A stretch of DNA of 64,000 bases from the NCBI GenBank assembly GCA_965218435.1, contig CBDCKW010000009.1, forward strand, positions 256,001 through 320,000. Direction: 5' to 3'. Origin of the DNA: Truepera sp. (GTDB taxonomy: Bacteria > Deinococcota > Deinococci > Deinococcales > Trueperaceae). Of the stretch, positions 1 through 64,000 are shown piece after piece (position 1 is the first letter of the stretch; every line of letters starts with the position of its first letter). The notes under the pieces are model-generated. The model was given only the letters and a program-made list of their open reading frames with translations. It made no database searches and had not been told where the DNA came from. Both the position numbers and the translations under genes were made by a program.

Positions 1-1182
1 CATTACCGTTTTAGTCGCTGACGCTGAGCCGTTACTTGCTGTAAGGGTATAGGTCGTTGTCGCGGTTGGGCTAACAGACACACTCTTTTTACTTGTTACA
101 TCGCCCACACTATTATCAATGCTGAGCTTAGTCACAGTACCGGAAGTGCTCCATGAAAGCGTGCTGCTCTGACCACTGATGATAGTTGACGGGTCAGCTT
201 TGAATGAGTTGATTTTTGGTGCGGTCGGGCCTGGAGGTGTTACAGGCGGGTTGGGTGGGGTTGGGGGCGTCGGCGGGTTAGGCGGTGTTGGAGGATTTGG
301 TGGAGTCGGCGGATTCGGATTGGTCGGCGGCGGTGTCGTCGAGCCCCCCACGGTGACATAGCCCCGTGGCGGCTGGTTATACGGGTCACCCCCAGCTGTA
401 TCAGCAATCCGGGTCCGCAACACATACGCAAACTCACCACTGACACCCGGTAAAGCCGTGATGTTCGGCGTGCCCGCGGCAACCTTGATCGGATAAACAC
501 ACGTGATCGAAGTCTGAGTCCCGTCTAGCGCACACCCGGTTGTCTCCGCATTTAACGTAAAGCCGTTGACATCGGTGTCTTGTACCAGGTCAGCCATGAA
601 GTTTGCCGGACTACGGTTGGCTAAGTAGATGGTCACGCCGGTAACCGGGGCAGGGCCACTATAGGTAACTTGGGCGTAGAAGGTACCGCCGCTGGCAGGA
701 ACGTTGACGATTCGGGGGTCACCTGCTGTGATGCTGCCGTCGGCGTCACTCGTAAAGGGGCCGGTTTGTGACAAGCTGACGCCGAAAGAGACCGTCCGGC
801 TCCCGTCCGTTGGGGGCGTGACGGGACCGCCGACGGTTACGGTGGTCATCGCGTCGTCGCTGCCGCTGCTGTTGGTGGCCGTCAGGGTGTAGGTTGTCGT
901 GGCGGTCGGGGTCACGGTGGTGCTCACACCACTGATCGAACTGAGGTTGGTGCCGTCGCTGCCCTTTAGGCTGAGGCTGGTGGGGACGCCGGTAATGACC
1001 CAGTTAAGCGTGACCGGGGTACCGGCAGCGACGTTGGTTTGACTGGCGGTAAAGCTGGTGATTTGTGGTGCGCTGCTGTTATTACCGTCGCCTGAAACGC
1101 CCGGACAGGCCGTCAGCAAAAGCGCCAAGCCGCCCAAAAAAAGAGGCCAAAAGCGCCGGAGCGCCGGTTGTAAAGAGTGCAT
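1..1182 (-). CDS. Surface lipoprotein with Ig/PKD-like repeats and Pro-rich linker (3' end runs off the window); paralog of 5337..7142
   Basis: ATG at 1182 with GGAGG-like RBS; MHSLQPALRRFWPLFLGGLALLLTAC lipobox; sequence 353-1087 matches 6313-7047. Confidence 0.85.
   Translation of the reverse strand, partial: MHSLQPALRRFWPLFLGGLALLLTACPGVSGDGNNSSAPQITSFTASQTNVAAGTPVTLNWVITGVPTSLSLKGSDGTNLSSISGVSTTVTPTATTTYTLTATNSSGSDDAMTTVTVGGPVTPPTDGSRTVSFGVSLSQTGPFTSDADGSITAGDPRIVNVPASGGTFYAQVTYSGPAPVTGVTIYLANRSPANFMADLVQDTDVNGFTLNAETTGCALDGTQTSITCVYPIKVAAGTPNITALPGVSGEFAYVLRTRIADTAGGDPYNQPPRGYVTVGGSTTPPPTNPNPPTPPNPPTPPNPPTPPTPPNPPVTPPGPTAPKINSFKADPSTIISGQSSTLSWSTSGTVTKLSIDNSVGDVTSKKSVSVSPTATTTYTLTASNGSASATKTVM
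353..1087. repeat. ~735-bp direct repeat, copy 1 (inside lipoprotein gene 1)
   Basis: Line-by-line comparison shows no differences from 6313-7047 (offset 5960); ORF track gives identical 62-aa shadow ORFs at 704 and 6664. Confidence 0.9.
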
Positions 1183-1385
1183 AGTTATCTCCTCCAAACT
1201 AGCTGTGGTGTCCCCGTACACGCCTCACCCAATTAACGAAACCGTGTACTTCAGGGTCGGGCGTTATTATTTTAGACCTATCTTGGTAGCTGGCGTCAAG
1301 GTTTAGAGCGTTTTACGGCGAAACTTTACGGCGAATGGCAGGGTATAGCGAGGGCGGCTCGAGCCCCACCGACCGCACCCAGATG

Positions 1386-1615
1386 TTACGCCGCGTGCAA
1401 CAGCGTACTCAAAGCTTCAGGCAGGTTAGCCGCGACAAAACAGCTTTCAGGGTAGAGCTAAGCTTCGCCGGATTCGTCCGTAATTCGCAAAAACCCGATG
1501 TTTGGGCCTCATCGTCCGGTAAAACGCGGTAAAGCTTGTGCAGCTCGAGCAGAACCTCAAAGCCTATATAAACGCATACAGCGAAGCGTGGTTCGGTCGC
1601 CGCTAAACGACTCAT
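1386..1615 (-). pseudogene. Degenerate paralog of the 78-aa protein at 2649..2885 (putative antitoxin/immunity)
   Basis: MSRLAATEPRFAVC..ELHKLYRVLPDD aligns with MDELRATDPRFVVC..ELHKIYRVLTDD; after a frameshift it reads GFLRITDESGEA*LYPESCFVAANLPEALSTLLHAA* versus GFLRVLDESGEDYLYPKAYFVAIDLPEALRDMLLHAA. Confidence 0.85.
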
Positions 1616-1646
1616 AGTTGGGGAGAGCCTAACACAAGTGTTTCAG

Positions 1647-1689
1647 AACCCTCGAGCCGCCCCCAAAGCCGCTGTAAAAAAGCTCGAGC
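1647..1689 (+). repeat. Twin-CTCGAG junction element, copy 1
   Basis: AACCCTCGAGC-cgcccccaaagccgctgt-AAAAAAGCTCGAGC; recurs at 3161, 3835, 5208. Confidence 0.85.
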
Positions 1690-1721
1690 TGTGGGAAGCT
1701 ATAGGTCAACACCCGAGGTTT

Positions 1722-1937
1722 TTACGCCAAAAAGTCGTACACCGGCGTCTGCAACATCCTTTTTGGTTCTCTCTGACCCCACGCCATACGCTGAAGCTTT
1801 TCGACCGTCTCCGGCGCAAAAAGCTGCTCACCTGTTTGAAGACTTACTCTGGCAGGTACATTTTCAATGATGACGAGTTTTCCCTGCACCTCGAGGGTGT
1901 AGGTCACGGTGCGCTCTACGAATTCTTCAGGTATCAC
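1722..1937 (-). CDS. YgiT-type (MqsA-like) antitoxin, cysteine-less variant
   Basis: VTYTLEVQGKLVIIENVPARV..TGEQLFAPETVEKLQ..PVYDF signature; AGGAGG then GTG at 1937; overlaps DUF4258 stop. Confidence 0.8.
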   Translation of the reverse strand: MIPEEFVERTVTYTLEVQGKLVIIENVPARVSLQTGEQLFAPETVEKLQRMAWGQREPKRMLQTPVYDFLA

Positions 1938-2256
1938 CTTTTTGCCTCCTCTCTCTAAAGTTAAACCATAATGTCGGGTCAGGTTCGTAAAGTGTAACGA
2001 TTTTAATAAGCGCACGTGACGGGTAGCTACACTGAATGTGAAGAGGTCGCTGAGAGTCAGTAAAACCTAACAGTAGGCAACTTGGGCCGTACTTATCATA
2101 CGGGTAGTCTTCGATGATCTCAGCTTCGAGTAGGGCTTCACGCAGCTCTGCAAACGTAATGCGGCGTAAAATGCTCTGGTCAACGGCGTGACGCGAGAAC
2201 TCGTACTCACCTAAAGCAATTTTTGTGCAGATTTCGTCAGCGAGGGCCACCTGCAA
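1927..2256 (-). CDS. DUF4258 family putative toxin
   Basis: YEFSRHAVDQSILRRI..EIIEDYPYDKYGPSCLLLG..RPLHIQC..IVTLYEPDPTLW motif; typical partner of YgiT-type proteins. Confidence 0.85.
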   Translation of the reverse strand: MQVALADEICTKIALGEYEFSRHAVDQSILRRITFAELREALLEAEIIEDYPYDKYGPSCLLLGFTDSQRPLHIQCSYPSRALIKIVTLYEPDPTLWFNFRERRQKGDT

Positions 2257-2339
2257 GAGTTTAACCGTTTACCTACTGCTGTTTTACGTGTCTTAAGAGC
2301 AACGACAAAATCTTCTCGAGTCCCAAGGAGGGCTTAAAC

Positions 2340-2594
2340 TTAAGAAACAGCTTTATGCGCTTCGGCGTAAAGTTTTAAGGCTGCGTTGACCCGCGTTTCG
2401 TAATCCTCTTGCGCTTGAAACCAAGCCAGCACCCTCGAGTCTATTTCGAGTGTCACGGCTGTTCGGCGTTCGGGTAAACGCAACTCGGCCCGTCTGAAAA
2501 AATTTTCGTCAAGCAGACCCTCGCTGGTGTCAATCTCAGCGTCGGTCAGGGCGTCTACCTTAGCCCAATCGGTCTTTGACGGGTTCTCTTTCAC
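2340..2594 (-). CDS. BrnA-family antitoxin (orphan)
   Basis: SKTDWAKVDALTDAEID..FFRRAEL..VTLEIDSRVLAWFQAQ.DYETRVNAALKLY. Confidence 0.85.
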   Translation of the reverse strand: MKENPSKTDWAKVDALTDAEIDTSEGLLDENFFRRAELRLPERRTAVTLEIDSRVLAWFQAQEDYETRVNAALKLYAEAHKAVS

Positions 2595-2648
2595 AGCCTC
2601 AACAAGTTTGCGCTCATGGCTTACGGCCTTTTGTAAGTGAGGTTGCGT

Positions 2649-2885
2649 CTAAGCCGCGTGCAGCAGCATATCTCTTAATGCTTCAGGTAAGTCTATCGCG
2701 ACAAAGTAAGCTTTGGGATAAAGGTAATCTTCACCGGATTCGTCTAGCACACGCAGAAACCCGACCTTTTCGGCGGCGTCATCGGTTAAAACGCGGTAAA
2801 TTTTGTGCAACTCGAGCGAAACCTCATAGTCTGTATTTTGAATACACACAACAAATCGTGGGTCGGTTGCTCTTAATTCGTCCAT
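2649..2885 (-). CDS. 78-aa acidic small protein, putative antitoxin/immunity protein
   Basis: Intact ORF with RVLDESGEDYLYP motif, 10 bp downstream of 2896..3129; degenerate paralog at 1386..1615. Confidence 0.7.
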   Translation of the reverse strand: MDELRATDPRFVVCIQNTDYEVSLELHKIYRVLTDDAAEKVGFLRVLDESGEDYLYPKAYFVAIDLPEALRDMLLHAA

Positions 2886-2895
2886 ACCTATCAGC

Positions 2896-3129
2896 TTAGT
2901 CCAAAAAGCGTTTAATCTTAAATTCTTTGCGACCGATTCCGTTAGCTTCGTACCAGTGAAGCTCTACCCTTCGTAGTGTGTCACCGGCCAGCGAAACGAC
3001 AGCCACACCTTTGAGTTTACGCCAACGACCGGGGCCGTATATTTTTTGTAGGCGAGCCAATTCACGGATACCGTTTCCAGCTGCGATAGTTTCTATTTCG
3101 GTGATGGTACCGATAATTTCAAAGTGCAT
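2896..3129 (-). CDS. 77-aa basic small protein, putative toxin
   Basis: Intact ORF with WRKLKG..ELHWYEANGIGRKEFKIKRFL motif; two-gene unit inside a TA array. Confidence 0.7.
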   Translation of the reverse strand: MHFEIIGTITEIETIAAGNGIRELARLQKIYGPGRWRKLKGVAVVSLAGDTLRRVELHWYEANGIGRKEFKIKRFLD

Positions 3130-3160
3130 CGCTTGGGAAAGCCTAGCACAAGCATTTTAG

Positions 3161-3199
3161 AACCCTCGAGCCCATTAGAGTAGCCAGAAAAGCTCGAGC
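3161..3199 (+). repeat. Twin-CTCGAG junction element, copy 2
   Basis: AACCCTCGAGC-ccattagagtagccag-AAAAGCTCGAGC, followed by TATACT-6nt-ATG. Confidence 0.85.
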
Positions 3200-3217
3200 G
3201 TCCGCTATACTGACGTC

Positions 3218-3469
3218 ATGATGACCCAAGACGCTGAGCTGCTCGAGCGCATCACCCTCATTCCAGAGTTGATGGGCGGTAAACCAACCGTCCGGGGGTT
3301 GCGAATTACTGTAGAGCAGCTTCTTTCGGCTCTTGCCCACGGGGTCAGCGAAGCCGACCTGCTAGACGATTACCCGGAGCTGAGCCGCGACGACATTGCC
3401 GCCGCTCTCCTCTACGCAGGTACGCTCGTGGCTGAAGAACGCGTCATTCCTATTACCGACGCGGCCTAA
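3218..3469 (+). CDS. DUF433 antitoxin
   Basis: RITLIPELMGGKPTVRGLRITVEQLL..LLDDYPELSRDDIAAALLYA. Confidence 0.9.
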   Translation: MMTQDAELLERITLIPELMGGKPTVRGLRITVEQLLSALAHGVSEADLLDDYPELSRDDIAAALLYAGTLVAEERVIPITDAA

Positions 3470-3478
3470 AGCATTTTT

Positions 3479-3826
3479 ATGAAATTCTTGTTCGACGTCG
3501 GTGTCGGACGAAAAGCCGAGCAGTTTTTAGCAGCGCAAGGCCACGACGTTCAAGCTGTCCGTGACCTCGACCCAAGGTTGCCTGACAGCGATATTCTTGA
3601 TATTGCCGTCTCTGAAATGCGACTCGTCGTGACGATGGATAAGGATTTTGGTGAACTGGTCTACCGCTCGAGGCGCGCCCACGCCGGGGTGTTGTTATTA
3701 CGCCTAGAGGCTGCGACAGGTGACGAAAAGGTAGCCATAATCAAGACCCTTATCGAAAACTACGCGGGCGACATAGCCGGTCGGTTTGCGGTTTATCAAA
3801 ACGGCAAGTTAAGGATTAGACGGTGA
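3479..3826 (+). CDS. DUF5615 PIN-like toxin
   Basis: MKFLFDVGV..GHDV..DSDILDIAVSEMRLVVTMDKDFGELVY..HAGVLLLRL; paired with DUF433. Confidence 0.9.
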   Translation: MKFLFDVGVGRKAEQFLAAQGHDVQAVRDLDPRLPDSDILDIAVSEMRLVVTMDKDFGELVYRSRRAHAGVLLLRLEAATGDEKVAIIKTLIENYAGDIAGRFAVYQNGKLRIRR

Positions 3827-3834
3827 ATGAAGCA

Positions 3835-3875
3835 AACCCTCGAGCCCACCCAAGTCCCCCTAAAAAAGCTCGAGC
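3835..3875 (+). repeat. Twin-CTCGAG junction element, copy 3
   Basis: AACCCTCGAGC-ccacccaagtccccct-AAAAAAGCTCGAGC filling the gap between convergent toxin genes. Confidence 0.85.
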
Positions 3876-4270
3876 TACAGCTGTTCCAGCTTCTCAGCCA
3901 ATATGCCTACAACGTCAGCTTTACTTAAACGCCCTTCCGCGACCCCTAAAACCAAGTCAAACTTTTCATCTTGAGAGAGCCCGAGGCGAAGGCCGTTTAA
4001 CCGTAAAAAAGTAGCTGTTACCGCGTAAGCCGTACGTTTGTTGCCGTCTATAAAGGGATGATTCCGAACCAAGCCGATGAGATAGCTCGCGGCCATTTCA
4101 GCAAAACCCGTATTCAAACGTTGTCCGCCAAAACTCGCCTGGGGTGAAGCTAGCGCAGACCCCAACAGCCCCATGTCCCGAAGGCCGAACGACCCGCCGA
4201 AACGTTCGATGAGCGTGTCATGGATTTGTAACACGGTCGGCAAGGTTAGAAAGACGGGTTCTTCAGGCGT
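3875..4270 (-). CDS. doc: Fic/Doc family toxin (start uncertain: ACG at 4270 or TTG at 4243)
   Basis: HPFIDGNKRTA Fic motif; IHDTLIERFGGSFGLRDMGLLGSALASP. Confidence 0.85.
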   Translation of the reverse strand, partial: TPEEPVFLTLPTVLQIHDTLIERFGGSFGLRDMGLLGSALASPQASFGGQRLNTGFAEMAASYLIGLVRNHPFIDGNKRTAYAVTATFLRLNGLRLGLSQDEKFDLVLGVAEGRLSKADVVGILAEKLEQL

Positions 4271-4493
4271 TGGAAAGTCGCCCCAACACCGTTTCGTCTT
4301 CTGCCAAGACCGCCCCGAACGCCATTGCCGCCCGCACTTCACCCTTTTCCAAACCGGGCGCGTGAAGCGTCAGCACCTTGCCCAGCAGCTGCACCTCGAC
4401 CTCTCCACCTGAAGGGACGCCCAACAGCTCGAGCGTCTCCTTACCTAAAATGATGGCTTGAGAGTTCCCTACTTTGGTCAGCTTTTTGCGCAT
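4263..4493 (-). CDS. AbrB/MazE-like antitoxin of Doc
   Basis: MRKKLTKVGNSQAIILGKETLELLG swapped-hairpin N-terminus; GTTATAAC palindrome upstream. Confidence 0.85.
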   Translation of the reverse strand: MRKKLTKVGNSQAIILGKETLELLGVPSGGEVEVQLLGKVLTLHAPGLEKGEVRAAMAFGAVLAEDETVLGRLSNA

Positions 4494-4568
4494 TACGGCC
4501 TCCTGTTAAGACGATGTTATAACGGCTGATGGGTAAAAGAAAGCTCGAGCATCCCCTATAATGACGCC

Positions 4569-4796
4569 ATGACTCAGCTCATCCTCAAATTAGATGAAGA
4601 AACAGTCTCAAAAGTACAAGAAGCTGCCGAACGCGAAGGGTTGACACGTGACGAATGGCTTGTGAAGCTTGTTGAAGAGCGACTGAGTAAAAGCTGGCCC
4701 GCTTCAGTCAGGCAACTTAGTGGCGCTTGGCCCGACTTTCCCGACGCGGAAACGTTGCGGGAGCATCACCAAGACGTACCCCGCGAAACGTTTTAG
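4569..4796 (+). CDS. RHH/CopG-like antitoxin (VapB-like)
   Basis: MTQLILKLDEET..AAEREGLT..W..SWPASVRQLSGAWPDFPDAETLR; TATAAT-6nt-ATG; overlaps PIN gene start. Confidence 0.8.
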   Translation: MTQLILKLDEETVSKVQEAAEREGLTRDEWLVKLVEERLSKSWPASVRQLSGAWPDFPDAETLREHHQDVPRETF

Positions 4797-5195
4797 TGTT
4801 CGCGCTTGATACAAACACGGTTATCTACTATTTCAAAGGTTTAGGCGGCGTTTCCGACCGTTTACTTGCCACCCTACCGCGAGAGGTCGCTATACCCGGC
4901 ATCGTTGTCTATGAGCTGGAGCGTGGCGTCCTGAAAGCAGGATCGTCCAAAAAACGAGAACAACTTGCTCTATTTTTGCTTTTACCATTTTGCCTTTTGG
5001 ACGCACCGAAGGAGCAGCAGCGGCACAATTAGTGGCGAGCTCGAGGCGTGTGGTCTACCTATCGGCCCCTTAGACGTCCTTATTGCAGGCACAGCTCTAG
5101 CGCATGGCGCAACCCTGGTAACCCGCAATCTTAGAGAGTTCAGCCGGGTTGAAGGTTTGAAAGTTATAAGTTGGTACGACGAGAGTAACCCTTGA
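4796..5195 (+). pseudogene. vapC: VapC PIN toxin, double frameshift
   Basis: VFALDTNTVIY.. in one frame, TILPFGRTEGAAAAQ in a second, GELEACGLPIGPLDVLIAGTALAHGATLVTRNLREFSRVEGL in a third. Confidence 0.85.
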
Positions 5196-5207
5196 TAGCT
5201 GGTGCAA

Positions 5208-5272
5208 AACCCTCGAGTCTCCCCAAAGCCGCCGTAAAAAAGCTCGAGCCCCCGCTTTAGGAGGGCTCGAGC
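5208..5272 (+). repeat. Twin-CTCGAG junction element, copy 4, with a third GCTCGAGC
   Basis: AACCCTCGAGT-ctccccaaagccgccgt-AAAAAAGCTCGAGC, nearly identical to 1647-1689; extra GCTCGAGC at 5265. Confidence 0.85.
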
Positions 5273-5336
5273 TGAATAAGAGAAGTAGTTAGAGTTCGAC
5301 TGACTCACAACCTACTTGTGTACGGAATAACGTTGT

Positions 5337-7142
5337 CTACTCGCCGTCATATGTGACCGAGTTATCCTTAGTAGTTGATGCAGTATTCGGGTTCCCTGCC
5401 TTGTCAGTTGCCCTGGCTTCACCTATAAAGACTTTGATTGTCTCACCTTTTTTCATTCCAGCTATGGAAATAGTGTAAGTGGTGGGACCCCCTTGTAAAG
5501 AAGCATTAGCTGTTGTACTTCCTTCAATCGTCACATCGTCTCTTGCAAAGCCTAGTATTTCCTCACTAAAAGTAGCGGTAAATCTTATGGGGCTAGTGGT
5601 TGCAGGATCAACTTGTCCGTTGGCCTGTTTGATGGTTACACTCGGCGCAGTCGCGTCTACAGATCTGACTTCGACATTTACATCGTCAAAAACTGATTTG
5701 CCATTAGTGGCAGTTAACCTTAATGTATAGTTTCCGGCTTCCTCAAATGTAGCATTCGTGTCTTCTGAAATGGAGTCAGAGAAAACTACGTTTCCGGGGT
5801 TAGCACCAGTGGCTGTCCATCGATATGTTGTAGTACCAGTGGTAGGCTCATTTTCTGTACTAGCTTGTAGAGAGACCATTGCTAACCCCTGAGCGTTGAG
5901 CGTTACAGGTTCAACGGCTTCAATACTTACAGTAAATGCTGGTGTTTCGGTAACACCGCCAACCTTAACAGTTGCGGTTTTCGTCGTTGACGCTGAGCCG
6001 TTCTTCGCTGTGAGCGTGTAGGTCGTCGTCTTAGTTGGGCTGACAGACTTGCTCGTCGTACCTGTCACAGTTCCTACACCGTTACTGATACTGAGTGAGG
6101 TCACGGTGCCGGAAGTGCTCCATGAAAGCTTGCTGCTCTGACCACTGGTGATAGTTGACGGGTCAGCTTTGAATGAGTTGATTTTTGGTGCAGTCGGGCC
6201 TGGAGGTGTTACAGGAGGATTCGTGGGCGGCGGATTTGTAGGCGGCGGATTTGTAGGCGGCGGATTTGTAGGTGGTGGGTTGGTTGGCGGTGGTGTCGTC
6301 GAGCCCCCCACAGTGACATAGCCCCGTGGCGGCTGGTTATACGGGTCACCCCCAGCTGTATCAGCAATCCGGGTCCGCAACACATACGCAAACTCACCAC
6401 TGACACCCGGTAAAGCCGTGATGTTCGGCGTGCCCGCGGCAACCTTGATCGGATAAACACACGTGATCGAAGTCTGAGTCCCGTCTAGCGCACACCCGGT
6501 TGTCTCCGCATTTAACGTAAAGCCGTTGACATCGGTGTCTTGTACCAGGTCAGCCATGAAGTTTGCCGGACTACGGTTGGCTAAGTAGATGGTCACGCCG
6601 GTAACCGGGGCAGGGCCACTATAGGTAACTTGGGCGTAGAAGGTACCGCCGCTGGCAGGAACGTTGACGATTCGGGGGTCACCTGCTGTGATGCTGCCGT
6701 CGGCGTCACTCGTAAAGGGGCCGGTTTGTGACAAGCTGACGCCGAAAGAGACCGTCCGGCTCCCGTCCGTTGGGGGCGTGACGGGACCGCCGACGGTTAC
6801 GGTGGTCATCGCGTCGTCGCTGCCGCTGCTGTTGGTGGCCGTCAGGGTGTAGGTTGTCGTGGCGGTCGGGGTCACGGTGGTGCTCACACCACTGATCGAA
6901 CTGAGGTTGGTGCCGTCGCTGCCCTTTAGGCTGAGGCTGGTGGGGACGCCGGTAATGACCCAGTTAAGCGTGACCGGGGTACCGGCAGCGACGTTGGTTT
7001 GACTGGCGGTAAAGCTGGTGATTTGTGGTGCGCTGCTGTTATTACCGCCGCCCGAAACGCCGGGGCAGGCGGTCAAAAGAACCGTCAGCGCGGCGAATAG
7101 TAGCAGGGGCGCGAACCTGGCTAGCTTGTGTTTTGTGTGCAT
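5337..7142 (-). CDS. Surface lipoprotein, 601 aa, Ig/PKD-like domains with PPPTN repeats
   Basis: LLTAC lipobox, AGGAG RBS, TTTYTLTATN repeats, (PPPTN)x4 linker. Confidence 0.85.
   Translation of the reverse strand: MHTKHKLARFAPLLLFAALTVLLTACPGVSGGGNNSSAPQITSFTASQTNVAAGTPVTLNWVITGVPTSLSLKGSDGTNLSSISGVSTTVTPTATTTYTLTATNSSGSDDAMTTVTVGGPVTPPTDGSRTVSFGVSLSQTGPFTSDADGSITAGDPRIVNVPASGGTFYAQVTYSGPAPVTGVTIYLANRSPANFMADLVQDTDVNGFTLNAETTGCALDGTQTSITCVYPIKVAAGTPNITALPGVSGEFAYVLRTRIADTAGGDPYNQPPRGYVTVGGSTTPPPTNPPPTNPPPTNPPPTNPPPTNPPVTPPGPTAPKINSFKADPSTITSGQSSKLSWSTSGTVTSLSISNGVGTVTGTTSKSVSPTKTTTYTLTAKNGSASTTKTATVKVGGVTETPAFTVSIEAVEPVTLNAQGLAMVSLQASTENEPTTGTTTYRWTATGANPGNVVFSDSISEDTNATFEEAGNYTLRLTATNGKSVFDDVNVEVRSVDATAPSVTIKQANGQVDPATTSPIRFTATFSEEILGFARDDVTIEGSTTANASLQGGPTTYTISIAGMKKGETIKVFIGEARATDKAGNPNTASTTKDNSVTYDGE
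6313..7047. repeat. ~735-bp direct repeat, copy 2
   Basis: Matches 353-1087. Confidence 0.9.
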
Positions 7143-7355
7143 CTCTCCTCCAGAGTGTTGGGGTCAACCTTTACGGTTGCCGGTCAAACCTTTGCGGTGC
7201 TGCTCTATCATATAACACAAAAATACTTAACTAAAGCTTAATGCTGGGGATGAAGAGCTGACTGGGGCGTATTGCTGCGGCGTAGCACCGGCGTGACGCG
7301 GCAAATGGATGATAACTGACAACGTGATGGCAGGGCCGTCGTAAAGTAAAGCTTC

Positions 7356-8249
7356 ATGAACGTCGCCCTGTTCGCCCTGTTGGTCTTGGTCGTGCTCCTG
7401 ATTCAGGGGGTGTTAGAACCGTACCGGTTGGTAACTGACGCGGTTGACGGGCCGGTACCGGGTTTGCCGGAAAGTTGGCAGGGGGCGCGGGTGGTGCTGC
7501 TGGCAGACTTTCAGGTCGGGCTCTTTATGGACAACCGCGCGACGGTGCGGCGGGCGGTCAGGCGTACGGTGGCGCTGCGGCCCGAGCTGGTTTTACTCGC
7601 CGGAGACTTTATCCACGACACGGCGCGGGGCATCAAACCGGTGACGGAGATTTTAGCGCCGCTGGTTAAGGCCGGGATTCCGACCTTTGCGGTGTTGGGC
7701 AACCACGACTACGCGATGCCGACCGCTAGAGACCCCGAAAACCGGGCGCTGGCAGAAAAGTTAGAGCGTGCGCTAGAAGCTATGGGGATTCGGGTACTGC
7801 ATAATCAGAGTGTCGCTTTAGAAAAACAGGGGGAGACGCTCTATTTGGTAGGTATCGGCTCGCACGTGCCAGATGATGACGACCCTGAGCAGGCGTTTAC
7901 GGCGGTGCCTGCGGGTGCGCCGCGCCTGGTGCTGATGCACCATCCCGACACCTACGCGGAGATTTTGCCGCACCGAGCGCCGCTGGCGTTTGCCGGACAC
8001 ACCCACGGCGGGCAGGTGCGGCTGCCGTTTGCGTCCGGGCGTTCGCTCCTGACCTGGCTCCGTGACGGGCAAAACTACAACGCGGACTGGGCCAAGCGGT
8101 ACGGCAAGGCCGGGAACCGGCTCTACATCACGCGGGGGATTGGCTGCAGCGTCGCGCCGATAAGGTTAAATTGTCCACCCGAACTGACGCTGATCACCCT
8201 GAAACGCCCTGAAGACGCCGAAGGGGTGCCGGTCTCGAGCGCAGATTAA
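7356..8249 (+). CDS. Calcineurin-like metallophosphoesterase (YkuE-like)
   Basis: AGDF, LGNHD, MHHPD, AGHTHGGQV motifs; N-terminal TM. Confidence 0.9.
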   Translation: MNVALFALLVLVVLLIQGVLEPYRLVTDAVDGPVPGLPESWQGARVVLLADFQVGLFMDNRATVRRAVRRTVALRPELVLLAGDFIHDTARGIKPVTEILAPLVKAGIPTFAVLGNHDYAMPTARDPENRALAEKLERALEAMGIRVLHNQSVALEKQGETLYLVGIGSHVPDDDDPEQAFTAVPAGAPRLVLMHHPDTYAEILPHRAPLAFAGHTHGGQVRLPFASGRSLLTWLRDGQNYNADWAKRYGKAGNRLYITRGIGCSVAPIRLNCPPELTLITLKRPEDAEGVPVSSAD

Positions 8250-8325
8250 AAACCGAGCCGAGCGGTTTTAGCTGGCGGCTGAGCTGTTCATCGGCTCGGG
8301 CCGTACGTCGGATACTTTTACTATA

Positions 8326-8400
8326 GCAGGTATCATCTGGTCGGCAACGCTCTCAATCTGAGTTCAGCTGACCAGCACGCACATTCTGCGATGATACTGG
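8326..8400. repeat. ~75-bp intergenic inverted-repeat element, copy A
   Basis: GCAGGTATCATC ... CCAGCACGCACATT ... GATGATACTGG; homologous to 16242, 14691 and the IS flanks. Confidence 0.7.
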
Positions 8401-8708
8401 TGGCAACCTCTCATGGAAATGCTACTACGCTGTTTAAGTTCTCCCTTTAACTGCCCCAGGGTACATTTGGGGAGTCGCGGACAGATTACGAACGCGCGTT
8501 GCGTAAACGGTTTTTGGGTTGCCGAAGCGTCGTTTCCGGGTGCCGGTAACGCACCTGTTTAAGCTCACGCTCTGTTTTACCAGGTGCAGTCCAGACTCGC
8601 GGCGTTATTTTTTAGACGTATCCGGCGATCACCTCGGCGTCGCGTTTGTCCGTTTTGTTGCGTCTGAGTTGACCCGTAGCGAAGCCCTTCACTTTGGCTA
8701 TAAAGCCT

Positions 8709-9383
8709 CTACCGTGGTTTGACAACGACACGGCGGTTTTTGCCTTCACCCGACGACTCGCTGTCAACGGCGGGGTCATCGGCCAGGGTCATGTGAATCA
8801 CGCGGCGCTCAGCGGCACTCATAGGCTCGAGTTCCACGGCAAACCCTGTTTTACGCGCCCGCGCCGCAGCTTTAAGCGCGACGCCGCGTAACCTTTCATC
8901 ACGCCGCACTTTGTAACCGCCGACATCAACCGAGACGCGGACATGCGGCTCAGACTCGTCGCGGTTGACGACCGCGTTGGTCAGGTACTCGAGGGCTACG
9001 AGCGTCCGGCCCCCGCGCCCGATAAGCTTGCCCGAATCACCGCCGTAAATATCGGCTTGCAAACCGCCCTCAACCTCGCGCACTTCAGCGGCGTAACCGG
9101 GGTCTAAGTTCAGCAGCAAACCGACCAAAAACGATTCGCAGCGCCCCAACTGTCCCTCGCCGGTTGCCGGTGGTACCTGCAGTACCGCGCTGACCTCACG
9201 TGACGTGGCGTCGGTAACAGCGGCAACCTCAGCTTTAGAAACTGCAGGGGGCGGTGAAGACGCGTCGTCCTCACCGGTTGCAATCCCGAGGTCGCTCAGA
9301 TATTTATCGAGTTCACTGTTCTCGAGGTCGCTGTTCTCGAGGTCACTGTTCTCGAGGTCATTATGGGTCTCGTCTTCAGCCAC
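8709..9383 (-). CDS. jag: Jag/EloR RNA-binding protein (KH + R3H)
   Basis: GKLIGRGGRTL KH loop; LEPMSAAERRVIH R3H motif; follows yidC. Confidence 0.9.
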   Translation of the reverse strand: MAEDETHNDLENSDLENSDLENSELDKYLSDLGIATGEDDASSPPPAVSKAEVAAVTDATSREVSAVLQVPPATGEGQLGRCESFLVGLLLNLDPGYAAEVREVEGGLQADIYGGDSGKLIGRGGRTLVALEYLTNAVVNRDESEPHVRVSVDVGGYKVRRDERLRGVALKAAARARKTGFAVELEPMSAAERRVIHMTLADDPAVDSESSGEGKNRRVVVKPR

Positions 9384-9391
9384 GGTTCCCC

Positions 9392-11047
9392 TTACTTCGC
9401 TTTAGCTTTTTTCGCTTTGGGTTTGCTCCGGGTTTTCTGGTTTTTCGGCCCGGCTTTCACCGCAGCTGGCGTCGGTACCGGGGTAAGCCCAGTTGCAGCG
9501 ACCGGTGTCGGTGCGGACAGCGAACGCTGAATCAAAAACTGCTGAGTCACCTGAACGAGCATCGAAGTAATCAGGTAAAGCGTCACCCCTGCCGGAAAGC
9601 TGAAGGCGAAAAACACGAAGACACCGCTGATCAGGAGCTGCTGCTGCAAGGTTTGCCGGTTACCTTTTGACGATACGAACGCCTGCGCGACCATGATCGC
9701 AACGTAAAGAATCGGCAGCAGATAGATCGGGTCGTTAAGGCCCAGGTCGGGAATCCACAAAAACCCTTGGTTAAACTCGAAGTTGATAAAGACGCGCCAC
9801 AAGATGATAAAGATGGGCATCTGCACAACTGCCGGTAAACAGCCCCCGGCCGGGTTGACGCCCGCCTCTTTATAGAGCGCCATCGTCTCTTGGGTGAGTT
9901 TTTCGCGGTCGTCTTTATACTTAGCTTGCAGCTCTTTAATTCTAGGCTGGATGTTTTGCATCCCGACCATAGACTTCATCTGCGTGTGAATCAGCGGCCA
10001 GACGAGCAACCGGAAGGTCAAAGTCAGCAAGATAATCGACAAACCCCACGACCCGATAACGCCGTGAATCGCCCGCAACACGACGATAATCCCGAGTGAC
10101 AAGCGGCCTAAGATATTGGGGTTAAAAAGGCCGGGTAAGTCGAGATAGTCCTCTTGTAAAAAGTGAACCATCTCGTTGGGACCGGCGTAAACTTGCAGCT
10201 CTAAAGACGTTTCAGCGCCTCTAGCTGCGCCTAGAGTTTTACCCATGGCAATCTGCGCAGCTGCTAACGGCTCAGCGACCAGCGCCTTGCCCCCGGCTCC
10301 CTTGACGTTGGGGTTGGGGCGAATCACCAGCGCCGTACCGGTGTTGCGGTTGTTGGCCTGAAGCGAGATATAACTCGGATTCGCCACCTCTTTTTGCGGC
10401 GGGTTTAGGGTAAAGGTGTCGCCCTGGCCGAGCTTGATGACCGGCGCAACTTGTTTGGCGATGCCGGGATAGGCAAACTGCACGAGTGTTTCGCCCTGTG
10501 CGGGCGCGGCGCGGCGCAGTTTGAGCGAGACCCCGATAGAGTTGCGAACGGCGCTGATTAAGATGGTCTTTTCAACCTGGACGCCCCCGACCCGGTAGTT
10601 AAAGGTACCCTCGAGCGCCGGTGCGTCGTCAAAGCGTTTTTCTACCCAGTTGCCTTTGACATCTTTTGGAGCCTGGTACTTGCCGTTTAAGAGGAGTGCC
10701 CCACCGGGAATATCGGAGGTGGCGGGGATGAGGTTTTGCCGACCGTCAAAGGCGTAGTTGCCGCCGAAATCTTGCCCCCGCTGCGCCCGGTAGTAGTACG
10801 CGAGCACCTCACCACTCGGGCTAAAAAGGTAATCCACGCCCTTTGAGGTCACGAGTTTAAGCGCCTTATTCTGCTTGTCACACCAAAACGAGGTCGCCTT
10901 AGGGGTACACAGCTCTTTTAAGGCTGCGGCGTTGTTAAAGTCAGCGGGCTTAAAGTCCCGGATGCCGAAACTTACACGGGCAAAGCCTGCGGTAGAAAAA
11001 ACTGCGCAGAGACCGACGACTAGAGCGAACAAAAACTTACGGTTCAA
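9392..11047 (-). CDS. yidC: Membrane protein insertase YidC
   Basis: [33 protein letters not shown] then TTG at 11047. Confidence 0.92.
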
Positions 11048-11334
11048 GATGCCTCCGAGGAGCGGGGTGGAACAGGGTCGTAGCCGCCCGGATGAAACGG
11101 ATGGCATTTGAGGAGCCTTACAGTTGCTAAAAAAAGTCCGTAGAGGACGCCGTGAGTACGGATGGCTTGGGCCGCGTAGTGGCTACAACTTGGGGTAAAG
11201 CGGCAGGTCGGCGCAGCTTTAAGCGGTGATAAAAAACGGCGATAAAAATAGATAGGGGCTAAGACAACCGTCTGTAAGACGCTCAGTTTGGCGTCAGCAG
11301 TTGCGGTATCTGCTGGGTGTATAGAAGCTTTCAT
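11044..11334 (-). CDS. yidD: Membrane protein insertion efficiency factor YidD
   Basis: [28 protein letters not shown]. Confidence 0.95.
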
Positions 11335-11678
11335 AACGCTTGACCTTTACGGAGTGCGTGCTCGAGCGCCCGCTTGAGTTGCCAGTAGTCGGCTTCGGCG
11401 GCTTCCGGTTTGGCAATAACAACCAGTTCAAAAGCAGGCTTAACTTCTGCGTCTACCAAACCTGCGTCCGTCAAAATAGCCTTAAGTCCTTCTTTAAGGC
11501 GGCGGCGGACCCGGTTACGTGTGACCGCTTTACCGACTTTTTTGCTAACGACAATGCCGACGTGGATACCTTCGCGTGCAGGACGCCAACGCAGGCTTAA
11601 AAGCCGAGCATGTCCGGCTTTGCCGCGCCGCAAACGCCTAAAGGCGCGGTCACCCTTAAGTGACTGGATGACCGACAT
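11331..11678 (-). CDS. rnpA: Ribonuclease P protein component
   Basis: [27 protein letters not shown] motif. Confidence 0.95.
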
Positions 11679-11698
11679 AAAGGCTACCGGGCGGGTAC

Positions 11699-11842
11699 TT
11701 ACTCGTCCGAAACGGAGAGCTTGGTACGGCCTTTGGCGCGGCGACGGCGGATGACGTTGCGGCCTCCGGGGGTCTTCATCCGGACGCGAAACCCGTGGGT
11801 TTTGGCGCGTTTACGCTTGTTGGGTTGATACGTGCGTTTCAT
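11699..11842 (-). CDS. rpmH: 50S ribosomal protein L34 (below ORF-track cutoff)
   Basis: Translates [47 protein letters not shown]. Confidence 0.97.
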
Positions 11843-11966
11843 GGTACTCCTTCGCAACTTTTATAACGGCGTAGCGGGAGCCGGACTCGGCCGCGCCGCT
11901 ACAAGACGTAGAAGCATATCACAAACGGCCGCAGCCATGCTAGGTGAGGCGAGCACGTTTAGAAGC

Positions 11967-12521
11967 TCAGAGCCTGAGGTCATCAAACTCTTCTCGGGTC
12001 AGGCCGTAGTAAAGTTCGTCGTGCAACGCGCCCTTGGTATAGACCGTGCGCCGGAGGCGACCCTCGAGCTTAAATCCCAAACTTTCGTGTAGCTGCTGCG
12101 AACGCTCATTAAATGAATAGACGATAACCGTGGCCTTTTGGTAGCGCAGCTCATAAAAGTAGTAACGCAAGACGATACGGACGGCTTCACGGGCGTAACC
12201 CTGTCGCCTCTGCTCCTGAAAGATGACTACAGCGTATTTGAAAGCTCCTATGCGCGAATCGCAATCAAACGTGTTGATATTGCCAACACGCTTGCCCTCA
12301 AGATTGCAAATCACCCAGAAAAATGTATCGCTCTTAGCTTCACGTGCAGCGAGTTGCTCGAGCAGTTCACGGTGCTGTATACGAGAAGCGGGAAAGTAGA
12401 TGCGGTCCTCGAAACGTTCGGCTTCGGTGTCGCTAGGCAACGTTCCTGCTTCTGCCGCCTCGAAATCTTCAACCTCGAGGGCGCGTAACTGTACCTTTTC
12501 ACCCCGCCAAAAGTTAGTCAT
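11967..12521 (-). CDS. GNAT (RimJ/RimL-type) acetyltransferase
   Basis: RRQGYAREAV acetyl-CoA loop, NERSQQLHESLGFKLEGRLR; ATGA overlap with gatA stop. Confidence 0.85.
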   Translation of the reverse strand: MTNFWRGEKVQLRALEVEDFEAAEAGTLPSDTEAERFEDRIYFPASRIQHRELLEQLAAREAKSDTFFWVICNLEGKRVGNINTFDCDSRIGAFKYAVVIFQEQRRQGYAREAVRIVLRYYFYELRYQKATVIVYSFNERSQQLHESLGFKLEGRLRRTVYTKGALHDELYYGLTREEFDDLRL

Positions 12522-13975
12522 AAGGCGTAGCCAGGCGCTACAGGTGAAAAATTCTCTCCCGCAGCGGCCTCGAGCGCCCCCGCAACCCTTAAGAGCCTCG
12601 CGTCTTCTAAAGTCGGAGCCAAAAACTGCATTCCGCACGGCAATCCGTCCTCAGCTATCCCTGCCGGAACACTGATGGCCGGAACGCCTACCAAGTTCGC
12701 CAAAACTGTATCTATGTCTCCCAAATACATAGCGAGTGGGTCGTCTACCTTGTTGCCCAAGCGGTACGCGCCCGTCGGAGCGGTCGGCGTCAGCAAAAGG
12801 TCGTAAGTGTCAAAAGCACGGGCCATATCGTCTGCGATCAGGCGGCGCACCTTGAGGGCTTTGCCGTAGTAGGCGTCGTAGTATCCGGCGGAGAGGGCGT
12901 AGGTCCCCATCAGGATACGGCGGCGCACCTCGGGGCCGAAACTCTCACCCCTCGAGCGCATCATCACCTCAGCTTGCCCGAGTTTATCTTCACCGCTGCG
13001 GTGGCTGTAGACCATCCCGTCAAAGCGGGCCAGATTCGATGACGCTTCGGCCGGAGCCACCAGATAGTAGGCCGCCGTGCCGTAGGGAGCGTGCGGCAAC
13101 GAGACTTCACCGACTTCAGCGCCCAGGTCTCGCAACACCTTTTCAGTACGCGCCAAAGCTTCCAAAACCCCGGCGCTGTTGCCTTCACCGCAAAGCTCGG
13201 TGACTTTACCGATACGGACGCCGCTCAGGTCACCTGACGTAAACGCACCCTCGAGGTCGGGCGCAGTCGGCAAGCTCGTCGCGTCGCACGGATCATGGCC
13301 GAACATCACTGAGAGGGCGAGCGCGAGGTCACGGGTACTCCGCGTCAACACGCCGACTTGCTCTAAAGAACTTGCAAAAGCGATCACGCCGTAACGGGAC
13401 AACGCCCCATAGGTTGGCTTAAAACCCAACACGCCCGTAAAACTCGCGGGTTGCCGCACTGAGCCGCCGGTATCGGTGCCGAGAGCAAGTGGGACGATAC
13501 CCGCCGCGACCGCCGCCGCCGAGCCACCCGACGAGCCGCCCGGAACATAGGCCGGATTCCACGGGTTATGCACCGGGCCGTACGCCGAGTTTTCGTTTGA
13601 GCTGCCCATGCCGAACTCGTCTAAGTTGGTTTTACCGATAACGACGGCTCCGGCTGCCCCCAACCGCGCCACGACCGTCGCGTTATAGGGCGGGACAAAC
13701 GTGTCTAAACTCTTCGATCCCGCTGTCGTTCGGACATTCAGCGTGCAGATATTGTCTTTAATGGCGACCGGGACACCGGCCAAAGGGCCGAGTGCTTCAC
13801 CGGCGTCTCGCCTAGCGTCGAGGGCTCGAGCCCGTTCTACCGCCTCCGGTAACAGGGTGATAAACGCGCCTAGTGAGGCTGCCGCTTCTGCCCTGGCGAG
13901 TGCGCCGCGTACCACCTCCTCCGCACTCAACGCACCCGCTTGTACTGCCGCCGCCGTTTCCGAAGCCGTCATCAT
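12518..13975 (-). CDS. gatA: Asp/Glu-tRNA amidotransferase subunit A
   Basis: [27 protein letters not shown] amidase signature; [31 protein letters not shown]. Confidence 0.95.
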
Positions 13976-14042
13976 AAGCTGCAGCATAACGTGTTGTGCT
14001 CGAGCCGCGCTCAATCACCGTCCGTCAGCCTACGCGCACCTA

Positions 14043-14558
14043 TCAGCAGTCGAACACCGACCAGCAGATATCGTTGCGTAACCGCTGATCGTCCAAGACG
14101 AGTTCACGAACCTCTTCCGGCAGCCTGTCGCGCTGCCAGCGGCACTCGAGCAGGCCGGTGCGCTCGCCCTCGCCTTCAGGCGCAGCCGCGCACGCGGCCT
14201 TGATCGCGTAGGCCGCCGCGCCGAGTTCGTGCGCGGCGACGTGCGCCGTCACCGCCGCTTGACCGGCAGCGTAGGCGGCGTGCCGAGCAGCTCCCTTCAG
14301 CGGTCTCGCAGCAGACATGGCGCGGCCACCCGCCGCCCGCGTCTCCATCATCTTCGTCTCGCCGCGAGCCCATGCCCGAAGCTGCTTTATGGCCTGACGG
14401 GGCCGTGGGTCTGCGGGCTGCGCCGCCTCGAAGTGGTGCAAAACGTGCTCGGCGCACGTGGCTGCCCACAACGCCAGGAGCCGATGGTCGGCGTCGGTGA
14501 GCGTTCCCCCACGGCGGAGGGTGATAAAGCGAGGGTCGCGGACTTTAGGAAGGATCAT
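14043..14558 (-). CDS. Imm5-like putative immunity protein
   Basis: RDPRFITLRRGGTLTDADHRLLALWAATCAEHVL..DPRPRQAI..AAGQAAVTAHVAAHELGAAAYA. Confidence 0.7.
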   Translation of the reverse strand: MILPKVRDPRFITLRRGGTLTDADHRLLALWAATCAEHVLHHFEAAQPADPRPRQAIKQLRAWARGETKMMETRAAGGRAMSAARPLKGAARHAAYAAGQAAVTAHVAAHELGAAAYAIKAACAAAPEGEGERTGLLECRWQRDRLPEEVRELVLDDQRLRNDICWSVFDC

Positions 14559-14690
14559 GCTGCACCTTTCAGGAACACAGATTTTACATTCTTTACCTCT
14601 AGCAAAGAGCAACTGGTCGGCAGGTGTAAGCTTCGAGCAACGCTCGGAGACGACGTTTTGTAAAGCACCGCGCTCAGACTATGTTTGAGG

Positions 14691-14742
14691 AGCACGTACA
14701 TTTTATGATGATGCCTGGGGCAAGCTCTTATGGGAATGCTAT
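14691..14742. repeat. Partial (right-half) copy of the intergenic element
   Basis: AGCACGTACATTTTATGATGATGCCTGGGGCAAGCTCTTATGGGAATGCTA versus 8374 AGCACGCACATTCTGCGATGATACTGGTGGCAACCTCTCATGGAAATGCTA. Confidence 0.55.
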
Positions 14743-14837
14743 CTCATCTCCAGGGTAATTCGTTCGTGTAATGAAGGGAGACCTGTCCTGCTTGCTTGGC
14801 CCGACAAAGGCGTAAGCCGCACGCTATACTCAGCTAA

Positions 14838-15785
14838 ATGTCCACGTTGCCTCCGCGCCTCACGCTCGCCGGTGACAGCAGCCCCGGCATGGTGCGCGAG
14901 ACGAATCAGGACAGCTTTTTTTTAGACATGACCCCGCAGGGTGCGCTCGCGCTCGTTGCTGACGGGATGGGCGGCCACGTCAGTGGTGAACTCGCCAGCC
15001 GTAAAGCTAGGGACGCGCTCGTCCAAGCTCTTAAAGGCGGGTCTAAATATCCCCCCCTGGCGATGGCTCAGGCGGTGGGGCGGGCCAACCTGGACATCTT
15101 TGATTACGCGGCGGCGCATCCCGAAGATCACGGGATGGGCACGACGCTGACAGTCGCGGTGATTGATGACCACATCGCCGTCATCGGGCACGTCGGGGAC
15201 TCGCGGGCGTATCTCATCCGGGACGGCGTCATCACCCAACTCACCCGCGACCACTCGTGGGTAGCCGACCGGGTGCGGCAGGGACTCCTCAGTCAAGACG
15301 AGGCGAAGCGGCATCAGTGGCGTAATATCATTACCAATTCGGTCGGGACACAACCCGAAGTGAGGCTCGAGCTTTCGGCCTTAACCCTACAACCCGGCGA
15401 CAAACTGCTGCTCTGCACCGACGGCCTTACCCTTCTTTTACCAGACGATGCGCTCTTACAGGTGTTGGAGCGAACCCCGCCCGAAGAAGCCGCCCACGAA
15501 CTTGTACGCCGCGCCAACGAACGCGGGAGTCCCGATAATGTCACGGCGCTCGTTTTAGCAGTTAAAGAGGTGATCGCGCAACCCAAAATCTATGCGCTGC
15601 CCGCTGAAACGCCCGTGTCGGTCACACTTGGTGAAGGTGCTGCAGGCTTGAGCACGGTTGAACAGGCTTTTTCGTATCAGAGCCGTTCAGCGTGGTTACA
15701 GCGGCACTCATTTTGGCCTTACCGCTGGTGGCTGTTAGGCTGTCTCGCGCTCGTCGTCCTATTCATCTTTTTCAGCTTTCGCTAA
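14838..15785 (+). CDS. PP2C-family Ser/Thr phosphatase with C-terminal TM
   Basis: RETNQD, VADGMGGH, GMGTT, HVGDSRAY, LCTDGL, GSPDNVT. Confidence 0.92.
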   Translation: MSTLPPRLTLAGDSSPGMVRETNQDSFFLDMTPQGALALVADGMGGHVSGELASRKARDALVQALKGGSKYPPLAMAQAVGRANLDIFDYAAAHPEDHGMGTTLTVAVIDDHIAVIGHVGDSRAYLIRDGVITQLTRDHSWVADRVRQGLLSQDEAKRHQWRNIITNSVGTQPEVRLELSALTLQPGDKLLLCTDGLTLLLPDDALLQVLERTPPEEAAHELVRRANERGSPDNVTALVLAVKEVIAQPKIYALPAETPVSVTLGEGAAGLSTVEQAFSYQSRSAWLQRHSFWPYRWWLLGCLALVVLFIFFSFR

Positions 15786-15816
15786 AGCCAAACGCCGATG
15801 GGCGGTATCATAAGCT

Positions 15817-16194
15817 ATGCGTACCCCTATTCACACCAACGAAGCGCCCGCCGCCATCGGCCCGTACTCACAAGCTGTCCGAGTTGACACCTTGCTCTTT
15901 ACCTCCGGTCAGATTCCCTTAAAACCTGATGGAACACTCCTGGAAGGCGATATCAGAGCGCAAACCGAGCAGGTGCTGAAAAACCTTCAAGCAGTGCTTA
16001 AAGCGGGGGGCTCGAGTCTCGCTGACGTCATCAAATGCACCTGTTTTTTAGCCGATATGAACGACTTCGCAGCGATGAACGAGGTTTATGGGACGTTTTT
16101 TAGCGGCTCTCCGCCTGCCCGGAGCGCGGTCGAGGTAGCGCGGTTACCCAGGGACGTCAAGATTGAAATCGAGGCGATTGCTCGAGTCGGGTAA
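15817..16194 (+). CDS. ridA: RidA/YjgF family deaminase
   Basis: APAAIGPYSQA, SGQIPL, PPARSAVEVARLP..IEIEAIA. Confidence 0.92.
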   Translation: MRTPIHTNEAPAAIGPYSQAVRVDTLLFTSGQIPLKPDGTLLEGDIRAQTEQVLKNLQAVLKAGGSSLADVIKCTCFLADMNDFAAMNEVYGTFFSGSPPARSAVEVARLPRDVKIEIEAIARVG

Positions 16195-16241
16195 AAAAGG
16201 GTCTACACTTTTGCCGTAAAACAATAAGGGCAACCTGTACA

Positions 16242-16315
16242 GCAGGTATCATCTGGGAACAGCCGCAACCACTTTCAGCTAAGCTATCCAGCACGCACAT
16301 TACGGGGTGATTAGC
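16242..16315. repeat. ~75-bp intergenic element, copy B
   Basis: GCAGGTATCATCTGG ... CCAGCACGCACATT ... GGTGATTAGC with the same spacing as copy A. Confidence 0.7.
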
Positions 16316-16446
16316 GTAGCTTCTAACTGCTTAAGTGTTGTAGCTTCTCGGACCTCGTTTTTAGTTCGTGTATCAACTCTAATGTACGCTCCTGGATACT
16401 TCTGTATTGTTGTCGGGAGCTGTGCGTGTTTGCGTTAGGAAGACAC

Positions 16447-17103
16447 TTAGCTCTGGGAGCTGCGCCAAGCGTGCTCGAGCTCCGTAAGCGTTATCGCTTG
16501 TTCGTCTAGTGACCGGTTGACGGGACGGAGACCATCAACAAAAATCTGTGCTTGTCGCCGGACTGCTGCTGGCTCGTCAGGCAAATTCGGTAAACGCCTG
16601 ACGAGGTAAGCGCCCGCAAGCATAATATCGAGCGCACCGACGTCAGGGCGGACGAGTTTTTGTTCACACCCCTGCTCGAGGATGTAGGCGAGATGTTCGT
16701 GGATTTCTTGCCTTGCCCTATTGTTGGCTGGCGACAGATAGACAGGGCCACCCGTAAACGGCAGGACAATGACGTCCCGACGTTCGATCAGGCCAAAAAG
16801 GAACGTGCGGATGGCCTCGAGCGGATCATCGGTTAACGAGGCCCGCGCCTGACGAGCGACCGAAACGGCCACCTCGTAGGCGCGTTCACTGAGCGCCGCA
16901 ACCAGCGCCGCGCGGTCGGGAAAGTGCCGGTAAAGCGTCCCCACGCCGACGCCAGCGTTTCGCGCAATCTTCTCCATCGTGACTCTCGAGCCTTCATTTA
17001 GATAGGTGGCAGCTGCTGAATTCAGGAGTTGCTCGTGGTTCCGCTTAGCGTCGGCGCGTCGTACAGAACTTCCTTCGCACGGACTCGTTTTCGTCGCCTT
17101 CAT
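16447..17103 (-). CDS. TetR family regulator
   Basis: RADAKRNHEQLL..MEKIARNAGVGVGTLYRHFPDR HTH. Confidence 0.9.
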   Translation of the reverse strand: MKATKTSPCEGSSVRRADAKRNHEQLLNSAAATYLNEGSRVTMEKIARNAGVGVGTLYRHFPDRAALVAALSERAYEVAVSVARQARASLTDDPLEAIRTFLFGLIERRDVIVLPFTGGPVYLSPANNRARQEIHEHLAYILEQGCEQKLVRPDVGALDIMLAGAYLVRRLPNLPDEPAAVRRQAQIFVDGLRPVNRSLDEQAITLTELEHAWRSSQS

Positions 17104-17236
17104 CCCGCTAGTATGTCACGCATTATGTATTCAGGGAAACGGAATTTTTCATCCGTTTGGCTGTAAGGTCATTACAATTGCTTCAGTGGTCTTGAACAGC
17201 AGGGCCACAAAATGCAAGCAGACGAAAGGGGTTGAC

Positions 17237-18103
17237 ATGAACGATACGACGATTCTTGCTTTCGGTGCTAGCGGAGAGTTTGCTGGGCTCGTGGTTCCCG
17301 AACTTGCCAAACGGGGCGCACGGGTAAGAGCTTTGGTCCACCACCAAGCAGAGGAGGAAAAGGCTCGCAAGCAGGGCGCTCAGGAGGTCGTTGTCGGTGA
17401 TTTGACGGACGCTGCGAGCTTAGCGGCCGCGCTCGAGGGCGTAGGTTCGGTCTTTTACATCGCGCCAGCCTTTTTAGACCACGAAGCCGAGGTGGGTCAG
17501 AACGTTGTTGAAGCGGCAAAGCAAGTAGGAGTACGCCGCTTTGTCTTCTCGTCGATCATTCACCCCATCCTCAGTGCGCTCGTCAACCACCGCGCCAAAG
17601 CGCCGGGCGAAGAGGCGCTGCTGGAATCAGGGATGGAATACGTCTTTTTGCAGCCGACCCTGTTTTTCCAGACCCTGGCCGAGAGTTGGCCGAAGGTACT
17701 CGAGACCGGCAGCCTCGCCGAACCGTGGTCGAACGAAACGCGTTTTAGCCGGGTGGACTACCGCGACGTTGCTGAAGTTGCGGCGATAGCACTAACCGAG
17801 GACCGCCTGACCTACGGAACCTACCAACTTTGCGCCGAGGGACACCTCGACCGTTACGACGTCGCTGGCCTTATGAGCGAGGTGCTGGGCCGCAAGATCG
17901 AAGCGGTCAAGCTCGAGCCGGAGAAAGCCACGGGCGGCTCTAGCAATGATCAATCCTCGCCGCTAAAACAGATGTTTAGGTGGTATGACCATAGCGGACT
18001 TTTAGGGAACGCACTTACACTGCATGCCATTCTGGGCCGTGAGCCGAGGACGCTACGTGCTTACCTCGAGGAACTTGCGGCTGAAGAGAACACTGAAAAG
18101 TAA
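17237..18103 (+). CDS. NmrA-like NAD(P)-binding protein
   Basis: ILAFGASGEFAG Rossmann start; RVDYRDVAEVAA; RBS-like GAAAGGGG before ATG 17237. Confidence 0.85.
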   Translation: MNDTTILAFGASGEFAGLVVPELAKRGARVRALVHHQAEEEKARKQGAQEVVVGDLTDAASLAAALEGVGSVFYIAPAFLDHEAEVGQNVVEAAKQVGVRRFVFSSIIHPILSALVNHRAKAPGEEALLESGMEYVFLQPTLFFQTLAESWPKVLETGSLAEPWSNETRFSRVDYRDVAEVAAIALTEDRLTYGTYQLCAEGHLDRYDVAGLMSEVLGRKIEAVKLEPEKATGGSSNDQSSPLKQMFRWYDHSGLLGNALTLHAILGREPRTLRAYLEELAAEENTEK

Positions 18104-18149
18104 TGAGCTTGGTAGCGTCCCAAATTTGAATGATAAGGAGTATGAAGAT

Positions 18150-19070
18150 ATGCCAAAAGCAGTCAGATTCGACCATTACGGTGGCATTGACGTTTTGTAC
18201 ATTGCTGAGGTTGAGCGTCCAAACCCCGGCTCCGGGCAGGTGCTCGTCAAGGTGAAGGCCGCTGGCATCAACCCGGGTGAGGCAGCTATCCGCGAAGGTG
18301 CATTTGAAGAGATGTCACCTGCAACGTTTCCGTCTGGGCAGGGCAGCGACCTCGCCGGGGTCGTGGAGGAACTCGGTGAAGGTGTGAATAACGTTGCAGT
18401 AGGCGACGAGGTGATCGGGTTTGTCAATACACGCTCGAGCCAAGCCGAATTTGTCGTCGTCGAGGCTGAAAACCTCACCCCTCGCCCGAGCAACGTCGCT
18501 TGGGAGGTGGCCGGGGCGCTGCCTATCGTTGGGGCGACGGCGTATGCCGCGGTGCGGGCCGTGTCAGCCGGTGCAGGAGATACGGTCATCGTCTCCGCAG
18601 CAGCGGGCGGCGTCGGTTCACTGGCGGTGCAGCTGGCCAAAAACGCAGGCGCGAAGGTGATCGGGCTGGCGAGCGAAAGCAATCATAGCTGGCTCAGAGA
18701 CCACGGCGTCATTCCTATCACTTACGGCGACGGTCAAGAAGCGCGGATTCAGGAGGCGTCTGACGGAAAGGTAGACGCCTTTATCGACACCTTCGGTTCC
18801 GGTTACGTTGAGTTGGCCTTAAAACTCGGGGTTCAGCCTGAACGGATCGACACGATTATCGACTTTGAGGCAGCCAAAAAGCACGGCGTCAAAGCGGAGG
18901 GGTCCACGGAGGCCCTGCACGCCGACGTACTCGCTGAGCTGGTGGGGATGATTAGCGACGGGAAGCTCGAGCTTCCCGTCGCCCGCGTCTATCCGCTAGC
19001 TGAAGTTCAAGACGCCTACCGCGAACTCGAACAGCGCCACACCAGAGGCAAAATTGTCCTCGAGCCTTAG
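18150..19070 (+). CDS. NADP-dependent quinone oxidoreductase (MDR superfamily)
   Basis: VKVKAAGINPGE, SAAAGGVGSLAVQLAK, HTRGKIVL. Confidence 0.9.
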   Translation: MPKAVRFDHYGGIDVLYIAEVERPNPGSGQVLVKVKAAGINPGEAAIREGAFEEMSPATFPSGQGSDLAGVVEELGEGVNNVAVGDEVIGFVNTRSSQAEFVVVEAENLTPRPSNVAWEVAGALPIVGATAYAAVRAVSAGAGDTVIVSAAAGGVGSLAVQLAKNAGAKVIGLASESNHSWLRDHGVIPITYGDGQEARIQEASDGKVDAFIDTFGSGYVELALKLGVQPERIDTIIDFEAAKKHGVKAEGSTEALHADVLAELVGMISDGKLELPVARVYPLAEVQDAYRELEQRHTRGKIVLEP

Positions 19071-19094
19071 TAAAGGGATTCAAGGGAGCTTTAT

Positions 19095-20501
19095 ATGACC
19101 CGAGAAAACACATCTGCAGTTGATGAAGCAGCACTTTCTACGCTTACCGCTTCTTTAGACGGTAGGGTCATTGCACCGGGAGACCCGGACTACGATTCGT
19201 TGCGCACGCCCTGGCTCGAGGTGCTCGAGCAGCGCCCGACTATCATCGTTGAAGCAGCCTCAGCAGATGATGTCAGTGCCGCCGTTAGCTTCGCGCGTGC
19301 TCAGGGCTTACCGCTCGGCGTGATGGCGACCGGGCACGGTATCGCCGCTGCCTGCAACGACGGCCTGCTGATCAACTTATCGAAGATGACCGAGATGACG
19401 CTCAACTTAGAGACTAACGTTGTTACCGTCGGCCCAGGCGTCGATTCTGGGATGCTCCTAGCGAAGACGGAGCCGCACGGCTTGGTCTATCCGACGGGCC
19501 AAGTGAGTAGCGTCGGCGTGATCGGCTACACGCTCGGCGGCGGCATGGGCTGGCTTGTCCGCAAGCTCAGCGCGGCGGCGGGTACGGTTCGTCGCGCTAC
19601 TGTCGTGCTGGCGGACGGCTCACTGGTTCACGCAAGCACAGACGAGAACTTGGATTTGTTCTGGGCGCTGCGTGGGGGCGGCGGTAATTTCGGCGTGGTG
19701 GTAGCACTCGACTTGGCACTTTCCCCGGTCAAAGAGGTTGTCGGTGGCGAAATCTACTACCCGCTAGCCCGCGCTGGCGAGATTCTCCGTGCCTACCGCG
19801 ACTGGTCGTCGGGATTGTCTGACGAGACGAGTACCATCTTGCGACTTCTGGCTCCGCCGCCTGGTCAAAATGTGCCCGCTGCGCTGAAAGGCAAAAAGAC
19901 CTGCATGATCGGTTTGTGCCACGCTGATCCGCAGACCGCTGATGCGGTGCTGCAGCCCCTCAATAGTTTTGGCGAGCCCTTATTGCGAAACGTCAAGCGC
20001 CGGACGATTTCCGACATGGCGCAGCTCGACCCTGCCTCTCACTTGTCGGCTTCCCCGACCTACAGCGGCGTCGAGTTTCTCGAGGCACTTTCAGACGAGG
20101 TCATCGATCAACTGGTCGCTGTAGCGAACACGATGATCCCACCGCTCATGCAGCTCGAGGTTCAACAGCTCGGCGGGGCGCTCTTACGGTGGGGCGCTGA
20201 GGACGGGGCCTTTCACGCGTCAACCGCACCTTACTTACTCCACTTGGTCTCGCCAGCGACCCTCAAGACGTCTATGGACGAACTGGCTAAAGTTACAAGA
20301 CAAGCCTTCGACACGGTGGGCGACGTTTTTACCGGAGAAGCGTATTATAACTTTCTTCGTTGGAACGAGAAAGAGCGCGTTCCCCAAGCGTTTGGTGAGG
20401 CTGAGTTCCAGCGGTTGGGTGAAATAAAAGCTCGTTACGACCCGGACAATGTATTTAGCCTTAACTTGAACATTGCGCCGACGAGCTCGGGTAACGGCTG
20501 A
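19095..20501 (+). CDS. FAD-binding oxidoreductase (berberine-bridge-like)
   Basis: ATGHG, GYTLGGGMGWL, LFWALRGGGGNFGVV, KARYDPDNVF. Confidence 0.9.
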   Translation: MTRENTSAVDEAALSTLTASLDGRVIAPGDPDYDSLRTPWLEVLEQRPTIIVEAASADDVSAAVSFARAQGLPLGVMATGHGIAAACNDGLLINLSKMTEMTLNLETNVVTVGPGVDSGMLLAKTEPHGLVYPTGQVSSVGVIGYTLGGGMGWLVRKLSAAAGTVRRATVVLADGSLVHASTDENLDLFWALRGGGGNFGVVVALDLALSPVKEVVGGEIYYPLARAGEILRAYRDWSSGLSDETSTILRLLAPPPGQNVPAALKGKKTCMIGLCHADPQTADAVLQPLNSFGEPLLRNVKRRTISDMAQLDPASHLSASPTYSGVEFLEALSDEVIDQLVAVANTMIPPLMQLEVQQLGGALLRWGAEDGAFHASTAPYLLHLVSPATLKTSMDELAKVTRQAFDTVGDVFTGEAYYNFLRWNEKERVPQAFGEAEFQRLGEIKARYDPDNVFSLNLNIAPTSSGNG

Positions 20502-20635
20502 TTAAGGAGTGGTCATAAGACCAAAATGCTTTGAGGTGCTACCACCCCACAGGTTTAGCTACAGTCACGCCCTATTAGAAGTAGTCCAACAACTCTAAGT
20601 TGAGCGAACTCGAGTCGTTGACGGCTAAACCGACG

Positions 20636-21373
20636 CTAATCTACGCTGCCGACATAAACCGTGTCACCAGATTTTACGGCGGTGTCAGCAGCGGCGTCGG
20701 CAATCGCCTCAGCAAACGTTTCGGTGGTCGGTAGGTCACCGACTGCTTCACGCCGCGCTTCGATAAGGCCGGGGTTCGCCCGCTGCAAAAGCTTGGGTGT
20801 AATCGTTCCTTCGATGAGGTCGCCGCTGACCACCACAAGGTCAACGCCCTGTTCGCTCAGTACCGGGATACGCGCCCGCAATACCTGTTCACCTGCCAGT
20901 TTTCCTTCAGCGACGGGTTCGTAACCGGGTAGCACCGGCTTTTCTCCGTAAAAGTGTGCTAAATGGCTGGTCACAAAAATAATTCGACTTTCCCTCGGCA
21001 TCAGCGGCAGGGCGCACTCGGCAAGATTAACTTGAGCGTCCCTATTGAGGCGCATGGCGTAGTCGTCGGTTTGGTTTTTCTCGAGCCCCCCCGAAGCGTT
21101 GAGCACCAGAATGTCCAGCCCGCCCAGAGCAGAACCGGTCTCTTGCATCATGCGCGTGACATCCTCTTGAACGGTAATATCTGCTTGGACGAGCACCGCG
21201 CGGCGTCCCAGCTTTTCTATCTCTTTAGCTACGGCCTCGGCTCGAGGACGCTTGCTCCGGTAATTAAGTACGAGGTCTGCACCACGTCGCGCCATGATGA
21301 CGGCTAAAGCTGCGCCTACGCCGCGTGAAGCGCCCGTAATCAGAACCCTTTTGCCGGTTAGGTCGTGCTGCAT
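20636..21373 (-). CDS. Short-chain dehydrogenase/reductase
   Basis: TGASRGVG, LVLNASGGLE. Confidence 0.88.
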   Translation of the reverse strand: MQHDLTGKRVLITGASRGVGAALAVIMARRGADLVLNYRSKRPRAEAVAKEIEKLGRRAVLVQADITVQEDVTRMMQETGSALGGLDILVLNASGGLEKNQTDDYAMRLNRDAQVNLAECALPLMPRESRIIFVTSHLAHFYGEKPVLPGYEPVAEGKLAGEQVLRARIPVLSEQGVDLVVVSGDLIEGTITPKLLQRANPGLIEARREAVGDLPTTETFAEAIADAAADTAVKSGDTVYVGSVD

Positions 21374-21819
21374 TCGGCTACGGTAACATGGGGTCTACTA
21401 ACTAAACCTTCACTGTCATGTGAAACTGCTCTATAACTCCAAAGGTTCCAAAAGTAATTGCTCGAGTCCGCTAATAGGTCTATACTTCACTTCGCCTATG
21501 CAGCGTCGTCGTGGCTGGTTAGCTCTAATTCAGACCGTACTGGCGCTGGTACTTGTATCCTTTATTAATCTCGTCATTTGTCTTCTCCAAAAAAGCCTAT
21601 TGACTTACCAGCGTCTTCCAGCCCTGCTAGCTGTATGGCGATAGGCACAGCAGCGGTGCTAACGTCCTTTATCGCTCGAGCCCTCCTCCAACCTGAGCAG
21701 CGTGCAGCGGATAAATATCACAAAAACTTGGTGGACGCTTGGCGGCGTGAGCGGTCTGCTGTCGGAACACAAAAGGGCGAGTCAAACGCTCGCCCTCACT
21801 AACTCTAAAGTTTGTCTTC

Positions 21820-22542
21820 TTAAGCGCGTCGCCAGAGCAGCTCTTTCTTAACATCTTCAATCGCCTGCGTAATCGGAATCCCGCGCGGACATGCCTCGGT
21901 GCAGTTGTACGCCGTGCGGCAACGCCAAAGCCCGTTCGCTTGACCCAGAACCTGCAAGCGGTCGGGGGTGCCTTCGTCGCGTGAGTCGAAGATAAAACGG
22001 TGCGCGTTGACAATCGCAGCTGGTCCTAGGTACGAGCCGTTCGTCCAAAACACTGGGCACGAAGTCGTACACGCGGCGCAGAGGATGCATTTGGTCGTCG
22101 CGTCAAAGATTTCGCGGTCCTCAACGCTCTGCAACCGTTCGCCGGTAGGGGCCGGTTCGTCGTTGATAAAGTACGGCAGTACCGCCTTATACGAGTCAAA
22201 AAACGGCTCCATATCGACGATCATGTCTTTGATGACTGTGAGACCGCGAATCGGCTCGACTTTGATGGTGTCACCGAGGTCGCGGACCAGAATCTTGCAC
22301 GCGAGCCGGTTGACGCCGTTGATCAGCATCGCGTCCGAGCCGCAGATGCCGTGGGCGCACGAGCGGCGGTACGACAAGGTGCCGTCGGTTTCCCACTTGA
22401 TCTGGTTGAGCACGTCCAACACGCGGTCGGTGCCGCGAGCCTTGAGCTTATATTCAGCCCAGTATGGGCGCTTGTCTTTTTCAGGGTTAAAGCGTTTGAT
22501 CTTGACGCTGATCTGTTTTTCTTGCATGGCGGGTTCAGCCAT
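21820..22542 (-). CDS. sdhB: Succinate dehydrogenase iron-sulfur subunit
   Basis: RRSCAHGICGSD, CILCAACTTSCP, CRTAYNCTEACP. Confidence 0.97.
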   Translation of the reverse strand: MAEPAMQEKQISVKIKRFNPEKDKRPYWAEYKLKARGTDRVLDVLNQIKWETDGTLSYRRSCAHGICGSDAMLINGVNRLACKILVRDLGDTIKVEPIRGLTVIKDMIVDMEPFFDSYKAVLPYFINDEPAPTGERLQSVEDREIFDATTKCILCAACTTSCPVFWTNGSYLGPAAIVNAHRFIFDSRDEGTPDRLQVLGQANGLWRCRTAYNCTEACPRGIPITQAIEDVKKELLWRRA

Positions 22543-22595
22543 ATCATCCTTTGCTTTGGTGTAGGCAGGTGTTTTAACGCCTGCCTACCGGGGGA

Positions 22596-24338
22596 TTAGT
22601 AGACGCGAGGCTTAGGTTCGTATTTACCCAGTGTGACGGGTTTGTAATCAATACAGACGCCGTCGCCGTCTTTATGAATCAAAGTGTGCTTGAGCCACTC
22701 GCCGTCGTCGCGTTCTTTGTAGTCTTCGCGCGAGTGTGCGCCGCGCGACTCTTTACGGTTGTGCGCCGCGTAGACTAAGGCTTCGGCGTTGTCGAGCAAA
22801 AAGCCTAACTCGAGCGCCTCCATCAGTTCAGTGTTGTACTGCTCGCCCTGGTCATCCACGCCGATCTCTTTATACCGCGCTTTAAGGTTTTTGACGATTT
22901 CAATTTGCCTCGAGAGCGTCTCATCGGTGCGGAAAACCGAGGCGTTGTCTTGCATCGTCTCTTGTAGGTCTTTGCGGATGTGCGAGACACGCTCCTTGCC
23001 AGGGCCGTTCAAGGCTTTGTCGAGCAAGTTGCGGGTAAAGTCTTGCGGCTGTTCGGGCAATTCATTGTAAGACGCCTCGGCCGCGTACTTCGCCGCGTAG
23101 ATTCCGGCTCGCCGTCCGAACACAATCAGGTCGCCCAGACTATTCGTCCCTAGGCGGTTGGCACCGTGCAAGGACGCGCACGCAACTTCGCCCGCCGCGT
23201 ACAGACCGGGGATAATGCTGTTGTCGGCTGCGCCGATGACTTCGGTGTGAATCGTCGTGGGGATGCCGCCCATCGCGTAGTGTGCGGTCGGTTGCATCGG
23301 CACAGGTTCTTTGATGGGATCAACGCCTAAATAGATTCGAGCAAACTCGGTAATGTCTGGTAGGCGCTCCTCGATTATATGTGCGTCGATGTGGGTGAGG
23401 TCTAGGAGGATGTAGTCAGCGTCCGGCCCGGCCCCACGTCCCTCACGGATCTCCATGTACATGGCGCGGCTCACCACATCGCGGGGGGCTAAGTCTTTAA
23501 TACTGGGCGCGTAACGCTCCATGAAGCGCTCACCGTCTTTATTGCGGAGGATGCCGCCCTCGCCGCGTGCCCCTTCGGTCAGAAGTATCCCGAGCTTGTA
23601 GAGCCCGGTCGGGTGAAACTGATAGAACTCGGGGTCTTCTAACGGCACGCCGCGGCGGTACACCACGCTCATCAGGTCGCCGGTCAGCGCGTGCGCGTTC
23701 GAGGTGACTTTGAACATCCGGCCGTTACCGCCTGAAGCCAAAATCGTAGACTTCGCCTGAAAGGTGTGCAGCTCGCCCGTAGCGAGTTCATACGCGACCA
23801 CGCCACCACACTCGCCGTTTTTGATGATGATGTCCAACACGTGAAACTCGTTAAAAAAGGTCACATTATTTTTGATGGACTGTTGATACAACGTTTGCAA
23901 GATCATGTGGCCGGTGCGGTCGGCAGCGTAACAGGCGCGTTCAACGGCGGACTTGCCGAATTCGCGGGTGTGACCGCCGAATTTACGTTGCGCGATCTTA
24001 CCTTCGGGCGTGCGGGAAAAGGGGAGACCCATGTGCTCGAGTTCGTACACCGCTTCAATAACCTCGTGGGCAAACATTTCCGCGACATCTTGATCGGTCA
24101 GGTAATCGCCACCCTTGATGGTGTCAAAAGCGTGCCACTCCGCGTGGTCTTCCGAAACGTTCCCCAAAGCTGCGCCGACGCCCCCTTGCGCTGCGCCGGT
24201 ATGCGAGCGCGTCGGGTAGAGTTTGCTGACTACCGCGACCGATACGCCCGGGTGCTGCGCCGCGTAGCGAGCGGCCATCAGTCCGGCACCGCCCGCGCCG
24301 ACGACGAGTACATCGAATTTATGAAGCTGCGACATCAT
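22596..24338 (-). CDS. sdhA: Succinate dehydrogenase flavoprotein
   Basis: GAGGAG, PTRSHTGAAQGG, QFHPTG, HGANRLG, ESRGAH. Confidence 0.97.
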   Translation of the reverse strand: MMSQLHKFDVLVVGAGGAGLMAARYAAQHPGVSVAVVSKLYPTRSHTGAAQGGVGAALGNVSEDHAEWHAFDTIKGGDYLTDQDVAEMFAHEVIEAVYELEHMGLPFSRTPEGKIAQRKFGGHTREFGKSAVERACYAADRTGHMILQTLYQQSIKNNVTFFNEFHVLDIIIKNGECGGVVAYELATGELHTFQAKSTILASGGNGRMFKVTSNAHALTGDLMSVVYRRGVPLEDPEFYQFHPTGLYKLGILLTEGARGEGGILRNKDGERFMERYAPSIKDLAPRDVVSRAMYMEIREGRGAGPDADYILLDLTHIDAHIIEERLPDITEFARIYLGVDPIKEPVPMQPTAHYAMGGIPTTIHTEVIGAADNSIIPGLYAAGEVACASLHGANRLGTNSLGDLIVFGRRAGIYAAKYAAEASYNELPEQPQDFTRNLLDKALNGPGKERVSHIRKDLQETMQDNASVFRTDETLSRQIEIVKNLKARYKEIGVDDQGEQYNTELMEALELGFLLDNAEALVYAAHNRKESRGAHSREDYKERDDGEWLKHTLIHKDGDGVCIDYKPVTLGKYEPKPRVY

Positions 24339-24352
24339 CCTCCCTCATTAAC

Positions 24353-24769
24353 CTAAAGCGCACGAACCGCGTCGCCCATCTCTTTATAGGTGAATGTCCA
24401 CAAGGTCATTACGCCCAAAACGAGCATGACCCCGGCGACGAAGTAGAGCAAAATCTTCGTCCAAAACCGTCGTCCCGGACGCCGCACATAGTCTTCGATG
24501 CTGTAACGTAGACCGTTTACGCCGTGCAGCATGGCAAACCCGAGTAAGAAAGAATCGTAAACTTTGACCCAAGACTGTGAAAAACGGTTGGCGACGTAGT
24601 CGTAGTCGATATGTCCGGCGTTAAAGGCGATGTTGTTGAAAAACACGTGGCCGAAGACCAAAAAGATCAAGACCAAGCCCGACACGCGCATAAAGACCCA
24701 CCACGCGAGTTCGCCGTTGGTGCTATAGGTTGCTTTCGCCTCGCGCAGAGTACGTGGTTTAACAGCCAT
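24353..24769 (-). CDS. sdhD: Succinate dehydrogenase membrane anchor
   Basis: WWVFMRVSG..GH..HGVNGLRYSIEDY; operon position. Confidence 0.9.
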   Translation of the reverse strand: MAVKPRTLREAKATYSTNGELAWWVFMRVSGLVLIFLVFGHVFFNNIAFNAGHIDYDYVANRFSQSWVKVYDSFLLGFAMLHGVNGLRYSIEDYVRRPGRRFWTKILLYFVAGVMLVLGVMTLWTFTYKEMGDAVRAL

Positions 24770-24771
24770 GT

Positions 24772-25140
24772 TTAACCGCCATGTCCGGCTCCAAAGATTT
24801 CCGGCACAACCTTGAGCAGGACCGGAATCCCAATCAGCGTCGTCGCGCCTAATACGCCGTACCAGAGCTGCCGGTGATACTTCGTGCCCCAACTGGTCAG
24901 GTCCATCAAGATGATGCGGAGCCCGTTAAACGCGTGATAGACCACCGCTGCCATAATTAAAATCAGGCCGATACGAAAGGGCCACTGGTGATAAAACGCC
25001 AGAAACGCGTTAAAGGGACCCTTAGGGCCGTACATCACCAAACTGATGTCGAGTACGTGCAGCATCAGGTAGAGCGCGAGCGCCACCCCTGAGAGGCGGT
25101 GCAGCACAAACGCCCACTGCCCTTCTCTTCCTCGGTACAT
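24772..25140 (-). CDS. sdhC: Succinate dehydrogenase cytochrome b556 subunit
   Basis: MYRGREGQWAFVLHRLSG..YHAFNGLRIILMD. Confidence 0.93.
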   Translation of the reverse strand: MYRGREGQWAFVLHRLSGVALALYLMLHVLDISLVMYGPKGPFNAFLAFYHQWPFRIGLILIMAAVVYHAFNGLRIILMDLTSWGTKYHRQLWYGVLGATTLIGIPVLLKVVPEIFGAGHGG

Positions 25141-25413
25141 AAATCCTCCGCTAATGTAGTTTAGACCTGCCTCGTGCCACAGGGCTCAAACCGTGAATTT
25201 CAAACACTTACAGTTTATCATGCAGCCCCAAAAGAGCTGGTAACCGAAGGCAGGTTTTGGCGGTTACTCGGTGCTTCGGCTGACGCTCGTCCGGGGCTCG
25301 AGCGGACAGGCTGACGACACGCCGCTATCAGCCGAACGCTCACATTCTCCCTGCCCTCAAAATAGCTAGAATAGCCTTATGACAAAACTACGCATGACTG
25401 GAAAGGTGAATAG

Positions 25414-26913
25414 ATGAAAGCACCCCGAGTCGTAGTAACGCTGCTTATGGGCCTGGTGCTGGGTCAGGTTTACGCGCAAAACGAACTAACTCAGAACATT
25501 CACAAGTACACCCTCAAGAATGGCCTCCGCGTCATTATGGTGGTACAAGACTTTGCGCCGGTGATCAACTTTAATTTGATGTTTAACGTCGGCGGCGTTG
25601 ATGAACCCCCCGGTCTCGGCGGCGTCGCGCACATGGTCGAGCACATGGCGTTTAAGGGTACACGTTCGATCGGGTCATATGACATCAAAGCTGAACAAGC
25701 GGCCTTAGAAGAACTCGAGCTTGCAGCCAACACGCTGATCGTCGCCCGTGAAGCGGGCGCGACCGGCAAAACTTTAGAAAGTTTTCAGCAAAAACTGGCG
25801 GACGCTCAGGCGAAAGCGCAAGCTTTAGCGAGTCCGAACGCGCTCGACACGCTTTTTACCGATAACGGAGCCGAAGGGCTCAACGCGAGTACGGCGTATG
25901 ACCGGACCTCGTACGTGGTGTCGCTCCCGGCCAATCGGCTCGAGCTCTACGCCCGCGTCTACGCCGACGTACTGATGAACGCTGTTTTTCGGTCGTTTTA
26001 CGAAGAGCGTGATGTGGTGCGTGAGGAGCGCCGTCAACGCTCGGAAGACTCACCCGATGGGGTGCTGAGCGAAGCGTTTCTCGCTAAAGCGTTCCAAAAA
26101 AGCCGTTACGGTCGCCCGCTGATCGGCTCCGCTGCCGAGATTGCGGACTACACCGAGACGGCTGCGAAGAGCATCTTCGAGACCTTTTACTATCCGAACC
26201 GAGCCGTGCTCGTGCTGGTCGGTGACCTCAAACCGGGGCGCGACCTCAAGGTGATCCGCAAATACTTCGGCGTCGTCCCGAAAGGGCCGGACGTCGCAGC
26301 CGAGCTGCCGGTCGAGCCCAAGCAAACCGCTGAGCGCCGCGTCACCGTGCCTTACGCCGCGGGACCGCAGCTGCTTGTGGGCTACCACAAACTGACCTAC
26401 CCAAACCGTGACGCCTACGTCATGGACGTGCTCGACTATATCTTGGGGCATGGGCGCACAAGCAGGCTCTACCGCGACCTCGTGACGAAGCAGCAACTGG
26501 CCGTCAGTGTGGATACCAGCTCCTCCACACCCGGAACGCGTTACCCGAACCTGTTTACCATCAGTCTCGTGCCGCGAGCGCCGCACACCTCACAAGAACT
26601 CGAGACTGCCCTTTACAAAGAGCTCGCCAAGGTCGGCAAGTCGGGCGTAACCCCCGCTGAACTCAAAAGGGCCAAAACGCTGCTCCGCGCCGACGTGTTG
26701 CGCAGCCTCGCGTCGGGCGAGAGTCTGGCGGCGAATCTGGCCTATAACGAACTCTTTTCCGGCGGCTGGCAAAAACTTTTTGATGACCTGGATACCTACG
26801 ACACCGTAACCGCAGCCGAGCTGCAAAACGCTGTCAACCGCACGTTTACGAAGCAAAACCGGACGGTAGCGACACTCGTCACGAAAGCGACGACCTCGCA
26901 GGAGGGGCAATAA
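25414..26913 (+). CDS. Secreted M16 zinc peptidase, catalytic subunit
   Basis: Signal peptide; HMVEH (HxxEH) motif; NASTAYDRTSY. Confidence 0.9.
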   Translation: MKAPRVVVTLLMGLVLGQVYAQNELTQNIHKYTLKNGLRVIMVVQDFAPVINFNLMFNVGGVDEPPGLGGVAHMVEHMAFKGTRSIGSYDIKAEQAALEELELAANTLIVAREAGATGKTLESFQQKLADAQAKAQALASPNALDTLFTDNGAEGLNASTAYDRTSYVVSLPANRLELYARVYADVLMNAVFRSFYEERDVVREERRQRSEDSPDGVLSEAFLAKAFQKSRYGRPLIGSAAEIADYTETAAKSIFETFYYPNRAVLVLVGDLKPGRDLKVIRKYFGVVPKGPDVAAELPVEPKQTAERRVTVPYAAGPQLLVGYHKLTYPNRDAYVMDVLDYILGHGRTSRLYRDLVTKQQLAVSVDTSSSTPGTRYPNLFTISLVPRAPHTSQELETALYKELAKVGKSGVTPAELKRAKTLLRADVLRSLASGESLAANLAYNELFSGGWQKLFDDLDTYDTVTAAELQNAVNRTFTKQNRTVATLVTKATTSQEGQ

Positions 26914-28400
26914 TGGGTTTGATCCAGCGGTTTACGTTTACCCTTTTAGCTTTGACGCTTGTCGGCGGAGTTTTCGCACAAGCGCAGGCTCCCGCTACGC
27001 AGGCTACCGCGCAGGTCAACCTCGAGACCGGCGTTCCCGAAAGCTGGCCCGACCCGGCCAACCTCAAATTTGACGCGGTGACGTTCAAAAGTCCCAAGCC
27101 GCAGCGGACGGTGCTCTCGAACGGTCTGGTGGTCTATCTGTTAGAAGACCACACGTTGCCGCTCGTCAACGGAGCAGCGTTTGTTAAAACGGGAAGTTTC
27201 TACGATCCCAAAGCGAAAATCTCGCTCGCCGAGCTGACCGCCGACCTGATGCGTTCGGGGGGCTCGGCGGGGCGGAGCGCCGACGAGATTGACAACCGCC
27301 TCGAGACCCTCGCGGCGTCCGTCGAAGTCTCAGCCGCCGACCTCTACACCACGGCGAGCTTTTCGGCGCTGACTGAAAACGTCACCGAAGTTTTAGACAT
27401 TTTCGCTGGGGTGTTGGAGAAACCCACCTTTGCGCCTGAACGTATCAAATTGGCCAAAGGAAGTGCGCTCGAGGGCATCCGCCGTGAAAACGACGATCCG
27501 GTTCAAATCGCCGTACGCGAGTTTTTCAGACGTCTCGCGCAGGGGTCGCCCGCTGGGTATGTACCCACAGCAAAAACCGTCAACGCGGTGTCTCGAGCCG
27601 ATATGGTGGCGTTTCATAAGCGTTACTTCAAACCCAACGAAACGGTGTTAGCGGTTAGCGGCGACTTTAGGCGTCAAGAGATGGTGGCGGCGCTCGAGCA
27701 GGCCCTCGGCAGTTGGCGGCGTGGCCCGGTCAGCTATCCTAAGTTGCCCCGTTACAATCCCAATCCGGCTCCGAAAATCTATCACGCCCAAAAAGATGTC
27801 GGGCAGAGCATCATCATTATGGGTCATCCGAGCGCCTACGCATACACACCCGAATACAACCGGCTCGACGTGGCGAACGCCGTACTTGGCGGCGGCGGCT
27901 TTAGCAGTCGGCTTTTTACCGAAGTTCGGACCAAGCGCGGGCTGGCGTACTCAGTCGGGAGTCAGATCAGCCAAGGGTTCGCCTATCCCGGCACCTTCTT
28001 AGTCTTTTCTTTTACCCGCACCGACGCTACGGGCCAGGTGATCGCGCTCCTCAAACAGCAGATGAAAGAGATGGCGGCCAAACCCGTATCAGCAGCAGAG
28101 CTGGCAGTGCAAAAAAGCAACATCTTAAACGGTGCGGTGTTCCGCTTTACCTCGCCGGACGCGATTGTGCAGCGCACAGCGCGAGCAGTTGAGGTTTTGG
28201 GTTTACCCGCCGACTATTTCGACCGTTATATCCAAGACGTTCGGGCCATGACCCCGGCCAAGGTCGAGGCGGTCGCCCGCAAAGATTTTCGCCCGCAAGA
28301 CATGCTGCTGATGGTCGTCGGCGACGCAGCACAGTTTGACCGGCCGTTAAGTGATTTCGGCAAGGTCGAGGAGATCAAGCTCGCCTTACCTACACCCTAA
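26913..28400 (+). CDS. Secreted M16 peptidase, non-catalytic subunit
   Basis: Lacks HxxEH; LGGGGFSSRLFTEVRTKRGLAYSV; coupled to upstream gene. Confidence 0.88.
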   Translation: MGLIQRFTFTLLALTLVGGVFAQAQAPATQATAQVNLETGVPESWPDPANLKFDAVTFKSPKPQRTVLSNGLVVYLLEDHTLPLVNGAAFVKTGSFYDPKAKISLAELTADLMRSGGSAGRSADEIDNRLETLAASVEVSAADLYTTASFSALTENVTEVLDIFAGVLEKPTFAPERIKLAKGSALEGIRRENDDPVQIAVREFFRRLAQGSPAGYVPTAKTVNAVSRADMVAFHKRYFKPNETVLAVSGDFRRQEMVAALEQALGSWRRGPVSYPKLPRYNPNPAPKIYHAQKDVGQSIIIMGHPSAYAYTPEYNRLDVANAVLGGGGFSSRLFTEVRTKRGLAYSVGSQISQGFAYPGTFLVFSFTRTDATGQVIALLKQQMKEMAAKPVSAAELAVQKSNILNGAVFRFTSPDAIVQRTARAVEVLGLPADYFDRYIQDVRAMTPAKVEAVARKDFRPQDMLLMVVGDAAQFDRPLSDFGKVEEIKLALPTP

Positions 28401-28463
28401 CGTTCCAAAGCTTACCGGCTCGTCAGTACATTTTTCCTGACATGCTCGGCGTAAGCTTAGAGG

Positions 28464-29246
28464 ATGTTACTGGCTTTTGATTTAGATAACACAGTCGTCA
28501 CCCGTGGCGACGAGATTCCGCCCCGCATCTTGGCGGTAGTTGAGGCTGCCAAAGCTGCGGGGCACTCGGTCGCCGTCTTAACCGGTCGCCCGAACGCCTC
28601 GGCGTTGCCGTTTGTCGAACAGCTCGGTGTGACCGGCCCCTACGCGGTCAACCACGGCGCAGTCGTGTTCGGCGCGGACGGTGAGATTTTAAGTCGTTCG
28701 CTGATCGCTGCTGCGGACGCCTCTAAGCTGATTCAAACGTACGGGACCGAGCAGGGGCTCGAGTACGCCTTTATGAAAGATGACGATATCTTTGCTAGGG
28801 ACCCGCACGACCCACGTTGGGGGTGGGCACATACCTTAAACCGTAACGTTTTGGCCTTTGACCCGGACGCCGTCGAAGACGCCGACAAGGTGGTCTTTGA
28901 AGCCGACCGAGAAGGCCCGCGACTGCTTCTCGAGCTGAGCCGCGACTACCCCAAACTAATGACCTACAGCTGGTCCGACGGATTTTTTGAAATCACCGGC
29001 GAAGGGGCCGATAAAGGCACCGCGCTCGCCCGGATCAGCCGCGAACTCGGCGTTGCGCAGGCCCACACGGTGGCTTTTGGTGACGGCGTGAACGACGTCG
29101 AGATGATGCGCTGGGCGGGGCGCGCCGTTGCGGTGGGGCGGGCGCACCCCGATGTGCTCGCCGCTTCGGACGACCATGTTGCTGAACCTGAAGAGGGCGG
29201 TGTAGCGGACTGGCTCGAGCAAAACCTGCTCAGCGTCGGGGTTTAG
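28464..29246 (+). CDS. Cof-type HAD hydrolase
   Basis: AFDLDNT, TGR, DKG, AFGDGVNDVEM. Confidence 0.9.
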   Translation: MLLAFDLDNTVVTRGDEIPPRILAVVEAAKAAGHSVAVLTGRPNASALPFVEQLGVTGPYAVNHGAVVFGADGEILSRSLIAAADASKLIQTYGTEQGLEYAFMKDDDIFARDPHDPRWGWAHTLNRNVLAFDPDAVEDADKVVFEADREGPRLLLELSRDYPKLMTYSWSDGFFEITGEGADKGTALARISRELGVAQAHTVAFGDGVNDVEMMRWAGRAVAVGRAHPDVLAASDDHVAEPEEGGVADWLEQNLLSVGV

Positions 29247-29403
29247 CGAGAGGTATAGAACGCCTGAGCTACAGGGCGGTTCGGCTTGCTTTTTTAGTAT
29301 CCGTAACCGTGAGTAAGCTGCCATAAAAAGCGGTACAAAAGTTTGTAGTTTTGCGTACGTCCATGCCTAGTTTCTCATCAGCTAGGTCGTCTACTATAGG
29401 GCT

Positions 29404-29694
29404 ATGGGGGATTGCCAAAAAATACTACAACCGGAGGCCCGTATACCGGAAAAAGGTGTGGCGGTGCAGGCGCTCGAGCATCTGCGCGGGTTATTACCCT
29501 CTTACCGGGACTTTTGCGGCGCGGCACCCTACTACTACGCCGCCGGTGAGGTGCAGCGGCTAGAACATCAGCTTATCGAGATTTATTCGGCGGACGAACT
29601 TACACATATGTCTGAAGTGATTCAGCTCCAGCTCGTGGGGATGGTCTACGCAATTCGTGAGGCTAAAGGGTGCGGGGTTGAGCTGGACGGGTAA
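29404..29694 (+). CDS. Hypothetical protein
   Basis: 96-aa ORF with TACTAT-6nt-ATG leaderless signal. Confidence 0.5.
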   Translation: MGDCQKILQPEARIPEKGVAVQALEHLRGLLPSYRDFCGAAPYYYAAGEVQRLEHQLIEIYSADELTHMSEVIQLQLVGMVYAIREAKGCGVELDG

Positions 29695-30120
29695 GTTTGC
29701 TTTAACGCTTAGCTCAATCGGTTTAAGATGTTCTCCAAGTGCTCTGTGAAAGAAGTAAGCATTGAGAAGTCGGTAGTCAGAATTCGGTAGTTGCTGGCTT
29801 AACCGAGAAATAGCGCGTTTCACGCGTAAACTGTAACAGCTGAAGCAAAACTCAATACAGCTCTATAAAACTCGTTGCCGCTGCGCCGTACGAACGGCTA
29901 CCGGACAGTCACCAAACGGACACTATGTGCTTTTTCGGCCTAAATCTCGGCTCTAGCTTAGGGTTTGGCCCTTACTGTATCTTACCTTACGGTTTGGGGG
30001 TTATGATCCTAACGCTGCAAGGCGCACTCAACCCGCTGATTTTAGGATATTGACCACCGCTCATCCTAACTTCCGCAGGTATTGACGCTAGCTCTCGGCG
30101 TATAAATTAATGCGTAAATC

Positions 30121-30131
30121 GGAATCATTCC
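30121..30131. promoter_or_regulatory. Palindromic operator upstream of dps (Fur/PerR/Irr-like)
   Basis: GGAAT-C-ATTCC in AT-rich context ~70 bp before dps. Confidence 0.4.
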
Positions 30132-30197
30132 TAATATGTAATCTGGCTCCAATTGCCCTTGTAGCGGCGCGTTAAACTAACGTTTGGAGGTTTGAAC

Positions 30198-30704
30198 GTG
30201 ACAACTACAGCAAAAGTAATGACCTTTGATACCCGAATTGACATTGAAGCCGACGTTCGTAACGAACTGATCGGTGTCCTCAATCAGCAACTTGCCGACG
30301 CCACGGACCTTTTCACTCAGACCAAGCAGTCGCACTGGAACGTCAAGGGTTCGGATTTTATCCAGCTTCACGAACTCTTCGATATGCTCGCCAAAATCCC
30401 CCGTAAGCAGTCGGATAAACTCGCCGAACGTGCTACGGCGATGGGCGGCATGGCCCTCGGCACAGTGCGCATGGCGGCGCAGAACTCGACCCTGCCCGAG
30501 TACCCGGTTGACACGGTTGAAGGCATGGCCGTCGTTACCTTGATGGCTGAGCGTTGGTCCGCTTACGCCGCTTCGACCCGCGCTGCGATTCGCCGCTGCC
30601 AAGAACTCGGTGAGCCGTCAACTGAAGACCTCTTTACCGAGCTTTCGCGCGAGATTGACGAAGCGCTCTACTTCCTCGAGGCGCACCTGCAGAGCAGCAA
30701 ATAA
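30198..30704 (+). CDS. dps: DNA protection during starvation protein
   Basis: TKQSHWNVKG..FIQLHELFD..DKLAERA ferroxidase motifs; GGAGG-7nt-GTG. Confidence 0.93.
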   Translation: MTTTAKVMTFDTRIDIEADVRNELIGVLNQQLADATDLFTQTKQSHWNVKGSDFIQLHELFDMLAKIPRKQSDKLAERATAMGGMALGTVRMAAQNSTLPEYPVDTVEGMAVVTLMAERWSAYAASTRAAIRRCQELGEPSTEDLFTELSREIDEALYFLEAHLQSSK

Positions 30705-30720
30705 GGTCTGAAGCGTTTCT

Positions 30721-30748
30721 AAGCGGGTCTTGATGATCCGCTTTTTTT
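30721..30748 (+). terminator. Intrinsic terminator of dps
   Basis: AAGCGGGTC-loop-GATCCGCTT followed by T-tract. Confidence 0.75.
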
Positions 30749-30894
30749 GTGTTCCGTTTTTTTGTGTCTCGGCTTTGTGTTTCAGCGCGGGTAGGCCGCT
30801 GAACAGCGGTTAAGCTAAATCCTGTTAAGCTAAATCCTGACTATAGTAGTAGACATTAGAAGTTGGAAGACGTTATATTTTAGGTGAGGCTGTA

Positions 30895-31245
30895 ATGACC
30901 AACGACCACAAAACCGCTGTAACCAACCGTACCCGCTACGCGCTTTTAAACGACCGCAGGCGGGCGCTTTTTGAACTGCACAAGCTGACCGAAGCGGTCC
31001 GCTCGCACCCGCGTTACACCGCCGAAAACGAAGCGCATCCGGGACTGGCCGGTCTGGTAGATGATTCTTTAGCGAGCACCTCGGGTGACCTTTGTGGCCG
31101 CGCGTGTCAGGCGAGTTTGGCGGTTTTGGAAAGTGATGTGCGGCGTCTTTACCGGAGCTTGACCGAGCTTGCTAACGTATGGGTTGCACTCACCGATCAA
31201 AAAGATTTAGAACCGCTGGTTGCCACATATTACGAAGCGTTTTGA
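30895..31245 (+). CDS. Hypothetical protein
   Basis: 116-aa ORF with GGTGAGG RBS. Confidence 0.5.
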   Translation: MTNDHKTAVTNRTRYALLNDRRRALFELHKLTEAVRSHPRYTAENEAHPGLAGLVDDSLASTSGDLCGRACQASLAVLESDVRRLYRSLTELANVWVALTDQKDLEPLVATYYEAF

Positions 31246-31381
31246 GAGCCGGGTTTCGTTGACCTTTTGGCCTCCAAAGCTGCCGGCGCTTTTTTCACGC
31301 TTAGAGCAGCTAAAGTACAAAGACTGCTCGAGTAAACTCAACAAAGCTGTAGGGCGACGATCAACAACTCGTCGCCCATTT

Positions 31382-31984
31382 TTATCCCTGCCTGAACGCC
31401 TCCAGCACCTCACGGCGTAGGTCGGCGTCATCCTGAAACACGCCTCGCGTCGTCAGGGTCCGCGTGACCGAGCCCTGCTTTTCCACGCCGCGCATCATCA
31501 TACAGAGGTGACTGGCCTCGGCGACGACCAACACGCCTTTGGGTTTTAGAGTCTGCATCAAGGCGTCGGCAATCTCGGCGGTCAGCCGCTCTTGCACCTG
31601 CAACCGCCGCGAAAACAGGTTGACGATACGGGCAAACTTCGACAACCCCAAAATCGTCTGGTCGGGCACGTAGGCGATATGGACGCGTCCGAAAAACGGC
31701 AGCAGATGATGCTCGCACAAAGAGTAGAAGTCAATATCTCTGACGATGACAAGTTCGGAACCTTCAGCTCTAAACACGGCGTCGCTGACGGTTTGCTCGA
31801 GCGTCAGCGTGTAGCCTTCGGTCAAAAATCTCAGCGAACGTTCGACGCGTTCGGGCGTTTTGACTAGACCTTCACGGGTGACGTCCTCGCCGAGTCCGGT
31901 CAGGAGTTCGGCAATCAGTGGCGCTAACGTCCCCGTAGGCTCGTCCGGGTCAGCTTTGATGGGGGGCGGTAAGGGTTGGCTCAT
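31382..31984 (-). CDS. folE: GTP cyclohydrolase I
   Basis: REGLVKTPERV, SLCEHHLLPFFG, RRLQVQERLT, HLCMMMRGV. Confidence 0.95.
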   Translation of the reverse strand: MSQPLPPPIKADPDEPTGTLAPLIAELLTGLGEDVTREGLVKTPERVERSLRFLTEGYTLTLEQTVSDAVFRAEGSELVIVRDIDFYSLCEHHLLPFFGRVHIAYVPDQTILGLSKFARIVNLFSRRLQVQERLTAEIADALMQTLKPKGVLVVAEASHLCMMMRGVEKQGSVTRTLTTRGVFQDDADLRREVLEAFRQG

Positions 31985-32187
31985 AGGGCTCTCTCTATAT
32001 ATTCCTATTGACGTTCTAAGGCGCAGGCGTCGCTGCGTGTTGTTACACAGTGTAAAGGTCTGAGCGCAATTAGAGCGTGTGGGGTTGCCCGAGTTCGCCT
32101 AATATTAAGGTCGCTCATACCTGCCGGGGTAGCCAATCTCACAGGCTGATCTACCCACCCCGGCTCACCACTTCCGTACAATACGCT

Positions 32188-32853
32188 ATGCCGCAAAAAG
32201 ACGATTTTTTATCTCGGTTACAGGCGCAGCTTAGAGAGACGCTAGAGAAGGTGCAAACACTCGCCACCGAGGGCCGCTTAGACGACGCGCTCTCAGAGGT
32301 GTGGGCTGCCGAACGGAACTTGGGCCTCGAGCACACGCTTTTAAGCCGCCTGCCGAGCGCCGACCTGCTCAAACTCTTGGGACCTGCCGGAACGCCCGAT
32401 ATCGAAAGAACGCTGGTCTGCGCCGAGCTGCTCCGCGCCGAGTTCAGTATCCACACCCTTCGGAGTGACACCGACCCCGCCACAGCGCAAAAGGCGTTGG
32501 ACCTCTACCTTGCCGTATTAGACGCTGAACCGGGCTTTGCGCCGTTCTACGCGGCGCGTCTAGACATGTTGACCGACGCTCTCCTGGCGCAAGCCGGAGC
32601 GTTACCGGCCACTACAGCGCGCGACCTCGCCGAGGTCTACCGCGCCGTCGGCCGTTTCGATGAGGCGGAAAACTGGCTTTACCGCTGGCGTGACGCCCAA
32701 CCGGACACGGAACAAGACGCTGTGCGGGGGTGGGCAGAAACGTTTTACCGCGACCTGCTCGAGCTTTCCGACGAGGCGCTCGTAAAAGGGGGCTTGCCCA
32801 GGGCTGAGGTTGAAGAGGGTTTGGCCGACGTGACCAGCCGGGTTTCAACATGA
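32188..32853 (+). CDS. Hypothetical TPR-like helical protein
   Basis: TACAAT-5nt-ATG; GRFDEAENWLY..FYRDLLELSDEALVKGGLPRAEVEEGL; ATGA overlap with next gene. Confidence 0.65.
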   Translation: MPQKDDFLSRLQAQLRETLEKVQTLATEGRLDDALSEVWAAERNLGLEHTLLSRLPSADLLKLLGPAGTPDIERTLVCAELLRAEFSIHTLRSDTDPATAQKALDLYLAVLDAEPGFAPFYAARLDMLTDALLAQAGALPATTARDLAEVYRAVGRFDEAENWLYRWRDAQPDTEQDAVRGWAETFYRDLLELSDEALVKGGLPRAEVEEGLADVTSRVST

Positions 32854-34040
32854 ATCACTCTGACAACCGCTTCGCCTCGAGACGCGCTCAAAACATGCCC
32901 GAAAGCGTCTTCGCTACCTTCGACCGGGCCAAAGCGCGGGCGCGGCAGGCAGGTAGAGAGATCGTTGACCTCTCCATCGGTTCGTCGGACGTGGCACCCC
33001 CCGAAGTGGCGTTAGTGGCCCTGCGAAACGCAACTTACCAACCTGAAACCTACGGCTACTGCCTGTTTAGCGGGACGGAACCCCTGCGTCGGGCGGTGTC
33101 AAACTGGACGGCGCGGCGTTTCGGTTGGACGCCCGACCCGGACACGCAGGTGTTGCCGCTGATCGGCTCGCAAGAGGGCTTGGCCAATCTGCTGCTGGCC
33201 ACCACCGACCCCGGTGACGTGATCCTCACGCCCGACCCCGGGTATCCCTCATACTACGGCGCGGTGGCGCTAGCTGGGCTCGAGCTCTACCCCTTGCCCC
33301 TTTTAGAGGCGAACAGCTATCTCCCCGACCTGAGCGCCGTCCCCGCTGAGACCGCCCGCCGCGCCAAAGTCATGGTGTTGTCGTACCCGAACAATCCGAC
33401 AGCGGCCGTTGCGCCCGAGGCGTTTTTACGGGAGGCTGTGGACTTTTGCCGGGGGCACGAGATTTTGCTCGTTCACGATTTTCCCTATGCTGAGATGGTT
33501 TACGGCGATTACCGCGCTCCGAGCGTGCTGACCCAACCCGGCGCGCTAGACACAGCTGTCGAGCTCTACAGCGCCTCGAAGAGTTTTCATATGGGCGGCT
33601 TCCGCATCGGTTGGGCCGTCGGCAACGCGGACGCGCTCGCCGCCCTCGCCAAGGTTAAGGGCGCAGTGGACTTCAACCAATATCGGGGCATTCAGGCGGC
33701 GGCAGTCGCGGCTCTGGAACATGCCGAAGCCGACGTACGGCAGGCTGCGAAGACCTTTCAAACGCGCCGGGACGCGCTCGTTGCGACCCTCAACGCCGCA
33801 GGCTGGCCCACGCCGCTCCCGCAGGCGAGTATGTACGTCTGGACGCAGCTACCGCACCCTTACACCGATTCTTTCGCCTTTGCGCTTACGTTGACCGAGG
33901 CGACGGGCGTGTGTCTCGCGCCGGGACGCGCCTTTGGCGAACAAGGCGAAGGCTACGTGCGTTTTGCGCTGGTGCGGGAGCCGGAGGTGTTGGTGAAGGC
34001 AGTGGCGAAAATTCAAGCGTTTGTGAAGGTCACAGCTTGA
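32850..34040 (+). CDS. Class I/II PLP aminotransferase (LL-DAP aminotransferase-like)
   Basis: SYPNNPT, HDFPY, SASKSFHMGGFRIG, GEGYVRFAL. Confidence 0.9.
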   Translation: MNHSDNRFASRRAQNMPESVFATFDRAKARARQAGREIVDLSIGSSDVAPPEVALVALRNATYQPETYGYCLFSGTEPLRRAVSNWTARRFGWTPDPDTQVLPLIGSQEGLANLLLATTDPGDVILTPDPGYPSYYGAVALAGLELYPLPLLEANSYLPDLSAVPAETARRAKVMVLSYPNNPTAAVAPEAFLREAVDFCRGHEILLVHDFPYAEMVYGDYRAPSVLTQPGALDTAVELYSASKSFHMGGFRIGWAVGNADALAALAKVKGAVDFNQYRGIQAAAVAALEHAEADVRQAAKTFQTRRDALVATLNAAGWPTPLPQASMYVWTQLPHPYTDSFAFALTLTEATGVCLAPGRAFGEQGEGYVRFALVREPEVLVKAVAKIQAFVKVTA

Positions 34041-34658
34041 AACGTTTCTGGCGTGAAGTCAGGGAATATCTGAGCGCACTCGTTGTGGCTTTTTTGATCG
34101 TGACCTTTGGGTTTACGACCGTGGGCGTTGCGGGACCGTCCATGGAGCCGACACTTTACGGCGGCTCCGGTAAGCTGCCCCAGTCGCTCTTAGTCGGTGA
34201 CCGCGTGTTCGTTCCAAAATGTGAAACCTGGTTGCGTCGGCTCGGCGTGCTGAGCGGCTATGGGCGCGGCGACATCGTAATCGCCCGTGAACTTGCCGAT
34301 TCACCTGCGCGGCAAGGACGGCGTAATTTTGTTGTCAAACGGGTGATCGGTGTACCGGGAGACACTGTAGAAGGGCGGGCCGGTCAGGTGTGGGTCAACG
34401 GCGTTCGGTTAGACTCACGCTTTCTCGGTGCTACGCCGCTAGGCCGAGTGAGCTTTCCGGCCCTCACCCTGGGTAAAAGAGACTATTTCATCATGGGCGA
34501 CAACCGCGCCCATAGTGCCGACTCGAGGCTCTACGGCCCTGTGCCCTTTTTGTCTATTGCAGGGCGAGCAAGCGGTGATTTGGCCTCCCCGACGAGACGG
34601 CCAGCTCAACTGGAAACTACTGCGCCCGCCGGAGGCGTTTGCGGCTCTGACGCCGTAG
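34037..34658 (+). CDS. lepB: Signal peptidase I with apparent frameshift near the C-terminus
   Basis: GPSMEPTL, VKRVIGVPGD, MGDNRAHSADSRLYGPVP; tail AVIWPP..NWKLLRPPEAF lies in another frame after ~34572. Confidence 0.8.
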
Positions 34659-35168
34659 TTCTAAAAGTCCTTGCAGATTGATCAAAAAGTGCGCAACCAG
34701 CCCCGGCCAGAGGCTGCCGGTCAGCACCGCTGCGTACCCAAACGCCAGCCCTGATAGGGCCGCGTAAAGCGTATAACTCCAGCCTTTGCGGGGCATCGGG
34801 TGTAAGAGGCCGAACACGAGAGCTTGACCCCACACCCCGATCAGGCCCTGGAGCGCACCCCGGAAAAACAGCTCTTCGGCACCGGCGGTCAGGGCGGCGA
34901 AGAGAAGGGCCTCGAGCCACGACGGTCGCAGCCGCGCGAGGGCACGCTCGAGCAGTCCCGACGCGTAGCGAAACGACGGCAATGTTCGTTCCAAAAGCCA
35001 CGCGCCGCCCAGAAGCCCGACCATCAGTGCTACTGTGACGAGCGCGAGCGTTAAGAGACCTGCGGGGAGACCGTAATTGACCGGATAAAACGACAGCCAC
35101 CCCGCGCCGACGAGTCCGGTCAAGAGGCTGGGTAAAAAAGGGAGGTAACGGCGTAAGGGCTTCATCAT
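34617..35168 (-). CDS. CPBP (Abi/CAAX) intramembrane metalloprotease
   Basis: AEELFFRG, FGLLH, AHFLIN motifs. Confidence 0.88.
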   Translation of the reverse strand: MMKPLRRYLPFLPSLLTGLVGAGWLSFYPVNYGLPAGLLTLALVTVALMVGLLGGAWLLERTLPSFRYASGLLERALARLRPSWLEALLFAALTAGAEELFFRGALQGLIGVWGQALVFGLLHPMPRKGWSYTLYAALSGLAFGYAAVLTGSLWPGLVAHFLINLQGLLELRRQSRKRLRRAQ

Positions 35169-35328
35169 GCAGGTTCCGTGATAACACACTTCGGCCCAAG
35201 GCGTGGGTCGCGCAGTTGGGGAGTTATAACCGCTTTCTAAAGCTGATACTGAAGTTTGCAAGACACACCGCGCAGCCAAACTCTCGTAGGGTAATACGGC
35301 AGCACGTTAAACGAAAAGGAGAGAACAT

Positions 35329-36333
35329 ATGGCAGTTCAGCATAAACGGTTGGGTCAACGCGGCGTCTTGGTCAGTAATTTGTGCCTCGGGACGATGAAC
35401 TTTGGCCCCTATACCTCAGAAGAAGACAGCTTTAAGATTATGGACCGGGCGTTAGAACTCGGCATCAACTTTTTTGATACCGCCGACGTTTACGGCCGCG
35501 GTGACAGCGGACAATCGGGCGATACCGAGATCATCTTGGGCAACTGGTTTGCCCAGGGCGGCGGCAGGCGTGACGCGGTGGTCTTGGCGACGAAGGTTTA
35601 CAACCCGGTGACGCGTCAAGGCAACCTCGCCGAACCCAACACCGACGACCGCAGTTTGTCGGCGATGAAGATCAAAAAGCACTGTGAGGGCAGCTTAAAG
35701 CGCCTGCAAACCGATTGGATTGACCTCTACCAGATGCACCACGTTGACCGCGACTGCTCCTGGGATGAGCTGTGGGAAGCGTTTTCGCATCTAGGGGAGC
35801 AGGGCAAGATCGTCTATACGGGCTCGAGCAACTTCGCCGGTTGGGACATTGCAACCGCGTGTCAGGAAGCCTCAAAGCGCGGCATGATGGGCTTGGCGAG
35901 CGAGCAGAGCATCTATCATTTGGACAACCGGATGGTCGAACTCGAGGTCATCCCGGCGTGTGAACATTACGGCGTCGGCCTGATCCCCTGGAGCCCGCTC
36001 GGAGGGGGACTCTTAGGCGGCGTTTTGGGCAAAATCGAAGGGGGTCGCCGGATGAACGAGGGGATGACCAAGCAGATTGAGGCGAAGCGGCCCCAGCTCG
36101 AGCGTTACGAATCGCTTTGCAAAGACCTGGGCGAAGAACCCGCAACCGTCGCGCTGGCGTGGCTGTTACACAACCCGGTCGTGACCGCGCCGATTATCGG
36201 ACCCCGGACGATGGAGCAGCTCGAGAGTGCCGTCCGCGCCACTGAAGTGACCTTAGACGAAGACACTCTTAAGAAACTCGACGAGCTCTTTCCGGGACCG
36301 GGGGGGGCTGCGCCGAACGCCTACGCCTGGTAG
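35329..36333 (+). CDS. Aldo/keto reductase
   Basis: LCLGTMNFG, FFDTADVYG, SLKRLQTDWIDLYQMH, IPWSPLGGG. Confidence 0.93.
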   Translation: MAVQHKRLGQRGVLVSNLCLGTMNFGPYTSEEDSFKIMDRALELGINFFDTADVYGRGDSGQSGDTEIILGNWFAQGGGRRDAVVLATKVYNPVTRQGNLAEPNTDDRSLSAMKIKKHCEGSLKRLQTDWIDLYQMHHVDRDCSWDELWEAFSHLGEQGKIVYTGSSNFAGWDIATACQEASKRGMMGLASEQSIYHLDNRMVELEVIPACEHYGVGLIPWSPLGGGLLGGVLGKIEGGRRMNEGMTKQIEAKRPQLERYESLCKDLGEEPATVALAWLLHNPVVTAPIIGPRTMEQLESAVRATEVTLDEDTLKKLDELFPGPGGAAPNAYAW

Positions 36334-36393
36334 TAGCGACTGTATAGCGGGTATCCCTAGCGGCATCAGCTTGTTGCTAGGGATACTTTGTTG

Positions 36394-37725
36394 TTACGAA
36401 GGCACCTGACATAGCTGCACGGTAACCTCACCCGTAGCGGTCTTAGGAAGTTCTAGCTCGAGCGACTCGAGCGGTGAAGGCGTGTCTTTAAGCATGGCAA
36501 AAAAGCGCCCTGAATTGCTGCTGGCGTCAGGTCGCGGGTGATGGAAAGAAAATGCGTCCAGCTCCTGTCCTCGGTAGTGAAAGCTCACGTTAAAGTCGGT
36601 TATCTTGAGGTCACTCAAGATAACCGACAAGTAACGCTGCTCCGAGCTGGCTAAAGCAGGTAAGTCCGAACTAATCGTCAGTTTGTCTTGAACGGGGTAC
36701 GTCTTTTGGAAGGCTACGTTGTCGTCACGGCATAAACCGTACACCGAGGCAATTAACCTCCGCTTTTGCGGTTCAACGATAGGCGTGACAGAGATAGGAA
36801 ACTCCCAAACGATGACTTTGGGTTTGTGAGCTGTGTAAACGTCACCTCTAAGGTACGTTTCGAGCGGAAACACCAGCCCACCTCCACCGATTGACGCGTT
36901 ATAAACTGGACTTTGAAGCCACACTGAAAGGAAGCCGACATCGTAGGGCGGGATGCTGAAGCTCGAGCCGGATTGAATGACTTCGGCGTTCGCGTCGTCT
37001 GCGCTGGAGGGCTCGACAGCGTAGTGCTTGAGCGGCTCCGGAGGCAGGTGATAGCCGCAATTGTCGTTTAACCAGCTGTTGACGTGTTGACCGTAATAGG
37101 GTTCATCGGGCAAAACGCGGGAGAGTTTAGTGTCACGTTTGGGGAGCGTGGGCGCAACCCGCTTTACCGCGTCGGCAACCACCTTAAGTACGGCGTTCGC
37201 ACCGTCAGGTGACCAATGAACGTCGCGCTTAAAAAAGGTGTAACCACCCTCGGCGCTGTACGCCTGCATCGCGGCGAGGGCGTCAACGACCTCAACGCCT
37301 CCTGAACGCACCTTTTCAACAAACGCTCTGTAATCAGCTTGAGCTTTTTCAGGTGAAAACGCTGCCTGCCAGGGATCTTCCTTGTACAAAAACTCGGGAT
37401 TGCTCATCCCGACGCCTGGTAGGGGTACGAGCACAAGTTTTATACCCTGAGACTCGAGCACCTTTTTCATCTCAACGAAAAAGTCGGCCTCTTGCAAGTT
37501 GGGATAGGTTTTCCAGAAGTCGTGATTAAAGTAAAACCAACCCTTATAGCCCTGATAACCGCCCCGCTTGGGCAGTGTGGCGAGGGCCTTGGGACAGATG
37601 TCGAACTCGAGCACGCTGCCGGAACCGGGCTGGATGACCGGCTCTTGGCGGCAAGCACTAAGCCCTAATAGAGTGCAGACCATGACAGACGCGCCTATGC
37701 GAGTAACAAGCTTGTTGACAGACAT
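36394..37725 (-). CDS. AlgX/AlgJ-family SGNH O-acetyltransferase lipoprotein
   Basis: LSAC lipobox; RDVHW, GSSFS, VIVWEFP; C-terminal CBM-like domain. Confidence 0.8.
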   Translation of the reverse strand: MSVNKLVTRIGASVMVCTLLGLSACRQEPVIQPGSGSVLEFDICPKALATLPKRGGYQGYKGWFYFNHDFWKTYPNLQEADFFVEMKKVLESQGIKLVLVPLPGVGMSNPEFLYKEDPWQAAFSPEKAQADYRAFVEKVRSGGVEVVDALAAMQAYSAEGGYTFFKRDVHWSPDGANAVLKVVADAVKRVAPTLPKRDTKLSRVLPDEPYYGQHVNSWLNDNCGYHLPPEPLKHYAVEPSSADDANAEVIQSGSSFSIPPYDVGFLSVWLQSPVYNASIGGGGLVFPLETYLRGDVYTAHKPKVIVWEFPISVTPIVEPQKRRLIASVYGLCRDDNVAFQKTYPVQDKLTISSDLPALASSEQRYLSVILSDLKITDFNVSFHYRGQELDAFSFHHPRPDASSNSGRFFAMLKDTPSPLESLELELPKTATGEVTVQLCQVPS

Positions 37726-37840
37726 AGATACCTTCTCAGAGGAGTTTTGTAAAGCTGCCAAAAACTGGTTTAGTTTAACAAGTCGGATGACAAAACGCTA
37801 TCACGCTCAGTCAACCGCCGGTGAACTCAGTTCAGGGTCT

Positions 37841-39169
37841 TTACGGTACCTTACAAAGCTGCGCACTAACGCCGCCCGTTATCCCTCGAGGCAAGCCAAG
37901 CTCGACGCCCGTTAAGACAGCTTTCGGGTCATCTTTAAGCGATAAAAAGTATTGCCCACGGTTGGGGGTAAGGGTTGAACGCTCGAGCGTCACCGTCTCA
38001 TTCGTGCCGTCTCGGTAGCTCAGGGTCACCTTGAAGTTCAGCACGCCTAAGTCGTCGAAGTTCAGCTCGAGGTAATGCTGAGCCGCAGAGACGCCCGTGC
38101 CGTCAGCGAGGCTGGCGAGCGGTACGCCGCGTGCGGTGCTGGCGTCGCTAAACCGTGTTTCGGGTGCCGCGCAGCCTCCGTAAACGCTGCCTAAAATTTC
38201 GCGTTGTGCCCCCTCGGGGATGGGGTCGGCGAAGGTAGGAAACTCCCACACCAAGACGCTTGGTCGGTCGGTTTGATACGCGCCGTCGAGCAAATAGCTC
38301 TGTAACCCGATGTAAGCGCCGCCTGCGCCGACCGAGACGTTTAAGACCTCACTTTGCAGCGCAGCGGCTAAAAAGTCGTAGCCGTAAGGAGGCAGGGAAA
38401 AGCTCGAGCCTGCCAACACAACTTCGGGCGCACTGCCGCCGAAGAGTCCGCCTCCAGGGTCAGGTCTGGAAAGCGTATAGATACCCTGGGGTTCGGTGGG
38501 GAGGACGTAGCCACACTGCGAATACGTCCAGTTGCTGACGAACTGACCTCGGTGCTGGTCATCCTCCGGTTCTCTCGTTAAGACTAACTTGGTTTGCAGC
38601 AACGAATTTCCAGTCAGCTCTTTAACTTGCGCCGCCACGTCCTTAAAGAGCGCGTTCGCACCCTCGGCGTTCCAGTGCAGGTCACGTTTGAAAAAAGTTT
38701 GTCCGCCGCCTGCGTCAAAGGCTCTGGCCGCCCCTACGACATCAAAAACCTGGACGCCCGCTTCCTCGAGCGTGCTCACAAACGCCTTGTAAACGGCGTC
38801 AGCTTCTTCCGGGTCAAAGGCGGCTTGCTGCGGGTCGTCCCGGTAGAGCGTATCGGGCCGGACAACCGCGCGGCTCGAGATCGGCATGGCCAAAAGCGTG
38901 ACGCCTTGCGACGCGAGGCGTCCGCTCAGCTCGGCGATAAAGTCGGTTTGTTCAAATATCGGCAGCGTTTCCTCGAGATCGTACGCAAAGTAAAACCAGC
39001 CGTTTAGCCCTTGAAAGGCGCGATACGCGGCGGGGCGCTCGAGCGCCTGATCACATATTTTATAGTTTAGTTCAGCGTTTAGGTTGGGTTTAATCTGCGG
39101 TACGACGGCGCAAGCGCCTAAAAATATCAGCAAGACCAGAGAAGAAAGACGTGGGTAGACGGGGTTCAC
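37841..39169 (-). CDS. AlgX-family SGNH O-acetyltransferase lipoprotein
   Basis: LGAC lipobox; RDLHW, AGSSFS, VLVWEFP; GGAGG-GTG overlapping algJ stop. Confidence 0.8.
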   Translation of the reverse strand: MNPVYPRLSSLVLLIFLGACAVVPQIKPNLNAELNYKICDQALERPAAYRAFQGLNGWFYFAYDLEETLPIFEQTDFIAELSGRLASQGVTLLAMPISSRAVVRPDTLYRDDPQQAAFDPEEADAVYKAFVSTLEEAGVQVFDVVGAARAFDAGGGQTFFKRDLHWNAEGANALFKDVAAQVKELTGNSLLQTKLVLTREPEDDQHRGQFVSNWTYSQCGYVLPTEPQGIYTLSRPDPGGGLFGGSAPEVVLAGSSFSLPPYGYDFLAAALQSEVLNVSVGAGGAYIGLQSYLLDGAYQTDRPSVLVWEFPTFADPIPEGAQREILGSVYGGCAAPETRFSDASTARGVPLASLADGTGVSAAQHYLELNFDDLGVLNFKVTLSYRDGTNETVTLERSTLTPNRGQYFLSLKDDPKAVLTGVELGLPRGITGGVSAQLCKVP

Positions 39170-40308
39170 GGAGCCTCCGGCAGCGGCAGATAGCGTTCGG
39201 GAATCTCCCAAACGACGAGTTTAGGGGGGGCGTCTCTGAGTTCACTGCTCTTCAAATAGTCACGCATCGGCGGCAGCGGGCCTTGCCCTTCGGTCGCCAC
39301 ATCGAGCACGTCCGCGCCGAGCGCCTGCTGCAGCGCACCGGCAAAGTTCCACCGCTCGTCGGCGCTGTAGCTCGTCCCGACGAGGGTAACCGGAACCGTC
39401 TGTGCGCCGAAAAGCCCTCCGGCTGAGCTGCTCAGGGCTCGCGTTCGGCGGGTCTCGAGCATATCCGGCGCTGGCCCCAAACGGTCCTGTAACACACCGA
39501 GCGGCAAAAAGTTGAGCAGGTCACCTTGATGCTGAGTCTGTCCTGTGTGGGCCGTCTTATAGCGGCTTTCAAAAAGGCCGGTCACATCTGTTCGGCGCAC
39601 GGCTTTTGCCAGCGTGTCAGCGGCGACTTCAGCTCCTGCAGGCGTCCAGTGCGTATCGGTACGCAGATAAACCTGCGTTTTTTCCTTAGCGTGGGTCAAA
39701 GGCGTCAGCAGGTCGGGCGCAATAATAGTGGCCTGAGTGAGAGAGCGGCGGAAACTCTCATAACGGTCTTCTGTATAACTCGGCAAGGTGCGGCCCACGA
39801 ACTCTGGGTAAACCCGCGACTTGTCGGGAACGAGGCCGACGATAAGCGTCACGCCTTTTTCAGCAAGCTCAGCTTGAACCTTTTTGATATAGGCTAGTTT
39901 ACGCGCCGTTTCAGCGGCGGCGTTCTTGTAAAAAGCCACCTCTTCGCCGGTAAAAAGCCAGCCTTTTCGACCGACCACAACGCCTTGTCGCCCTTCGTGG
40001 AAGAGCCCGTACTCGAGCACCCCCCAAGTTGCAATCGCGGCGTCCCGGAAGGGCAAGGCTTCGTTAAACGCTTTTTCGTAGCGGGCCGCTTGTTCACCGC
40101 GCAAAAACGATCCCTCACGCGGCCACCTAAACGTCTCGGGTGTTAGGAGTGCCGCACCTAAGCCGAGGCTTAGTACCACGAGTAAAAAGATGCCAGGGAG
40201 CCGGGGCAGGGACGCCGGAAGCGGGTTGTGACGAATGTCCTCTACGTCTGTTGCCGGGTCGGGGTGGGTTACCGGACGCTCAGCGCCTTGAGGAATTGTT
40301 CGTTCCAT
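39166..40308 (-). CDS. algJ: AlgJ-like O-acetyltransferase
   Basis: N-terminal TM; GRQGVVVGRKGWLF, RTDTHWTPAGA, LVGTSYSA, VVWEIPERYL. Confidence 0.85.
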   Translation of the reverse strand: MERTIPQGAERPVTHPDPATDVEDIRHNPLPASLPRLPGIFLLVVLSLGLGAALLTPETFRWPREGSFLRGEQAARYEKAFNEALPFRDAAIATWGVLEYGLFHEGRQGVVVGRKGWLFTGEEVAFYKNAAAETARKLAYIKKVQAELAEKGVTLIVGLVPDKSRVYPEFVGRTLPSYTEDRYESFRRSLTQATIIAPDLLTPLTHAKEKTQVYLRTDTHWTPAGAEVAADTLAKAVRRTDVTGLFESRYKTAHTGQTQHQGDLLNFLPLGVLQDRLGPAPDMLETRRTRALSSSAGGLFGAQTVPVTLVGTSYSADERWNFAGALQQALGADVLDVATEGQGPLPPMRDYLKSSELRDAPPKLVVWEIPERYLPLPEAP

Positions 40309-40321
40309 TAGAACTGTCCCA

Positions 40322-41737
40322 TCAAAACTGAAAGTACAAAAAGGGTGAAAAGCTCTGGGCCGAAAGCCGGAAAACGCCTAAAATAAATAAGGGCAAGATC
40401 AGCAGATGGATGTTTTGCAAGGTGCGTTGCCGACCTTCAGGGAAGCGCCACAGAAGGCTGCGCCACCACGGAGCAACGTAGATCAGCACAAGGCCGAGAA
40501 TGAGTGTGGTGACCTCGAGCCCCGTCAGCTCCCAGGTAAAGCTCTCGGGTAGCGCCCAGCCGTTCGCCCCGGCCATGCCCCGCACTATATGCCACGCTTG
40601 TCCGACCGAAGTGGCCCGGAACAAGACCCACCCAACGATGACAATCAGCATGGTTTTGGGAACGCTTAAAAAGGCCGGAACCGGCCGCCAGAGCTTGCGT
40701 TTACCTAAAAACCGCTCCACGACCAAAAAACCCCCATGCCACGCGCCCCACAAGACGAACGTCCAGTTCGCGCCGTGCCAGAGCCCGCCTAAAAGCATCA
40801 CTAAAAGCAGATTGACGTAGGTGCGGCTCGCGCCGCGGCGGTTGCCGCCTAGCGGAATATACAAGTAGTCGCGGAGCCAGCTCGAGAGTGAAATATGCCA
40901 GCGCGTCCAAAACTCGGTGATCGAGCGGCTGATATACGGGTAGTTGAAGTTTTCCATAAACCGAAAGCCCATCATCAACCCGAGCCCAATCGCCATATCC
41001 GAGTAGCCGGAAAAGTCAAAATAAAGTTGCACCGTATAGGCGAGTGCGCCGAGCCACGCGGCGGCGGCGGTCGGGTCGGAGGTGGCAAAGACGCGGTCAG
41101 CCAGCGTCGCTACCCCGTCGGCAATTAGGACTTTTTTGCAAAATCCGACCATGAACCGTAGTGCGCCCTCGGAAAACTTGTCGAAGGTATGGGTGCGTTC
41201 GTAAAACTGGTCGGCGAGGTCTTTGTACCGTAAAACGGGTCCGGCAATCAGCTGCGGAAACAGCGCGATAAAGGCGCTCAGGTCCCAAAAGTTACGGGCG
41301 GGCGGCGCGTCTCTCCGGTACACGTCAACCACATAACTTATCGCTTGAAAGGTGTAAAACGACAGGCCGATCGGCAAAACGACCGCCCACGCCGTAAACG
41401 TCGGAACGCCGATGCTCGAGAACGCCGCATTGAGGCTGTCCACACCGAAGTTAAAGTATTTGAAGTAGCCGAGCGCCGCCAGGTCAAAGGTAACGCCCAA
41501 AGTTAGATAGAGTTTGGCAGTGCGTTTGGTTTGAGCTTTGGCGACCCCTAACCCGGCCAGGTAGCTAAGCAACGTGACACCGAAAAAAAGACCCAGAAAG
41601 TCTACCCGCCACCAACCGTAAAAGATGTAGCTCGAGACCAAAATCAGGGGTGAGCGGAAGCGAAATGGGATGAGGTAGTAGACCCCCAAAAAGAGGGGTA
41701 AAAAGAGGAAGAGAAAGATGGGAGTAGAGAAAACCAT
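40322..41737 (-). CDS. algI: AlgI-like MBOAT O-acyltransferase
   Basis: LPIGLSFYTFQ, FPQLIAGP, YFDFSGYSDMAIG, FWTRWHISLSSWLRDYLYIPLGGNR, SPFLYFQF. Confidence 0.92.
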   Translation of the reverse strand: MVFSTPIFLFLFLPLFLGVYYLIPFRFRSPLILVSSYIFYGWWRVDFLGLFFGVTLLSYLAGLGVAKAQTKRTAKLYLTLGVTFDLAALGYFKYFNFGVDSLNAAFSSIGVPTFTAWAVVLPIGLSFYTFQAISYVVDVYRRDAPPARNFWDLSAFIALFPQLIAGPVLRYKDLADQFYERTHTFDKFSEGALRFMVGFCKKVLIADGVATLADRVFATSDPTAAAAWLGALAYTVQLYFDFSGYSDMAIGLGLMMGFRFMENFNYPYISRSITEFWTRWHISLSSWLRDYLYIPLGGNRRGASRTYVNLLLVMLLGGLWHGANWTFVLWGAWHGGFLVVERFLGKRKLWRPVPAFLSVPKTMLIVIVGWVLFRATSVGQAWHIVRGMAGANGWALPESFTWELTGLEVTTLILGLVLIYVAPWWRSLLWRFPEGRQRTLQNIHLLILPLFILGVFRLSAQSFSPFLYFQF

Positions 41738-41755
41738 ACGGGTTGTTCGTTTCGG

Positions 41756-42373
41756 TTATTCGGTCGTAGTGGTGTTTTGCACAAAGACGGCAGTGTCGTC
41801 GGGCAAGACAAAGGTGCTGTAGGCGGCGCTACGCTCGAGCTGCACCTCAGCAAAGGTGGTGAGCGCCGCGCTGCCACGAAATGCGCCGAACGCTACCGAA
41901 ATCGGATTGACCGGAATGCTCCCGACCTCGCCGGGAGCGACGTCCGGGATGACAGCGGTCGAACCGTCCGCCGTTTTGAGGTTGACGGGTTTTGCCGAAG
42001 TGTTGTAGAGCAGTAGCAGGGTTTGTGCGCGGTTGTCTAACGTTGGGTCCTCAATCAGTGTGGCGCTGTCCCCAATTATCACGGTGTAAAAACGGCCCGC
42101 TTGCAGGGTTAAGGTGTCCGTGACGTTTCCAGCACTTAAGTCGGCGTTGCCCTGAAGTACCACGCGGTACGGGCTGACCTTGCCGTAAGCGAGCGCCTGA
42201 AAGCTCGTGTCACCGAGCGTCGGCGTTGTCTCACCTTGATTTGTGTTGAGAATGCGGACGAAGGCGGCGTCGGCGGGGGGCGCGGGCGCGTACAGCCCTT
42301 CGTCTTGCGCGGCTGCCCAGCCTAAAACCCAAACCAAACAAAAACCACTAACGATTAAGGCTAACTTTTTGAT
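41756..42373 (-). CDS. algF: AlgF-like periplasmic acetylation protein (probable ATC start)
   Basis: GLYAPAPPADAAFVRILN motif; signal peptide (I)KKLALIVSGFCLVWVLGWAAA after GGAGG. Confidence 0.8.
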   Translation of the reverse strand: MKKLALIVSGFCLVWVLGWAAAQDEGLYAPAPPADAAFVRILNTNQGETTPTLGDTSFQALAYGKVSPYRVVLQGNADLSAGNVTDTLTLQAGRFYTVIIGDSATLIEDPTLDNRAQTLLLLYNTSAKPVNLKTADGSTAVIPDVAPGEVGSIPVNPISVAFGAFRGSAALTTFAEVQLERSAAYSTFVLPDDTAVFVQNTTTTE

Positions 42374-42478
42374 GTTGACCCTCCCTGTGACAGCTACGTG
42401 TTGATGATTAGGTTCGGATTTTTCAAACGACCGTAGCTTACGCTATTTGCCAAGTTTACGGTAGACGTAAGTACAGTG

Positions 42479-43798
42479 CTAAGGTGCGCGGCATACTTGC
42501 GCCGCTATGGTACCGGTTGTACCGGCCGGAACGTTGAGCGACACTTCTTTAAGGGGGCTGCTGATATTGCGGGAGAGCTCGAGGTAGTATTCACCATTGT
42601 TGCTAACCCGCGTCGAGCGGTCAACCGGAGCCGTATCTGCACTGCCGTCTTCGTACGTCGAGACGATCTCAAACTCTACTAAAGACAAGTCGGAAGCCTG
42701 TAAGTGTAGATAGTAGTTTTCGCCGAAGATGTCCGGATTTGTCGAGGTCAAGAGATTGACCGTTTCACCCGAGACTTCGGCGCTTCCCGAGACAAGCGCG
42801 GCTTCGGAACTGCAAGGACCGTATACTGATGGAATCATCTGACGAAAGGCGGTGTAGTCACCTTCTCTTTCGGTTATCGTCGCGTCACTCATACGGTATT
42901 CCCAAATGATCACCTTGGGGTTCGCGCCCTTGTCTCGCTTCAGCAAAAGGTCTTGCAACGCGATATCGAGCCCGCCCCCTGAGACCGAAGCGTTAAGAAT
43001 AGGTTGACCTAGAGCTTCGCTTAAAAAGCCGTCAAAATTATAGGTCTCAGTGCTAAAACTGCTACCTGCCAAGGCGACGACAGGCGTCTCTTGGGTAAAT
43101 AAATCCCCTTTGGTTAGTTCCTTGGTCGTGTACAAGTTGATCATTTCCAGCAGCTCACTTGGTAGGTCACCACATTTTTTTTCAATTGTTTCAAAAATTC
43201 TGTTGCTTCCTGGCTCGGTACCGGTCAGCGCAGTAGTAAACGCTGCACCGCCTGAGCGGGTGAGCGTTCGATAGGTAGGGTTCTCGCGCAGTACCTGCGC
43301 AACAGCTTGGGCCGAGGCCCGTGCGCCTTCAGGGGTCCAGTGCCGGTCGAGTTTCTGATGGTAACCAACTGTTTTGCCCTTTAACGTTTCAGCCGCGTCT
43401 AGGAGGTCAACTGCGACGATCGGCTCGAGTGACGCCACATAATCTCGGTAGTACGCGCTTGCCTCGGCCGCGTCAAACTCGATGTTCAGGGTTTCTAACG
43501 CTGGTTTATCGGTGACAACTTCACCATTTACCATTCCTCGTAGTGGGGTAGGCACGACGACGAGCAGCGTTCCGTCAGCCCCAAGTGTTTCGTTAAGCCT
43601 TTGCATCCAGGTTGTGAGCTCCCCTAAATCCTGACCATAGCGCAGGTCCGAACTGTAGTAAAATGAACCGTCGGTATTACGAGTAAGCGTTCCCGCCTCG
43701 TCACACAGCTCAAGCTGTGCTCGAGATAATGAGGTCATACCTGTTAAGGCTACCGCTACCAGCAAAGAACCCGAAAATCTAAACCGCTTCGCTTCCAT
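42479..43798 (-). CDS. AlgX-family SGNH O-acetyltransferase, secreted
   Basis: Signal peptide; LDRHWTPEGA, AGSSFS, VIIWEY; C-terminal domain homologous to the other two paralogs. Confidence 0.8.
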   Translation of the reverse strand: MEAKRFRFSGSLLVAVALTGMTSLSRAQLELCDEAGTLTRNTDGSFYYSSDLRYGQDLGELTTWMQRLNETLGADGTLLVVVPTPLRGMVNGEVVTDKPALETLNIEFDAAEASAYYRDYVASLEPIVAVDLLDAAETLKGKTVGYHQKLDRHWTPEGARASAQAVAQVLRENPTYRTLTRSGGAAFTTALTGTEPGSNRIFETIEKKCGDLPSELLEMINLYTTKELTKGDLFTQETPVVALAGSSFSTETYNFDGFLSEALGQPILNASVSGGGLDIALQDLLLKRDKGANPKVIIWEYRMSDATITEREGDYTAFRQMIPSVYGPCSSEAALVSGSAEVSGETVNLLTSTNPDIFGENYYLHLQASDLSLVEFEIVSTYEDGSADTAPVDRSTRVSNNGEYYLELSRNISSPLKEVSLNVPAGTTGTIAAQVCRAP

Positions 43799-44001
43799 CT
43801 GGTTTTTCTCCTCCCTAAAACAAGACTCGTGGGTAAACCCGAACTTTTGAGGTAGTTTTATGCTTTCAAGAGCTTAACGACACTAGCTCGATAAAAGCTT
43901 AAGACCTCCTAGCTGCTCTAACAAGTGCAAATGTGCTTTTAGAGGTCAACCGCAGCTAAGCTAAAAGATGTTTTGATTAAGCCGGGAGCGTAGACTAAAC
44001 C

Positions 44002-45279
44002 ATGCGCGCAGTTAACTTTATCGAGCAAAAAAGACGTGGTGAGGCCCATACCAAAGAAGTTTTGACCTCGTTTATCACAGACTATGTAGCGGGCCACGTT
44101 CCTGATTATCAGGTCGCAGCGTGGCTGATGGCGGTCTACCTTCAGGACCTGAACCCAGAGGAAACCGCTGATTTGACCCTAGCGATGGCACATTCCGGCG
44201 ACGTTTTAGACCTCTCGAGCCTCCCCAACACCGTTGATAAACACTCGACGGGTGGGGTAGGCGACAAAACCAGTTTGGTGCTTGCGCCGCTGTTAGCCGC
44301 GTGCGGCGCGACGGTGGCCAAGATGAGCGGGCGCGGGCTCGGGCATACGGGCGGCACCGTGGACAAGCTCGAGAGCATCCCCGGTTTTCGCGCTGAGCTT
44401 TCAGAACGTGCGTTTTACGCTCAAGCTAAAGATATTGGCGTTGTGATTACCGGGCAGTCAAAAGATTTAGCGCCAGCAGACGGGCTCTTGTACACCCTCC
44501 GCGACGCGACCGGAACGGTCGGCTCATTGCCCTTAATCGCCGCGTCAATTATGAGCAAAAAGCTGGCAGGCGGGGCACAAACCATCGTTTTAGACGTCAA
44601 AGTCGGTAACGGTGCGTTTATGAAAACGCTCGCTGAGGCGCAGGCGTTGGCGCACACGATGCAAGATATCGGCGTCCGTGCGGGGCGAAATGTCCGGGTG
44701 CTCCTGACCGCTATGTCCGAGCCGCTCGGTTTGGCCGTGGGCAACGCCCTCGAGGTCACCGAAGCGGTGCGCACCCTGCAAGGGGAAGGCCCGAATGATC
44801 TGCTCGAGCTTTCCCTAACTTTGGCTGAACAAGGGCTGACGGCAGCGGGCTTGGACGGAGACCGAGGGAAGCTAGAAGAGGCGATCTCGAGCGGGCGTGC
44901 TTTTGAGCAGTTTACGGCTTGGATTGCGGCGCAGGGCGGCGATGTGGGTGCGTTGGAAAGGCTCGAGACGGCCCCCGAACAGCACCTTTTACGCGCCGAG
45001 AAAAGTGGCTTTGTCGCTGGACTCGGGGCGCTTGCGATTGGACAAGCGGTCAAAGTTTTAGGTGGCGGACGGGCACAAAAAGGCGATGTGATAGACCCCG
45101 GCGTCGGCGCTGTACTCCACGCCAAAGTCGGCGCTCAGGTAAGCCGTGGGGAACCGCTCCTGACGCTCTACCACCGGGGTAGAGGTTTGGAGGAAGCGTT
45201 GACACTTTTAGAAGGTACTGTGGTAATTTCAGAGACGCCGACCAAAGCGCCGCCGCTTATCTTAGCAACGCCCCGGTAG
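44002..45279 (+). CDS. pdp: Pyrimidine-nucleoside/thymidine phosphorylase
   Basis: DKHSTGGVGDK, KMSGRGLGHTGGTVDKLESIPG, SIMSKK. Confidence 0.95.
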   Translation: MRAVNFIEQKRRGEAHTKEVLTSFITDYVAGHVPDYQVAAWLMAVYLQDLNPEETADLTLAMAHSGDVLDLSSLPNTVDKHSTGGVGDKTSLVLAPLLAACGATVAKMSGRGLGHTGGTVDKLESIPGFRAELSERAFYAQAKDIGVVITGQSKDLAPADGLLYTLRDATGTVGSLPLIAASIMSKKLAGGAQTIVLDVKVGNGAFMKTLAEAQALAHTMQDIGVRAGRNVRVLLTAMSEPLGLAVGNALEVTEAVRTLQGEGPNDLLELSLTLAEQGLTAAGLDGDRGKLEEAISSGRAFEQFTAWIAAQGGDVGALERLETAPEQHLLRAEKSGFVAGLGALAIGQAVKVLGGGRAQKGDVIDPGVGAVLHAKVGAQVSRGEPLLTLYHRGRGLEEALTLLEGTVVISETPTKAPPLILATPR

Positions 45280-45284
45280 TCGGG

Positions 45285-45674
45285 ATGGGTGCGCTTTATC
45301 TGCCCCCAGCCCTCTTACAAGACATTCGCGCTCACGCCGCTGAAACTGCGCCTGAAGAGTGTGTCGGCTTGCTTTTTGGCCAAGCTCAACAGGTCTCGAG
45401 AACACGCCGCCTGACGAACGCTGCTAAAAGCCCGCAAACTCGGTTTTTTGCCCTGCCGCAAGAGCTTTTAGCTGCCTTTGCGGAGGCTGATGACCTTAGT
45501 GAACAGGTTTTAGGAAGCTATCATTCACACCCTCAGAGCGACGCGTGGCTCTCTCCATCTGACCTTGCTGGAGCGCAAGCGGGCGCGGTTCAACTGATCG
45601 TCGGGCAAGATACAGTGCGGGCCTTCTGTATGCAGGGCGGTGTAGGGACTGAACTCGAGCTCAAGCTGCTGTAG
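45285..45674 (+). CDS. JAB/Mov34 (M67) metallopeptidase
   Basis: PEECVGLL..YHSHP..SPSD JAMM motif. Confidence 0.88.
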   Translation: MGALYLPPALLQDIRAHAAETAPEECVGLLFGQAQQVSRTRRLTNAAKSPQTRFFALPQELLAAFAEADDLSEQVLGSYHSHPQSDAWLSPSDLAGAQAGAVQLIVGQDTVRAFCMQGGVGTELELKLL

Positions 45675-45724
45675 GCTGTTTTACTGGTGCCGAGGCGCGT
45701 GTTAAGAATAACGTGGAGGCGCAA

Positions 45725-46351
45725 ATGAAGATACTCGTAGCAGGAGCGAGCGGTAAAACCGGGCGTTTGGTAGTGGAGCAACTTTTGGCGCGGGGAGAGC
45801 AGGTCAAGGCGCTCGTCAGGCGAGAAGACGCGGCGACGGAGTTAGCGGCGCTCGGCGCGGAAACGGTCGTCGCCGACCTCACCGGCGGCGCTACTCATAC
45901 TTTATCGGGGTGTGACGCGGTTGTCTTTGCAGCCGGGGCCGGGATGAGCGGCGACCCGGAAGATGTAGACAACCGGGGTGCAGTCAAACTTTTGGAAGCG
46001 GCGGAGGCGCAGGGCGTCTCCCGGTTTGTGATGATCTCTTCGCTTGGGACGGGTTACGCGGAGCGGATGCCGGAGATGCTGGGGCCTTATTTGCAGGCTA
46101 AACACAAAGCTGAACAGGCGCTCGAGGCGAGCACGCTGGTCTACACCATCGTCAAACCAGGCGGCCTCACCGACGTTGCCGGAACGGGCAACGTGACCGT
46201 TGCTCCGATCTTAAACCAGAGCGGCATGATCCCTCGGGCCGACGTTGCCGCCGTCGTGGTTGAAGTTCTTTTAGCTGACCTCGTTATCAACACCTCGTTC
46301 GAGGTCGTCAGCGGCGACACGTCGATTTCTGAGGCGCTTGCTACGCTGTAA
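45725..46351 (+). CDS. NAD(P)H-binding atypical SDR protein
   Basis: ILVAGASGKTG, VVFAAG, YTIVKPGGLT, IPRADVA. Confidence 0.88.
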   Translation: MKILVAGASGKTGRLVVEQLLARGEQVKALVRREDAATELAALGAETVVADLTGGATHTLSGCDAVVFAAGAGMSGDPEDVDNRGAVKLLEAAEAQGVSRFVMISSLGTGYAERMPEMLGPYLQAKHKAEQALEASTLVYTIVKPGGLTDVAGTGNVTVAPILNQSGMIPRADVAAVVVEVLLADLVINTSFEVVSGDTSISEALATL

Positions 46352-46353
46352 GG

Positions 46354-47163
46354 GTGTTCGGTAAAGCTCAACTCGACCGCTACAGTCGCCAAATCATCTT
46401 GCCCGGTGTCGGCGCGGCGGGTCAGCAAAAGCTGCTAGACGCTCGAGTTCTCGTCGTCGGCGCGGGTGGGTTGGGCTCGCCGGTTTTGCTCTATCTAGCT
46501 GCGGCAGGCGTCGGGACGCTCGGCGTCGTAGACGACGACCGCGTAGAACTGAGCAATTTGCAGCGGCAAATGCTCCACAGCGTTGAGACGCTAGGCATCA
46601 AAAAGGTTGACTCGGTGAAAGAACGCTTGGCGGGGCTCAATCCGGAGGTAAGGCTCGAGCCTTACCCCACCCGCTTAACCGCTCAAAACGCGCTCGAGCT
46701 GCTCTCACCCTATGACCTCATCATTGACGGGTCGGACAACCTGCCGACGCGTTACCTTGTTTCGGACGCCTGCGTGCTGCTCGGCAAGCCGCTGCTTTAC
46801 GGCGCGATGTCGCAGTTTGAAGGACAGCTAAGTTTGCTGCACGTCCCTGAAAGTGACGCGTGGGGACCCTGCTACCGCTGCCTCTACCCGGAGCCGCCCC
46901 TGGCTGACACGGTGCTGAGCTGCGCTGAAGGCGGCGTCTTTGGTGCGTTGCCGGGCGTGATCGGTAGCCTGATGGCGACCGAAGCGATCAAACATATTGT
47001 GGGTTTGAGCGAGCATAAGACGGCTAAACTGACGCACTACGACGCCCTCTCTAGCGGGTTTCAGAGCATCAAACTGAGGCGTAACCCAGCGTGCCCCAGC
47101 TGCGGCGACGCGCCGAGTCTTCACGCGCTAGAGGATGCAGAAACATTCTGTAAAGTTACCTAA
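46354..47163 (+). CDS. moeB: MoeB/ThiF E1-like adenylyltransferase
   Basis: RYSRQIIL, GAGGLG, SNLQRQ, CYRC and CPSC Zn motifs. Confidence 0.9.
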   Translation: MFGKAQLDRYSRQIILPGVGAAGQQKLLDARVLVVGAGGLGSPVLLYLAAAGVGTLGVVDDDRVELSNLQRQMLHSVETLGIKKVDSVKERLAGLNPEVRLEPYPTRLTAQNALELLSPYDLIIDGSDNLPTRYLVSDACVLLGKPLLYGAMSQFEGQLSLLHVPESDAWGPCYRCLYPEPPLADTVLSCAEGGVFGALPGVIGSLMATEAIKHIVGLSEHKTAKLTHYDALSSGFQSIKLRRNPACPSCGDAPSLHALEDAETFCKVT

Positions 47164-47266
47164 GTGGTTTTTAATTCTCTCAAAAATCTAAGAACACCTT
47201 CGTCCACATGGTAGCTTGACCTGATACTTGCCCGGCGCTTGAGCGTTCGGGCCGATGAGGTGAAGT

Positions 47267-48271
47267 GTGCATAAAATCTTACTGATTCCCGGCGACGGGA
47301 TTGGGCTCGAGGTCATCCCCGCTGCTGAAAAATTGCTCAAGGCAACCGGGTTACTTTTAGAGCTGAGCTACGGCGACGCGGGTTGGGACACCTTTCAAAA
47401 AACTGGCAACAGCGTGCCTGACGAAACACTAGAAAAGGTCAAGGCTGCCGACGCGACGCTTGCCGGGGCGTTTACGAGCCCGAGCGGGAGTCAAAAGGTA
47501 CCGGGGTTTCACGGCGCGATTCGTTATCTGCGGCGGACGCTCGACCTGTTTGCCAACCTTCGCCCCGCTAAATCACGGCCGATTCCGGGGTCGCTCCAAA
47601 ATGTTGACATGCTGATGGTCCGTGAAAACACGCAAGGGCTCTACGTCGAGCAAGAACGGCGTTACGGCGACGTAGCGATTGCCGACTGTGTGATCTCCAA
47701 AGGTGCGTCGGAGCGGATTGCGCGGGTGGCGCTACAAGAAGCGGAGAAGCGGCGTCAAGAACTCGCGGTCATTCATAAGGCGAACGTGTTGCCGCTGACG
47801 ACGGGGCTGTTTCTCGAGACCGCCTTAGACGTTGCCCAAGAATTTCCTGACATTCACGCCTACGACATTATCGTAGACGCCGCTGCGATGAAGCTCGTCC
47901 GTGACCCACAGAGCTTCGATGTCCTGGTTACGACCAACTTGTTCGGTGACATCTTATCTGACCTGATGGCCGGACTCGTCGGCGGTCTAGGGCTTGCGCC
48001 GAGCGCCAACTTAGGCGAGCAGCACGCCATTTTTGAACCCGTTCACGGTAGCGCCCCCGACATCGCCGGACGCGGGATTGCAAACCCTGCGGCAACCTTT
48101 TTGACTGCTGCGCTGATGTTTAGCCATTTGGGAGAGGCAGAAGTGGCTGCTAAAATTGACCGCGCTGTTGACCAGGTGTTAGCAGATGGACCACGTACCG
48201 GCGACTTGGGCGGAAATGCGACGACGGCAGAGTTTACGGACGCAGTGATTGACGCGTATACCCACCTTTAG
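47267..48271 (+). CDS. Homoisocitrate dehydrogenase (Thermus-type AAA lysine pathway)
   Basis: [51 protein letters not shown]. Confidence 0.85.
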
Positions 48272-48314
48272 CGAAAGGTAGTAGGTATTTATCTGGTTTG
48301 AGACAGTCTGAGTA

Positions 48315-49358
48315 AATCATCTGCGAAATAAGTACACGATCAGAATAAAGTAGCTAGGCTTAGAGAAAGGGTTTAAGTCGGCTTACCAAGCCAGAGCATC
48401 TAACTTTCTGAAGTTATGAAGCCCCGCGATAGCTAAGAAAGTGTCATCATAAACAGCTTTTGGGCCTCGGTAGATACCCGCTAAGAGCTTAAAGCGTTTC
48501 AAGTGAGCCAGTGTGTGCTCGACAGGAAAACGCAGGCTGTTTTGAACTTTGTTGAGGCATTTCTGGATGAAGTCCAGGGGTTTGTTTCTTCTAGCTTTGC
48601 TGGGCTGATGGAAGGTTCTATGGGGAAAATCCTTATCAATACCGTCATATCCTTTGTCCACTCGGACCTCGGTAGCCGTAGGTAAAGCTCGTAACACCCC
48701 GGTACCTCTAAGGACGTTGACGTCGCTGAATTTGCCTGGTAAAGAACGTGTCACATGAAGGATAAGCTTTGTGTTGGTGGCAGTGATTTGGGTCTTGAGC
48801 GTATGTCGCTTTTTCTTACCTGAATACTTGTCTCTGCGTTCTTGCTTGTCTTTGGGTTTCTGGATTTCTTGCTCGGTAGCATCAACCAAGACTTCCTTGA
48901 ACTCAGGATGCTGCTCAAGCAGTTCTTCTAGGCTTGCGATACGCTTTCTTTTAGCTTGACCAAAAAGAACTGTCTCGTGCGCTGGTAAGGGGAGAACCTC
49001 AAGTAGTACAGGTCGAAGTTTGCTGATCAAACGGCTGACGTTACTATCATCCAAGTTGAATAAGTAGCCTAGTAGCAGCTGGGTCAGGTACAAACGGTAA
49101 TACAGCAGCACCCCTAAAACCTGATCCTCTACCCCTAGTTCTGCCTTGCGTCCCCCGCCTACTGCACGTTGACGTAATTTGCCCTGGGTGCCTTTTGGTT
49201 CGGCAAGGCGTACTTCGACCGCTTTACTAAGCAACTTGAACTGCTCGACGCTTAAACCTGTGAAGTTATACAGATGCTTGGGCTTTCTCTTTAAGCGGCT
49301 CGCTTTCATCCTGCTAGTTTAGTCCTTTGACTCCTTCGGCGCTATTTCGCAGATGATT
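48315..49358 (-). mobile_element. IS5-family (ISL2-group-like) insertion sequence
   Basis: Perfect inverted ends TAAATCATCTGCGAAATA (48313-48330) / TATTTCGCAGATGATTTA (49343-49360); the outer TA is probably the target duplication; lower GC. Confidence 0.9.
48383..49309 (-). CDS. DDE transposase (HTH + DDE_Tnp_4-like)
   Basis: LVDATEQ, YSGKKKRHTLKTQI, DKGYDG, RFPVEH..LKRFK. Confidence 0.92.
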   Translation of the reverse strand: MKASRLKRKPKHLYNFTGLSVEQFKLLSKAVEVRLAEPKGTQGKLRQRAVGGGRKAELGVEDQVLGVLLYYRLYLTQLLLGYLFNLDDSNVSRLISKLRPVLLEVLPLPAHETVLFGQAKRKRIASLEELLEQHPEFKEVLVDATEQEIQKPKDKQERRDKYSGKKKRHTLKTQITATNTKLILHVTRSLPGKFSDVNVLRGTGVLRALPTATEVRVDKGYDGIDKDFPHRTFHQPSKARRNKPLDFIQKCLNKVQNSLRFPVEHTLAHLKRFKLLAGIYRGPKAVYDDTFLAIAGLHNFRKLDALAW

Positions 49359-49510
49359 TAGTGAATAAGCCGTAGCTTGGCGCGTACATTCTGGGATGAT
49401 ACTTGCGAGAACCTGGCTCAGTAACTGCAACGCTACATGGTCAAACTAAAAACGGGCAGGTCGGCTTTACGCTACCTGCCCGCGGCTTATTGCGACCTTG
49501 GCCGCTCGAG

Positions 49511-49987
49511 TTACTCGACGCTTACGTTGACGACGGTGTACTGCGTCTGCTTACGCCCCATCTTAAGCTTGATGTGGTCGCCGCTCCGCCGACCGAGCAG
49601 TTGGCGGCCCAGCGGGGACTCGTCCGAGATGCGGTTGTCCAAAATGTCCGCTTCGTGCGTGCCGACGAGCTGATAGGTAACTTGAGCTCCCGCTTCGTCT
49701 TCTAGCACGAGACTTGCGCCGAGCCGAGCAACCGCCTCTTCACCGGCCTTGGCTTCAACGACTACGGCGCGGTGAATGATCTCTTCTAGGTCGGCAATCC
49801 GCGCTTCGTTGGCGCTCTGCTCCATCCGGGCCTCGTCGTAGGCGGCGCTTTCGCGGAGGTCGCCGTCGGCGATGGCGGTGCCCATATTATCTGAAATCTG
49901 CTGCCGTTTGACCTCGACTAAGTACTTGAGTTCTTCTTTGATCTTTTCAAACCCCTGCGGGGTAAGCTGTACGGGTTTTTTTGTCAT
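49511..49987 (-). CDS. greA: Transcription elongation factor GreA
   Basis: DGDLRESAAYDEAR acidic tip; ISDESPLGRQLLG. Confidence 0.9.
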   Translation of the reverse strand: MTKKPVQLTPQGFEKIKEELKYLVEVKRQQISDNMGTAIADGDLRESAAYDEARMEQSANEARIADLEEIIHRAVVVEAKAGEEAVARLGASLVLEDEAGAQVTYQLVGTHEADILDNRISDESPLGRQLLGRRSGDHIKLKMGRKQTQYTVVNVSVE

Positions 49988-50199
49988 GATGCAACCTTTC
50001 GATCATATTGGCCCAAGACATATTGGCCTTAGACCACAACAGGTCATTATACAGGCCACCACAAGGCGCTCGGGCTCCTTTGCAAAGGCGACGTATAGAA
50101 CAGCCTAAAGGCCGCGAAGTGGTATAAGATACCCGCCATTAGGTAGGTAGACACCTAGATTAATAGGCGCTGAGATAATAGGCACTAAGGAGGCCAACT

Positions 50200-50664
50200 G
50201 TGACGCAAACGGTTCAGCTGACGAAAAAGGGGCTCGAGAGACTTCAGTTACAGCTCAGAGACGAACAGGGGCGGCTCGAGGAGGCGACGAGCATCTTACA
50301 AGAGCTGACGAGCTCGTCAGACGATTACGAAGATTCGGGGCTCGAGGACGCACGCGTTGAAAAAGCGCGGCTCGAGGCGCGGGTGGACGACCTCGAAGAC
50401 CAGCTTCGCCGCGCCGTGGTGATCCCTGACCACGCCCGCACCCAAGCAGATTTAGGCTCGGTGGTCACGCTCAAAAGCGGCGCGGAAACGCTCTCGGTTC
50501 AGCTTGTCTCGCCTGTTGAAGCTGGGATTGCCGAAGAAGACATTCCGCATATCTCGGACGCTTCACCGCTCGGTAAGGCCCTCCTCGGGCGCAAAGTCGG
50601 GGAAAAGTTTGGCGTCAAGACCAGCCGTGGCATGACCGAATACGAGGTGCTCGAGCTTCACTAG
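50200..50664 (+). CDS. gfh1: Gre-factor homolog Gfh1
   Basis: ILQELTSSSDDYEDSGLEDAR tip characteristic of Deinococcota Gfh1; ISDASPLGKALLG. Confidence 0.8.
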   Translation: MTQTVQLTKKGLERLQLQLRDEQGRLEEATSILQELTSSSDDYEDSGLEDARVEKARLEARVDDLEDQLRRAVVIPDHARTQADLGSVVTLKSGAETLSVQLVSPVEAGIAEEDIPHISDASPLGKALLGRKVGEKFGVKTSRGMTEYEVLELH

Positions 50665-50863
50665 CTTCTGCTGAGCGTCTACCGTCAGCTGGCAGCGTCT
50701 GCCGTGTGCGCTCCCGAAAAAGTCAGAATTCAGCATACAGAAGTCAGAAGTGAGCGGCTTGGCAAAGATGAGAGCGAACGTCAGCCTATCTTCGCGTACC
50801 CAGCTTCTTGAAAGCTACTTTTAAGGATGCTGGGACACGCAAAACTGCGGGGTAGACTGACGT

Positions 50864-52360
50864 ATGGCCCAACCCGAACAAAAGTCCTTGGCTGAACAGC
50901 GCGAACAGCGGCTCAGAAACCTCGAGTCGCTGCGTGAGCGCGGTTTTGACCCTTACCCTTATGCTTATAGTCCAACGCACACCGCCGCCGAGCTGCACCA
51001 AGCGCACCCTAAAGATGGGCTTACGCCGGGCGAGCACTTTGACGAAAGCGTCACGGTTGCAGGCCGCGTCATGCTTTTACGGGGGATGGGTAAGGCGAGT
51101 TTTGCGACGCTGCAAGACGCCTCGGGGCAGCTTCAGGCGTACTTTCAAAAAGATGCGCTGAGCGAGTACAATGCGCTTAAAAAGGTTGATTTGGGCGACT
51201 GGCTCGAGGTCACCGGCCCTTTGTTCGTCACCAAAACCGGCGAGTTGACCGTGCAAGCCACCGCGTTTCGTCCCCTCGTCAAGTCGCTGCGCCCGCTGCC
51301 CGACAAGTATCACGGCTTGAGCGACAAAGAGGCGCGTTACCGCCAACGTCACCTCGACCTGCTGCTCTCACCCGAGGTCAAACGGGCGTTCGTGCTGCGT
51401 TCGCGGGCAGTTTCGTTTATCCGCCGTTACCTGGACGACCTGGGCTTTTTAGAGGTTGAAACGCCGGTCTTGCAAGGCGTTCCCGGCGGCGCTGAAGCGC
51501 GGCCCTTTGTCACGCACCATAACGCTTTGGACCACGACTTTCACCTGCGGATTTCTTTAGAGCTTTATCTCAAACGCCTGATTGTCGGCGGCTTTGACGC
51601 GGTGTATGAGCTTGGCCGTAACTTTCGTAACGAGGGGATAGATTACAAGCACAACCCTGAGTACACGATGCTCGAGCTGTACTGGGCGGGCCGCGACTAT
51701 CTAGACATTTTGGCGCTCGTCGAAGACATGTACAGCAAACTTATCCAAGAACTGACCGGTTCGGTGAAGCTCGGTTATCAAGGAGCGACGCTCGACTTTA
51801 CCCCGCCGTGGCCGCGCGTAGATTACACCACTGAGTTGGAAAAACGTGCCGGGTTAGACTTTAGCTTGCTCGACGAAGCTAAACTGCGGGCGTGGGTTCG
51901 TGAGCACCATCCGGCTAACGGGGGAGAGGCGCTTGCCGACCGGCCCATCGGCGAGGTCTACAACAAGCTCTACGATATCTACCTCGAGCCGCACCTAGAG
52001 CAGCCCACTTTTGTGATGGGCCACCCGCTAGCGATCAGTCCGTTAGCCAAAGCTCACCGCTCGCGCCCCGGTTTAGTCGAACGCTTTGAACCGGTCTGCG
52101 CGGGGATGGAACTTGGCAACGCCTTTAGTGAGCTCAACGACCCGGTTGATCAGCGGCGGCGTTTTGAAGCGCAGCAGTCTTTACGCGACGCCGGTGATGA
52201 CGAGGCGCAGCAACTCGACGAAGACTTTTTGGTGGCGCTCGAGTACGGGATGCCGCCAACCGGCGGTTTAGGGCTTGGGATTGACCGTCTGGCGATGCTC
52301 TTAGCCGACGCGCCGAGTATCCGGGACGTCATCTTGTTCCCACTCTTAAAACCGGAGTAA
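50864..52360 (+). CDS. lysS: Lysine--tRNA ligase (class II)
   Basis: LPDKYHGL..RYRQRHLDL, LRISLELYLKRL, FRNEG, EYGMPPTGGLGLGIDRL. Confidence 0.97.
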   Translation: MAQPEQKSLAEQREQRLRNLESLRERGFDPYPYAYSPTHTAAELHQAHPKDGLTPGEHFDESVTVAGRVMLLRGMGKASFATLQDASGQLQAYFQKDALSEYNALKKVDLGDWLEVTGPLFVTKTGELTVQATAFRPLVKSLRPLPDKYHGLSDKEARYRQRHLDLLLSPEVKRAFVLRSRAVSFIRRYLDDLGFLEVETPVLQGVPGGAEARPFVTHHNALDHDFHLRISLELYLKRLIVGGFDAVYELGRNFRNEGIDYKHNPEYTMLELYWAGRDYLDILALVEDMYSKLIQELTGSVKLGYQGATLDFTPPWPRVDYTTELEKRAGLDFSLLDEAKLRAWVREHHPANGGEALADRPIGEVYNKLYDIYLEPHLEQPTFVMGHPLAISPLAKAHRSRPGLVERFEPVCAGMELGNAFSELNDPVDQRRRFEAQQSLRDAGDDEAQQLDEDFLVALEYGMPPTGGLGLGIDRLAMLLADAPSIRDVILFPLLKPE

Positions 52361-52529
52361 AGCAGGAATTCTTAGACCTGCACCAGCCTTGTAATTACAC
52401 GGCTGACAATAGTCTATAGCTACTTTCGTAGGCAACCGTAGCACCAAGGTTTGTGCAAGGCTACTTTTAGCGTAAAGATGCTCGGTGCAGACTTTTCTGG
52501 TATAACGCGGCAAATACTGAGCAACAGCT

Positions 52530-52564
52530 AAAAAACGGAGGTAGAGTCTTAAGCTCTACCTCCG
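52530..52564 (-). terminator. Intrinsic terminator
   Basis: CGGAGGTAGAG-loop-CTCTACCTCCG with an A-tract on the left. Confidence 0.75.
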
Positions 52565-52607
52565 CCTGCTGCGTTATACTTGGCCTCTTTTTTACTGCTT
52601 TACGGTT

Positions 52608-53576
52608 CTAGCGATACTTGGAGAATTGCGAGTGGCGCTTGAACCAGTTGTCGCGTGCTTTTTCCCAAACGTGCTTGTCAGTCGTGACCTTAAAGCAGCT
52701 CGAGCTGTTGCGCTTGAGGTAGCTGAGGTAGCTTTTGCTGCCCCCGGTATAAACAATCGTGTTGTTCCGGCACGAGCCGCCGTTAAGAACTTTTTTCTCG
52801 ATCTTGCCGCCGTCGCGGTTAGGCAAGTAGAAGACGTTGTCGCTCAGGTTGAGCTTGCAGTAGTTTTTGCTGCGAAAGGTTACCTTGAAAAGGTCGTTGC
52901 TACGGCCTTTAAGTGAAATCAAGGTGTTTTTAACGTTGAAGTTATATCTACGTGGCTTACCCCTGCCTTCTGCGCGGCAAGATAAACCGGTGAAAGCACT
53001 GTCAATCAGTACATTGTCAGCAGTACCGGAGCTATAACGGTCGTTTTCGATGCCGTCGTCACCTGCACGGCCAACATACGAATTCTGGAAAGTCCAGTTC
53101 GGCATGTTTTCCTTGACCGTAAAGCCGTCACCGACGATTCTTCCGCCTACCCCTATCGCAGCGTTTTCAAGTGTGAGGTTAGGTGTATCACGAAACCAAA
53201 AGGCCGCCCTACTGTGATTGAAAGCCCAAGGCGCTGAGAGGCGTGCGCCGGTTACATAGGTTCCGCCCGAAATGCAGAGGAAACCGTGGTTGTAAGCGCC
53301 GACAAAAGCATTCTTTTTATCATTAAAAGTCACGCCACGCGCATCAACAATAACGTTTTTCTTTCTGAATACGCGGCCTTGATGGTTATTCCTCATATTG
53401 ATTTTATTACCGTGGCGGTTAAGGCAGCTGCTCGCCTGCGGCGCAAGCTCGTCTTGAGTCGGCGTGCTCGTATTGAGACCGCTGCTACAAGCTGCTAGCA
53501 GCAGGGCTACGCCGGAAACCGTAAGGTACTTTAGCCAGCCTCGAGTACGTTTTACCTCTGGTGTGAGGTTCGTCAT
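52608..53576 (-). CDS. Basic lipoprotein, probable right-handed beta-helix fold
   Basis: LAAC lipobox; GDGFTVK, AGDDGIENDRYSSGTADNVLIDSAFTGLS repeats typical of beta-helix polysaccharide-active proteins. Confidence 0.65.
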   Translation of the reverse strand: MTNLTPEVKRTRGWLKYLTVSGVALLLAACSSGLNTSTPTQDELAPQASSCLNRHGNKINMRNNHQGRVFRKKNVIVDARGVTFNDKKNAFVGAYNHGFLCISGGTYVTGARLSAPWAFNHSRAAFWFRDTPNLTLENAAIGVGGRIVGDGFTVKENMPNWTFQNSYVGRAGDDGIENDRYSSGTADNVLIDSAFTGLSCRAEGRGKPRRYNFNVKNTLISLKGRSNDLFKVTFRSKNYCKLNLSDNVFYLPNRDGGKIEKKVLNGGSCRNNTIVYTGGSKSYLSYLKRNSSSCFKVTTDKHVWEKARDNWFKRHSQFSKYR

Positions 53577-54524
53577 ATTCAATATCCTTTTCCTCTCCGC
53601 TGCTCTGTTTAGACGCACACTTACCACATCCCTCAGACCAGCATTGATTGGGGAGACTTTTGTGTTGTGGAAACCGACTTTTTTGTCTGCGAATCCAGCG
53701 AGCACGTTGTTTGGTTCTGGTTAAGGGGAGGCCATCCGCTCAACACCTCTATGAACTTATCGTGTGCTCTTATGAAGATTATTAACCTTTTATGATCAAA
53801 GTATGAAAACATGCTCTCTACACCTTCATAGAAAGTACGACGCTGCCGATGAACGGCTGCTTTGTCGGGTCTTTTAGTCGTTTAGAGGCGTACTCATTTT
53901 CGGGTGAACGGACGCTGTTTTATCAAGTAGCTCATTACCAAATGTCTGGTAGAACGCTCCAACCGAACCGGGCTCAAAGCTTGGACTTTAAGCTTTGAGT
54001 GGTACCCAACTTATCTGAGTCGTCTCGTCTCCCGAAACCATGACGCCTTTGTCTGATACAGGGGTGATAATACAAGGGTGATCTAAATGCTCAACGCACC
54101 TTAGCATGAGAGGTTGTAAGAAACCCTACCCCGATTAAAGACTTTAGCTTCGCGTTTCCGGTTTACCAAGAACGGTTAGACAAGATGTCCGAATTGTAAA
54201 AACGCGCTTACACCGGTCTCTTCAACCGTTTTAATACTAAGTTTCTCCAGTTTAGACAGGCTTAGAGTCTTTTCCGAATTAGCGTAAGAAGCTTTCTGAA
54301 CTGCTCGTGGCAACTCAACCTTGATATACGGTTATGCCGCTTCTTAAAAATTATTTGGCCGGCTCGAGCCGGCCTCACTACATGGAAAACCTACCGAGAA
54401 ACGCTCTCTTATCAAAACTTTTTTGGCTATCCTTATAGCTGGGTTTAGTCTCGAGGTAAGAGCTTAGCGCAGCGTTGTGCAGGTCGCGTCCCCTGCTGAG
54501 AAAACGCGGTTTATGCTTGAACCC

Positions 54525-55979
54525 ATGACGCTTAAAGATAAGACGATGCATACCCCCGAATGGGTAAAAAACGCGGTGTTTTATCAGATATTTCCCGACC
54601 GCTTTGCGAAAAGTGACCGCGTTGCCAAAGCGAGCCATTTAGAAGCTTGGGACACGCCGCCGACTACGCGCGGCTACAAAGGGGGCGACCTTTTAGGCGT
54701 CGCTGAACGTTTGGACTACCTGCAAGACTTGGGCGTTACGGCACTCTACTTTAACCCGGTCTTTCAGTCAGGCTCGAATCACCGCTATCACACCCACGAC
54801 TACACCCAAGTTGACCCGATGTTAGGCGGCAATAGTGCGCTCCGTGAGCTGTTAGACGCGGCCCACGCACGCGACATAAAGGTCGTGCTAGACGGTGTAT
54901 TTAACCACGCCAGCCGAGGTTTTTTCCAGTTTCACGACATCCTCGAGAACGGCCCGCAGAGCGCCTACTTAGATTGGTTTCACGTCCGTTCATTTCCGCT
55001 TTACGCCTATCATGACGACAAGCACCCGGGCTATTCGGCGTGGTGGAACCTGCCCGCGCTGCCTAAGTTTAATACCGGCACAGAGGCCGTCCGCGAATTC
55101 TTGTGGGACGTCGGGACGAGGTGGTTGGAGTTCGGGATTGACGGCTGGCGTTTAGACGTCCCTAACGAAATCGGGGACGACACCTTCTGGCAGGAGTTTC
55201 GCCGCCGCTGCCGCGCGGTCAATCCGGAGTGCTATATCGTCGGTGAAATCTGGGACGACGCGGGCCACTGGCTGCAAGGCGACCAGTTCGACGCGGTGAT
55301 GAACTATCCCTTTACGCGGGCGGCGTTTGGTTTTACAGCGGCCCGGACCCTAAAGCACAGCGAAATCCGCCGCTGCGGGTATCAGCACATCGCCCCACTT
55401 GACGCGCCCGCCTTTGCCCATGAGGTCGAGGCGCTCTTAACGCAGCACCGCCCGGAAGCGACCGAGGTACAGCTCAACTTGCTCGGCAGTCACGACACAC
55501 CCAGAGCCCTCACCGTGGTTGGCGGCGACGAGGCGGCGCTGCGGCTCTCACTCTTTTTGCTCCTAACGTTTCCAGGAGCCCCTTGCCTTTACTACGGTGA
55601 CGAATTGGGGCTCGAAGGTGGGCACGATCCGGAATGCCGTCAGGCGATGCCGTGGAGCCAGCCGCAATGCTGGAACGAGGTGCTCAGAGACTATCTCAAA
55701 ACACTGGTGGCCCTGCGGCACCGTTACCCGGCGCTGCGTAGTGGAGCATTTAGAACGCTCTACGCTGAGGGCGGCGTCTATGCATTTGAGCGCGGGACTG
55801 GCGACGAACGGCTGGTCGGTGTCCTTAACGTAGCTGATGAGCCCTTGAGCTTCGCCCTCGAGGTTCAAGGAGACAACGTAGAAGCTCTGTTAGCTGGGGG
55901 AGAGGAGGCTACACTGCAGGTAAACGCCCTGAGCGGCACAGTGGCGGGGCGCTCGAGCCTCCTCTTTCGGGTGTCATAA
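54525..55979 (+). CDS. GH13 neopullulanase/cyclomaltodextrinase-like glycosidase
   Basis: FYQIFPDRFA, DGVFNH, IDGWRLDVPNE, GEIW, LGSHD. Confidence 0.92.
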   Translation: MTLKDKTMHTPEWVKNAVFYQIFPDRFAKSDRVAKASHLEAWDTPPTTRGYKGGDLLGVAERLDYLQDLGVTALYFNPVFQSGSNHRYHTHDYTQVDPMLGGNSALRELLDAAHARDIKVVLDGVFNHASRGFFQFHDILENGPQSAYLDWFHVRSFPLYAYHDDKHPGYSAWWNLPALPKFNTGTEAVREFLWDVGTRWLEFGIDGWRLDVPNEIGDDTFWQEFRRRCRAVNPECYIVGEIWDDAGHWLQGDQFDAVMNYPFTRAAFGFTAARTLKHSEIRRCGYQHIAPLDAPAFAHEVEALLTQHRPEATEVQLNLLGSHDTPRALTVVGGDEAALRLSLFLLLTFPGAPCLYYGDELGLEGGHDPECRQAMPWSQPQCWNEVLRDYLKTLVALRHRYPALRSGAFRTLYAEGGVYAFERGTGDERLVGVLNVADEPLSFALEVQGDNVEALLAGGEEATLQVNALSGTVAGRSSLLFRVS

Positions 55980-56066
55980 AGCCTCACCAACCGACGAAGT
56001 TAGGCTAGGTATTAGACAAACCAGTAAGGGCGTCGCCCACGCATTCTGACTACCCCGTCCAAACGC

Positions 56067-56096
56067 AAAAAAGAAGCGCAGGTGTCTTTGCGCTTC
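56067..56096 (-). terminator. Intrinsic terminator after P-II gene
   Basis: GAAGCGCA-loop-TGCGCTTC with an A-tract on the left. Confidence 0.65.
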
Positions 56097-56131
56097 CTTA
56101 TCCGCAACTTTTTGTAAGCCTCGCCGCGAGT

Positions 56132-56509
56132 TTAGCCTCGAGCTTTCCCTACGGGTGCCGGGGCTACGGGCGTTAAGGCTTCACTGCCTTCTTCGCCTGT
56201 GCGGATGCGCACCGCGCGTTCGATCGTCTGCACAAAGATTTTGCCGTCGCCCACCTCGCCGGTACGGGCACTTTTAACGATGGCTTCAACCGTTTTATCA
56301 ACAAACGCTTCACTGACGCCGATGGTAAGTTGCACTTTTTCGTGAAACTCGACGAGAAACCTCGAGCCCCGGTACTGCTCGAGCTGTTCGCGTTCGCCGC
56401 CGTGTCCACTGACACGGGTGATGGTGATACCCGTGACTCCGGCTTCAAAGAGCGCCTCTTTTACGGCGGCGAGTTTGTCGGGGCGAATAATCGCGGTAAT
56501 CAGTTTCAT
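56132..56509 (-). CDS. glnK: P-II nitrogen regulator
   Basis: MKLITAIIRP, EQYRG, ARTGEVGDGKIFV..RIRTGE; coupled to amtB. Confidence 0.93.
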   Translation of the reverse strand: MKLITAIIRPDKLAAVKEALFEAGVTGITITRVSGHGGEREQLEQYRGSRFLVEFHEKVQLTIGVSEAFVDKTVEAIVKSARTGEVGDGKIFVQTIERAVRIRTGEEGSEALTPVAPAPVGKARG

Positions 56510-57906
56510 CAGTCTCCAGCAGCGACCGAGCTGACTAGTACGGGGTCGCGGAGGGTGTCGCCGCTGGCATAGGCTTCAGTGCCGTGTTCGGCTACGTCGA
56601 GCCCGCTAATCTCTTCTTCGGCGCTAACGCGGATACCCATTACAGCTTTAAGAATACTCCAGAGGATGAAGTTGCTCCCGAACGCTACCAGGCTGATGAC
56701 GGTGGTACCGAGTGCCTGAACGAGCAGAGGAGAAAAGCCGCCGCCATAAAAAAGGCCGTCGCTCGCACCGAGTGAGGCGAGTCCAAACAGTCCTAACGAC
56801 ATTGTGCCCCACATGCCGCAGATGCCGTGAACTGCAATTGCGCCGACCGGATCGTCAATTTTGTTCGCGTCGAGCGTCAAGATACCCCAAACCACCAAGC
56901 CGCCACCGACGCCGCCGATAATAATCGCGGCGACCGGGCTCACAAACGCGCACGGCGCAGTGATCGCCACGAGTCCTGCCAACACGCCGTTAATCGTCAT
57001 CGAAAAGTCGGGTTTGCCGAAACGCGACCACGAGGCGGCCAAGGCGACGATTGCGCCTGCAGCAGCGGCCAGGTTGGTCGTTAAAAAGATATGGGCGACG
57101 AGGCCGGGGTCACCGACGATGCCCATCGTCGAGCCGGGGTTAAAACCGAACCACCCGAGCCAGAGGATAAACACGCCGAGCGCGGCGAAGGTCATGTTAT
57201 GCCCTGGTATTGCGTTGATCTTACCGTTTGCGTAACGTCCGATCCGTGGGCCTAGTACAAGAACTGCGCCGAGCGCCGAAAAGCCGCCGACCGCGTGGAC
57301 GACCGTCGAACCGGCAAAGTCTAAAAAGCCGATCTGTGCAAGCCAGCCGCCGCCCCAGACCCAGTGGCCCAGAACCGGGTAGATCAGCGCGGTCATGACG
57401 ACTGAAAAAACCAGGTAGGAAGGAAACTTGACCCGTCCGCCGATAGCCCCTGAAACGATCGTCGCGGCAGTACCCGCAAAGACGAGTTGAAAAAAGAACT
57501 TGGCAGTGAGGGGGACGCCGGTCCAGCTGAGTGACGAGAAGATGCCCGCGTAGGCGTCGCCGGTGAGCGGGCTCGAGTCCGCCCCACCTAAAAACCAGCC
57601 GCCCAGACCCAAGATGCTGTTACCGTCAGCGAACATAAAGCCGAACCCGACCGCCCAAAACGCGATCGAGGCGATGATAAAGTCCATGTAGTTTTTCATC
57701 AGGATATTGACGACGTTTTTCGCGCTCTGTAACCCTGCCTCGACGAGCGCGAAGCCTGCCTGCATAAAGAAAACGAGCGCCGCTGCGACGAGCACCCAAA
57801 GGGTATCAACGCCGACGGTCAGCCCTCTGACCGCTTCGCCCTGGCCCTGAGCCAGTACGCTTCCCGCTGCAAAAAACAACAGTAAAACTGCAATTTTTAT
57901 CATCAT
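56509..57906 (-). CDS. amtB: Ammonium transporter
   Basis: FFMQAGFALVE, DFAGSTVVH, LWLGWFGFN, DDPVGAIAVHG. Confidence 0.96.
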   Translation of the reverse strand: MMIKIAVLLLFFAAGSVLAQGQGEAVRGLTVGVDTLWVLVAAALVFFMQAGFALVEAGLQSAKNVVNILMKNYMDFIIASIAFWAVGFGFMFADGNSILGLGGWFLGGADSSPLTGDAYAGIFSSLSWTGVPLTAKFFFQLVFAGTAATIVSGAIGGRVKFPSYLVFSVVMTALIYPVLGHWVWGGGWLAQIGFLDFAGSTVVHAVGGFSALGAVLVLGPRIGRYANGKINAIPGHNMTFAALGVFILWLGWFGFNPGSTMGIVGDPGLVAHIFLTTNLAAAAGAIVALAASWSRFGKPDFSMTINGVLAGLVAITAPCAFVSPVAAIIIGGVGGGLVVWGILTLDANKIDDPVGAIAVHGICGMWGTMSLGLFGLASLGASDGLFYGGGFSPLLVQALGTTVISLVAFGSNFILWSILKAVMGIRVSAEEEISGLDVAEHGTEAYASGDTLRDPVLVSSVAAGD

Positions 57907-57952
57907 CTAATTGACCTCCTGGGATTCCGTTTCAGGTGCGGCGACCTACTCA

Positions 57953-57981
57953 AGAATATGCGCTGGGATGCAAAGTGTCAA
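57953..57981 (-). promoter_or_regulatory. Sigma70-type promoter of amtB-glnK
   Basis: Minus strand TTGACA-17 nt-TATTCT. Confidence 0.75.
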
Positions 57982-58273
57982 GGACTAACTAGCTAAACGT
58001 TCAATTTTTTCATAACAAACCGTCTAAAAAACCGTAAATTGTGTTAAACGTTTTGTTACTTGGTGCAAATGAATAATATGATTTGTTCAACGGGTAATCG
58101 TATATAAACCCGTGACACCGTAAACGGAGTCGCTCGAGCGCAAGCAGCCGCTGTTTCAACTGGGCTTGGCTGTAAAAATTACCGGTAACCTTCTGCGAAT
58201 CAGTGGCCGCAGGTAAGTAGGCTGGCGGGACTCGAGCCTCCAACCGGCGCAGAGTGTCATACTAAGCTCTGTT

Positions 58274-59821
58274 TTGACCTCCTCCGAAGCTTCAACAACC
58301 CCAGCGGCCCAAACTCCCCAGCGAAGTACCGCCAGAGGTGCCCTGACCCTGATGATCGGAACGCTGGCGAGCCGCGTCACCGGACTTTTACGGCAGTCGC
58401 TGCTCAATAACCTGTTTAGCGTCGAAGTCACCGACGCTTTTCTCATCGCGCTAAAAATTCCTAACCTTTTTCGGGAACTCTTAGCTGAGGGCGCGCTGAT
58501 CAACTCGTTCGTCCCGGCGTACAAGGCGCTGCCGCCTGCTGACGCCAAACGGCTCTCGGGTGCGCTGCTGAGTTTGCTGGTCGTTTTGAACGGGCTTTTG
58601 CTATTACTGGCAGTATGGGCGGCTCCGGTCATCGTCAATCTGCTCGTCTCCGACCCGGCTAAGATTAACGTCCCGCTGACCATCATCCTGACGCGGGCCG
58701 TGTTTCCGTTTTTAAGCGCGATTTCGTTTTCGGCTTTGGCGATGGGTATCTTAAACGCTGAAGAGCGTTTTTTTGCTCCGGCTTGGGCACCGGTAATTCT
58801 CAACGTCGTTACGGCGGCGCTGATGCTGCTCTATCCAAATCAGGCGTTGATGCTGGCCGTCGCTTTTGTGCTCGGCGGTGTAGCGCAGCTGCTCTTTCAG
58901 GTGCCGCCGCTCGTTCGTTCAGGTCTTTTGCCGCAGCTCGGCGTATGGTGGCACCCACAGCTTGCGAGCGTGCTCGTGCTGATGATCCCTTTTACCTTTT
59001 CGACCGGGGCGCGGCAACTGCTGAACTTGGTCTCGAGCCGCCTGTTAACTACCCTACCCGCCGGTAGCGTCACCGCGTTTGGTAACGCCGACCTGTTCTT
59101 GAGCTTAGCACTAGGGCTTTTTGGTATCTCTCCGGCCCTGGCGTTTTACTCACGCCTCTCGGCTTATACGACAAAGCCAGCCGACTTTCAGCGGACGCTC
59201 TTGGGGGGTCTACGGCTCATCACCTTTCTCAGCGTTCCGGCGGGCTTGCTCTTAACCCTTTATGCCAGACCCGCAGTGGTCAGCGTCCTCAACTGGTTTC
59301 CGCTATTCGGGCGTCCAGGGATGGACGCTGCGACGCTTTCATTTTCCGTAACGGCCCTCGTACCTCTCGGCCTAGCCGTCTTTCCAGTCAGCCTCAGCAA
59401 CTTGCTGATCCGCACCTTTTACGTGCGCCGCCGCGTCTGGGCTCCGGTCGTCATTAGCGCACTTTATACCGGCCTCAGCGCACTTTTTTATATGGTTTTG
59501 GCCCCGCGTTACGGAGTTGCCGGGCTTTCGTGGGGCGCGGTTATAGCAGGCTGGGTTCAGCTGGGCGCACTGCTCTACCTAGTGGGGAAACGTGAGCACC
59601 TGAACTTTAGGAGTCTGGCAGTGCAAATCAGCCGGGTATGGCTGGCCGCACTTCTGGCTGTAGGGCTGGGCTGGCTTCTCTTAGCCGCGCTGCCGCTTCC
59701 GGGCGGTTGGTGGGGCGCGGCGCTGAGCGTGACTTTAGGGGGTAGCCTCAGCGCACTCTTATATCTAGCTTTTTGTATCCGTTTTGGTGTCGCTGAGGTG
59801 GCGCGGTTTCGCCGTAACTAA
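58274..59821 (+). CDS. murJ: Lipid II flippase MurJ
   Basis: ASRVTGLLR, TDAFLIALKIPNLFRELLAEGAL; many TM segments. Confidence 0.92.
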   Translation: MTSSEASTTPAAQTPQRSTARGALTLMIGTLASRVTGLLRQSLLNNLFSVEVTDAFLIALKIPNLFRELLAEGALINSFVPAYKALPPADAKRLSGALLSLLVVLNGLLLLLAVWAAPVIVNLLVSDPAKINVPLTIILTRAVFPFLSAISFSALAMGILNAEERFFAPAWAPVILNVVTAALMLLYPNQALMLAVAFVLGGVAQLLFQVPPLVRSGLLPQLGVWWHPQLASVLVLMIPFTFSTGARQLLNLVSSRLLTTLPAGSVTAFGNADLFLSLALGLFGISPALAFYSRLSAYTTKPADFQRTLLGGLRLITFLSVPAGLLLTLYARPAVVSVLNWFPLFGRPGMDAATLSFSVTALVPLGLAVFPVSLSNLLIRTFYVRRRVWAPVVISALYTGLSALFYMVLAPRYGVAGLSWGAVIAGWVQLGALLYLVGKREHLNFRSLAVQISRVWLAALLAVGLGWLLLAALPLPGGWWGAALSVTLGGSLSALLYLAFCIRFGVAEVARFRRN

Positions 59822-59842
59822 GAAAAGCAAAGCTAAACCACG

Positions 59843-59868
59843 AAAAAAGCGCCCCGGTTTAGGGCGCT
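59843..59868 (-). terminator. Intrinsic terminator between convergent genes
   Basis: AGCGCCC-loop-GGGCGCT with an A-tract on the left. Confidence 0.6.
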
Positions 59869-59885
59869 CGGTTCAGTGAAAGAGT

Positions 59886-62009
59886 TTACTTAGGACGTAA
59901 AAGGGTGATAACGGGTCTGGCGTTGGGGGTTTCGTCGTCTTTTTGATCGAACCATGAGACATACAAGTAGCCCGTAGTTGGACTCTGAGCAATATCAATC
60001 GGATCAAGAAGGTCTTCCCGTTTTGGGATAATAGGATCAATCGAAGTGGCGTTACCGTCGCTCCCAAGCGTGACTGCAACAATGTCGTCATATCTGCTGT
60101 AGCGGGTGACTAGTAGTTTTCCTTTGAGGTTAGGGAACGCGTTGCCTGTATATTCAATTGCTCCGTCCGGCGAAACATTATTGCCAAAGTCGCCGGCAGG
60201 CCCGCGGTAGTTGGGATCGTAGCTGGTTCCAGCAGGGTACTCGGGTCTCTGAGTTGTAGGCTGACCCGGAAAGCCGATAGCGCCCCCGTTTAGAACCCAC
60301 TCACAACGTTTGGGGTTAGGCGTGCCATAATACCCACCCTTTTCGATCTTAAAGAGGTAGTCCTGCAGGGTTTCGGTAATTTTCCAGCCGTCGGTTTTAT
60401 CGTTGCTATAAGGGGCGTTTACATCTGACGGGTTGGCGAGCATCGGGCCGGTATAGGGTTTGCCGTCAATTCGGTGGTCACAAGTGCCGGGAAGAGGGTT
60501 ATAACGCGGGATATTGCCGCCACCTGCCGAACCGTTTGCCGGTACATAGAGATGACCGTTCGAGTGCCAAACCAAATCATACGAGTTACGTGTGCCACTC
60601 GCGTAGACCGTCAGCGGCGCACCGGGCGCGAAAGGATTGTAGTTGCCACCGTCCTCAGTCTGAGCGTTGAGAGGCAAGTTGCCGCCCAAAAGATTGGTGT
60701 CTAAGCGTAATACAGCGCCGGAAAGCGCACGTTCTTCCTGGAACTTCCAGGCGGCATCGGGTGCGCCCATCGCGGTATTGCTTCCCTGCATGAAGTAGAG
60801 AACACCGGGTTCAGCCGGGTTAAAGGCGATGGAGTTGGTGACGTGGTCTTTACTCGAGCGGGGCAACCCAACGACAACATCTTGAACGGTCTCGAGGTTT
60901 GGGCCGCTTAGCCGGGTCACTTTGCCCGCCCAAGGCTGATTGATCCCGTTACCCACCGAGCCGTCAAAGTTATTGACATCGATGTAGGTGTTGGTGACCC
61001 AAGCGATAAGGTTGTTTGCTGTCGAACTTGGATCGAAAGTCAAACCAATTGCTAGACGCGGGCCACCTTCAGCCTGTTGTAACGAATTAATGATCTTCGG
61101 TGTTCCGAGCGTACCGTCGGCGGCAACCGGGAAACGCTGAATTTCTCCTAAGATTGTAAGGCCGTAGAGATTACCATCAGGGCCGAAGGTTAGAGAACTG
61201 TATCTGGTTCCGGTCGTGCCGGGTTGCTTGGTAGAAACAATGTTTGAAATCGTCGGGACTTCGCTGCCACCTGCAGAAGTTGTCGTAAAAGTGCTGGTGT
61301 AAGGCGTGAACGGCACGCCGTCATCTTCTACCGCGCTCGTTACATTGAAACGGTACGTCGTATTGGGCTCGAGCAGCCGTGACGACTGAAGGATAATCGT
61401 GTCACCGCCGCCTGAAGTGGTTGGTGCGCTGGTAAGTACCCGTTGTCCATCTATTGTTTCTAAATAGACCGAATCGGTTGTCAGCGTAGATGTGTCAAGG
61501 CCACCAAGGGGGGTATTAATGACGGTTGAAATACCGCTTGTACCTGCATCTAGCGGAACATCAACCGCGCCGTCTGCCGGAGCTGACGAGACAACCGAAG
61601 GCACATCCGCTGAAACCGTCGTAAAGGTGCTGTTGTAATCTCCAAATGACGCGCCACTTGCGTCAGTCACGCCTGAAGTCAACTCAAAGCGGTATGTGGT
61701 GCCGAACTCGAGCTGTGACGAAGGGTCGAGCGTCAGCGTTTCCTGGTCGTTAAGAACCATGACATTGGCAGGCACAGGGGCGTTGGTTGAGGTGTTAACC
61801 AGGCGTACTGAACTGTCACTGATACTGGTCTGGTTGATGCCGCCGTTGGGCAAGCTGAGCTGAGCGATAACGCTGGCACCGACTGAAACATTGGTAGCTG
61901 AATTGCTCGGAGTCACGCTGTTAACTTTTGGATTACCTTGCATTGGAGGCTGAAAAATACCGCAGCCCGCAAGCGTGAACAGCAAAAACAAAATACCTAT
62001 CCGTCTCAT
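59886..62009 (-). CDS. Lipoprotein with two SbsA/Big_5 Ig-like domains and a sorbosone-dehydrogenase-like beta-propeller
   Basis: LAGC lipobox; PSNSATNVS..TLDPSSQLEFGTTY repeats; GLPRSSKDH, YASGTRNSYDL, GGYYGTPNP. Confidence 0.75.
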   Translation of the reverse strand: MRRIGILFLLFTLAGCGIFQPPMQGNPKVNSVTPSNSATNVSVGASVIAQLSLPNGGINQTSISDSSVRLVNTSTNAPVPANVMVLNDQETLTLDPSSQLEFGTTYRFELTSGVTDASGASFGDYNSTFTTVSADVPSVVSSAPADGAVDVPLDAGTSGISTVINTPLGGLDTSTLTTDSVYLETIDGQRVLTSAPTTSGGGDTIILQSSRLLEPNTTYRFNVTSAVEDDGVPFTPYTSTFTTTSAGGSEVPTISNIVSTKQPGTTGTRYSSLTFGPDGNLYGLTILGEIQRFPVAADGTLGTPKIINSLQQAEGGPRLAIGLTFDPSSTANNLIAWVTNTYIDVNNFDGSVGNGINQPWAGKVTRLSGPNLETVQDVVVGLPRSSKDHVTNSIAFNPAEPGVLYFMQGSNTAMGAPDAAWKFQEERALSGAVLRLDTNLLGGNLPLNAQTEDGGNYNPFAPGAPLTVYASGTRNSYDLVWHSNGHLYVPANGSAGGGNIPRYNPLPGTCDHRIDGKPYTGPMLANPSDVNAPYSNDKTDGWKITETLQDYLFKIEKGGYYGTPNPKRCEWVLNGGAIGFPGQPTTQRPEYPAGTSYDPNYRGPAGDFGNNVSPDGAIEYTGNAFPNLKGKLLVTRYSRYDDIVAVTLGSDGNATSIDPIIPKREDLLDPIDIAQSPTTGYLYVSWFDQKDDETPNARPVITLLRPK

Positions 62010-62072
62010 CTAAACTCCTTTTACAGCTTGAAGGTGACGGAGTTGAGCCCGTCACCTCCGACCGGTCTGGGG

Positions 62073-64000
62073 TTAATTAACCGGCCTGATGTTCTCCATG
62101 ATGTACATATTATCGTTGTAATCACAATTTCCGGGTGGCTCTGCCGACCCACCGTCACTAGGCACCTTTGGAACTCCGTAACCGTTACAGCCAGGTCTTA
62201 CGAAGTCTTGCGCGATGATGTAGCTGTCTGCTACAAGATTACCGGAGCGGTCACGTAGCGGCCAGAAGCGCACACCAAGGTTTCCGCGCGTGTTCGAACT
62301 GTAGCTGGCAACGTCTACCTCGAAGGCACCTTGGTGGTTTACCGTCAACTGTGCGAGGCTGCCGTTATTTTGACGTGGGTAGATAGACTCAGTGTCGTTT
62401 CCTGAGTGGCTTAGGACCGCAAAAGGACTAGAGCTACCACGGCTGATTAGCTTCATATTGAACTGCGCAATGTTGCAGCAAGGGTAAAAAGCTGCGATCT
62501 GAAGAACAGAAATGGGTTTGCTCGAGTCGGCCGCTTCCCAAAACGCCGAACGTATCTCTTCGCCCGCCAGCGGTGAATTCGGTGCAGGGTTGAGCAGACC
62601 GCCACTACTGATTTCTCCCAGCTTGGTTTTATACCCGAACAGCTGATTGATGAGCGGCGCGAAGTAGACTTCGCGGGCACCTTCAGGTTTTAACATGTAA
62701 AGTCCGGCGAGCTGAAGCCCTGCGCGCTGTGTACCCGACTGAATCAGCAAACCCGCCGGATAGACCCCCTTCGAATTAAAGCCGGTTGGATTAAACTCGA
62801 CCTTGATCGGACGTTCTTCACCAGGTTGAAGGGTCAAGTTGTATTCGCCGTTCGGTAACACGAACAGATTATCGTTCTGAAAGCTTAAGCTCAGCTGAAG
62901 GGCGCTGCCGCCGGTGTTTTGCAGGTTGACCGTGCCGGTCGTTGGAAATGTGATACCTGTCCACCGCTCTCTGGTCGGACCACAACTGGGGCTCACGGCA
63001 GGGTCGCAGGGCTTGCCCGTGGTTTTCTCGATTTTCTGCAATACCAAACGGTCGCTATAGGGCAGACCAAGCGCGTTTGAGACTCTGAGTCCGGCGATAC
63101 CGTTAGCCGGTGGCGTGTTAGGTACAGGTGGAATGGGAACTTTAGGTGTTTCCTCGGTTGCCTCGCCCGGCGTGACGTTACGTACAATAACGACGATATC
63201 GTTGTAGTCGTTGCCCTTACCATTGTTGAACTCGTCGGTTGCCATAACGTAAGCGTTGGGTTCGGTGGTGCCGTCCGCGTTGACAAACGGGTAGGTACGA
63301 ACATGATGCCGGAGCGTATCAAAGTTGTTAAGCCTATTTTCGGTAAAAACCTCGCGTTTGTTAAAAAACTTGTTGCTGGGCCACGCTGAGTACAGCCCGA
63401 AACTTTCCGTTCCAGGGTCAAAGGTCACGGTATCGCCGCTAACCGTGCCTTTGCCCGCTTCCGTAACAACCGGGGCGAGGCGCTGCGCGTTGAGGGTCGG
63501 CGTCTGCTCGATGCTAAAAATTTCGGTCTGTGCGCCTGCGTCTCCGGCGGTGTAGTAGCCGAAGTCGAGCACCGGGTTGTTTGGAACGCCGAACGTCGCT
63601 AAAACCTGAACGGTGACCGGGCTTGTAGGCGACGCTTTGGTAAATGTTTGGGCTGGTGTAACTTCTTGGCCGACAGGACCTTCAGTTGGAGCATTGACGA
63701 GGTTGGTTGTGCTCGGGTCTTGGTCGCCGGTAGCAATTTTGAAGCCGTAGGTGTCTAAAATCCACTGGAGCGACGGTTCTTTTTGTCCGCCTTGCCCCTC
63801 GACGCCGAGACCGCCCAAGGGAACTGAGAGGTTAGGTGCAGTCGTGTCGTCGCTCTGAATATTGAGAGTGGCGAGTTTGGGGCCGTTGCTGCTTTTGGTA
63901 AATTTGAGGCTCAGGTCGCGGGTTGCGCCGGGCGCGAGGCTAAACGCACCCGCGTCAGCCAGTGAAAACTGCGCTGCGTCTGCGCCGCCGATGCTGAGGC
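62073..64000 (-). CDS. Large extracellular protein with Ig-like (ASH-type) domains, 5' end beyond window
   Basis: Frame continues upstream of 63818 (FSLAPGATRDLSLKF..KLATLNIQSDD); repeated DYNDxxxxxxNxxP motifs. Confidence 0.75.
   Translation of the reverse strand, partial: LSIGGADAAQFSLADAGAFSLAPGATRDLSLKFTKSSNGPKLATLNIQSDDTTAPNLSVPLGGLGVEGQGGQKEPSLQWILDTYGFKIATGDQDPSTTNLVNAPTEGPVGQEVTPAQTFTKASPTSPVTVQVLATFGVPNNPVLDFGYYTAGDAGAQTEIFSIEQTPTLNAQRLAPVVTEAGKGTVSGDTVTFDPGTESFGLYSAWPSNKFFNKREVFTENRLNNFDTLRHHVRTYPFVNADGTTEPNAYVMATDEFNNGKGNDYNDIVVIVRNVTPGEATEETPKVPIPPVPNTPPANGIAGLRVSNALGLPYSDRLVLQKIEKTTGKPCDPAVSPSCGPTRERWTGITFPTTGTVNLQNTGGSALQLSLSFQNDNLFVLPNGEYNLTLQPGEERPIKVEFNPTGFNSKGVYPAGLLIQSGTQRAGLQLAGLYMLKPEGAREVYFAPLINQLFGYKTKLGEISSGGLLNPAPNSPLAGEEIRSAFWEAADSSKPISVLQIAAFYPCCNIAQFNMKLISRGSSSPFAVLSHSGNDTESIYPRQNNGSLAQLTVNHQGAFEVDVASYSSNTRGNLGVRFWPLRDRSGNLVADSYIIAQDFVRPGCNGYGVPKVPSDGGSAEPPGNCDYNDNMYIMENIRPVN

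Follow-up and report, generated by a model that had tools for sequence, protein, structure and literature searches.

A small array of toxin-antitoxin (TA)-type genes in Truepera sp. behaved like an integron without an integrase, and it was likely run by ordinary cell recombination at the palindrome CTCGAG. The window analyzed was a stretch of 64,000 nucleotides (assembly GCA_965218435.1, contig CBDCKW010000009.1, positions 256,001 to 320,000 of the forward strand). In this window, six TA-type module types and one decayed duplicate were strung together by a short CTCGAG-bearing repeat, here called the element, and the order of modules in this genome (G000) was, from left to right, decayed P, Y, B, P, D, C, and R (Table 1). 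The explanation that we considered best, to which we gave about an even chance, was that the array was an expanding and contracting stack of TA modules that was joined by host-derived repeats of ~40 bp and rearranged by general recombination.

Table 1. Features of the array and its flanks in window positions, and module content of the other alleles
Feature	Position	Strand	Remarks
Lipoprotein gene B	1-1182	-	Left flank; Ig-like/PKD surface protein; runs off the window; paralogue of gene A
Single CTCGAG	1358-1363	none	Left array boundary
Decayed second copy of 78-aa gene	1386-1615	-	72.5% nt identity to 2649-2885, in two frames; 77-aa partner deleted
Element E1	1647-1689	+	CTCGAG, 26-nt spacer, CTCGAG
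Module Y	1722-2256	-	DUF4258 (1927-2256) and YgiT-type finger (1722-1937); intact
Single CTCGAG	2315-2320	none	Between modules Y and B, without spacer
Module B	2340-2641	-	BrnA (PF14384, E 2e-7) and ~25-nt BrnT remnant
Module P	2649-3129	-	77-aa gene (2896-3129) and 78-aa gene (2649-2885); uncharacterized
Element E2	3161-3199	+	22-nt spacer; most diverged copy
TATACT box	3206-3211		After E2, six bases before DUF433 start
Module D	3218-3826	+	DUF433 (3218-3469; PF04255) and DUF5615 PIN-like (3479-3826; PF18480); intact
Element E3	3835-3875	+	24-nt spacer; right CTCGAG touches Doc stop codon
Module C	3875-4493	-	AbrB-like (4263-4493) and Doc (3875-4267); intact
Collapsed element	4536-4550	+	One CTCGAG at 4544, spacer missing
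TATAAT box	4557-4562		After collapsed element
Module R	4569-5195	+	RHH/VapB-like (4569-4796) and frameshifted VapC (4796-5195)
Element E4	5208-5249	+	25-nt spacer; terminal copy
Hairpin	5241-5273	-	CTCGAG arms and T-tract, 13-pair stem; predicted intrinsic terminator of gene A
Lipoprotein gene A	5337-7142	-	Right flank; 601 aa, Big_12/PKD
Allele G004			Y, D
Allele G005			B, P, R-stub
Allele G002			R
Allele L064			Decayed Y, C, Y, R, B
Allele L168			Y, (B fragment), P, C

An earlier note on this DNA had described seven different TA cassettes. TA-type gene families were present, but the cassettes were of six types, the seventh was a decayed duplicate, and only four pairs were intact. Specifically, VapC was frameshifted by deletions of 4 bp and 1 bp near 4977 and 5026 (relative to G002 and runs X4 and X6), BrnT was reduced to its remnant, and BrnA carried an 11-nt insertion behind its native start at 2617, with an open frame at 2340-2594. 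Allele L064 kept a BrnT-like gene, which was named from its sequence without an NCBIfam hit and was the alignment basis for module B. The first gene, noted earlier as a decayed 78-aa type, proved to be a frameshifted paralogue of the 78-aa gene, and its 77-aa partner was lost through a deletion via other microhomology, not CTCGAG. The partner-less 78-aa unit was intact in L168. The gene names given earlier agreed with Pfam matches to DUF4258 (PF14076, E 4e-20), BrnA, DUF433, DUF5615, Fic/Doc, and PIN and with NCBIfam-type calls for the YgiT finger (TIGR03831, above cut-off), Doc, doc_partner, VapB-like, and VapC-like genes. Doc was above cut-off (PF02661 and TIGR01550), and the AbrB (PF04014 and TIGR02609), RHH, and VapC matches were all under curated cut-offs. 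As had also been noted, no integrase or intact transposase was seen in window positions 1-10000 or the preceding 20 kb, based on ORF lists inspected by eye and the positions of PF00589 matches.

The 77- and 78-aa genes, which were indeed uncharacterized in that neither had a Pfam or NCBIfam match, likely encode a toxin and an antitoxin. Homologues numbered 4,444 and 1,395, a precomputed Pfam assignment was present in one of the listed rows only, and the two genes were adjacent in five of the six other-genus loci that held the 78-aa gene. The modeled complex scored 0.85 versus 0.00 for the best control (the mark for this score was reached by 116 of 157 solved pairs and 2 of 215 mismatched pairs), the runs agreed in at least 87% of contacts, and the partner pLDDT was at least 82; the two products were thereby predicted to bind. 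In fold searches, the best Z was 4.9, and there was no Foldseek match at E 0.001.

The double-CTCGAG element stood in four gaps in the same orientation, as first described. A strict pattern had four matches in the 4,805,864-base genome, compared to an expectation of 0.043 with independent halves, and all four were in the array, so the element was not scattered through intergenic DNA. In a profile search, the four copies, all of them training set members, scored 34 to 49 bits; nothing elsewhere in the genome exceeded 16.2 bits, and the reversed-genome control reached 18.6. No copies were found in viral contigs or plasmids. Across alleles, all 15 elements were in direct orientation, 28 of their 30 palindromes were exact (29 with at most one change), and the ~40-bp repeats had a spacer similarity of ~65 to 70%. 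The spacers were 22 to 26 nt long, but 43 nt in G002. Half or single copies had been placed at about 1357, 2315, and 4541; CTCGAG was found at 1358, 2315, and 4544, but a lone hexamer means little with 9,883 occurrences in this genome. At 2315, G004 and L064 had a full element after module Y. After the AbrB end before 4544, L168 had CTCGAG-spacer-CTCGAG, L064 had a spacer whose right palindrome was damaged, and run X4 contigs had a spacer; the junction here was a CTCGAG-to-CTCGAG collapse. Between BrnA and the 77/78-aa pair there was no element, the two being fused by the loss of BrnT, as was the case in G005.

We compared the array to five other alleles of the same site, from three congener genomes and two further contigs. 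Each allele drew on the same six modules, the only types to recur across the six alleles, but the subset and the order differed, and the borders fell mostly at the element. Module Y was also present in G004, L064, and L168, module D in G004, and module C in L064 and L168. Orientation was fixed, with 0 of 21 module occurrences inverted, and there were three order reversals (L064 and contigs of runs X1 and X4) and duplicate modules in two alleles. G004, G005, L168, and most contig joints were subsets of this genome's order, and cassette-free versions of the site existed. In a run X1 contig, the CTCGAG at 1358 was joined directly to the left CTCGAG at 3839 (1319+26 letters to 3839, with 179 letters on the shorter side). 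Intragenic CTCGAG was used at the joint of modules R and B in L064 and at one end of the X4 joint of 4084 to 4428. Cassette gain, loss, and reordering took place at sites that were all in direct orientation; rearrangement at the element itself, as read from allele comparison, should be weighed against the bias of alignment ends toward CTCGAG, since CTCGAG is so conserved. The repertoire was closed and about as diverged as host genes, with module identities of 74 to 90% at the nucleotide level versus 74 to 97% for flanking host genes.

The 14 nt upstream of the element tracked the left module (15 elements; permutation P = 0.003). The spacer tracked the genome (P = 0.008) and the right module (P = 0.016) but showed no link to the left module (P = 0.88). 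These values came from nine uncorrected tests on kin that were not independent, and the pattern mapped exchange to the left CTCGAG of the element. Spacers were more alike within genomes than between genomes, and genome-specific variants were common to all copies in G004 (3 of 3) and L064 (4 of 4). Given the order reversals, duplicates, genome-specific spacers, and intact palindromes, exchange at the element probably recurred after species divergence.

Judging from the flanks, the element probably originated as host DNA next to a lipoprotein gene's predicted terminator. The hairpin T-tract was the A-run of the E4 spacer, and the right-end hairpin was found in G001, G002, G004, L064, and L168. 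G001 held one diverged element copy and the hairpin with no cassette, the sole match in 251 genomes of the order. By eye, gene B ended in the same hairpin, CTCGAG-joined to the flank that precedes the first element in L168. Terminator-like sites were no commoner than in shuffles. Genes A and B were 92% identical, and gene B was 72% identical to its L064 orthologue. Because the flanking paralogues were 92% and 90% alike within two genomes versus 72% between genomes, homologous exchange was taken to be active here. ComEC was present in six of six genus genomes. The data did not support the earlier idea of a platform that is open to new cassettes and has a recombination site of its own: only six types recurred, divergence was host-like, the element lay at a predicted host terminator and stood once without cassettes in G001, and no recombinase traveled with it.

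CTCGAG was a HIP1-like palindrome, over-represented and conserved. The commonest 8-mer was GCTCGAGC, CTCGAG took up 8,390 of the 19,313 TCGA on C9, and it was conserved at 0.60 versus 0.28 overall (rank 1 of 1,653 hexamers); its observed/expected ratio given 5-mers was only 1.24. As outlined for HIP1 of cyanobacteria (Elhai 2015, PMC4390886; Kamoku and Nielsen, 10.1101/2024.09.10.611283; PMC9239245), there was an over-abundant conserved palindrome and a conserved methyltransferase candidate, and effects of HIP1 on recombination and transformation have been reported there (PMC4390886, 10.1101/2024.09.10.611283). Unlike HIP1 as described in these sources, the sequence and phylum were different, and the effect was local, not genome-wide. 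In the literature, we found no report of a cassette array whose junctions consist of a HIP. The candidate cognate methyltransferase was Eco57I-type (C9:3672240-3673934) and 60 to 75% identical in G001, G002, and G004. Elsewhere in the genome, CTCGAG was not a breakpoint hotspot: it stood at 7 of 70 gene-scale indel ends versus 4.9 expected (with resolution limited at 78% identity) and at 21 of 474 repeat ends versus 16.7 expected.

The element appeared to be neither attC nor dif-like, as originally proposed. The core boxes RYYYAAC and GTTRRRY bracket each attC site, and no such pair occurred at any of the seven junctions on either strand. In place of a long bottom-strand hairpin with extrahelical bases, E1 to E3 mostly folded into 7- to 8-bp stems from the two palindromes (z of -0.1 to -3.0). 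The best IntI score in the genome was 59.7 bits (TIGR02249, cut-off 265), and the only match in an Rfam scan of 1100-5500 was a chance one (E 0.61). A pdif or dif site has a fixed length and an 11-6-11 layout, in which a short core separates two recombinase arms; here, arm matches around each palindrome numbered 0 to 5 of 11, and the mixed orientations and inverted modules of pdif were absent from the 15 elements and 21 modules. The candidate dif, a motif conserved beside a terminus-linked recombinase (C9:1451551-1452546) in G000, G002, and G004, had nine mismatches in 25 at its best match within window positions 1-8000, and the array was ~1.2 Mb from the skew maximum. No tRNA was at the site in eight of eight loci.

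Chromosomal TA clusters, viewed as stabilizing or decaying addiction modules (Van Melderen and Saavedra De Bast 2009, PMC2654758), likewise hold TA pairs for which resistance to large deletions in repeat-rich arrays has been proposed, and show toxin-first decay, but the modules here were delimited by a common repeat and permuted between species. Integron arrays and CALINs, as outlined by Cury et al. (2016, PMC4889954), share one direct site per cassette, excision, loss, and reordering, TA modules with their own promoters in both directions, within-genome site likeness, and no integrase nearby; CALINs can occur without IntI (PMC4889954). Unlike integrons as characterized there, the array had no RYYYAAC/GTTRRRY boxes, long bulged hairpin, or IntI, its site was host-looking, and its six module types were all TA-type. 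In the pdif/dif modules of Acinetobacter, as portrayed in PMC13141974, TA pairs are also shuffled at short flanking sites by a remote enzyme. However, pdif sites occur as both C/D and D/C, so that modules can invert (PMC13141974), and the sites here all pointed one way, varied in length, lacked dyad arms, and differed from the terminus-linked-recombinase motif.

In the preferred model of general recombination, stand-alone TA modules would have been captured early in the genus, in either orientation, at the terminator's CTCGAG cluster. Unequal exchange between copies, either within one cell or involving imported congener DNA, would then duplicate, delete, and permute units and homogenize spacers, and the HIP1-like palindrome would focus the crossover. 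TA pairs would be prevalent since they are hard to lose as long as the toxin is intact, and they may also shield the stretch between the two lipoprotein genes from deletion. Several observations sat poorly with this model. CTCGAG was not a general hotspot, and ~40-bp repeats with such diverged spacers are short and diverged for RecA-type exchange. The Doc stop at the site edge, the gene starts ~20 nt behind it, and the fixed exchange point looked site-specific. The first gain of a spacer by each new module was not accounted for, and the L064 order would need about three rounds of duplication and deletion. The earlier note had offered service in trans or CTCGAG-mediated recombination, and CTCGAG/host recombination fit better, the former being a weaker, doubtful fit. 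A dedicated remote recombinase, likely a tyrosine recombinase, would act on an asymmetric site (A-rich arm, CTCGAG, and spacer), release circles, and re-insert them in a fixed orientation, and we held this to be possible but rather unlikely. The fixed orientation with permuted order, exchange at the left CTCGAG, compact modules with their own -10 boxes, confinement of the element to one locus, the lack of a CTCGAG hotspot elsewhere, and the 23 PF00589 matches in the genome as candidates were all in its favor, as was the within-genome site homogeneity also described for chromosomal integrons (PMC4889954). On the other hand, no such enzyme was near any allele, and the element was absent from all 30 recombinase loci of five relatives. 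Large serine recombinases were likewise missing from this genome (PF07508 occurred in one of five genomes, G004 only), and the lack of IntI and dyad arms, the variable spacer, the closed repertoire, and the absence from viral contigs and plasmids also spoke against it. An X4 contig joined the end of module R (5211) back to 4540, as a circle would give, but this joint showed no circle because it had only ~19 far-side letters, which were shared with the DUF433 leader.

An ancient TA island that has since only decayed or occasionally been duplicated, with a passive element and breakpoints that seem to fall on CTCGAG merely as alignment artifacts (it is the most conserved word and sits in the sole non-coding gaps), seemed improbable. 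The closed repertoire, host-like divergence, many broken toxins, predominance of subsets of this order, and anchoring of alignments by CTCGAG would suit it, but the order reversals, duplicate modules, genome-specific spacers, and intact palindromes would not. We regarded as more improbable still that a transposase or integrase (IS1380-like, IS200/IS605, or IS110) inserted TA modules in trans at the hairpin with a target duplication of ~30 to 45 bp. The duplicated stretch was probably host DNA adjoining the hairpin, and the single module of G002 was flanked by a direct repeat of ~40 bp whose register was shifted (A-tract, CTCGAG, and hairpin). The genome also held a MITE with terminal repeats beginning CCTCGAG and 22 Y1-transposase matches. 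However, neither terminal inverted repeats nor IS ends were present on the modules, the MITE ends continued differently and the MITE inserted in AT-rich targets elsewhere, the IS110 in the G005 array was inside BrnA and not at the element, and G002 (91% complete) had no Y1 match.

Integron-like shuffling is generally attributed to dedicated recombinases that have sites of their own, and here an array with such behavior seemed to have grown from a host terminator and an over-abundant palindrome. We tentatively considered a cassette system of a new type, in which the highly iterated palindrome would itself be the core of the crossover. A candidate enzyme, either a distant tyrosine recombinase or an activity that nicks or recombines DNA at HIP sequences, would cut CTCGAG, probably methylated, in its A-rich terminator-derived context and would excise, re-insert, and capture TA modules with no need for attC, dif, or a neighboring integrase. 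If this doubtful reading were true, the locus would offer a natural assay of HIP function, long an open question, and the 77/78-aa pair would be a widespread TA family of unmatched fold. The scope was one locus, one genus, and six modules, with the enzyme as a candidate only. Within that scope, the array offered a compact, well-delimited substrate for testing if recombination is directed by HIP-type palindromes, a matter that has stood open in cyanobacteria for three decades, and it illustrated one route by which cassette arrays might arise.

Our own annotation of window positions 1340 to 5280 in the Truepera sp. genome (G000) recovered the toxin-antitoxin (TA)-type modules and the shared junction element that an earlier note had described. 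The note had counted seven different cassettes; there were indeed seven units, but the leftmost was a second 78-aa gene in decayed form, so only six types were present. Modules Y (DUF4258/YgiT), P (a 77/78-aa pair), D (DUF433/DUF5615), and C (AbrB/Doc) were intact, VapC in R (RHH/VapC) was frameshifted, and BrnT in B (BrnA/BrnT) was almost lost. Two paralogous Ig-like lipoprotein genes flanked the array, whose distance was ~820 kb to dnaA and 1.2 Mb to the GC-skew maximum. Each element consisted of an A-rich arm, CTCGAG, a 22- to 26-nt spacer with an A-run at its end, and a second CTCGAG. In the 4.8-Mb genome this pattern had four matches, with 0.043 expected from its halves, and all four were in the TA array, which is the enrichment that the note had proposed to look for. 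Beyond these copies, the best score of an element profile over G000 was 16.2 bits (a reversed control reached 18.6), and 12 other TA loci of G000 did not carry the element.

Features of the array site, its alleles, and related loci (plain numbers are window positions)
Feature	Location	Strand	Content or basis
Element E1	1647-1689	+	pattern match
Element E2	3161-3199	+	pattern match
Element E3	3835-3875	+	pattern match
Element E4	5208-5249	+	pattern match
Single CTCGAG junctions	1358, 2315, 4544		sequence
Module order, left to right			decayed 78-aa gene copy, Y, B, P, D, C, R; domain and profile searches
77/78-aa pair	2649-3129		module P
Lipoprotein genes B, A	1-1182, 5337-7142		left and right flanks
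Hairpin at E4	5241-5273	-	predicted intrinsic terminator of gene A
Hairpin of gene B	C9:255355		judged by eye
DUF433, RHH leaders	3193-3220, 4544-4571		common leader
Short frame	8612-8779		between phosphoesterase and jag genes
G004 allele			Y, D; three elements
G005 allele			B, P, one element, R stub; set among insertion sequences
G002 allele			R; bracketed by ~40-bp direct repeats
L064 allele			decayed Y, C, Y, R, B
L168 allele			Y, B fragment, 78-aa gene alone, C
Tyrosine recombinase	G000:C9:1451551-1452546		at GC-skew maximum
~22-bp motif	C9:1452590-1452612		upstream of recombinase
Genes absent from a congener	C9:1108772-1109296, 3490588-3491409		CTCGAG near both ends
Eco57I-type methyltransferase	G000:C9:3672240-3673934		candidate CTCGAG methylase
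Eco57I/TaqI-type methyltransferase (L230, L241)	G001:C1:1094210-1096226		beside broken XhoI-family nuclease
MITE copies	G000:C9:467670-467910, 1257802-1258044, 1403599-1403839, 2623615-2623849; C7:9967-10205		~240 bp
Longer MITE relatives	C5:503198, C5:232541

A REP-like family was rejected because contig C9, which holds the array, carried just 15 CTCGAG-armed hairpins with no family among them. A peak of CTCGAG pairs at a spacing of 21 was set aside because the pairs were mostly coding and 21 is a multiple of three. The DUF433 and RHH genes shared a leader (CTCGAG, 7 nt, TATA(C/A)T, 6 nt, ATG), possibly because microhomology at the start codon allowed leaders to be exchanged; in the congener G002, the RHH leader was different and longer than in G000. 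The short frame between the phosphoesterase and jag genes resembled an IS110 transposase fragment.

Outside G000, the pattern had one match away from the site in 61 relatives (G056, intergenic between non-TA genes). A metagenome scan gave 115 matches. Contig L064 was the one from this locus, and tblastn with the module proteins gave no hit at any of the remaining 114, for 35 of which the search covered only ~600 bases. Strong matches to the element profile R1 in 128 family genomes were confined to its three training genomes, with all others at or below 22.8 bits. The diverged sites of G001 and G002 escaped the profile, which was therefore insensitive to distant versions. The element was found in no viral contig and no plasmid. 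Neither this locus nor a HIP-jointed TA array was found described in the literature covered, with most subscription journals outside that coverage.

A DNA search of the 128 family genomes, the metagenome pattern scan, and a flanking-gene search supplied five further alleles; the unpublished genome G128 was counted in denominators alone, and no claim was built on it. The comparison between relatives that had been suggested thus covered six alleles, with different module subsets and orders. There was no module at the site in G001, and in G003 the flanking gene was missing from the assembly (86% complete). None of the 21 module occurrences was inverted, and order was reversed three times (in L064, C preceded Y and R preceded B; in L168, the lone 78-aa gene followed Y). 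L168 was syntenic with G000 and 80 to 97% identical in the compared genes; the record, titled Actinoplanes, is probably mis-binned or mis-titled. In pairwise alignments to G000, the Y unit started no more than 6 bp from the left CTCGAG of E1 in G004, L064, and L168, the C unit in L064 and L168 extended from the left CTCGAG of E3 to the CTCGAG at 4544, and D in G004 was flanked by E2 and E3. Module borders thus fell mostly at the element, as the note had anticipated, and the remaining module ends were internal deletions or diverged leaders.

The point of exchange was located with a linkage test on 15 elements from five alleles (the longer G002 element was excluded), for which the p values are uncorrected and the sequences related. 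The 14 nt preceding the left CTCGAG tracked the left module (p 0.003), and an equally long stretch behind the right CTCGAG tracked the right module (p 0.001). Spacers were linked to the right module (p 0.016) and to the genome (p 0.008), and no linkage to the left module was seen (p 0.88). This pattern indicated that the unit is CTCGAG-spacer-CTCGAG-genes, swapped at or near the left palindrome. Spacer variants were genome-specific in every copy (3/3 in G004 and 4/4 in L064), so spacers were homogenized or re-copied after these species separated. Because L168 has a full element behind the AbrB end matching that at 4544 in G000, the 4544 junction is an element minus its spacer, which was lost between the two palindromes.

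The surroundings of E4 pointed to the source of the element. E4 enters the predicted terminator hairpin of gene A, whose T-tract is the A-run of the E4 spacer, and the same hairpin closed the array in five other alleles. At the same place, G001 carried CTCGAG-21 nt-CTCGAG-hairpin with no cassette, the only such match among 251 genomes of the order; its spacer was just loosely similar to the element and was missed by the profile. Gene B of G000 ended in the same hairpin, where CTCGAG forms the joint with the flank found before the first element in L168 (both judged by eye). Taken together, the terminator overlap, the G001 copy, and the gene B hairpin suggest that the element is, most simply, multiplied host DNA. 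The G001 site was either ancestrally empty or emptied later. In other genera of the family, the modules stood alone without the element.

The view of the array as an open capture platform was not borne out, since the repertoire was closed (six types in six alleles) and nucleotide identities of the modules to G000 (74 to 90%) matched those of flanking genes (74 to 97%). Decayed duplicates occurred in two alleles. The flanking lipoprotein paralogues were 92% and 90% alike within genomes and 72% alike between genomes; these tandem genes, in G000 and in L064, evolve in concert, and their C-terminal domain strings differed in each relative.

The 77-aa and 78-aa proteins had 4,444 and 1,395 homologues, respectively, and thus form a very large family without a name; the pair matched no family and no fold, and fold and Atlas searches gave only unnamed clusters. 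The model of the pair was confident (pLDDT 93), with invariant E56, H58, Y60, and E61. The predicted complex scored 0.85 versus 0.00 for the best control, with 87% contact agreement and a partner pLDDT of at least 82; among solved pairs, 116 of 157 attained the score mark, as did 2 of 215 mismatched ones. Toxin genes decayed first (VapC in G000 and L064; BrnT in G000 and G005; DUF4258 in L168; the 77-aa gene in the G000 left copy, G005, and L168), and no allele showed decay of the antitoxin first. The predicted complex and the decay pattern make it likely that the 77/78-aa genes are a TA pair.

CTCGAG itself occurred 9,883 times in G000, whose commonest 8-mer was GCTCGAGC, and made up 8,390 of the 19,313 TCGA sites on C9. 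Alignments to two congeners (852 kb out of 1.2 Mb fetched; mean identity, 78%) placed it first among 1,653 hexamers in conservation, at 0.60 versus 0.28. This abundance and conservation are the profile of the cyanobacterial HIP1, for which both site-specific and illegitimate recombination have been reported, as have gains in transformation that depend on methylation (PMC4390886, 10.1101/2024.09.10.611283, PMC9239245, PMC5861425). Of 70 gene-scale indel ends, 7 lay at CTCGAG (4.9 expected), and of 474 repeat ends, 21 did (16.7 expected). Two G000 genes absent from a congener, presumably NUDIX-like and SDR-like, had CTCGAG near both ends (2 of 35 indels, not above chance). CTCGAG is not a general hotspot, and its effect is restricted to the setting of the repeats.

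The candidate CTCGAG methylase was 60 to 75% identical in G001, G002, and G004 and had no PDB sequence match. Searches of four further genomes did not detect the G001 methyltransferase beside the broken nuclease; the G001 genome was also CTCGAG-rich. The XhoI-family nuclease was rejected as the agent because just one broken copy, in G001, was present among 5 genomes, and XhoI cutting and ligation would yield inversions too. Other sequence biases included GCCGTAAAA (365 copies versus 98 for its reversal, genome-wide), CGTAAA (among the ten most conserved hexamers and also within the element spacer), and GGCGCC, GGGCCC, and TTTAAA, which were nearly missing from G000 (O/E 0.01 to 0.05). A MITE with AT-rich flanks and 13-bp terminal inverted repeats starting CCTCGAG is, we assume, IS1380-like.

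Contigs of four public runs from three studies (4 of 6 listed runs) carried joints within the array, including 1319(+26) to 3839, 3173 to 3909, 3847 to 4536, 4524 to 5212, and 5252 to 2340; G000 itself may have come from one of these runs (X1). At least one end lay within 25 bp of a junction in 11 of 16 joints and both ends in 6 of 16, such zones being 14% of the array; one lipoprotein-promoter joint was excluded, the joints were not independent, and some sides were short. Repeats attract false joints, and a binomial test was therefore not used. As evidence of the excised circles that the earlier note had proposed to look for, the joint from 5211 to 4540 was not accepted because of its short side and shared leader. 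A few contig ends hung loose at E4 and may represent additional modules. The runs listed for the array included no RNA dataset.

As the note had stated, no integrase adjoined the array: none of the 23 tyrosine recombinase matches in G000 was next to it, and there was no tRNA at the site. The best IntI score in G000 was 59.7 bits, below the cut-off of 265, large serine recombinases were absent from G000, resolvase searches gave two broken matches, and the element was found at 0 of 30 recombinase loci of five relatives. The array junctions folded weakly and had neither dyad arms nor attC boxes, in agreement with the proposed distinction from attC. The tyrosine recombinase at the GC-skew maximum was 84 to 89% identical in G002 and G004, and the unique motif upstream was conserved, although inverted in G000 relative to both; they are a candidate single-enzyme Xer/dif system. 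This dif candidate was unlike the element. A first dif guess upstream of the same recombinase was dropped because it was not conserved, and a terminus/dif origin of the array was rejected because the array is far from the terminus. In its behavior the array resembles CALINs (PMC4889954) and pdif arrays (PMC13141974), but it fails the site tests that define each.

A dedicated recombinase acting in trans would better account for the sharpness of the borders and for an effect seen only at this locus, but it is without a candidate and fits the closed module set poorly, and we regard it as unlikely. Passive decay, graded weaker than either a trans-acting enzyme or host recombination, is improbable, and a target duplication made by a transposase, also graded below those two, is slightly more so. 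We favor host recombination at repeats, aided by DNA uptake, at a probability of about one-half; the comparative facts were observed, and the enzymology is inferred. Recombination on short direct repeats, with CTCGAG as the preferred crossover, would duplicate, delete, and permute units, and DNA uptake may aid exchange (ComEC was present in all six genus genomes). Addiction would then retain TA pairs until the toxin decays, along the lines of the stabilization model for such pairs (PMC2654758).
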